From NCBI GenBank assembly GCA_937934305.1, contig CALHAG010000021.1:34564-58563 (forward strand): 24,000 nt of DNA, written 5' to 3'. Positions 1 to 24,000 of this stretch are shown here, piece by piece. The notes under the pieces are model-generated. The model did not search any database and had not been told where the DNA came from. It saw nothing but the letters and a program-made list of their open reading frames with translations. Source of the stretch: Candidatus Caldarchaeum subterraneum. Lineage in GTDB: Archaea; Thermoproteota; Nitrososphaeria_A; Caldarchaeales; Caldarchaeaceae. The position numbers were made by a program, and so were the translations under genes. How positions within the stretch are numbered: the stretch's first letter is position 1; the number at the start of each line of letters is the position of its first letter.

Positions 1-360
1 AGGCGCATCAAGCATCTCTCCACCCTTCTCCTCTACACGACGCGCCATCTCCCTCGAGAAACCTGGAGAAACAGTCGACATATCCACCACAACACATCCC
101 GGAGCCAATCCCTCCAAGACACCGCCCCGACCGAGCAAAACCTGTTCAACAGCCTTCTCATCGGGCAGCATGGTTATGACACATTCAGAAGATTCTGCCA
201 CTTCCTTCGACGAGCCACATGGAGTGGCTCCGAGAGAAGCGAGCTCCTCCATAGGTGCCTTGCTACGGTTAAACACAGCCATCTTAAACCCATGTCGCAG
301 AAGATTCTTCGCCATCGGCTTTCCCATGAGACCAAGCCCTATGAACCCAACCCGCTCCAT
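1..360 (-). CDS. NAD(P)-dependent beta-hydroxyacid dehydrogenase (3-hydroxyisobutyrate / tartronate-semialdehyde reductase family); N-terminal 120 aa only, gene runs off the left edge
   Basis: Not in the ORF track because there is no stop in the window. The reverse complement of 360..1 reads without stops: MERVGFIGLGLMGKPMAKNLLRHGFKMAVFNRS...ECVITMLPDEKAVEQVLLG...VVVDMSTVSP...GGEMLDAP. It has the GxGxMGxxMAxNL Rossmann motif plus the MLP and DAP(VSGG) motifs typical of this family. Confidence 0.8.
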   Translation of the reverse strand, partial: MERVGFIGLGLMGKPMAKNLLRHGFKMAVFNRSKAPMEELASLGATPCGSSKEVAESSECVITMLPDEKAVEQVLLGRGGVLEGLAPGCVVVDMSTVSPGFSREMARRVEEKGGEMLDAP

Positions 361-435
361 GACAATGAATCTTTAAAGGCTGTATGTAGGTTTTTTACTT
401 GGTGTTCCCCCGTTTTCCATGCGCTGAACAAAGTA

Positions 436-1131
436 ATGAAGCAGCGTTCACAGCATCTGTACCCCGTGCCCGTTAGGGTTGAGGATTTGGCGAGCCTCGT
501 AAGGCTGGCGTCTTCGCGATGGGACTACATACCTCATCTCATAGCCTTTCGACACGGCCAACAAACCATAATCGCATATCTTCAGACTATGCCTCTGGGA
601 AAAGTAAACATCCCCATGCTTTTCCACACCACAGCACCGGAGCCTGTGAAAAAATATGTCGTTTACACAGCTCTGGAAAAAGAGGAGACAAGACTATCCG
701 ACCAGCCCGAGACAGGCCGCTACATCTCCTATCCAATAATCCACGCAGACCCACCGCCCCACATCTTGGAGAAAGCAATAACCGGCAAACATGTAAGAAA
801 AATCCGCGGCATCGAGAAGATAAAAGTCAAGGCTCTCGACTCGATTATGCGCCTGGTTTCAGCGATGACTGACGAGTCGTTCAGCCCACCGGTGTGGTGC
901 TACAGGTCCCGAAACGGTTACAACCTCGCCGTCCTATACCCTGTATACGAATACTACGACTCAATAGCTCTCCCCTTCCTCTACTACGTCGAAGTGGAGG
1001 AGAAGCCGCCCGCGCCCTTCATCGCATACTCGCCCACCCTCGGCAGGGAGAGCATACGTTACACAAACTCCGTCTCCGATACACGCTACTCCTACGGTCG
1101 GCTGATATTTCTCGAAAAATTCATCGTTTAG
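436..1131 (+). CDS. Hypothetical protein (231 aa), no family recognised; apparent internal duplication
   Basis: Track ORF 292..1131. The first 48 codons overlap the conserved dehydrogenase N-terminus on the other strand, so the ATG at 436 (MKQRSQHLYPVP...) is the likelier start. AT-rich elements at about 370-399 lie upstream. The composition looks like ordinary coding sequence, unlike the R/P/S-rich alternative frames 519..872 and 894..1199. Confidence 0.55.
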   Translation: MKQRSQHLYPVPVRVEDLASLVRLASSRWDYIPHLIAFRHGQQTIIAYLQTMPLGKVNIPMLFHTTAPEPVKKYVVYTALEKEETRLSDQPETGRYISYPIIHADPPPHILEKAITGKHVRKIRGIEKIKVKALDSIMRLVSAMTDESFSPPVWCYRSRNGYNLAVLYPVYEYYDSIALPFLYYVEVEEKPPAPFIAYSPTLGRESIRYTNSVSDTRYSYGRLIFLEKFIV

Positions 1132-1270
1132 CCTCCCACAGCTCCTTTCTGAGAAGGTCCCGCACCGCAGTCCTCATGAGAGCGCTACGGCTCGGATAAA
1201 CACCTTTCTTAATCAACTCATCCATACCGTCAATCAAGGCTTCAGGCATCTTTACCGATATCAGCTTCAT
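1121..1270 (-). CDS. Ribbon-helix-helix (CopG/Arc-MetJ type) DNA-binding protein, 49 aa
   Basis: Below the ORF-track size cutoff. Reverse complement from ATG (1270) to TGA (1121): MKLISVKMPEALIDGMDELIKKGVYPSRSALMRTAVRDLLRKELWEAKR. The pattern is a beta-strand (ISVKMP), helix (LIDGMDELIKKG), YPSRS turn and helix (ALMRTAVRDLL), the classic archaeal CopG-family RHH signature. Confidence 0.7.
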   Translation of the reverse strand: MKLISVKMPEALIDGMDELIKKGVYPSRSALMRTAVRDLLRKELWEAKR

Positions 1271-1295
1271 ATCGGAAAGCGTATTACCAGAGGGA

Positions 1296-1303
1296 GTATA
1301 TAG
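1296..1303 (-). promoter_or_regulatory. TATA-box-like element for the RHH gene
   Basis: CTATATAC on the minus strand, about 30 nt upstream of the ATG at 1270. This spacing fits a leaderless archaeal transcript. Confidence 0.35.
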
Positions 1304-1333
1304 CTATGACGCGGCTCTAAGCAGGGAAAACTC

Positions 1334-1342
1334 TATAAAAAA
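1334..1342 (+). promoter_or_regulatory. TATA-box-like element for the thermosome gene
   Basis: TATAAAAAA preceded by purine-rich GGGAAAAC (BRE-like), 34-42 nt upstream of ATG 1376. GGGTGA, just upstream of the ATG, partly matches an archaeal SD. Confidence 0.4.
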
Positions 1343-1375
1343 CCACAGGCCGCGCATAGGTAGGGTGAATGTAGT

Positions 1376-3031
1376 ATGGCTGCAACAGTAGGAACAGCTA
1401 CTCAACCTGTTATAATTTTGAAGGAAGGCGCCAAGCGGATGCGTGGAAGAGAGGTGCAGAGCGCCAACATAATGGTGGCCAAGATAATCGCCGAGACCAT
1501 GAAGTCCTCGCTGGGGCCCCGTGGCATGGACAAAATGCTCGTAGACAGCTTCGGCGACATCGTGATTACAAACGACGGCGCAACCATCCTCAAGGAAATG
1601 GATGTCGAGCATCCCGTGGCCAAGATGTTGGTGGAGGTTTCCAAGGCTCAGGATGAGGAGGTAGGCGACGGGACGACATCCACGGTTGTGCTTGCAGGTG
1701 AATTGTTGACGAAGGCAGAAGAGCTCATCGAGAAAGAGGTTCATCCAACCCTCATCATCGAGGGCTACCGGAAAGCCGCTGTAAAAGCTCTGGAGATCCT
1801 CGACGAAATTGGTGTCAAAGTCGACCCAACAGACAAAGCTCTTCTCAAAAAGGTTGCCAAAACATCGATGATCAGCAAGCTGGTGGCGGAGGAGGCGGAT
1901 TACTTGGCCGACTTGGTGGTTGAAGCGGTGACGAGGATAGCGGAGAAAGTAGGCGACAAATGGGTCGTGGACCTCGACGACATCAAGCTGGAGAAGAAGG
2001 AAGGCCAGTCGCTCCATGACACGAAGCTGATCGAGGGCGTTGTGCTGGACAAGGAGGTCGTCCACCCCGACATGCCGAAGCTAGTCCGCAACGCGAAAAT
2101 CGCCCTACTTGATGCAGCTCTCGAAATAGAGAAGACAGAGTTTGACGCAAAGCTCAACATAGAGTCGCCCGAGCAGATGCGCGCATTCATGAAGCAGGAA
2201 GAGGACATGCTGCGGCAGATGGTTGAAAAAATCGTCTCAACCGGCGCCAACGTAGTGCTGTGCCAGAAAGGCATCGACGACTTGGCGCAGTATTTCTTGG
2301 CTAAGAAAGGAGTGCTTGCTGTTAGGCGGATAAAGAAGAGCGACATGGATAAGCTGGCCAAGGCGACAAAAGGCCGCGTCATCTCCCGCATCGACGACCT
2401 AACACCCGAGGACCTTGGCAAGGCAGCTCTCGTTGAAGAGAGGAGGGTCGGTGAGGATAAGATGGTCTTCATAGAGGGCTGCGAGAACCCGCGTTCACTA
2501 ACCATCCTGATACGCGGCGGCACACAGAGAATAGTCGACGAGGCGGAGAGGTCTCTGAAAGACGCCATCAACGTTGTGAAGGATGTGATTGTAGAGGGTA
2601 AAGTGATTGCGGGAGGGGGAGCATCTGAGCTGGAGACCGCGCTACGGCTTAGGGATTATGCCAAAAGCCTGCCAGGCAAGGAGCAGCTGGCTGTGAACAA
2701 GTTTGCCGAGGCTCTTGAGGCTATACCGTCCCAGCTGGCGGAGAGCTGTGGCATGGACCCGATAGAGGCTATTGTGAACCTCACCTCCAAACACAAGGAG
2801 GGAAACATCAACTACGGAATCAACGTCTTCAAATCGGAGCTCGCCGACATGAAGCAGCTCGACGTGTTAGACCCTCTGCTCGTCAAGAAGCAGACCATCA
2901 AGTCCGCCGTCGAAGCAGCCGCGATGATTCTGAAGATTGACGACATCATAGCGGCCTCGAGGCTGGAGACACCGGGAGCAGGTAAGAAAGGAGAGAAGGA
3001 AGAAGGCGGAGTTGGCGAGTCAGAAGACTGA
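1376..3031 (+). CDS. thsA: Thermosome subunit (group II chaperonin, Cpn60/TCP-1 family)
   Basis: 551 aa with the hallmark motifs [48 protein letters not shown] and VIAGGGASE, and a G/E-rich C-terminal tail. Confidence 0.97.
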
Positions 3032-3269
3032 AGCAAAAACGGCCCAGCTCCGCCTAACAAAATATGAAAAAGCCCGCATCATAGGCGGCCGGGCCCTGCA
3101 ACTTTCTCTTGGCGCATTTCCCCTAGTTGAGGTGCGGCCGGGCGACAGCAACATCGACATAGCTAAACGCGAGTTTGAACGCGGGGTTCTCCCCATCATT
3201 ATTCGTCGGAAAAGGTTTGACGGAAGCTATGTCGACATTCCGCTAAAAGAGCTGCTCGGAAATGAGTGA
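3012..3269 (+). CDS. rpoK: DNA-directed RNA polymerase subunit K (Rpo6)
   Basis: [21 protein letters not shown]...[33 protein letters not shown] matches the Rpo6/RpoK core. The only possible start in frame is TTG at 3012, 20 nt inside the thermosome 3' end. Confidence 0.9.
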
Positions 3270-3459
3270 TGCGGAGGAGCGGGGATGGAGAGACGCGTTC
3301 ACACTCTTGGTAGCCGTTGCTCTCATTCTGTTTGCTCTTGATTTCTTGTTAGGGTTCCAGCTTACTTTTCAGTTCTTATTTTTTGCAGTGTATTTCCCGA
3401 TTTTCTTTTCAGGAGCCGTTTACCTGTTTAAGCGTTTGAGGAGATTGCGCAGGTATTAG
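3262..3459 (+). CDS. Small predicted membrane protein (65 aa, two hydrophobic segments, basic RLRRLRRY tail)
   Basis: The ATG overlaps the rpoK stop (AATGAGTGATG), suggesting coupling. There are two TM-length hydrophobic stretches. No family recognised. Confidence 0.5.
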   Translation: MSDAEERGWRDAFTLLVAVALILFALDFLLGFQLTFQFLFFAVYFPIFFSGAVYLFKRLRRLRRY

Positions 3460-3536
3460 CTACAGGATTCTGTGGTAATAAGAATGTGAAGATAGACATA
3501 CAGCGATAAAAGAAAGCGATTTTTCTTGTTGAGCGG

Positions 3537-4631
3537 ATGTTTCGCAGCGGGGTAAAAGACCTTAGGGGGTGGAGTGGAAGAGCAGCGCGTTTCCACTACA
3601 ACAGGTCACGCGAGATAATCAACGAAGTTGTCCACTCCTTCCTCAACATCTACGGCCCCGACGAGCTTGTCCAAGGCTTTGCGGAGCCCTTCTTCACAGA
3701 CTTCGTCATAACAGCGGCGGGATTGGATGAGACATCAGCGGACTCAACCCTTTACATGGGCTCCATGCTGAAGGAGGTTATCAGCCCACGTGACGGCGCC
3801 GCGGTTCTGGGCGGCAGGTTTGCGACGAGGTTCCGCATCCCGAATGAATTGCCAGAGGTGGCGAAGCTCTTCGGATTCTCCGAGACGATGGTTGAGCGGC
3901 TGCTTTACTGCAGCAGAATGGTTGCTAAAACAGATAGTGTGGCGCTGCAGGACGGCTTCGACCTATATTTTCACATGATGATTTTGTCAAGCAGCGGTGT
4001 CTGGACTGTTATACAGCAAAGCCTTAACCCCTACACCATGGCTGTCCGCCGCTACCACTGGTTTTCGGGCCGGGTGAAAAGCTTTGTTGACGAACCTCAC
4101 ACAGGCATAGTCTCTGACGAAATTAGGCAACGTGTTCTGGACATGACGGCAAAAGCCAGCAGCGAGTCGAGGCGCGCTTCTCTCGAGGTTCTTGAGAGGG
4201 ATGTGTCGAAGCTGCAGAGGCTTCACATGTTCGGCCGCCTCACAAACCAGACAACTCTTGATGACGAGGGGAAGAGCGTGGCCGATTTTCTCAGGCCGAT
4301 GGAGAGAATAAACTGGACACTCGTCTACAGGCTGGGGGAGCAGCAGCCCAAATCCTACGAGGAGCTGCTGGCCGTCAAGCAGGTTGGACGCGGAATCATT
4401 CGGCTGCTCGCCTTCGGAGTCTACATGATGTACGGCGTCAAACCCAGCCTACGCGACCCCGCATACCCACCCTCACAATACACAGCCAGATATGACGAAT
4501 CCTATTTCCTGTGGCGTCTGCAGCAGCTGGTTGATGCGATAAAGTCGTCGACGCTGGCGCCTGAGTTGAAGCGCTACTCTCTCCACAGGCTTGGCGAGGT
4601 TTTCGGCGAAGGTGAACCTGTCTCTGCCTAG
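3537..4631 (+). CDS. Conserved hypothetical protein, possibly a divergent DUF763 (COG1415)-like protein
   Basis: 364-aa ORF with clean coding character. The central block [17 protein letters not shown]...[20 protein letters not shown]...FVDEPHTGI resembles my recollection of the DUF763 core (AKVD..QDGY.LYHH...W.VVQQGM...ARRYHW..EPH). The family call is not verifiable here. Confidence 0.5.
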
Positions 4632-5701
4632 GCTTTGCCTGCTATGAAGTCTTCGACCATCTGACGGGCGACGTCGTCAGGATACTGTTTCGGCGGCGAT
4701 TTCATGAAGTAGGCTGAAGGCCCCTCGAGAACTCCGCCTATGCCCCTGTCTTTCGCGATTTTGATGCATCTGATAGCGTCTATGACGACTCCCGCTGAGT
4801 TTGGGCTGTCCCATACCTCGAGCTTGACCTCCACGTTTAGGGGCGCGTTTCCGAAAGCAGAGCCTTCAAGCCTTATGTATGCCCATTTACGGTCCTCGAG
4901 CCATGGAACATAGTCGCTTGGGCCGATGTGAATGTTTTCAGCCGGTATCTCATAGGGTATCAGTGATGTGACTGCCTGTGTCTTCGAAATTTTCTTCGAC
5001 TGCAGTCTCTCGCGCTCCAGCATGTTGAGGAAATCTGTGTTGCCTCCGAAGTTTAGCTGATAGCTTCTCTCTATCTTTACGCCTCTGTCGACGAAGAGTT
5101 TTGTCAAGACCCTGTGCAAAATGGTGGCGCCTACCTGTGACTTGACGTCGTCGCCGATTATTGGGACGTTGTGTTTGGCGAAGATTTCCTGCCACCGTTT
5201 CTCCCTCGCGATGAAGACGGGGATGCCGTTGACGAACCCTGTCCCCGCCATCAAGGCTTGCTCCACGTACCACTTGGTCGCCGACTCGCTGCCGACTGGG
5301 AGAAAGTTAACCACCACATCTGCACCAGTGCTCTTCAATACATCTGCGACATCTACCGTCGGTGAATCATGTTTGACAACCACGTCTCTAAGGTATTTGC
5401 CGATGCTGTCATGCGTCATCCCCCTCATCACCTCCACTCCGAGATGCGGGACGTCGGCGAACCTGAGGGTGCAGTTGGGCTTCTGGAAAATGGCTTGGGA
5501 GAGGTCCAGCCCAACCTTGTTCTTGTCGATGTCAAAGGCTGCGACAAACTCGATGTCGCCCACATGGTATCCGCCGAGCCGTGGATGCATGAGGCCCGGA
5601 ACAAAGGTGTTGTCGTCCACGTCCTTGTAAAAATACACCCCCTGCACAAGCGCCGAAGCACAGTTACCGACACCAATTATGGCCGCCTTAATCTTGGGCA
5701 T
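4628..5701 (-). CDS. ino1: myo-inositol-1-phosphate synthase
   Basis: 357 aa: [49 protein letters not shown]..., [33 protein letters not shown]. This is the archaeal/bacterial short MIPS signature. Confidence 0.95.
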
Positions 5702-5750
5702 ATTTGCTAAGTGTTTGGGAGCTCTAAATACTTTACGCTCATAAAATAGT

Positions 5751-6068
5751 TCAGGCCAGCCGCGAAACCAGTTCTTCTAAAAACGTCTTTGCTTTCTTCA
5801 AGGTATCCTTGCCCTTGGGTGTCAGAGTATAGTATCGGCGAGAGGGGCCTCTGCTGCTTCTCGACTCCTCCACTACCTTGATTAAGCCCGCTCTCTCTAG
5901 TCTATAGAGCACAACGTAGGATGTTACTTCTCCAGGTTTGAAGCCGAATTCTTTCTCTATCAAGGCTCTGATTTCGTATCCATAAAGTGGCCTTTTGCTG
6001 AGCAGGGTGAGGATGTAGAGCCAAAGGTTTTCATGTGTAAGCTTTCGCACAAGCCTCTCGTAAGCCAT
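5751..6068 (-). CDS. PadR-family transcriptional regulator
   Basis: [49 protein letters not shown]...[14 protein letters not shown] is a canonical PadR wHTH. The ATG at 6068 (MAYERL) is preferred over the track's TTG at 6080. Confidence 0.9.
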
Positions 6069-6144
6069 CGTCTTTTCCAATCGATGCGTGGATTAAAGGC
6101 TTGGCTACAGATAGGTTGATATGCAGCTTCTACGGTTGCGTTGC

Positions 6145-6294
6145 ATGGTTAAGACACTTCCTGTGAAGAAGAGGTTGGCTAAGGAGATGCGACGCGCTTG
6201 GCCGACGCCCGCGTGGGTGGTTGCCAAGACACGCCGCCGAGTCCGCTCATCCAACAGAAGAAGAAGCTGGCGCCGCAGCAGGATAAAGCCTTGA
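6145..6294 (+). CDS. rpl39e: 50S ribosomal protein L39e (eL39)
   Basis: Below the track cutoff. ATG 6145 to TGA 6294: MVKTLPVKKRLAKEMRRAWPTPAWVVAKTRRRVRSSNRRRSWRRSRIKP. It matches the eL39 pattern (K.RLAK..K.N...P.WV..KT.RRV......R.WRR.K.K). Confidence 0.85.
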   Translation: MVKTLPVKKRLAKEMRRAWPTPAWVVAKTRRRVRSSNRRRSWRRSRIKP

Positions 6295-8268
6295 TTATTC
6301 TCCCTTAAACTCTGGCTTACGTTTGGCGAAGAAAGCCGATATCCCCTCCATGAAGTCTTTGGTGAATAATAGGTCGGCGAAAAACATTCTCTCCATGGCT
6401 AGCCCCTTGCTCAAGGGTGCTTCACGGGTCATGTAGATGAGCTGTTTGACGGCTCTCACCGCGAGCGGCGGCTGTGAAGCAAGCTTCTCAGCAAGGGTCT
6501 GAACCTCCTGCTCAAGGTTCTCCGGCTTGACAACCTTGTTCACCAAACCAATCCTGTACGCTTCTTCCGCTGATATGCGGTTTCCGAGCAACGTTAGCTC
6601 AAGGGCCCTGGCGACGCCTATCAGCCTCGGCAGCCTCTGTGTCCCACCAGCGCCAGGTATGAGTCCAAGGTTTATCTCGGGTTGGCCAAACTCAGACCTA
6701 TCAGTCGCTATTCTGATGTCGCATCCCATGATAAGCTCGCATCCTCCGCCGAGGGCGTAGCCGTCTATGGCCGCTATCACCGGCTTGGGCATAGACTCCA
6801 AGATGTTCATCAACTCTTGGAAAGCTCTTAGAAACTTTTCCGCATCCTGCCTCGTCTTGATTTCGGTGAAGGCTGTTACGTCGGCGCCGGCTGAAAAAGC
6901 TCTCTCACCAGCTCCCCGTAGAACCACGACCCGTGTCTCTCTATCGCTCCAAGCCTTCAGCAAAGCATCCGTCAACTCCTCTATCATTTTAGGAGTAATT
7001 GTGTTGAGTCGATGAGGCCGGTTTAGGATGATTTTTGTCACAGGGGGTTTTCTCTCCACCAATATCTCGGAGTAGCCTGTTTCAGCAGCTGCGTATGCAT
7101 AGAACCCGGCGCCAGTCTTGACGCCGAGTTTGCCTTGATTAACCAGCTCCATGATTAGGGGATCTGGCTTGTAGAAATCTCCATAGCGCTCCGCCGCTTT
7201 TGTCAACGCCGCGGCCACTTTGTCGAGGCCCAGCTCATCAGCATATTGGAAAACACCCTTAGGCCAGCCTAGGCCAAGCTTCACACCTGTTTCAACATCC
7301 TCAAGCGAAGCTACACCGTTGCGGACAATCCAAGCGGCCGAGTTTATCGCCGGAGCCATCAACTCCACCAAGTCAACCTTTTCACCAGCTTCACGCGGAA
7401 TGCTCGGCCTCTCATACGCCCCTCCCCGGTACTCGTAAAAGCCTTTACCGCTCTTCAGCCCATAGTTTCCTTTCTCATATAGTCTCTGGAACTGCGAACA
7501 TACGGGCGGCGTGTTGGGGTCTCTCTCCTTGATGGATTTGCTGGCTAAGACGATGACGTCTATTCCTGTGTAGTCGGCGAGCTCAAACGCTCCCATCGGT
7601 AGGCCGAGGCGATAGCGGAGGGCCGAGTCAATTTCCACAACGGAGTAGACACCTTCTTCAACGAGTTGGCAGCTGTGGTTGAGAAGAGGCGTCAGTATCC
7701 GGTTCACGATGAAACCCGGCACATCCTTCCTACATATGACGACTGTTTTCCCCATCTTTTTCCCTATCTCGACAGCCTTGTCCAAAGTCTCCTGAGAAGT
7801 TTTTTCACCTGCTATGACTTCGAGCAACGGCATGAGTGGCGGTGGGTTGAAGAAATGCATGCCCACTACTTTCTCAGGTCTGTTTGTGGCGGAGGCTATC
7901 TCAGTTATCGGTAATGTGCTGGTGTTTGTAGCGAGAATCGCGTGGGCGGGAGCGTTTTGGCTCAACAGTTGGAAGATGTTTTTCTTTATCTTGATGTCTT
8001 CAGGAGCTGCCTCGATAACCAAGTCGCTGTCGACAACCGCTTCAGCCAGATTGGTTGATGTCCTTATTCTGGCAATCGCCGCATCAGCAGCCTCCTTCGT
8101 AATTCTTTTCTTCTCCACAAACTTCTCCAAGCTCCACCTTATCTTCTCCAGCCCCTTCGCCAAAAACTCCTCCGCAACATCCACCATCACAACATCAAAA
8201 CCAGCTAAAGCAGCCACCTCTGCGATACCGTGACCCATAACACCCGCTCCAACAACAACTACCTTCAA
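6295..8268 (-). CDS. Bifunctional 3-hydroxyacyl(butyryl)-CoA dehydrogenase / enoyl(crotonyl)-CoA hydratase (dehydrogenase N-terminal, hydratase C-terminal)
   Basis: 657 aa, TTG start. The N-terminus has KVVVVGAGVMGHGIA (Rossmann), ATNTSTL and GMHFFNPPPLMPLLEV, plus two 3HCDH C-terminal repeats (GLKSGKGFYEY, GVKTGAGFYAY). The C-terminus has the crotonase fold AFSAGADV...GGGCELIMGCDIRIA...FGQPEINLGLIPGAGGTQRLPRLIG. Confidence 0.9.
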   Translation of the reverse strand: MKVVVVGAGVMGHGIAEVAALAGFDVVMVDVAEEFLAKGLEKIRWSLEKFVEKKRITKEAADAAIARIRTSTNLAEAVVDSDLVIEAAPEDIKIKKNIFQLLSQNAPAHAILATNTSTLPITEIASATNRPEKVVGMHFFNPPPLMPLLEVIAGEKTSQETLDKAVEIGKKMGKTVVICRKDVPGFIVNRILTPLLNHSCQLVEEGVYSVVEIDSALRYRLGLPMGAFELADYTGIDVIVLASKSIKERDPNTPPVCSQFQRLYEKGNYGLKSGKGFYEYRGGAYERPSIPREAGEKVDLVELMAPAINSAAWIVRNGVASLEDVETGVKLGLGWPKGVFQYADELGLDKVAAALTKAAERYGDFYKPDPLIMELVNQGKLGVKTGAGFYAYAAAETGYSEILVERKPPVTKIILNRPHRLNTITPKMIEELTDALLKAWSDRETRVVVLRGAGERAFSAGADVTAFTEIKTRQDAEKFLRAFQELMNILESMPKPVIAAIDGYALGGGCELIMGCDIRIATDRSEFGQPEINLGLIPGAGGTQRLPRLIGVARALELTLLGNRISAEEAYRIGLVNKVVKPENLEQEVQTLAEKLASQPPLAVRAVKQLIYMTREAPLSKGLAMERMFFADLLFTKDFMEGISAFFAKRKPEFKGE

Positions 8269-8308
8269 ACTATGTCGAGATAAACTTGTAACCTGGGATA
8301 TTTAATCT

Positions 8309-9538
8309 CTATTGGATGCGGAAAGTCTTCAAAGCCTGCAGCAAAGCGTCTCTGAAGACTTCCAGCTCCTCCTCTGTGTTGTAGATGTAGAAGCTTGCGC
8401 GTGTTGTTGCGGATATTCCGAGGTGTGTGTGGATTGGCATGGCGCAGTGGTGTCCGGCCCTTACGCAGATACCGTGTTTGTCGAGGTAGGTTGCGAGGTC
8501 GTGTGGATGTATGTCGGCGAGGTTGAAGGAGACCAGTCCACATCGGTGAAGCGGGTTTTCCGGGCCATAGATCTTCGCATGCCTAATCTCGGACAATATT
8601 TCCAAAGCCTTTGCGGTCAACCGATGTTCATGCTCCCGCACATTCTCCATACCTATTCCCCTTAGATAATCAATGGCCGCACCTAGCCCAACAGCACCAG
8701 CTATGTTCGGTGTACCCGCCTCAAACTTCCACGGCACATCATTCCACAGACTATGGTCGAGATGGACCTCTTTAATCATCTCGCCCCCACCCTGAAAAGG
8801 CTCCATCTCCTCCAGCAGCTCACGGCGCCCATACAAAACACCGATGCCCGTTGGGCCAAGCATCTTGTGGCCGCTGAAAGCCAACAAGTCGCAGCCCATC
8901 TCCTGCACATTGACAGGCATGTGGGGAACCGACTGAGCCGCGTCAACTATCGCCAAAGCACCATGTTCATGGGCCATGCGGCAGAGCATTTTAGCGTCGT
9001 TTATCGTCCCCAGAACGTTTGAGGCATGGGTGAAGCTGAAGATGTCGGCGTCCTTCAGCTTCTTGTCAGCATCGGATAGGTCGAGATAGCCCTGGTCATC
9101 AAAAGGGATGTACTCTGTTTTGAGGCGGTTGATTTTGGCGATAAGCTGCCAAGGCACGATGTTGCTGTGATGCTCCATCATGGTCAGGACAATTTTTCCC
9201 CCGGGCTTAACCCTGTGCAGCCCGAGGCTGTAGGCTGCTAGGTTAAGCGCCTCGGTTGTGTTTCGGACGAAAACAATTTCCCTGCTACTGCGTGCGCCGA
9301 TAAACTCGGCCACCTTTTTTCTAGCGTTTTCATATGCTTCCGTGGCCTCGACGCTAATCTCATAAACTCCTCGGTGTACGTTGGCGTTCATCTTCCTGTA
9401 AAACTCTGCCACGGCCTCGATTACTTGGACGGGTTTTTGGCTTGTCGCGGTGCTGTCGAGATAGATGAGGTTTTTGTTGTTTTGGAAGATGGGGAAATCT
9501 TGTCTGATGCGGTGGGGGTCGAGACCGGTCGAGGGCAT
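8309..9538 (-). CDS. sufS: Cysteine desulfurase, SufS/CsdA type (class V PLP aminotransferase)
   Basis: 409 aa: IRQDFPIF...IYLDSTATSQKP, NANVHRGVY, HHSNIVPW, the PLP-lysine motif SGHKMLGPTGIGVLYG and the active-site RAGHHCAMP. Confidence 0.93.
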   Translation of the reverse strand: MPSTGLDPHRIRQDFPIFQNNKNLIYLDSTATSQKPVQVIEAVAEFYRKMNANVHRGVYEISVEATEAYENARKKVAEFIGARSSREIVFVRNTTEALNLAAYSLGLHRVKPGGKIVLTMMEHHSNIVPWQLIAKINRLKTEYIPFDDQGYLDLSDADKKLKDADIFSFTHASNVLGTINDAKMLCRMAHEHGALAIVDAAQSVPHMPVNVQEMGCDLLAFSGHKMLGPTGIGVLYGRRELLEEMEPFQGGGEMIKEVHLDHSLWNDVPWKFEAGTPNIAGAVGLGAAIDYLRGIGMENVREHEHRLTAKALEILSEIRHAKIYGPENPLHRCGLVSFNLADIHPHDLATYLDKHGICVRAGHHCAMPIHTHLGISATTRASFYIYNTEEELEVFRDALLQALKTFRIQ

Positions 9539-9579
9539 GATATATCTATTCCTTGGATGGATTTAGCTTCTCGGTTGCA

Positions 9580-11406
9580 TCACGGGCTGTATTTGGGCCG
9601 CTTTGAAAGCTCTAGCGGCAGCGTAAGAGGCCTGAAAGGATAGTCCTTGGTCTCTTTCTGAATCAGTTTGACAAGCGGCTGAAGACGCATCTGCTTGACT
9701 TCTTTCCTTCCTCTGATGCGTAGAGCCAGTGTTCCCTTCTTGGCCTCTTTCGGCCCAAGTGTTGCGACATATGGTATCCAGCTTGTCTCCGCCTCGTAAA
9801 CTTTCTTGGCGAGTGTCTCGGGTCTGTCGTCTACGTCCACACGAATGCCGTATTGTGTGATTTTTTCGGCAAGCTGGACGGCGCGTTTGTTGTATTTCTC
9901 GTTGAGCGGCAATATGCGAAGCTGGGTTGGGCAAAGCCAGGTTGGCAGGGTTGGGGGAGTCTTGCCCAGAGCTGTGTCAACGACCGCGTATAGGTATCTT
10001 TCCACGGTGCCTATCAAAGCCGAATGCAGAATAACTGGATACTTCTTTTCTCCGTCCTTGTCTACGTAGGTGATGCCGAATCTCTCAGCGTTTCCCACAT
10101 CTATCTGCACCGTGCCTATTTCACGTGGTCGTCCAAACTTGTCTATGATGTGGTACTCAATGTTCAGCACCCAGTAGTAGGAGCTGTTTTCTGGGTAGAA
10201 GGACAGTAGGACAGGTTTCCTCTCTCTTTTGAGCAGTTTTTGGAAGAAGCCTCGGTTTTCTTCAAAGAACTTTCTCGAGGTAAGGTTATACAGAGAGTAG
10301 TAGTCGCGGCCGAGTTTTTCGATTTCCCTGTAAATCTTGTCATGTATTTTCTCGACCATCTGGAGGGCTTCTGGGATGTCGCGGCAGAAGACGTGTAGGT
10401 CGGGCATAGACATTTTCCGAAGCCTGAACCCGAGGACAAGCTCTCCCCTTTGCTCCAGCCTGTAGCTGTCAGCGACCTCAAACATTCCAAACGGTAGACT
10501 CCTGTAGCTGATTACCCAGTTTCGCGCCAAAGCAAACTGCTGAAAACATGCCGCGTAACGCATCACATAGGGCCTGCCGTCCACCTCAACCCTGTACATC
10601 CTTTGGCCGAAGAGGCTGGCGTGTTCACGAATGGGTCTGCTCTCGAGGCTGAAGAGGTTCGTGCCTTTGACAAAATAGACTGGGAACCCGAGCTCTCTCA
10701 CGATTTTCGACGCATAGTCTGATATCAGGTCGTAAACGATTGTTCCCTCGGGGCCGTAGTGCATGTGGCCGCTGTCTGATAGCTCCTCCCAGTCGATACC
10801 CAGCCTCTTCAAAACCTTGCCGTGCTCAGGCTCCGACACCTCGTTTAAGCCTTTGCCGAGAGCCTCCTTCTCGACAAGCACAGCTAAGCCATTGGGTAAA
10901 TCGGCCAATGCTTCTTCGGGTTTGAGAAGCTCGCCATCGGGTGTCAAAACCATGTAGCTCTTCTCCACCGAGGTGGTCTGCTTCTGCTGTAGGGTGGCTT
11001 GGCTGAAGACCCTTGAACGCTCCGCGAGTGGATGGCCCTTAATGGATAAGGCGAGGGCTTTGTTCCAGCCGAAAGGAGACCGGTGGACCTCGACACCACG
11101 TTCCTTTGCTATTTTCTCCATCAGAGCAAGAATCTCCACAGCGTGCTCAGGCCTCGCCAACTCGCGGGAGAGATGAGCAAAGGGATAGATAACAAGCCTC
11201 GGAATCTTAAGACGCGTCATAAACTCCACCGCATCAGCCACAGCGGCCTCGGCAACACGTTCATCATCCTCGGGCTCGACAGAGGTCAGCAACACATAAG
11301 CATCCTCAATCCTCACAGGCTCAGGCGAAGCCTCCTCCACAACCGTCGACTCCTTCTTCACGGGACGATACTCGACAAAATCCACATGCAGACCCAGAAT
11401 CCTCAA
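9580..11406 (-). CDS. thrS: Threonyl-tRNA synthetase, archaeal type with N-terminal DTD-like editing domain
   Basis: 608 aa, TTG start. The N-terminus MRILGLHVDFVEYRPV...VIYPFAHLS.ELA...PFGWNKALALSIKGHPLAE is the archaeal ThrRS editing domain. It is followed by the class II core (RYAACFQQF, FEVADSYRLEQRGEL, MSMPDLHVF, HSALIGTVER) and an anticodon-binding domain. Confidence 0.95.
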   Translation of the reverse strand: MRILGLHVDFVEYRPVKKESTVVEEASPEPVRIEDAYVLLTSVEPEDDERVAEAAVADAVEFMTRLKIPRLVIYPFAHLSRELARPEHAVEILALMEKIAKERGVEVHRSPFGWNKALALSIKGHPLAERSRVFSQATLQQKQTTSVEKSYMVLTPDGELLKPEEALADLPNGLAVLVEKEALGKGLNEVSEPEHGKVLKRLGIDWEELSDSGHMHYGPEGTIVYDLISDYASKIVRELGFPVYFVKGTNLFSLESRPIREHASLFGQRMYRVEVDGRPYVMRYAACFQQFALARNWVISYRSLPFGMFEVADSYRLEQRGELVLGFRLRKMSMPDLHVFCRDIPEALQMVEKIHDKIYREIEKLGRDYYSLYNLTSRKFFEENRGFFQKLLKRERKPVLLSFYPENSSYYWVLNIEYHIIDKFGRPREIGTVQIDVGNAERFGITYVDKDGEKKYPVILHSALIGTVERYLYAVVDTALGKTPPTLPTWLCPTQLRILPLNEKYNKRAVQLAEKITQYGIRVDVDDRPETLAKKVYEAETSWIPYVATLGPKEAKKGTLALRIRGRKEVKQMRLQPLVKLIQKETKDYPFRPLTLPLELSKRPKYSP

Positions 11407-11432
11407 GCCCAGCTAGACTCGCGAACTCACCG

Positions 11433-11440
11433 TATTTAAA
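11433..11440 (-). promoter_or_regulatory. TATA-box-like element upstream of thrS
   Basis: TATTTAAA (TTTAAATA on the minus strand), centred about 31 nt upstream of the thrS TTG at 11406, in the 108-nt divergent spacer. Confidence 0.35.
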
Positions 11441-11514
11441 CCAGCCTGCCAACGGAACATGTATTTCCGCGAGACATAACAACACTTAAGAGCCTCCGCC
11501 CAGCCTATGGTGTT

Positions 11515-11997
11515 ATGGGTAAGCAGGGTAAAGCGGTAGTGAAGGCCCCTATCGATGAGGTCGTATCCGACCTTCTCAAAGCCTATGCCGATGAGTGGCT
11601 TGCACATTACCAGTACTGGGTAGCCGCGGTGAGTTTGAAGGGCGTCGACGCCGACACGTTCAGGCCGGTTTTGATGAAGATGTCCCAGCACGAGCTCAAA
11701 CACGCCGAGAAACTGGCTAAGAGAATAATCCAGCTGGGGGGAAAACCTGTCCTCCATTTTGAAAAACTATTGGCCACAAGCGGATGCGGCTACATTCCTC
11801 CACCCGAAGACCCAACCAACTACGAGCAGTTGATAAAGGACATTTTGAAGGCGGAAGCATGCGCCATCAAATTCTACAGCGAAATGGTTGAGAAATATCG
11901 TGTGACCGATGTTGTAACCCATGAGCTTTTCGAGGAGCTTCTCGAGGACGAGGTTGAGGATGAGCAGATTTGGGAAGATTTTCTCGCCAAGCTCTAA
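11515..11997 (+). CDS. Dps-like (DPSL) ferritin-superfamily protein
   Basis: 160-aa four-helix-bundle pattern with di-iron ligand-like motifs (DEWLAHY, QHELKHAEKL, KAEACAIKFY, EDEVEDE). It has the two cysteines (SGCGYIPPPED and EACAI) that I recall as characteristic of archaeal DPSL proteins such as Sulfolobus SsDPSL. Confidence 0.75.
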   Translation: MGKQGKAVVKAPIDEVVSDLLKAYADEWLAHYQYWVAAVSLKGVDADTFRPVLMKMSQHELKHAEKLAKRIIQLGGKPVLHFEKLLATSGCGYIPPPEDPTNYEQLIKDILKAEACAIKFYSEMVEKYRVTDVVTHELFEELLEDEVEDEQIWEDFLAKL

Positions 11998-12041
11998 CCT
12001 AAATAAGCTGCCTATTCATAGAGAAGGTTGAAGGCAATGGT

Positions 12042-13280
12042 TTGAAGGTTGCGCTTGTGCAGAGGCTTGACGACTGGGCAGAATACAACTTGGATGAGCT
12101 GGAGGAGTTGTGCAGGTCCGCGGGCTACACGCCCGTCTATAAGCTGGTTCAAAGGAGACCTCCGCACAGCAAATACATGATTGGCCCCGGTAAGGTTGAG
12201 GAGCTGCGGCGCGCTGTCAAGTCTCTCAAAATTGAGAAAATTGTTACGGAAAATGAGCTGAAGCCTGTCCAGGAGTACAACCTCGCCAAAGCCCTCTCGA
12301 TACCTGTGATTACGAGGACGCAGCTCATCCTCGAAACCTTCGCACGCCGAGCCGCCTCAACCGAGGCGAAGCTCCAGATCAAGCTGGCTGAGCTTCAGTA
12401 CGAGTTGTCGAGGGCTAAGGAGAAGGTGCGACTCGCGAAGAAGGGTGAGCAGCCGGGTTTCCACGGACTGGGAGCATATGAGGCCGATGTCTACTACAAC
12501 GAGGTTTTCAGACGAATATCAACCATCAAGCAGAAGCTTAAGCAGATTAGGATGAGGAAGAACCTTGTGAGGCAGAGGAGGTTGGAGGGAGGGCTTCCAA
12601 CCGTGGCGTTAACGGGTTACACAAACGCTGGCAAAACAACGCTGTTCAACAGGTTTTCCGGGGAAGAGCATCCAGCGGGCCCCCAGCTCTTCACCACATT
12701 ATCGACAACCGCGCGGATAGTGAAGTTCAGAGGAAGAAAAGCCTACTTAAGCGACACAGTAGGTTTCATCAAAAACCTGCCACACCTACTGGTTGAATCC
12801 TTCCACTCCACGCTAAGCGAGTTCATCTACGCCGACCTCCTGCTACTCGTCGTGGACATCAGCGAGGAAAAGTCCGTGGTCGAGTCAAAGCTAAACACCT
12901 GTTTAAACGTGCTCGACGAAGTGGGTGTGAAGAACGTGCCTATACTGGTTGTGTTCAACAAGATAGACGCCGCGAGCGATTACCAAGAAAAAATTGAGAG
13001 CATAAACCCCGAGTTTCGCTACGTCGCCGTGTCCGCTTGGACTGGGCAGGGGCTTGACACACTGGAGGAATCTGTGGCGGACATGATGGGAGGCTACATA
13101 CGTGTAAGAGCCCAGCTGGAGAATGGGCAAACAACACCATCACTGCTCAACGAGATTAAACAGTTCTGCAACATTTTGAAGATTGAGTACAACAGCTCCG
13201 GCTATGAAATCGAGTGCGAAACACCTCTTCAGCTTGCCGAGAAGATTAAGAGGCTGGCGGCTGAGTTTCATGTCGTTTGA
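12042..13280 (+). CDS. hflX: GTPase HflX
   Basis: 412 aa, TTG start. The HflX N-terminal domain has GPGKVEEL and the coiled LQYELSR. G motifs are GYTNAGKTTLFN (G1), FTTL (G2), DTVGFI..LP..LVESFHSTL (G3) and FNKID (G4). Confidence 0.92.
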   Translation: MKVALVQRLDDWAEYNLDELEELCRSAGYTPVYKLVQRRPPHSKYMIGPGKVEELRRAVKSLKIEKIVTENELKPVQEYNLAKALSIPVITRTQLILETFARRAASTEAKLQIKLAELQYELSRAKEKVRLAKKGEQPGFHGLGAYEADVYYNEVFRRISTIKQKLKQIRMRKNLVRQRRLEGGLPTVALTGYTNAGKTTLFNRFSGEEHPAGPQLFTTLSTTARIVKFRGRKAYLSDTVGFIKNLPHLLVESFHSTLSEFIYADLLLLVVDISEEKSVVESKLNTCLNVLDEVGVKNVPILVVFNKIDAASDYQEKIESINPEFRYVAVSAWTGQGLDTLEESVADMMGGYIRVRAQLENGQTTPSLLNEIKQFCNILKIEYNSSGYEIECETPLQLAEKIKRLAAEFHVV

Positions 13281-13734
13281 AGAGTTTCTGTTGCGTCAGG
13301 TTAGGCAGCTGGCGTTTTTCCAGTTTGGTGTAGCTGGTGAGCTGTTTTTCCCCGATGGATGCGTAGTGGAGGTTTCGCCTTCAACAGGTAGGCCTCGGCG
13401 AATCTGGCTAGACGGCAAATGCATAGCAACCATAAGGGCCATGGATGGGTGGCTGACGCTAACAGTTTCCGGCGCTCAGCGGTTGAATGCACTTCTCGAG
13501 AAGGGCGGGAACAGGGTTGTGGTCGGCCGCGAAGGCGCTGAAAAAGTGGCCGCGGGCTACGACGTCTCAGCTGAACACGTGGTCGAAGCCGATGCATCAA
13601 TTGTGCCGGGCATGGAGGTGCTTGTGGTTGACGAGGATAATCGGCTTATCGGGGTTGGCAAAGCTGTGGTCGCGGGAGTTGAGATGGCTGAGCTTCGCCG
13701 TGGAGCGGTTGTGAAGGTTAGGCATAAGGTTTAA
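13270..13734 (+). CDS. PUA-domain RNA-binding protein resembling the C-terminal C2+PUA module of archaeosine tRNA-guanine transglycosylase
   Basis: Track ORF 13183..13734. The upstream 29 codons lie inside hflX, so ATG 13270 (MSFEEFLLRQVRQLAFFQFG) is preferred. It overlaps the hflX stop by 11 nt. LRQVR..A.FQFG.GAGE.LFP...IATIRAMDGWLTLTVSGAQRL then VVEADASIVPGMEVLVVDEDNRLIGVGKAVV.G.EM...RGAVVKVRH is a typical PUA. Confidence 0.65.
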   Translation: MSFEEFLLRQVRQLAFFQFGVAGELFFPDGCVVEVSPSTGRPRRIWLDGKCIATIRAMDGWLTLTVSGAQRLNALLEKGGNRVVVGREGAEKVAAGYDVSAEHVVEADASIVPGMEVLVVDEDNRLIGVGKAVVAGVEMAELRRGAVVKVRHKV

Positions 13735-13761
13735 ACCTGGTTCAGCGGGGGATATGCTGCT

Positions 13762-14130
13762 TTGAAAAGGCTCAGTCCCCGTGAGATGAGACGTGCACAG
13801 GAGAGAATGTTGAAAAGCCTCGGCCTCAACGTGGAGGAAATGGGACAGGCCGAGGAGGTTGTAATCAAGCTGGGTGAGCGTGTGATTACGCTGAAGGGGC
13901 CGCTGGTCTACGCCGTGAAAACAGGCGGCGAGAAAATTTTTCAGATAATAGGCGGGGAGGAGGTGGCGGCGCAGGCTGAGGAGACGAAGCCCGTTTACGA
14001 GCCGACGGAGGAAGATGTTTCGCTGGTGATGGCTCAGACAGGCGTGTCAGAGGAGGAGGCGAAGAAAGCGCTTCTCGACTCGGGAGGAGACCTAGCCAAA
14101 GCCATTCTACTACTCCGCTCAAGAAGATAA
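13762..14130 (+). CDS. nac: Nascent polypeptide-associated complex protein (archaeal NAC; NAC + UBA domains)
   Basis: 122 aa, TTG start. NAC domain: MLKSLGLNVEEMGQAEEVVIKLGERVITLKGPLVYAVKTGGEKIFQIIG. C-terminal UBA: EEDVSLVMAQTGVSEEEAKKALLDSGGDLAKAILLL. Confidence 0.9.
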   Translation: MKRLSPREMRRAQERMLKSLGLNVEEMGQAEEVVIKLGERVITLKGPLVYAVKTGGEKIFQIIGGEEVAAQAEETKPVYEPTEEDVSLVMAQTGVSEEEAKKALLDSGGDLAKAILLLRSRR

Positions 14131-15726
14131 GACGACAAGCGGACGCAGGTCCAGCAAATCCTCAGCCATTTTAAAATCCATTTTTGCGACCAGCCCACCT
14201 GTGAAAAACCGAGCCAGCTCACGGACTTCACGTGACGAAGACGAGGCAACGTCAAAGGAATATGGCGCATCGCCGGTTATCCGCTCAACCTCACGCACAC
14301 CAAGAGACAATTCGTCAAGCCTCTTCATCCTTTCAGCCGCTCTCCTACTTGCCCTGCTTCCCAGAAGAACCACAACATCCTCGTCCACGCCGCTACATTC
14401 CTGAGCAACCTTCTTCACCAGCTCAACCCTGCCAAAGCCCTGCTTGGCAACAAGCTGCTCAACACCCACAGGAGACAAAACGCATGAACCCTCTTCCCCG
14501 GGCCAGAAACGTTGAAGAAACCGTTTTTTAGCGGAGAATGCGGCGGCAACAATTTCTACAGTCTCCCGCAAAATGTCCCAGAATTTTCTCTCAGAACCCC
14601 CGCACTTGAGGAAGAGATTCACCATGTTGATGGAGGCCTTTGCGGAGATAATCCCCGCCTCGCCAAATGGATGCCCCTCCGAGGAAACTACTCCGTGAGC
14701 CAAAACAAGCAAAACATCACCGGCCAACCTTGCGACGCTTTTGTCAAAAGGCAGAGTAGCGCTAATTCGCGCCTCAGCCAACCGGTTATACATGTTCCCC
14801 CGCGGCTCAGAGTAGAAAACAGATAGCCTTCTCCCAAACACCTGAACAGAGTCAAACAAAAGCATCAACATGTTTTCATCTATGTCAGGGTCCCGCAAAA
14901 CAACCTCAGCCTCAACACCACCAACCTCGCAGAGAACAGTTCTCAACATATCCGGCGTGTATAGACGCGAATAGACACTAAACCCCCACGTTTCCAAGCC
15001 CTCGAAATCAACCGCGCCAACCAAGTAAAGTCGAGCGGCCTCACTCGGCAGAATTTTGTGAAAAACATATTCCCTGAAAACCGCTCCAGAGGCCGTGGTC
15101 ATCAAAGACATAAAATTTCTCTGACGATGGTTCTCGCTAAGCAGCTTATCCACATCAGCAATAGGCATCCCCAGCCTAGCCAGCTTATTCCTATGCTCCA
15201 TCAACCCATGCTCGACAAGTAACGCGTTGACCATCTCACGTATCAGGGGAGCGGAGAGCTCACCAAGCTTAAGCTCCTCAAGTTTTTCTTCAAACAATTT
15301 AACAATCTTATCCGCGGTTTTCGGAGGCATAGAAGCCTCCTCAACAAGGACTCTCGTAATCTTGTTTCTGTCAAAATCTTCGAGAACCATGTCCGACCTC
15401 CTAACCTTTATCCTCTGCGAGATGCTTGACCTTATCTCGCTCAGGATTTTCAGAACCTGCACACCCTTCGTAGTCAACTCATAATTTTTGGTCTGACGGT
15501 TGAGTGTTATCAAGCCCGCTGCATAGAGCATCTTTAGATGATGTGCAAACTTTCCAGCGTCGCTTTTCTTATTCATTCCAAGGACATGCATCAACTCCGT
15601 GTAATTCAGCGGGCTTTTCTCCAGCTTTCTGAGGATGCTAAGCCTGTTAGGTGAAGCCAGTGATTTGAAGATTTTAGCGTCATCGATTGCTTCGCTCATC
15701 TCGGAGACAGAAGAATCTGTCTGCAC
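14119..15726 (-). CDS. ArsR-type wHTH + ATP-cone + degenerate class III ribonucleotide reductase (NrdD)-like domain protein; putative nucleotide-responsive regulator
   Basis: 535 aa from GTG 15726 (alternative ATG at 15699). Residues 15-95: IFKSLASPNRLSILRKL...NYTELMHVLGM...GKFAHHLKMLYAAGLI is an ArsR/HTH_20 pattern. Residues 106-186: IKVRRSDMVLEDFDRNKITRVLVEEA...ADKIVKLFEEKLEEL...LSAPLIREMVNALLVEHGL...LARLG is an ATP-cone pattern. Residues 195 onward: NFMSLMTTASGAVFREYVFHKILPSEAARLYLVGAVDFEGLE and IISAKASINMVNLF resemble NrdD blocks, but there is no CxxC zinc site and no C-terminal glycyl-radical motif. Confidence 0.7.
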   Translation of the reverse strand: MQTDSSVSEMSEAIDDAKIFKSLASPNRLSILRKLEKSPLNYTELMHVLGMNKKSDAGKFAHHLKMLYAAGLITLNRQTKNYELTTKGVQVLKILSEIRSSISQRIKVRRSDMVLEDFDRNKITRVLVEEASMPPKTADKIVKLFEEKLEELKLGELSAPLIREMVNALLVEHGLMEHRNKLARLGMPIADVDKLLSENHRQRNFMSLMTTASGAVFREYVFHKILPSEAARLYLVGAVDFEGLETWGFSVYSRLYTPDMLRTVLCEVGGVEAEVVLRDPDIDENMLMLLFDSVQVFGRRLSVFYSEPRGNMYNRLAEARISATLPFDKSVARLAGDVLLVLAHGVVSSEGHPFGEAGIISAKASINMVNLFLKCGGSERKFWDILRETVEIVAAAFSAKKRFLQRFWPGEEGSCVLSPVGVEQLVAKQGFGRVELVKKVAQECSGVDEDVVVLLGSRASRRAAERMKRLDELSLGVREVERITGDAPYSFDVASSSSREVRELARFFTGGLVAKMDFKMAEDLLDLRPLVVLSS

Positions 15727-15750
15727 CTGCTTATTGCCTTATCGTTTCAA

Positions 15751-15759
15751 GTTAAAATC
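15751..15759. promoter_or_regulatory. Single AT-rich TATA-like element in the divergent spacer between the wHTH/ATP-cone gene and argF
   Basis: GTTAAAATC is the only strongly AT-rich element in the 54-nt spacer. It lies about 25-30 nt from both GTG 15726 (-) and GTG 15781 (+). Confidence 0.3.
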
Positions 15760-15780
15760 AGACTCTGCAGCGATGAGGGT

Positions 15781-16716
15781 GTGGTGAAGATGCGGCATTT
15801 TCTTGAGGTCGGCGACCTGAAGCCTAAAGAAATAGACGTGATAGTTTCTGCTGCGCTGCGTTGGCGGAAGCGTGGATACCCTAGGACAAGACCTCTACGG
15901 GACAAAACGGTTGTTCTCGTGTTCCAGAAGCCTTCTACTAGGACGCGTGTATCTTTTCAGGCTGCGGTGGCTAAGCTGGGCGGTGAGTCGATGTATCTAG
16001 GCTGGGGCGAGCTTCAGCTGGGCCGCGGCGAGTCTGTTGAGGACACTGGCAAGGTTCTGGCGAGATACGTTGACTGCATAGTGGCGCGTGTATTCGGCCA
16101 CGGCGACTTGGTGGAGCTGGCTAAAAACGGCCGCATACCCGTAATTAACGCGCTCAGCGACAAACATCATCCATGTCAGGCTTTGGCCGACCTCATGACC
16201 ATCTACATGTATTCGAAGAAACCGTATCAGTCGAAAGTGGCTTTCATCGGCGACGGAAACAACGTATGCGTCTCGCTTATGCAGGTTTGTGCGGCCGCGG
16301 GCGTAGACATAGCCGTTGCTACTCCACCATCATACAGGCCGCCCGAGGAGGAGGTGAAGAAAGCCCTCAAAGTTGCTGAAGAGACGGGGGCCAGCGTCAT
16401 TTTGACAGATGACCCGAGAGAAGCCGTCAGAGACGCCGACTTTGTCTACACAGATGTCTTCGTCTCGATGGGTCAGGAGGCGGAGCGGAACAGGAAACTA
16501 GCAGAATTCCTGCCAACCTATCAGGTCAACGCCTCTTTGATGTCGCATGCAAAACCAACCGCCAAGTTCATGCACTGCATGCCCATGCACCTCGGCGAAG
16601 AAGTCACACCCGAGGTAGCCTATGGCCCCCAATCCGTGATATATGACCAAGCCGAGAACAGGATGCACACCGAGGCATCGCTTCTCGCCTACCTGCTCCG
16701 AGGCAGGGTTAAATAG
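15781..16716 (+). CDS. argF: Ornithine carbamoyltransferase
   Basis: 311 aa: FQKPSTRTRVSF (carbamoyl-phosphate site), SDKHHPCQALADL, DVFVSMGQE and FMHCMPMH (HCLP-type ornithine site). The HPCQ and SMG motifs favour OTC over ATCase. The start is GTG 15781 or ATG 15790. Confidence 0.92.
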   Translation: MVKMRHFLEVGDLKPKEIDVIVSAALRWRKRGYPRTRPLRDKTVVLVFQKPSTRTRVSFQAAVAKLGGESMYLGWGELQLGRGESVEDTGKVLARYVDCIVARVFGHGDLVELAKNGRIPVINALSDKHHPCQALADLMTIYMYSKKPYQSKVAFIGDGNNVCVSLMQVCAAAGVDIAVATPPSYRPPEEEVKKALKVAEETGASVILTDDPREAVRDADFVYTDVFVSMGQEAERNRKLAEFLPTYQVNASLMSHAKPTAKFMHCMPMHLGEEVTPEVAYGPQSVIYDQAENRMHTEASLLAYLLRGRVK

Positions 16717-16738
16717 GCGGGGGAACCGCTGAAGAGAC

Positions 16739-16909
16739 GTGGGGATATCGAGCTTCTTCAAATCGGCGTTGACAACCTTGAAAATGGCGAAGAAACCCAC
16801 TTGGAAAGAATATTCCATAACGTTGAGAATTACTTTGCTGGGGCTGGGCATCATAGGTGTTCTGGCCTTTATTATACGGTTTCTGGCTATAGCTTTCCAG
16901 CCTGCTTGA
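16739..16909 (+). CDS. secE: Preprotein translocase subunit SecE (Sec61-gamma)
   Basis: Below the track cutoff. GTG 16739 (or ATG 16784) to TGA 16909: MGISSFFKSALTTLKMAKKPTWKEYSITLRITLLGLGIIGVLAFIIRFLAIAFQPA. It has the KKPT..E motif, a single C-terminal TM and the conserved position directly upstream of spt5-L11. Confidence 0.8.
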   Translation: MGISSFFKSALTTLKMAKKPTWKEYSITLRITLLGLGIIGVLAFIIRFLAIAFQPA

Positions 16910-16964
16910 CGCAGGTTTTTATTACCGGCGAAGCCTTAGAGTGGACAGGTTGAGCACGGCTGGG

Positions 16965-17849
16965 ATGAAGTATTTCGCGGTTAAGACAACGGTTGGGCAG
17001 GAGAGGACGGTGGCCAACGTTCTCGAGGCAAGGTTCCACGGCATTTTCCTCGACTTTGTCGGAGAATCGGTGGGAACAGTAGCGATAAGCGACAAAACTC
17101 ATGTGGCTGTGATTTTCGTTTCCCCGAAAACAACCATGTTGGAGAAGGTGGCGGTGTACATATCCAAGGCTGGCGAGCCAACCGAGCCCCTCCGCTCCAT
17201 GTTAGTCGAGTACAGTGATGAAACAGGGTTCGGTTCAGAGCCCCTTGGCGAGGGAAGCTACGACCCTCTACTTCTCAAAACAGACGGTTGGGCTGAGATA
17301 GTTTTCCGCTCACCTGTTAAACTGAGGCGCGGCACATCCTATGCTCTGAAGATTTTCAAAACAGTCGAGGAGGCGGGCGGCTATAACTTGTTTCTAGGAG
17401 AAGGTGAGAAAGAGGATGTACGGTTCAAGGTTTTTGAGCAGGGGGAGTGGAGAGATGATGCCCGGCTGCCTCTCTTCAAGCTGATTGAGAAGCCTGCGAT
17501 TGCGTCAATATTCATTCTTCCAGCCTTAAAGGGCTACGTGTTTGTTGAGGCGACTTCGAAAGAGGTTATCGCCGACGCGCTGCAGAATGTTAGGCATGTG
17601 AAGGCGAGGCCGCCGATGCCTGTGAAGCTGGAGACCATCGCATCGCACTTGGTTGAGAAACCTTTGATTGAGGTTTTGGCGGCTGGGCAGATGGTTGAGA
17701 TTGTCTCCGGCCCATTGAAAGGCATCGTCGGCAAAGTCATCAGGGTTGAGAAGTCGAGGCGCGAGGTCACGCTTGAGCTGAAAGAGGCGGCTTTCCAGCT
17801 CCCAATATCCGTCTCAATAGACGCCGTCCGCCCCATAGACAAGACGTAG
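16965..17849 (+). CDS. spt5: Transcription elongation factor Spt5 (NusG) with a ~150-aa insertion inside the NGN domain
   Basis: NGN start: MKYFAVKTTVGQERTVANVLEAR. NGN remainder: IASIFILPALKGYVFVEATSKEVIADALQNVRHVKA. KOW: GQMVEIVSGPLKGIVGKVIRVEKSRREVTLEL. Synteny is secE-spt5-L11. The ATG at 16965 is preferred over the track's GTG 16941, and TTTTTATTA at 16916-16924 is a possible TATA. Confidence 0.85.
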   Translation: MKYFAVKTTVGQERTVANVLEARFHGIFLDFVGESVGTVAISDKTHVAVIFVSPKTTMLEKVAVYISKAGEPTEPLRSMLVEYSDETGFGSEPLGEGSYDPLLLKTDGWAEIVFRSPVKLRRGTSYALKIFKTVEEAGGYNLFLGEGEKEDVRFKVFEQGEWRDDARLPLFKLIEKPAIASIFILPALKGYVFVEATSKEVIADALQNVRHVKARPPMPVKLETIASHLVEKPLIEVLAAGQMVEIVSGPLKGIVGKVIRVEKSRREVTLELKEAAFQLPISVSIDAVRPIDKT

Positions 17850-17850
17850 G

Positions 17851-17860
17851 TTTAAGAATA
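17851..17860 (+). promoter_or_regulatory. TATA-box-like element upstream of L11
   Basis: TTTAAGAATA, centred about 29 nt upstream of ATG 17884 in the 34-nt spt5-L11 spacer. Confidence 0.35.
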
Positions 17861-17883
17861 GCCAGTAGGGGAAAGGTCTAGAC

Positions 17884-18372
17884 ATGGGTGAAAAAACCTT
17901 CCGCTTCCTCGTAGAAGGCGGCAAAGTCACGGCAGGCCCTCCGCTGGGACCAGCCCTAGGGCCTCTAGGGCTGAATGTGATGGCCGTAGCCGAGGAGGCT
18001 AACAGGCTTACACAGTCGTTTAACGGTATGCGAGTCCCGATTGAGGTGGTGGTCGACACAGATACTAAGAAGTTTGAGATAAGGGTTGGTACGCCTAGCA
18101 CCTCGGCTCTTCTCTCCAGCGCGGCGGGTGTGCAGAAGGGAAGCGGGACCGCGGGACGTGATTACGTGAGCGACCTCAAGTTCACAGAAATCGTGAAGAT
18201 TGCCGAGAAGAAGCTTCAAGACATGAGGTCCAAGACGCTCAAAGCCGCTGTCAAAGAAATACTCGGCTCATGCGTCAGCATGGGTATAAAAGTTGACGGC
18301 AAAAACCCCAAAGAGGTAATCAAGCTTGTCGAACAGGGAAAATACGACAATCTACTGGGTGAACAGAATTGA
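17884..18372 (+). CDS. rpl11: 50S ribosomal protein L11 (uL11)
   Basis: 162 aa: VEGGKVTAGPPLGPALGPLGLNVMAV..., FEIRVGTPSTSALL and SCVSMGIKVDGK match uL11. Confidence 0.97.
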   Translation: MGEKTFRFLVEGGKVTAGPPLGPALGPLGLNVMAVAEEANRLTQSFNGMRVPIEVVVDTDTKKFEIRVGTPSTSALLSSAAGVQKGSGTAGRDYVSDLKFTEIVKIAEKKLQDMRSKTLKAAVKEILGSCVSMGIKVDGKNPKEVIKLVEQGKYDNLLGEQN

Positions 18373-19028
18373 TGCGTTCCGAGTTAGCCAAGACAGCTGA
18401 AGCAGTCAAAAAAGCTAAGCAAAACAAGAAGAACACGAAGTTTAAGCAATCGGTCGAGCTGGTGATCAACGTCACAGGCGTGGACCTTACTAAGCCGCAG
18501 AACAGGTTTTCTGAGGTTATTGAGCTTCCCAACGACCTAGGAAGAAAACGGAGAAAAATCCTGGTCATCGCCTCGGGAAATCTCGCTCTCGAGGCATCTA
18601 AGACCCCGGGTGTTGCCCGGGTTATCCAGAAAGAGGAGCTGGAGGCTCTTGTGGGCAGGAAGAAAGAGGCGAAGAAGATTGCGTCCGAGTATGATTTCGT
18701 CCTAGTGGAGCCTGCTCTGGTGGGGTTGGCTGCGAGAGTTCTCGGAGCAGCTCTCGGCGCAAGGGGAAAGACACCTATACCTATTCCACCCGGCAGCGAT
18801 ATTCAGAAGCTTGTGAAAAGATACGAGAACAGTGTTGTAGCTACTTTGAGGAAATCACCGCAGGTCGCGTGCATAGTTGGGGTGGAGGAAGACCCTGATG
18901 AAAAAATAGCCGAAAACTTGGAAACAGTGTTGAACAGGGTGGTTGAGAAGCTTGAGAAAAAGAGGAGAAACATCGCCAGCGTGTATGTCAAGACCACGAT
19001 GGGCAAGCCGGTGAAGGTGGAGTTTTGA
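18372..19028 (+). CDS. rpl1: 50S ribosomal protein L1 (uL1)
   Basis: FKQSVELVINVTGVDLTKPQNRF..VIELP, ASEYDFVLVEPALVGLAARVLGAALGARGKTP and SVYVKTTMGKPVKV match uL1. The ATG at 18372 overlaps the L11 stop (TGATG). The track's TTG at 18369 is an alternative. Confidence 0.95.
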   Translation: MRSELAKTAEAVKKAKQNKKNTKFKQSVELVINVTGVDLTKPQNRFSEVIELPNDLGRKRRKILVIASGNLALEASKTPGVARVIQKEELEALVGRKKEAKKIASEYDFVLVEPALVGLAARVLGAALGARGKTPIPIPPGSDIQKLVKRYENSVVATLRKSPQVACIVGVEEDPDEKIAENLETVLNRVVEKLEKKRRNIASVYVKTTMGKPVKVEF

Positions 19029-19085
19029 TGAATAAATTGATTAATCACCGCAGCTTTGGAGCCGCCAGCGGGGAGAGTTGAAGCC

Positions 19086-19949
19086 ATGTCCACCGTGGTT
19101 ACACGGCCAAGTTTAGTGAAGAAGGCTAGACTCGTTGAGGAGGTAGCTGAGCTTATCAAGAAATATCCTGTTGTCGCGGTCTTTGACCTGAGAAGCACCA
19201 GAGCCAACACCATACATGAGATGAGGAAAAAGCTCCGCGGATTATGTGAAATAAGAGTGCTCAAGAGGACCTTGTTCGTGAAAGCATGCAGGCTCGCGGG
19301 GAAACCTGAGTTGGAGAAACTCGTGGAAAACATCAAAGTTCCCGTGGGCTTCATCTTCAGCAGCGTCAACAGTTTCCAGCTCGCGTTAACGCTGGAGAAG
19401 AACAAGGTTCCCATGCATGCCAAAGCCGGGGAGAAAGCGGACTTCGACATCTGGGTGCCTGAAACAAACACAGGTCTTCCGCCGGGCCCAATTCTGAGCG
19501 ACTTCGGCAAACTCAGGATACCGACGAGGATAGAGGGGGGACAGGTTTGGATAGCCAAGGACACGCTCGTGGCTAAGAAGGGTGAGGAGATATCCCAGCT
19601 GCTTGCAAGCCTGCTGGTTAAACTCGACATCAAAGCTGTTCTAAGAGGCGTTAACCTGATAAGCGCTTACGAGGAAGGCGTCATCCTAAAGGCGGAGGAC
19701 CTTGTAATAGACCCTGTCAAGATTGGGCAAGAAATCGCGTCAGCGGCCTCGCTTGCACTCGCATTCGCGGTCAACATATCCTACATAACGAGGGAAACAC
19801 TGCCACAGCTGCTGATACGAGCCGAAACACACGCCAAGGCACTCGCGACAGAGGCAGGGTTCTACACAAGGGAGACACTGCCGACAATCTTTGCCAAGGC
19901 CTTGGCAGAGTCAAATGCTTTAGCGCGGGCCGCGGGTGTTTCTGAGTAG
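19086..19949 (+). CDS. rplP0: 50S ribosomal stalk protein P0 (uL10), lacking the usual acidic C-terminal tail
   Basis: KKARLVEEVAELIKKYPVVAVFDLRSTRANTIHEMRKKLRG..EIRVLKRTLF and the GLPPGPILSDFGKLRIPTRIEGGQVWI insertion domain match P0. There are three helix-repeat segments at the C-terminus (…SAASLALAFAVNISYITRETLPQLLIRAETHAKALATEAGFYTRETLPTIFAKALAESNALARAAG). The ATG at 19086 is preferred over the track start 19056. Confidence 0.9.
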   Translation: MSTVVTRPSLVKKARLVEEVAELIKKYPVVAVFDLRSTRANTIHEMRKKLRGLCEIRVLKRTLFVKACRLAGKPELEKLVENIKVPVGFIFSSVNSFQLALTLEKNKVPMHAKAGEKADFDIWVPETNTGLPPGPILSDFGKLRIPTRIEGGQVWIAKDTLVAKKGEEISQLLASLLVKLDIKAVLRGVNLISAYEEGVILKAEDLVIDPVKIGQEIASAASLALAFAVNISYITRETLPQLLIRAETHAKALATEAGFYTRETLPTIFAKALAESNALARAAGVSE

Positions 19950-22649
19950 GTTGCTTAGCTCCGGCAAGTTGGAGACCAGCGTCTCAGTTGGTGCAGCGCC
20001 TCTGCCGAGTGTTCTGCTTCCCCCTCCCCCACCTCCCGCAAGCTGCAGAAACCTTCTCAAAACCTCTCCCACGTTTACACCAGCCTCAACAGCCTTGTCA
20101 TTAGCGACCGCCACCACTTTAGCCGAAGGAGTTCCCGCATATGCCAAAGCAACGGCAGGCTTCTCTATCTTCACAATCTCGGCCGCCAGTTTAATCAAGT
20201 ATTCCTCATCATCATATTCTTCTTCGGAGATGTAGAGAAGAAGTCTGTCGACCGATATGCCGACGCTCCTTATCTCCGCTGCCCTGTAAACAATTAGTTT
20301 CTCCGAAAGTGTTTTGACTGTTTTTCTGAGGATGCGTAGGTTTTCGTCGAGTTCGGCTATTTTCTTCGGGATGTCTTCGACCGGTGCCTGAAGTTTTTCC
20401 GCAACCTCATGCAGCATGGTCTCCATGTCTTGATAGCGATGTAGGTTGGCTGGCCCCGCCACAAACTCGATTCTCTCCACCCCATCCTGTATTCTCTCGC
20501 TCGAAACAATCTTAATCAACCCCACGTCTTCTGTGTTTTCGCAGTGTATTCCTCCACATGCCTCGGCATCCCATCCCGGTATCTCCACAACCCTTATGAC
20601 GCCGAGGGGTACCTCTCCCCCTTGGTAGAGCCCGAACCCGTATGTTTCCTCGGCCGCGTTCCTATTCATCCACTCTATTCTCACAGGTATGCGACGTGCC
20701 ACAACCCTGTTTGCCAATTTCTCGATTTCACGTATCTGCTCGAGCGTCAGCCTCTTGTGATGATAAAAATCTAGCCTACCTTTTTCAGGTTCTTTCCTCG
20801 CCCCCGCTTGCCAGGCATGTTTGCCCAAGACTCGTCTGACAGCTCCCAGTAGAATGTGTGTGGCGGTGTGATGTCTGACGATGGCCTGTCTTCTCTCTGC
20901 GTCGACATAGCCCTCAACCTCTTCACCCACATCGGGAACAGGGCCCTCAACCCGGTGGACAACAACGTCGTCTAAAATCTGAGTGTCAACAACTGTGCAT
21001 ACCTTGTCGCGGCAAACCAGCGTACCCCTGTCGCCTACCGCTCCGCCGCCCTCAGGATAAAACAGTGTCGCATCAAGTATGACGTAGCCGTTTTCCACAC
21101 CCAAAACCTTCGCTCGGAAACTGTAGCTGTTCGGCTGCTCATAGTAGAGTTTTCGTGTCTTGGGATAAGATGAGACATCTATTTGGTGCTGCGAAGTGGT
21201 TTTCACGGGTTTTTCGCGGAGATGCCGTGAAGCCACAAGCTCGTAAAAGTTTTCAGGAATAGTGACGTTAACACCCTGCTTCGCGGCGGCCTCTGCCACT
21301 ATGTCAGGCGTCAACCCCTTGTCGTCATAGTATTGTATGAGTTTCTCAACCGAGATTTCCTTGGTTTCTCTCAGTTCTCTCAGAACAGTTTCAGTGCCGC
21401 GTTTGATTGTCTCCCTAAACTTATTAACCTCATGCCCAACTATGTCGAGAACCTCTTCCCGCATCTCTGATAGATGTGGAAAATCTTTCTCCCAGTAACT
21501 TATCTGCAGGTCGACGAGGTCGAGAAGCTTCTCCTCGGCGTCAACCGTTCTCAGCAGCCTGTAAGCTCTGCGTATGAGAAGCCGTGCAAGGTATCCTGTT
21601 TTGACGTTGCTGGGCACAACCCCCTCAGCCACTATGAAGGCTATCGCCTTGCTGTAGTCAAGGGCCTGGTAAACTTTTTCATAGGGAACAATCTGCTCGT
21701 TGACTGTTTCGACGCTAATCCCGGCCATTGACGCAACTCTTCTCCTCAACTCGCTGACCGTTGCATCAGCTCCCGGTTTAACCAGCCCTGTATACTTTGC
21801 GTATTTGATCAGCAGCTCTTCATCAGGTCTATTTACGGGGATAAGCTCCCGCACCTTGGCGAGTAATTCGCCGTATATGGCGTCGAAAGCGCTCGGTGTC
21901 TGCTGAGAGAACCAAGCCAACCTCTCTATGCCGTATCCTGTGTCAACGGTTTTTATCGGTGTCTCAGCTCTCTCGCCGTCAAGGGTTTTGAACTGCATGA
22001 AGACAAGGGTAGCTAGCTCAAGCCCGCCCGCTATCACCTCGAGACAGGGCCCCTCGTTGCCGCCTCCCGCCCACCACGACTCCTTGTAAACCAGCTCATC
22101 GGCCGGGATGCCGAGAACACTTGTCATAAACTCTTGACAATACTCAGCTGTCTCCGACTTCCAGTAGATTTTCTTATCGGGGTAGTTGAAGGCGTGGTGG
22201 CCACCCATCTCAAAAACCGTGAGATGACGGCCGAAGGTGAGCCCTATCTTGTCGAGGTCTACAAGCCTTGCGCATGGCTGGCTTATAACCAAGGGGTTGG
22301 CGGGCGGAGGCGCAATACCGTTGGTGACCCATGGCTGAAAATCGACGATAGATGCATCGGTCAAGTAAAGGTCTGTACGCCAGCGAGCCACAATCGGGTA
22401 CGGCTTTATCGGAGCGTGTCCTCTCTGCGCGAAAAACTCTATGAAACCCTCTCTAGCCTCTCTGACCGACAGAGGCTTTGAACAGTATTTTTTCTCGAGA
22501 AAACTGTATTCGACGCAGGGAGATTCACCGCATACATCTCTGCCGGGGTCAAGACTCCAGAAAAACTCGCCGCAAACCCTGCACCGATTCCTCACAAACC
22601 CGTTTTGTATAAAAAACTCTAGCCTATACTCGTGCTCGTCGTAAGGCAA
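19920..22649 (-). CDS. alaS: Alanyl-tRNA synthetase (archaeal type)
   Basis: 909 aa, TTG start. The archaeal N-terminal zinc region is YRLEFFIQNGFVRNRCRVCGEFFWS. The class II core follows. The editing domain has HHTATHILLGAVRRVLGKHAWQAG and WDAEACGGIHC. The C-terminal DHHA1-like G-run is LAGGGGGGS. Confidence 0.97.
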   Translation of the reverse strand: MPYDEHEYRLEFFIQNGFVRNRCRVCGEFFWSLDPGRDVCGESPCVEYSFLEKKYCSKPLSVREAREGFIEFFAQRGHAPIKPYPIVARWRTDLYLTDASIVDFQPWVTNGIAPPPANPLVISQPCARLVDLDKIGLTFGRHLTVFEMGGHHAFNYPDKKIYWKSETAEYCQEFMTSVLGIPADELVYKESWWAGGGNEGPCLEVIAGGLELATLVFMQFKTLDGERAETPIKTVDTGYGIERLAWFSQQTPSAFDAIYGELLAKVRELIPVNRPDEELLIKYAKYTGLVKPGADATVSELRRRVASMAGISVETVNEQIVPYEKVYQALDYSKAIAFIVAEGVVPSNVKTGYLARLLIRRAYRLLRTVDAEEKLLDLVDLQISYWEKDFPHLSEMREEVLDIVGHEVNKFRETIKRGTETVLRELRETKEISVEKLIQYYDDKGLTPDIVAEAAAKQGVNVTIPENFYELVASRHLREKPVKTTSQHQIDVSSYPKTRKLYYEQPNSYSFRAKVLGVENGYVILDATLFYPEGGGAVGDRGTLVCRDKVCTVVDTQILDDVVVHRVEGPVPDVGEEVEGYVDAERRQAIVRHHTATHILLGAVRRVLGKHAWQAGARKEPEKGRLDFYHHKRLTLEQIREIEKLANRVVARRIPVRIEWMNRNAAEETYGFGLYQGGEVPLGVIRVVEIPGWDAEACGGIHCENTEDVGLIKIVSSERIQDGVERIEFVAGPANLHRYQDMETMLHEVAEKLQAPVEDIPKKIAELDENLRILRKTVKTLSEKLIVYRAAEIRSVGISVDRLLLYISEEEYDDEEYLIKLAAEIVKIEKPAVALAYAGTPSAKVVAVANDKAVEAGVNVGEVLRRFLQLAGGGGGGSRTLGRGAAPTETLVSNLPELSNLLRNTRGPR

Positions 22650-22696
22650 GGCATCGACACCACAAGACCACTTTTAAGGCGCCGTTTTAACTATTT

Positions 22697-24000
22697 CTAA
22701 GACGCCTGCTCAATGGAGAAATCCCTGGTGGAATAGGTGACCAGAGCCAAAGCGAACAACACATATCCCATTACCAGATAGGGGAGAAACGCGGGCGGAT
22801 TAGTCGCAATCGGCTCGAAAAGACGCGACACTAGCAGCGGGAGACTAAGCAGCTGCGAACCAAGAAGTGGGAGAACAACTATGAAAATCGAAGTGAAAGA
22901 GAAGGGAGAGGAAAAACGCTTTATCGAAGAAGATATCACGAGTGCGAGAAATGAGCCGAAAACCGCTGAACATAGAAACAGCAACACATCCAAGTACGTT
23001 AAAGCGAATAACCCCCCGAAGACCTGAACAGCTGCCACCATTAAAGATGAAAAAATTAAAGAAACAATTGTGTAGGCTATCAGTAATGTGTAAAAATAGG
23101 ATGAGACACGGTAAACAGAGAGCTGAACTAGCCACAGGTTATGTTTCTCCGTAAGAAGCCAGTTAAATGAAAGGAGAGCCGGTATCATCGGAGTGTACAG
23201 TGAGACTATAGTGAGGAAAATCGCCTCAGGCTGTGCTGTGAACGCAAGCGCTCTTGGAAGAGCAGTGCCAACGTAGACAAGTAAAAGCAGGACAAAAGCT
23301 GTTATCCAAAGACTGCCGTCTCGCAGGAACCTCGTCAAATGAGCTTTAACAAGCAAAGCAGTTGGCCTATCAGCGGCGTTTATTAGCAAAAATCTCGCCA
23401 CAGGCTGTGGAAGTTTAAAAGATGTGATCAATTTTCGCGGCGGGTCTGTGAAAACGTTGGTTAGTATCGGCGCCAAACCAGCGTATTCAACCTTTCTGGA
23501 GAGGAAAAGATTCACTGCAAGCAGCCCGCCTATTAGCAGAAACGCCGCAGAGGTTTTGAGGCCGCCCCCCGTCACACCGAGTAACAGATTTGTGGGATAT
23601 GGAAAGCTGCTAACCCATGGAAGTGATGCAAAAACATCCAAAAGCGGCAGTAATACTAGCATCAGCATCACCCCGCCCACAGCCATCACACCTCTCTTTC
23701 CCAACCAATTACGTAACAGGCCAAGCATGTGAGATATCAAAATGGACGAGACAACAGCCGCTTCAACAATCATTACAAAGTTAAACAAATGGATGAGATG
23801 ACGCGGGTAAGTGAGCACCGTTACAATAAGCAACATCGACGGCAGGGTGAATACGTTGAGGAAAATAAATTGAAACAAAAAATCGGACCAGAGATAGGTT
23901 CTCGGCCGCACATTCGAGGTGAAAATGTAGTCTATCTCATAGCCCAAGGCCGTTACACCCCCCTTCAAACCGAGAAACACACCCACAGCCAAGACACCAG
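22697..24000 (-). CDS. Polytopic integral membrane protein (more than 10 predicted TM segments), family not recognised; probably 5'-partial
   Basis: Track ORF 22697..23992 begins at a TTG. The same frame stays open and hydrophobic to the window edge (…GVLAVGVFLGL), so the true start probably lies beyond 24000. Hydrophobic segments recur throughout, as in an ABC-2-like permease or other transporter-like protein. Confidence 0.6.
   Translation of the reverse strand, partial: GVLAVGVFLGLKGGVTALGYEIDYIFTSNVRPRTYLWSDFLFQFIFLNVFTLPSMLLIVTVLTYPRHLIHLFNFVMIVEAAVVSSILISHMLGLLRNWLGKRGVMAVGGVMLMLVLLPLLDVFASLPWVSSFPYPTNLLLGVTGGGLKTSAAFLLIGGLLAVNLFLSRKVEYAGLAPILTNVFTDPPRKLITSFKLPQPVARFLLINAADRPTALLVKAHLTRFLRDGSLWITAFVLLLLVYVGTALPRALAFTAQPEAIFLTIVSLYTPMIPALLSFNWLLTEKHNLWLVQLSVYRVSSYFYTLLIAYTIVSLIFSSLMVAAVQVFGGLFALTYLDVLLFLCSAVFGSFLALVISSSIKRFSSPFSFTSIFIVVLPLLGSQLLSLPLLVSRLFEPIATNPPAFLPYLVMGYVLFALALVTYSTRDFSIEQAS

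Follow-up and report, generated by a model that had tools for sequence, protein, structure and literature searches.

We analysed a window of 24,000 nucleotides from contig CALHAG010000021.1 of Candidatus Caldarchaeum subterraneum, which carries an ORF of 535 aa, read from GTG, at positions 14119-15726 of the minus strand. Position and product agree with the original prediction, every peptide quoted there being found in the translation, while its GTG start is less likely than the ATG at 15699-15697 (M10). This ATG, which gives 526 aa, is probably the true start because 526-aa orthologs begin with MSEAIDD and because residues 1-13 are disordered in the AlphaFold2 model (pLDDT <50). The complete model has a pLDDT of 84 and a pTM of 0.70. 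The predicted layout of winged helix, ATP-cone, and a body resembling class III anaerobic ribonucleotide reductase (NrdD) was upheld by Pfam, AlphaFold2/Foldseek, and hhalign. The protein has four cysteines (266, 375, 415, and 444), the first at residue 266. Its divergent partner is argF, encoding ornithine carbamoyltransferase (15781-16716, plus strand; NF001986 387 bits, cut-off 306; TIGR00658 379 bits), and the stop of the ORF overlaps a convergent NAC gene by 12 nt. The surrounding housekeeping gene order is Spt5-L11-L1-L10 / NAC-PUA-HflX.

The N-terminal domain (residues 18-100; 15427-15675, minus strand) is an ArsR/DUF7347-type winged helix-turn-helix, as identified with Pfam, Foldseek, and the model. 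Scores were above the Pfam cut-offs for DUF7347 (33.6 bits, cut-off 27.6, residues 18-93), HTH_5 (31.3 bits, cut-off 22), and HTH_20 (28.1 bits, cut-off 27), and below the cut-off for the NCBIfam ArsR/SmtB model NF033788 (40.3 bits, cut-off 55). The domain was modelled with a pLDDT of 86-92 and matched NmtR by sequence (E 2e-4) and NolR by structure (Foldseek target TM 0.73), in line with the winged helix originally proposed. Identity amongst Caldarchaeum orthologs is 58%. The recognition-helix motif GKFAHHLxxL is kept in the family, and G58, F60, H63, and L67 are invariant in the family alignment. Fold and recognition-helix signature are thus shared with ArsR/SmtB proteins such as NmtR, NolR, SmtB, and CzrA; however, the classic members are about 100 aa long and sense metals or redox state via Cys/His sites, whereas here the winged helix is followed by 430 aa of cone and dead enzyme. 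Inspection of the sequence revealed no Cys in the winged-helix domain and hence no alpha3N-type Cys site, and we rejected a metal-sensing ArsR repressor.

The ATP-cone (residues 106-190; 15157-15411, minus strand), identified with Pfam, Foldseek, and conservation, follows the DNA-binding domain directly after a linker, as in NrdR. PF03477 scored 31.3 bits over residues 106-174 (cut-off 25.8), and relatives scored 22-43 bits. The original assignment is further strengthened by the cone being the most conserved domain of the family (63% identity amongst Caldarchaeum orthologs), and Foldseek pairs the modelled cone with NrdR 9a6n. The model has strands at 107-109 and 115-117 and helices at 120-130, 135-152, 159-172, and 176-182, corresponding to a beta-hairpin, KVRRSD...EDFDRNKI, and helices up to a family motif E-Y-R-H-K-L-x-R, which here reads MEHRNKLAR with the Tyr replaced by His178. 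Amongst 162 members, V108 (92%), R109 (96%), S111 (91%), E116 (94%), F118 (99%), R163 (99%), R179 (91%), and R184 (97%) are conserved, and position 110 is R/K in 26% and Thr in 67%. R109, R179, and R184 were matched, by motif and not by structural alignment, to basic residues that bind triphosphates in Prevotella copri NrdD, where Lys7, Arg8, Arg87, and Arg91 hold them (PMC11226230). The column of residue 178, which is Tyr in 80% of the family and His in this protein, aligns with the Tyr of the EYRH motif of E. coli NrdD and is possibly the counterpart of the stacking Tyr83 in P. copri NrdD. The cone is predicted to bind ATP and/or dATP.

The remainder of the protein consists of the N-terminal helical block of NrdD (residues 200-250, ...EYVFHKILPSEAARLYLVGAVDFEGLETW; 14977-15129, minus strand) and a reduced alpha/beta-barrel remnant (residues 251-535; 14122-14976, minus strand). 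The helical block, assigned by alignment and BLASTP, is homologous to the E-Y..L.LP...A.AH..G.IH.HDLE block of genuine NrdD; E219 and P227 are invariant in it, and residues 95-247 matched a genuine bathyarchaeal NrdD with a BLASTP E of 2e-20. Its HxHD motif is degenerate, and VDFEGLE, originally proposed to be the degenerate HIHDLD-type motif, indeed falls on the H-x-H-D-L-E/D motif in a paired alignment with genuine NrdDs. The barrel remnant, recognized by fold and hhalign, has approximately 11 predicted strands and many trimmed loops, and ends before the Zn-ribbon and glycyl-radical domain; several segments, including the last 62-75 residues, are deleted relative to a 771-aa member and E. 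coli NrdD. The best-conserved barrel block (residues 363-482; 14281-14640, minus strand) extends from KASINMVNL, the NLPR strand, to AAER..LD...G, and N367, R466, D471, and G476 are invariant in it. The barrel is the least conserved part of the protein, with 36% identity amongst Caldarchaeum orthologs and 16% across the family.

Homology of the body to NrdD, as had been proposed, is borne out by fold and profile together, with the Pfam score below its cut-off. Class III RNRs account for all of the best 29 Foldseek PDB matches of the model (E 7.6e-12 to ~2e-5, prob 1.00), led by Streptococcus thermophilus NrdD; TM values against NrdDs reach only ~0.4, as the model has extra domains and its barrel is trimmed. 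With hhalign, residues 251-535 alone aligned to residues 402-551 of genuine NrdDs (93.4% probability, E 2.5e-7). The NRDD profile (PF13597) reached 20.5 bits (cut-off 26.2) over residues 364-407, which is the IISAKASINMVNL block of the original prediction, and TIGR02487 reached 16.4 bits, far below its cut-off of 326. NRDD scores are graded across the dead members, from 20-25 up to 283 bits, and are 486-532 bits in genuine NrdDs.

Judged from its sequence, the body is catalytically dead as a class III RNR. The finger-loop equivalent (residues 346-360; 14647-14691, minus strand) is shortened, with SSEGHPF at 348-354, and His352 takes the position of the thiyl-radical Cys, Cys384 in E. coli, although the loop is gapped in the paired alignment and its alignment is uncertain. 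The original prediction expected loss of the finger-loop Cys; the loop itself remains in shortened form. Across 162 members the Cys384 column holds L (n = 34), I (n = 30), H (n = 19), V (n = 14), and Y (n = 12) amongst others, and Cys in three. The second active-site Cys (E. coli Cys175 column) is present in none of the 162 members, RxxG[YF] occurs in the tail of eight and is absent from this protein, and no member has all three radical features. The whole sequence of this protein contains no CxxC or C-terminal Zn-ribbon, which is kept in 92 of the 162 relatives. As the original prediction required, alignment recovered neither an intact glycyl-radical motif nor catalytic cysteines. The genuine NrdDs encoded beside family genes have an intact QCC finger loop, RP-FC, Zn-ribbon, and SR[VI]TGYY. 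The segment with the beta-hairpin of the s-site (P. copri 185-192, ~E. coli 184-197) is deleted in this protein, which makes it doubtful that the dead body has retained the dNTP-binding specificity site of NrdD, as the original prediction had supposed. With E. coli NrdG as probe, which is weak for archaea, tblastn gave no match to an NrdG partner in the window or at any locus.

The family comprises 736 cluster representatives at E<=1e-3 (313 at E<=1e-10) and spans Caldarchaeales, Nitrososphaerales, and Bathyarchaeia, with no fewer than 587 species genomes. We built a simple neighbour-joining distance tree (Poisson correction) with only eight genuine archaeal NrdDs, each encoded by a neighbouring gene. 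In it, the dead family forms a monophyletic group and the short forms group stably, each in 200/200 bootstraps. Full-length members share 34% identity over 650 aa with genuine bathyarchaeal NrdD (E 1e-110). Members form a graded series from near-full-length dead NrdDs of ~770 aa with a Zn-ribbon to the core of 526-535 aa found here, and the present protein is reduced furthest. All Caldarchaeum genomes sampled have an intact ORF (42-98% identity). A literature search that covered few subscription journals found no published account of the family.

Profiling of gene neighbourhoods, which had been proposed as a check, placed the family gene beside nrdD or a class II RNR in relatives. A genuine RNR gene lies directly downstream on the same strand in 26 of 90 loci: 16 are of the Bathyarchaeia type with glutaredoxin and nrdD, and ten have a class II RNR (nine of the Nitrososphaerales type). 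In ammonia-oxidising archaea the family gene is directly upstream of the B12-dependent class II RNR. This position immediately upstream of genuine RNR genes strengthens the link to RNR regulation. In a further ~15 loci, pyrB/pyrI are directly downstream. The family gene adjoins whichever RNR class each lineage uses. With the contig extended by 10 kb on each side, no RNR, thyA, or pyr genes were found within 10 kb of the gene in the present genome, and the RNR link therefore rests on relatives. A homology search for a Caldarchaeum RNR with a deep-branching class II RNR retrieved Nitrososphaerales proteins only. The divergent pair of argF and family gene, with a shared promoter of 55-90 bp, recurs in Caldarchaeum and Terraquivivens, even where orthologs are only 33% identical, and co-regulation of argF with the family gene is possible. 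Short-form lineages of the Wolframiiraptor type do not have argF at this position.

The ~90-bp divergent region that the gene shares with argF contains a conserved promoter-proximal element, CGATAAGGCAATAAGCAG (15727-15744, minus strand). The Caldarchaeum-type loci examined each have a single copy of it in the same position, for orthologs as low as 43% identity, and one locus (35% identity) has a degenerate form. This element could serve as an operator or belong to the core promoter (TATA/BRE). The case for the conserved CGATAAGSCAATAWKCAG element as a proven operator did not hold up: it is present in a single copy in the window, other short-form lineages have a TATA-like sequence at the equivalent position, and a metagenome-wide scan gave almost only chance matches, with one real Caldarchaeum locus amongst the 80 kept and none beside an RNR. 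A palindromic A/T box between the divergent genes, TTAAAAT (15752-15758, no strand assigned), was read from the sequence 23-29 nt upstream of the GTG of argF; its position is kept in orthologs, and it is a putative TATA element. The palindrome AGACAGA-N4-TCTGTCT (15705-15722, just upstream of the ATG) was discarded as an operator, as its conservation already fails in a 90% identical ortholog. In ammonia oxidisers, the regions upstream of the family gene and of RNR carry 6.3 and 12.6 GTCAA/TTGAC per kb, respectively, compared to 1.1 per kb elsewhere in intergenic DNA (p about 6e-15), and GTCAA-N6-TTGAC palindromes are found upstream of the family gene. The bathyarchaeal grx-nrdD promoter has conserved blocks upstream of its TATA box, a conservation that partly reflects shared ancestry as many of the loci are close relatives. 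An RNA element or riboswitch upstream of RNR genes was also dismissed, with no Rfam match and a long-range stem in only two of four ammonia-oxidiser loci.

Replication fidelity depends centrally on how dNTP supply is controlled, and bacteria use NrdR for this control. The gene for NrdR is often located beside RNR genes, and the protein is thought to read the ATP/dATP balance and to control RNR transcription, often with autoregulation (PMC9110341). The original prediction held that archaea have no established counterpart; NrdR is 'rare in archaea' (PMC9110341) rather than absent, and in the literature accessible to us we found no description of a general archaeal regulator of RNR genes. NrdR and the present family both fuse a DNA-binding domain to an ATP-cone. 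In NrdR, however, the former is an N-terminal Zn-ribbon with an RRRR motif, whereas here it is an ArsR-type winged helix without Cys; a dead NrdD body follows the cone, the cone comes from NrdD's own cone and not from that of NrdR, and the candidate operators, the GTCAA palindromes amongst them, do not resemble NrdR boxes. The family lies outside the NrdR family and would be a functional counterpart of bacterial NrdR. With archaeal NrdD of the glutaredoxin/NrdH-linked type that adjoins it in Bathyarchaeia it shares the ATP-cone, the alpha/beta-barrel fold, and the NLPR, R..LD..YG, YYTNS, and GG motifs, but it lacks the thiyl Cys, the second Cys, and the radical Gly (this protein also the Zn-ribbon and C-terminal domain), has an added N-terminal winged helix, and is found in obligate aerobes that use a B12-dependent RNR. 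Reuse of a non-catalytic RNR catalytic subunit is also known from herpesvirus M45/vIRA, called an 'inactive ribonucleotide reductase' in the literature, but this viral protein derives from class I R1, acts in necroptosis through RHIM-mediated protein interactions, and lacks both a DNA-binding domain and any connection with nucleotide sensing. MocR/GabR regulators likewise combine a barely or non-catalytic enzyme fold with a winged helix into a dimerising, ligand-sensing transcription factor module, but they are bacterial, have an aminotransferase fold with PLP/GABA as ligand, and lack an ATP-cone.

We consider it probable, with real room for doubt, that the product of the gene is a transcription regulator derived from a dead NrdD, which senses ATP/dATP and in relatives targets the adjacent RNR operons. 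As relatives adjoin real RNR genes, these lineages probably use the family as their regulator, hitherto undescribed, of DNA-building-block synthesis. In the scheme that follows, we infer DNA binding, nucleotide binding, dimerisation, and the direction of regulation. The starting point would have been an ancestral archaeal NrdD with an N-terminal ATP-cone, which after duplication would have acquired an N-terminal ArsR-type winged helix and given up radical chemistry. The NrdD-like body, an obligate dimer in real NrdD, would hold two chains together, and the cone would bind ATP or dATP. The two ligands may set the cones in different arrangements, with dATP dimerising them, as in genuine class III RNRs; in S. 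thermophilus NrdD, ATP and dATP reposition the cones. Moving cones would carry the directly attached winged helices, such that DNA binding could follow the dATP/ATP ratio. Putative targets in relatives are grx-nrdD in Bathyarchaeia and the class II RNR of ammonia oxidisers; the family's own promoter is probably another. The Caldarchaeum form has lost the s-site hairpin, Zn-ribbon, and C-terminal domain and has kept winged helix, cone, and barrel core, and the only candidate targets in view for it are its own promoter and the divergent promoter of argF. The broader proposal is put forward tentatively as a serious possibility: an ancient, undescribed transcription factor family derived from a dead RNR may be the missing dNTP-pool/RNR regulator of Nitrososphaeria and Bathyarchaeia, reusing cone allostery to move a DNA-binding domain and thereby controlling its paralog or the class II replacement.

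A related but unlikely reading retains a transcription factor with a working cone that in Caldarchaeales controls argF (and itself) and not RNR, tying carbamoyl phosphate use (arginine versus pyrimidines) or growth-related genes to the adenylate/dATP pool. The divergent argF pair conserved with its shared promoter in Caldarchaeum and Terraquivivens would fit this, as would the pyrB/pyrI linkage in other lineages, which involves the same carbamoyl-phosphate substrate, and the lack of a nearby RNR in this genome; however, Wolframiiraptor-type short forms lack argF at this position, the synteny may be leftover housekeeping gene order, and regulators often control unlinked genes, so that a missing nearby RNR says little. 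That the protein is not a transcription factor, and instead a regulatory or scaffold partner at the protein level (e.g., of RNR, activase, or redoxin) using its winged helix for protein contacts, is improbable. Winged helices sometimes make such contacts, and the well-conserved residues 200-250 are the NrdD dimer region, making heterodimers with genuine NrdD conceivable in Bathyarchaeia, but ammonia oxidisers have the family beside class II RNR without an NrdD to pair with, and Caldarchaeum retains the protein without an adjacent RNR. The ArsR-type recognition helix is, moreover, amongst the most conserved parts, and conserved palindromic boxes are common to the family's own and RNR promoters.

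At least as improbable is a barrel with a new non-radical catalytic or ligand-processing activity that is regulated or localised by winged helix and cone. E274, N367, R466, D471, Y489, G510, and G511 are invariant in 26 diverse members and point to a preserved pocket, but they belong to ordinary NrdD motifs (NLPR, R..LD..YG, YYTNS, GG), for which retained fold or nucleotide binding is an equally good explanation, and a least conserved, progressively trimmed barrel is atypical of a selected active site. Hardly credible, finally, is a Caldarchaeum gene that is a decaying, non-functional relic of the full-length family: no other form is shorter and the NRDD score is below the threshold, but its reading frame is undisrupted in every Caldarchaeum genome sampled, across identities of 42-98%, synteny is conserved, conservation of winged helix (58%) and cone (63%) is high, the structure was modelled with confidence (pLDDT 84), and the short forms cluster stably (200/200).

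If the preferred reading of a dNTP-pool-sensing RNR regulator is true, the family fills the RNR-regulator gap in two large, ecologically important archaeal groups, including the globally abundant ammonia-oxidising archaea, and the allosteric machinery of an enzyme has become the sensor of a regulator that controls its paralog or class II replacement. The question of RNR regulation is directly testable, with candidate operators (GTCAA-N6-TTGAC and the bathyarchaeal grx-nrdD blocks) and ligands (ATP, dATP) defined. The family is also a clear pseudoenzyme case, as its graded series shows the stepwise stripping of a radical enzyme to sensor and scaffold. Family proteins of aerobic ammonia oxidisers that NCBI and JGI annotate as 'anaerobic ribonucleoside-triphosphate reductase' are not RNRs, and metabolic reconstructions of these organisms need this annotation corrected.

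The studied ORF (14119..15726, minus strand) encodes a protein of 535 amino acids when read from a GTG (WIN hereafter). Its 526-aa orthologs begin at an ATG nine codons downstream (M10, window position 15699), and the structure model leaves residues 1–13 disordered, making this ATG the likelier start codon. The three-part layout of the original prediction was recovered. The N-terminal winged helix (residues 18–93) was recognized by DUF7347 (33.6 bits), HTH_5 (31.3 bits), and HTH_20 (28.1 bits), all above the Pfam cut-offs, and is followed by an ATP-cone (residues 106–174; 31.3 bits versus a Pfam cut-off of 25.8). At sequence level the third part amounts to a hint, because Pfam model PF13597 (anaerobic ribonucleotide reductase, RNR) matched residues 364–407 only and below threshold (20.5 versus 26.2 bits), and WIN scored 16 bits against an NCBIfam NrdD equivalog cut-off of 326. 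Structure and profile comparisons matched it to class III RNRs nonetheless. The AlphaFold2 model, computed from an alignment of 26 homologs, was confident (pLDDT 84, pTM 0.70), and its 29 top Foldseek matches among solved structures were all class III RNRs (E 7.6e-12 to ~2e-5, probability 1.00), from S. thermophilus, P. copri, T. maritima, and phage T4. Lower-ranked matches were NrdR to the cone and NolR to the winged helix. When the Caldarchaeum C-terminal bodies alone (residues 251–535) were compared as a profile with one of genuine, i.e. catalytically intact, NrdDs, the two aligned from the NLPR strand to the R..LD..YG block (93.4% probability, E 2.5e-7). The NrdD-like body of WIN is real.

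WIN is predicted to be incapable of radical chemistry, in agreement with the earlier view that RNR activity seems impossible. It has four cysteines (266, 375, 415, and 444), and the motifs CxxC and RxxG[YF] were absent from the whole protein. Its C-terminus is ~62–75 residues short compared to full-length relatives and E. coli NrdD, so that WIN has neither a Zn-ribbon nor a glycyl-radical domain. VDFEGLE, described before as a degenerate HIHDLD-type motif, stands where NrdD has H-x-H-D-L-E. Of the loss anticipated at the finger loop, the thiyl-radical Cys is indeed gone, its alignment column being occupied by His352, but the loop itself remains in shortened form (SSEGHPF, residues 348–354). 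We extended this survey to 162 family members aligned with E. coli NrdD. Cys was found at the Cys175 column in none and at the Cys384 column in three, where Leu, Ile, His, Val, and Tyr are the commonest residues; RxxG[YF] occurred anywhere in the tail of eight, and no member combined all three features (0/162). The double-CxxC Zn-ribbon is kept in 92 of the 162. As a control, dead paralogs were aligned in pairs with the genuine NrdDs encoded in the same Bathyarchaeia loci. The genuine bathyarchaeal NrdDs carry RP-FC, the QCC finger loop, the Zn-ribbon, and SR[VI]TGYY...WNxGK, at least one of which is missing from the dead paralogs. Judged by these residues, the entire family is predicted to be catalytically dead.

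Caldarchaeum orthologs recovered by word-indexed search have 525–537 aa, and longer relatives of 624, 659–699, and 718–771 aa share the winged helix and cone and show progressively stronger NRDD matches. An exhaustive HMMER search of 1.84 billion cluster representatives yielded 736 hits at E ≤ 1e-3, of which 313 reached E ≤ 1e-10. In a scan of one genome per species, at least 587 genomes encoded a relative, their names being Caldarchaeum, Terraquivivens, Wolframiiraptor, Geocrenenecus, Nitrososphaerales/Thaumarchaeota, and Bathyarchaeia. NRDD profile scores fall stepwise from genuine NrdDs (486–532 bits) to dead members of the Bathyarchaeia type (283 and 226), ammonia-oxidiser members (141 and 113), the 624-aa form (50), and Caldarchaeum members (20–25). 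Full-length dead members have 34% identity to a genuine bathyarchaeal NrdD over ~650 aa (E 1e-110). In a distance tree rooted with E. coli NrdD and sampling few genuine NrdDs, the dead family and the genuine bathyarchaeal NrdDs were each monophyletic in 200/200 bootstraps, and the short Caldarchaeum/Aigarchaeota-type forms branched next to the Nitrososphaerales forms as a derived clade (200/200). The simplest reading is that an archaeal NrdD was duplicated once, gained a winged helix once, lost catalysis, and was then trimmed lineage by lineage.

Genomic context links the family gene to dNTP synthesis. The original prediction had called for profiling of gene neighbours, and in relatives the family gene does adjoin RNR: a genuine RNR gene lies immediately downstream on the same strand in 26 of 90 loci (16 Bathyarchaeia-type with nrdD, 10 with class II RNR), and pyrB/pyrI follow immediately in ~15 further loci. 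Gene order in ammonia oxidisers is thyA, thioredoxin, family gene, class II RNR (ATP-cone + lgN + lgC), and pyrB/pyrI; close homologs of this RNR are annotated as adenosylcobalamin-dependent. In Bathyarchaeia the family gene is followed by a small glutaredoxin-family ORF (~100 aa, CxxC; PF00462, 31.2 bits), genuine nrdD, and pyrB/pyrI, the ORF being held in the gap between dead paralog and nrdD (locus L040, 10197–10722; L047 of Bathyarchaeum tardum CP122380, 10194–10758; L091, 10284–10723). The family gene thus adjoins whichever RNR class a lineage uses, a pattern to be expected if it encodes a regulator but not if it encodes a subunit. Genes for NAC and PUA proteins come after pyrB/pyrI in two bathyarchaeal loci (L065, L074), and NAC-PUA-HflX follows the family gene in the window (NAC and PUA at 13183–14130), as NAC and PUA directly do in Caldarchaeales. 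This shared placement suggests an ancestral order of family gene, RNR, pyrBI, NAC, and PUA, and suggests that the RNR-pyrBI segment was lost in Caldarchaeales.

An unbiased k-mer test of the ammonia-oxidiser sequences preceding the family gene and RNR returned GTCAA/TTGAC as the top non-A/T word (32 occurrences, 5.9-fold enriched, p ~6e-15, 8/8 loci). Ahead of the ammonia-oxidiser family gene its density reaches 6.3 per kb and ahead of RNR 12.6 per kb, whereas other intergenic DNA has 1.1 and coding DNA 1.75 per kb. GTCAA-N6-TTGAC palindromes sit upstream of the family gene, and a GTCTCATTGACTC box is conserved upstream of RNR. Palindromic or inverted-pair sites in these promoter regions lie at L010 8223–8243, at L075 3422–3434 and 3480–3492, and at L081 3707–3722. 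Upstream of class II RNR, L010 has a perfect 21-nt palindrome (ATACCGTATATTATACGGTAT), and the inverted pair GAGTCAATGAGAC / GTCTCATTGACTC co-varies between loci, with TCAAT in L075 and TTAAT in L010. These upstream regions had no match to Rfam families and only two of the four ammonia-oxidiser loci can form a candidate RNA stem, which makes a protein-binding box a better reading than an RNA element. The bathyarchaeal grx-nrdD promoter has three conserved blocks within variable flanks, namely TGTYAATTT, TTATACAGAATTTTATAC, and the BRE/TATA-like CTAAAAAATTAAATA, and TTATAC is also found directly next to the TATA box in the promoter of the family gene itself. GTCAA and the bathyarchaeal blocks are candidate protein-binding sites.

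Conservation is highest in the cone, where WIN and other Caldarchaeum orthologs share 63% identity, compared with 58% in the winged helix, 46% in the N-terminal NrdD helices, and 36% in the barrel. Positions conserved at 91–100% across the 162 members are V-R-x-S of the hairpin, E116, F118, K/R122, I123, R163, N167, L170, R179, R184, G186, and P188. In P. copri NrdD the triphosphates are bound by two basic pairs, Lys7/Arg8 in the hairpin and Arg87/Arg91 in the last helix, and Tyr83 stacks on a base (PMC11226230); by motif comparison, family cones have basic residues in both hairpin and last helix. The E-Y-R-H motif of E. coli NrdD is common to the family, with His in place of the Tyr in WIN. 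The idea that the dead body still binds allosteric dNTP effectors is not endorsed for WIN, since the segment bearing the specificity-site hairpin (P. copri 185–192, ~E. coli 184–197) is deleted. Barrel motifs of the NrdD substrate pocket are kept (N367, R466, D471, Y489, G510-G511), making it possible that a nucleotide pocket persists there. S. thermophilus NrdD is the best structural match of the WIN model; in this enzyme ATP and dATP place the cones markedly differently, and dATP dimerises them (PMC12662201). The linker between winged helix and cone in WIN is five residues long and of low confidence in the AlphaFold2 model. By homology and architecture, the dead NrdD body would provide the dimer, the cone would sense the dATP/ATP ratio, and cone motion would determine how far apart or how available the two winged helices are, and thereby DNA binding.

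We consider it fairly probable that the family acts as an RNR-linked transcription regulator that senses nucleotides, and as far as computation goes the original interpretation is supported. The family would follow the regulatory logic of NrdR, the bacterial RNR repressor, but built from different parts. The full-text literature searched contained no description of an archaeal protein with winged helix, ATP-cone, and NrdD-like body, nor of an RNR-derived transcription factor, and the RNR phylogeny papers examined do not mention the family. Databases name its proteins 'HTH domain-containing protein' or 'ArsR family transcriptional regulator'. Ammonia-oxidiser members (P0315, P0021, P0026, and relatives; Nitrososphaerales) are named 'anaerobic ribonucleoside-triphosphate reductase (formate)' by NCBI and JGI; since the thiyl Cys, the second Cys, and the radical Gly are all missing from these proteins, the name is wrong and could mislead metabolic reconstructions of aerobic ammonia oxidisers.

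In the window the studied gene is monocistronic. The ornithine carbamoyltransferase gene is divergent from it, with ~55–90 bp between starts, and the neighbours are housekeeping genes (Spt5, L11, L1, L10, AlaRS, PUA, HflX, Dps, ThrRS) in an order kept around Caldarchaeum orthologs with identities as low as 43%. An element conserved across the Caldarchaeum-type loci examined, CGATAAG[G/C]CAATA[A/T][G/T]CA (CGATAAGSCAATA), occurs once in the window, at 15727–15744, where it separates a TATA-like box from the start codon. The equivalent position in other short-form lineages resembles a TATA box, and the element could be either the core promoter or an operator that overlaps the transcription start. 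A Caldarchaeum RNR gene was not found by homology search, by extending the contig 10 kb on each side, or by element scan.

The NAC gene (13762–14130) is convergent with the studied gene and overlaps its 3' end by 12 nt (14119–14130), a tail-to-tail arrangement that recurs in orthologous loci. The Spt5 homolog (16941–17849, plus strand) has 302 aa, ~2x the usual archaeal size. Its NGN start (YFAVKTTVGQE) lies at about residues 10–30 and the NCBIfam Spt5 model covers 187–301 only, which places ~150 extra residues inside or after the first NGN element; with orthologs of 294–299 aa, the enlarged form is conserved. Locus L092, whose contig encodes a 98%-identical ortholog of WIN, has a PIN/MazE-like toxin-antitoxin pair (14719–15313) between the Dps-like gene and ThrRS, which in the window are separated by only ~100 bp (~11400–11520); the pair is an insertion/deletion polymorphism among close strains. 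Two window ORFs (292–1131, plus strand, 279 aa; 22697–23992, minus strand, 431 aa) had no Pfam match at E ≤ 1e-5, and an orthologous contig has a Pfam-less protein of 474–495 aa at the position of the latter. One window ORF (6295–8268, minus strand, 657 aa) joins 3-hydroxyacyl-CoA dehydrogenase and enoyl-CoA hydratase domains and has SufS and a PadR regulator next to it; the thaumarchaeal hydroxypropionate/hydroxybutyrate cycle employs a fusion enzyme of this kind.

Follow-up and report, generated by a model that had tools for sequence, protein, structure and literature searches.

An acidic jelly-roll domain predicted within the NGN domain of a Caldarchaeales Spt5

Why should the Spt5 encoded at this locus be twice as long as a normal archaeal Spt5 of 147 aa, and what is the additional half of the protein for? 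In the window, the whole stretch of 24,000 nucleotides that was analysed, spt5 lies at 16965..17849 on the + strand and encodes 294 aa plus stop, as the original prediction had pointed out. The protein scores 102.4 bits against the NCBIfam model TIGR00405 Spt5 (two stretches, cutoff 69.95), which passes the equivalog threshold, while the Pfam scan finds Spt5-NGN PF03439 at 54.5 bits, again in two stretches (cutoff 22.4), and KOW PF00467 at 24.3 bits (cutoff 22.3), with its motif at aa 241-269. The neighbours are canonical. Upstream is secE (16739..16909, + strand; in L042 and L044 this gene matches PF00584 SecE, marked weak), and downstream is the gene for ribosomal protein L11 (17884..18372, + strand; Pfam Ribosomal_L11 is found on the equivalent genes in L042-L044), the gene order secE-spt5-L11-L1-L10 being the canonical Spt5 synteny. 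There is one spt5 locus per genome, and in this Caldarchaeales (Aigarchaeota) archaeon the housekeeping Spt5, present once, is the ORF in the window.

The ORF that starts at ATG 16965 exists as predicted, but the protein may be slightly longer. In the alignment, 5-9 residues precede the K/R-Y-F-A motif in all Spt5 homologs, and the true start is likely to be TTG 16950, which would give a protein of 299 aa (MSTAGMKYF...). Independent assemblies call the gene as either 294 or 299 aa. In public MAGs, the insert-bearing Spt5s carry the plain label "Spt5".

Where does the extra length reside? The alignment to M. jannaschii (Mja) Spt5 (4zn1_A) is split, with query residues 3-27 corresponding to Mja 2-26 and residues 179-293 to Mja 30-144; thus, residues 1-24 and 179-294 together cover an entire normal 147-aa Spt5. 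The first part of the NGN domain (16965..17036, + strand) is equivalent to Mja 2-26 and contains β1 (aa 2-8) and α1 (aa 13-23), as assigned by DSSP on the AF2 model. The second part (17499..17654, + strand), aligned with Mja 30-82, contains β2 (179-183), β3 (191-196), α2, β4, and α3. The KOW domain (17670..17846, + strand; PF00467) aligns with those of Mja and P. furiosus (Pfu) through to the C-terminus. In Mja Spt5, A4, Y42, and L44 belong to the hydrophobic pocket that binds the RNAP clamp, and E46 anchors Spt4 (PMC2896526). The equivalents of Mja A4, Y42, L44, and E46 are A5, Y191, F193, and E195, so that the pocket and anchor residues are all present, A5 matching the RNAP-binding alanine, G190-Y191 the RNAP pocket, and E195 the Glu that anchors Spt4. 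Residues P186, G190, Y191, and E195 are invariant in 26/26 Spt5 sequences, and the conservation of E195 and of the β2 sequence equals that seen in Spt4-dependent archaea. The canonical archaeal Spt5 proteins (M. jannaschii 4ZN1/3LPE, P. furiosus 3P8B/8P2I, and T. kodakarensis 9BCT) share with the window protein both the end-to-end NGN and KOW alignment and the secE-spt5-L11 synteny; they differ from it in their α1-β2 loop of ~3 residues, in place of which it has a folded domain of ~150 residues, and in their total length, which is 147-166 aa as opposed to 294-324 aa for the insert-bearing proteins.

The inserted segment is an acidic β-sandwich at 17037..17498 on the + strand (aa ~25-178), within 1-3 residues of the 17034-17495 (aa 24-177) first proposed, with boundaries taken from the Mja alignment. 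The AF2 model, by DSSP, has twelve β-strands across aa 27-175, between α1 and β2. Modelled alone, the insert reaches a pLDDT of 96.6 and a pTM of 0.90, the pTM of the full-length Spt5 model being only 0.65, and it is confidently predicted to be an all-β jelly-roll. In Foldseek searches, its PDB matches with TMq of 0.67-0.71 are the phi812 baseplate, the PBCV-1 capsid, and the Douge fibre, with weaker matches to PHR, CBM36, and the Cwp84 lectin-like domain, while in BFVD TMq goes up to 0.81; over the two databases, the phage tail, baseplate, and capsid domains match with TMq of 0.67-0.81. These alignments, models, fold searches, and family scans bear out the reading of an autonomous, non-intein β-sandwich placed in the NGN after α1 and followed by a normal KOW. 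The absence of cysteines holds only for the insert of the window, since most other orthologs have them. The linkers are ~3 residues at both ends; therefore, the domain should be rigidly held at the corner of the NGN where α1 ends and β2 starts. The window insert has a pI of 4.9 and a net charge of -6, and all 26 orthologs have acidic inserts (pI 4.6-6.2, net charge -1 to -13) next to an NGN+KOW portion with a pI of ~9-9.9.

It was the length, twice the norm, that first raised the suspicion of an artefact. That the insert stems from a chimeric assembly or a frameshift, or that it is an intein or some other mobile element, is nevertheless extremely improbable. The ORF is uninterrupted in 11 loci, and each of the three separate NCBI/ENA assemblies shown has an intact spt5 of 294 or 299 aa; about 60 blocks of the assembly collection contain other genes of the locus with unchanged protein sequences. 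Broken copies occur only in P0027 and P0030, which are frameshifted fragments on poor contigs. The insert is also conserved over two families between which dS is saturated. As for an intein, already ruled out in the original prediction, neither Pfam nor NCBIfam gives a Hint/intein match, the junctions (...RFHG and ...EKPA-IAS) lack Cys/Ser/Thr at +1 and the His-Asn motif, and the fold is that of a jelly-roll.

What, then, is the source of such a domain? With a cutoff of E<=1e-3, an exhaustive profile search returned 386 representative proteins that match the insert profile. Most of the ones examined are large and have the domain in two or more copies, and the best-scoring named carriers are proteins from Dehalococcoidia/Chloroflexota and WOR-3; among the nine best matches, which were scanned with Pfam, several bear Beta_helix, DUF2341, DUF1565, or BNR domains. 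Comparison by hhalign of the insert with the bacterial surface-protein modules gives a probability of 99.8% and E 2.4e-30 over 148 columns. DUF4082 matches 11 and Lectin_like 8 of 22 non-Spt5 copies. The window insert itself falls below the DUF4082 gathering threshold (13.5 bits, cutoff 28.4), the best ortholog insert reaching E 6e-5 for DUF4082 and 4.5e-4 for Lectin_like. These profile comparisons identify the insert as a diverged DUF4082/Lectin_like module of large bacterial surface-type proteins, from a family whose other members occur in proteins that are secreted or at the surface. The DUF4082 (PF13313) and Lectin_like (PF18560) modules are homologous to it and share its jelly-roll fold and its core aromatics: residues F51, W109, Y126, and W162 of the core are common to the insert and to 88-99% of the non-Spt5 copies. 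They differ in context, being found as tandem copies in proteins of 500-5000 aa (with β-helix, DUF2341, and BNR domains where scanned), whereas the insert is a single copy in a cytoplasmic transcription factor. Because the closest non-Spt5 copies score only ~50 bits, no donor lineage can be named. A recent horizontal acquisition is without support: the GC and GC3 of the insert lie within the range of the neighbouring genes, and the insert is common to two families with saturated dS.

The distribution of the insert suggests how it may have entered Spt5. Every Spt5 found in Caldarchaeaceae and Calditenuaceae has it, and at full length. In the sister family Wolframiiraptoraceae (Ca. Geocrenenecus), Spt5 has at the identical site a hairpin "stump" of ~19 residues, for a total of 165-177 aa and no jelly-roll. 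In a tree built from the core only, the insert-bearing clade is supported by 93/100, the stump-bearing sister clade by 100/100, and the two together by 98/100, which points to a single origin of the insert. In sequence, the stump is similar to the strands with which the insert opens and closes; an example of this likeness is given by L018, KVIREVVEDG-KTVKVERIVEGIYSII, and P0017, RLAEVLVEEV...ILFKVKESTDVASII. It is tempting to propose that the jelly-roll was fixed in the NGN α1-β2 connection in the ancestor of Caldarchaeaceae and Calditenuaceae, and that its entry point was probably the tip of a short β-hairpin, still present in Wolframiiraptoraceae. The stump-bearing lineage would then offer an unusually clear before-and-after pair for the grafting of a domain into an essential, ancient protein.

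Does the domain have a function, or is it a passenger, tolerated in a permissive surface loop, with no specific role and kept only so that the NGN can fold? Several observations are in line with a passenger: the location on the surface distal to the polymerase, an evolutionary rate several-fold faster than that of the core, a sister clade that functions without the jelly-roll, and the decay of family motifs, the Q of QxF and the Asp-box being lost in the Caldarchaeum type. The non-synonymous rate is 3-14 times above that of the core, and, given this faster evolution, part of the insert surface may be unconstrained. However, the insert is under purifying selection, with a dN/dS of 0.089 (core, 0.012), and it is kept in 25/25 homologs at 41-98% identity; a dN/dS of 0.09 and the retention of the complete domain throughout two families are not what is expected of a passenger.

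The pattern of invariant residues also argues against it. Column conservation was compared between 18 Spt5 inserts and 120 non-Spt5 domain copies, and the invariants specific to Spt5 are DPL, R122, P75-L76, L170, and E175. In the motif D100-P101-L102-L103 (17262..17273, + strand), D-P-L is invariant in all Spt5 inserts and L103 is present in 83%, each residue of DPLL being found in at most 26% of the non-Spt5 family members. R122 (17328..17330, + strand) is likewise invariant in the Spt5 inserts, at a position where the commonest residue of the wider family is Ala (39%). These own invariants, together with the Q of QxF lost in the Caldarchaeum type, set the insert apart from the DUF4082/Lectin_like modules, and in the wider family the positions of DPL and R122 do not belong to the fold core. 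We therefore think it unlikely that the domain is a mere passenger. From its conservation pattern, DPLL is a candidate lineage-specific interface, and R122 may touch NGN or Spt4.

The position of the insert bears on what such an interface might meet. Published structures, taken together with the topology, indicate that it leaves the NGN at the corner that binds Spt4 and points away from the polymerase. It is thus relevant to ask whether Spt4 is present. A search with an Spt4 HMM (verified Pfu, T. kodakarensis (Tko), and Mja Spt4) gave no match among all the ORFs of the window and 38 loci. PF06093 gave none within ±10 kb beyond the window, and there is no Spt4 within about 45 kb around spt5. 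A large-database search returned 208 Spt4 matches; among the 120 listed, most of them without an organism label, none is labelled Caldarchaeum or Aigarchaeota. Three NCBI Spt4 matches, from assemblies unrelated to the insert-bearing MAGs, show the synteny Rpo7-Spt4-(DUF359)-S24e. Spt4 normally is unlinked to spt5 and sits in the Rpo7-Spt4-S24e cluster. Since it is unlinked, and since 120 of the 208 matches were listed, most of them unlabelled, the failure to find it is uninformative.

One reading of these data is that the jelly-roll is a built-in substitute for Spt4, packing in cis on the β2 edge and α1 face and stabilizing the NGN, in a clade that has lost Spt4 or does not need it. The insert does emerge, on very short linkers, between two elements that contact Spt4, α1 and the edge of the β-sheet, and beside the Glu that anchors Spt4, and its Spt5-specific invariants include R122, which could pair with the invariant E195. 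Furthermore, a cis-acting stabilizer would be useful, since Mja Spt5 without Spt4 precipitates at 75 °C (PMC2896526). The lack of a Caldarchaeum- or Aigarchaeota-labelled Spt4 among the matches listed, and of any near spt5, is in keeping with the loss of Spt4, with the reservation about linkage and labels already made. On the other hand, the conservation of E195 and β2 fits a retained binding of Spt4 equally well. To our knowledge, Spt4 is near-universal in archaea. We thus regard a substitute for Spt4 as improbable. A broader proposal has the jelly-roll acting in cis as a partner of the NGN face that otherwise meets Spt4, its strong form being the replacement of Spt4 in Caldarchaeaceae and Calditenuaceae and its weaker form a clamp on Spt4 that doubles as a new docking platform, specific to the clade, on the elongating polymerase; this, too, we give little weight. 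If Spt4 were indeed replaced, this would be the first archaeal/eukaryotic-type Spt5 without its otherwise universal partner, supplanted by an unrelated surface-protein module fused in at the site of that partner, and, if the cis-partner proposal were correct, the hairpin of the sister clade would be a preserved evolutionary intermediate.

The same corner of the NGN brings DNA into consideration. In published models the outer surface of Spt4/NGN runs along the path of the upstream DNA, and the Pfu and Tko NGN domains touch the upstream non-template DNA. In T. maritima (Tma) NusG, domain II (DII) binds dsDNA at 40 nM, has been modelled near the upstream DNA, and is a proposed stabilizer of the NusG:RNAP complex at high temperature (PMC5224480). 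The archaeal insert might, by analogy, extend to the upstream duplex or to proteins sitting on it, thereby stabilizing the elongation complex. Yet the insert is acidic in 26/26 orthologs, unlike the basic patch of Tma DII, and no nucleic-acid-binding fold is found among its listed PDB and BFVD fold matches in Foldseek. Binding of DNA or RNA is unlikely because the domain is acidic. An acidic domain could instead bind basic chromatin proteins, just as histones are bound by the acidic N-terminus of the eukaryotic Spt5 (PMC8886531); for the archaeal insert, the chromatin version is pure speculation. Overall, contact with upstream DNA or chromatin seems to us quite improbable.

We favour, with moderate confidence, a protein-protein module: the long Spt5 would owe its length to an ancestral jelly-roll insertion that serves protein-protein contacts on the Spt4-side corner of the NGN. 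The most likely role of the insert would be that of a rigid protein-interaction and stabilizing module beside Spt4. It might buttress the NGN, and the NGN-Spt4 unit, at high temperature, and it might provide the elongation complex with a docking surface specific to the clade. The argument from thermostability loses force, since Ca. Geocrenenecus, a sister clade no less thermophilic, has only the hairpin. Should the domain turn out to clamp Spt4, to take its place, or to bring in a new partner, archaeal elongation would be regulated in a manner peculiar to this lineage, the closest one to the ammonia-oxidising Thaumarchaeota; should it be no more than a stabilizing decoration, the result is a modest annotation note.

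How does this arrangement compare with known systems? In a full-text literature search, no account of a long Spt5 was found for Aigarchaeota or Caldarchaeum, consistent with the initial impression that no archaeal equivalent had been described. The NusG proteins of T. maritima and A. aeolicus (Aae), both cited in the original prediction, are valid precedents for an extra domain within the NGN, although not for an insertion after α1. T. maritima NusG DII (PDB 2XHC, 2XHA) resembles the archaeal insert in being an autonomous extra domain inside the NGN of the housekeeping NusG/Spt5 of a thermophile, and 2XHC is the top Foldseek match of the full model, through the common NGN-insert-KOW layout. 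The DII of A. aeolicus, a hyperthermophile (PDB 1M1G, 1NPP), is likewise an extra β-rich domain in the NGN; it has only ~70 residues (Aae ~63-130). The sites, however, are not the same. Residues 1-41 of Tma NusG contain "LVGRIVIP", with DII comprising residues 41-233, and Aae NusG 10-62 aligns to E. coli NusG 9-61 with β2 included. Both bacterial domains therefore come after β2, in the β2-β3 hairpin, whereas the archaeal insert lies between α1 (13-23) and β2 (179-183).

The folds differ as well. Tma DII has a two-subdomain fold, and the list of 50 PDB fold matches that Foldseek gave for the insert contains neither 2XHC/2XHA nor 1M1G; no sequence match between the insert and DII was found. Tma DII has a basic patch and binds dsDNA, and the archaeal insert is acidic. 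Moreover, the host of Tma DII is bacterial, with no Spt4. Aae DII and Tma DII have no sequence or structural homology to each other, and both are basic and bind nucleic acids (PMC5224480). Homology of the insert to the bacterial DII is rejected on the site and on the 50 fold matches listed. Since the site differs and the folds are unrelated, the archaeal insert is an independent invention rather than an equivalent of DII. Accessory domains in the NGN have so far been known only from two thermophilic bacteria, and the Caldarchaeales insert is a third, independent case and the first in archaea. It is set apart from DII by another insertion site, another fold, the opposite charge, an identifiable donor family, and a predicted location at the Spt4 interface.

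The spt5 reading frame of the window lies on the forward strand at 16965–17849, giving 294 aa from its ATG, in the canonical gene order secE–spt5–L11–L1–L10, with secE upstream at 16739–16909 and L11 downstream at 17884–18372, followed by L1 and L10. In-frame starts occur upstream of the ATG at 16941 (GTG) and 16950 (TTG). Since NCBI MAG annotations begin the same gene at the TTG (MSTAGMKYF..., 299 aa), and since 5–9 residues precede the K/R-Y-F-A motif in all Spt5 homologs, a product of 299 aa appears more likely than one of 294 aa. The Pfam Spt5-NGN model (54.5 bits) and the Spt5 equivalog TIGR00405 of NCBIfam (102 bits) each match the protein in two stretches, and Pfam also recognizes KOW. 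In the alignment with the solved M. jannaschii Spt5, residues 3–27 of the window Spt5 correspond to 2–26 and residues 179–293 to 30–144; therefore, about 150 residues (aa ~25–178, nt 17037–17498), the insert, stand in for a three-residue loop. The original prediction had thus located and described the insert correctly. We regard the Spt5 identity, together with the fold, homology and distribution of the insert, as essentially certain.

On the minus strand, alaRS runs 30 nt into the 3′ end of L10/P0 (window 19920–19949), and L12 (Ribosomal_60s) lies ~5 kb beyond L10, at 7352–7675 of L042, a locus from another assembly; the usual L11–L1–L10–L12 cluster is therefore interrupted. Two DUF763 paralogs flank the spt5 region within ~25 kb, at window 3537–4631 (+) and L042 6118–7218. 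The minus-strand gene at window 14119–15726 encodes a putative, unusual ATP-cone-containing regulator of 535 aa, with an N-terminal winged HTH (DUF7347/ArsR-type), an ATP-cone at aa 106–174 and a ~350-aa C-terminal region without a Pfam match; it adjoins an OTCase-family carbamoyltransferase gene, an arrangement kept in related assemblies. Also kept there are two sizeable ORFs without Pfam match, at window 292–1131 (+) and 22697–23992 (−), which encode 231–279 aa and 431–471 aa, depending on the start codon. Two small genes are easily overlooked under ORF length cut-offs: rpoK/Rpb6 (window ~3012–3269, +), which shares ~20 nt with the 3′ end of the thermosome gene, and L39e (49 aa, window ~6145–6294, +), both with coordinates derived from locus L039.

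The insert is a real, folded and selected domain. An AlphaFold2 model of the full window Spt5, built with a 26-sequence alignment, has a pLDDT of 88.5 overall and of 92–97 over the insert; modelled by itself, the insert reaches a pLDDT of 96.6 and a pTM of 0.90. In the full-length model, β1 (2–8) and α1 (13–23) are followed by twelve strands within 27–175, and then by β2 (179–183) and β3 (191–196). The insert is present in 25 of 25 database homologs (41–98% identity, 281–324 aa), in which F51, D100-P101-L102, W109, R122 and Y126 are invariant. Measured against L023, the nearest ortholog whose dS is not saturated, the insert has a dN/dS of 0.089 versus 0.012 for NGN+KOW, and GC and GC3 of the insert are like those of neighbouring genes. 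Misassembly, a concern raised in the original prediction, is disposed of because other genes of the locus recur with exactly identical protein sequence in ~60 blocks of the assembly collection, and because the spt5 gene calls at the three places shown, in separate NCBI and ENA assemblies, are all intact, with 294 or 299 aa. An intein, rejected from the outset, is likewise ruled out, as family scans gave no intein or Hint match in the insert and splicing residues are absent at its junctions. That the long Spt5 is an artefact or an intein is thus exceedingly improbable.

The best PDB fold matches of the insert (TMq 0.60–0.71) are domains of phage and virus proteins: the baseplate of S. aureus phage phi812 (a DUF4815 protein), a chain of a PBCV-1 capsid protein, the central fibre of mycobacteriophage Douge, the Bxb1 tail tip and a cyanophage A4 capsid protein. 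Among the lower-ranking matches are PHR domains, CBM36 and the Cwp84 lectin-like domain. In BFVD, phage minor-tail and tail-type proteins match with TMq values of up to 0.81. The window insert itself matches DUF4082 only faintly; ortholog inserts match DUF4082 down to E 6e-5 and Lectin_like down to 4.5e-4. An exhaustive profile search with an insert alignment gave 386 representatives at E ≤ 1e-3. Among the best 150 of these, non-Spt5 carriers are 150–5500 aa long (most >500 aa), about two thirds of the carriers examined have at least two copies of the domain, and none has an Spt5 core outside the insert-bearing clade. Named carriers belong to Dehalococcoidia/Chloroflexota and WOR-3, and several of the nine best, compared with Pfam, have right-handed β-helix, DUF2341, DUF1565 or BNR domains. 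Profile–profile comparison of the Spt5 inserts with 22 non-Spt5 copies yields a probability of 99.8% (E 2.4e-30, 148 columns); DUF4082 is recognized in half of these copies and Lectin_like in a third. From these fold and profile matches, it follows that the insert is a diverged member of a family of jelly-roll modules normally located in secreted or surface proteins, the fold of which is also found in virion proteins.

The family-wide core residues F51, W109, Y126 and W162 are kept in 88–99% of the non-Spt5 copies, and D100-P101-L102(-L103), R122, P75-L76, L170 and E175 are conserved only in Spt5 copies. These Spt5-specific invariant residues and the dN/dS of 0.09 both argue against a tolerated passenger, which we consider an improbable account of the insert. 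An Asp-box-like SxDxGxxW motif (e.g., ISNDGGLEW, VSGDGGRTW) is retained in the deeper-branching inserts of Calditenuaceae/HR01 type (representatives P0015–P0023), and the Pfam BNR model matches four inserts. The motif is degenerate in the window Spt5 (FEQGEWRD, aa ~157–164), and Caldarchaeum-type inserts have lost the Q of the family QxF motif as well.

Three Spt5 groups emerge when each GTDB species is represented in the scan by a single genome. Long, insert-bearing Spt5s (294–324 aa; loci L001–L016 and L023) occur in Ca. Caldarchaeum (Caldarchaeaceae), Ca. Pelearchaeum (Calditenuaceae), HR01 and further Nitrososphaerota MAGs. Spt5s of 165–177 aa (L017–L022, e.g., L017 5983–6492), from Ca. 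Geocrenenecus (Wolframiiraptoraceae) and two other Caldarchaeales/Nitrososphaeria MAGs, bear a stump, that is, ~19 extra, hairpin-like residues at the same α1–β2 site as the insert. Ordinary Spt5s, from Bathyarchaeia, Nezhaarchaeota, Heimdallarchaeota and M. jannaschii, have a short loop there. In sequence, the stump is similar to the insert's two terminal strands (KVIREVVEDG-KTVKVERIVEGIYSII in L018; RLAEVLVEEV...ILFKVKESTDVASII in the insert representative P0017). In an NJ tree built on the NGN+KOW core only, the insert-bearing proteins are monophyletic (93/100), as are the stump-bearing ones (100/100) and both together (98/100). A single event separates insert from stump: a hairpin that already existed may have received the jelly-roll at its tip, or else Wolframiiraptoraceae may have lost all but a stump of the domain. 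The stump may represent either an intermediate in evolution or what a deletion left behind. P0027 and P0030, which look like short proteins with the insert, are frameshifted long-Spt5 fragments from poor assemblies and not separate architectures. The short contig L001 (CAYTDX010000200.1, 1375 bp), assigned to a bacterial bin, “Caldimicrobium sp.”, carries a 95%-identical long spt5 and is almost certainly mis-binned and of Caldarchaeales origin.

What, then, might the insert do? Spt4 and the NGN β-sheet lie edge to edge, with further contacts of Spt4 to the NGN helices α1 and α3; a hydrogen bond links Spt4 Ser39 to Spt5 Glu46, which sits where β3 ends (PMC2896526). In the AlphaFold2 model, the insert departs three residues past α1 and rejoins three residues ahead of β2, and the long Spt5s conserve the RNAP-pocket residues A5, G190-Y191 and F193 as well as E195, the Glu46 equivalent. 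From the published Spt4/NGN structures, the short linkers and these conserved residues, we infer a rigid attachment of the jelly-roll to the polymerase-distal NGN corner, beside Spt4, where it would not interfere with clamp binding and would have to touch Spt4 or take part of its site. That it serves as a substitute for Spt4 in cis seems unlikely. Spt4 was not found within ~45 kb of spt5, as expected because Spt4 elsewhere sits in an Rpo7–Spt4–(DUF359)–S24e(–S27ae–Kae1) arrangement, seen in three unrelated archaeal MAGs (L045, L048, L049). A database search seeded with the verified P. furiosus (Pfu), T. kodakarensis (Tko) and M. jannaschii Spt4s gave 208 Spt4s; among the 120 listed, few with organism names, none is labelled Caldarchaeum. 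The Rpo7–Spt4–S24e arrangement is a useful anchor for locating Spt4, or its absence, in Caldarchaeales.

In published structures, the NGN domains of Pfu and Tko touch the non-template strand upstream, and the FttA docking site is KOW, not the Spt4 side. Contact of the insert with upstream DNA or chromatin is disfavoured, however, by its charge, and we think it rather unlikely: the insert is acidic in every ortholog (pI 4.6–6.2, net charge −1 to −13), and NGN+KOW is basic (pI ~9–9.9). The surface is acidic, the fold has a pedigree of protein and glycan binding, and some residues are invariant in the Spt5 copies alone; on these grounds we lean, on balance, towards a protein–protein module that would brace the NGN(–Spt4) unit and provide the clade with a docking surface of its own.

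The original prediction took domain II (DII) inside the NGN of T. maritima (Tma) and A. aeolicus NusG, placed after α1, as a precedent; it is apt as an analogy, but the insertion site differs. A. aeolicus NusG 10–62 aligns to E. coli 9–61 through β2 (VDEVIVPAEEKVVIR with FGEVMVPTEEVVEIR), and 131–247 to 64–183 from β3 (IFPGYILIKA); the alignment breaks between these strands, and therefore DII lies within the β2–β3 hairpin. T. maritima NusG 1–41 has β2 (LVGRIVIP) at its end, the DII crystal construct comprises 41–233, and ΔDII joins 1–41 to 226–353. The archaeal insert lies before β2, whereas both DIIs lie after it. The two DIIs are unrelated to each other and are proposed thermoadaptations; their basic surfaces bind nucleic acids, and Tma DII additionally binds RNAP (PMC5224480). 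The archaeal insert, in contrast, is acidic, and its fold differs from both, as neither DII is among the 50 PDB fold matches listed. A 2021 review of the NusG/Spt5 family names no acquired domain other than Tma DII and emphasizes that the topology of NGN is nearly invariant (PMC7819879). A full-text literature search found no description of a long Spt5 of Aigarchaeota/Caldarchaeum, in agreement with the original prediction, which knew of no described archaeal equivalent; overall, the observation is confirmed, and its interpretation is supported with corrections. The long Spt5 belongs to a type already known, NusG/Spt5 proteins in which NGN houses an accessory domain, and is the first archaeal example. 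The site of the insert is new, and so is its fold, which has an identifiable origin; the insert is predicted to lie at the Spt4 interface, and a sister clade bears the stump. The archaeal insert is a third, independent solution beside the two bacterial DIIs.
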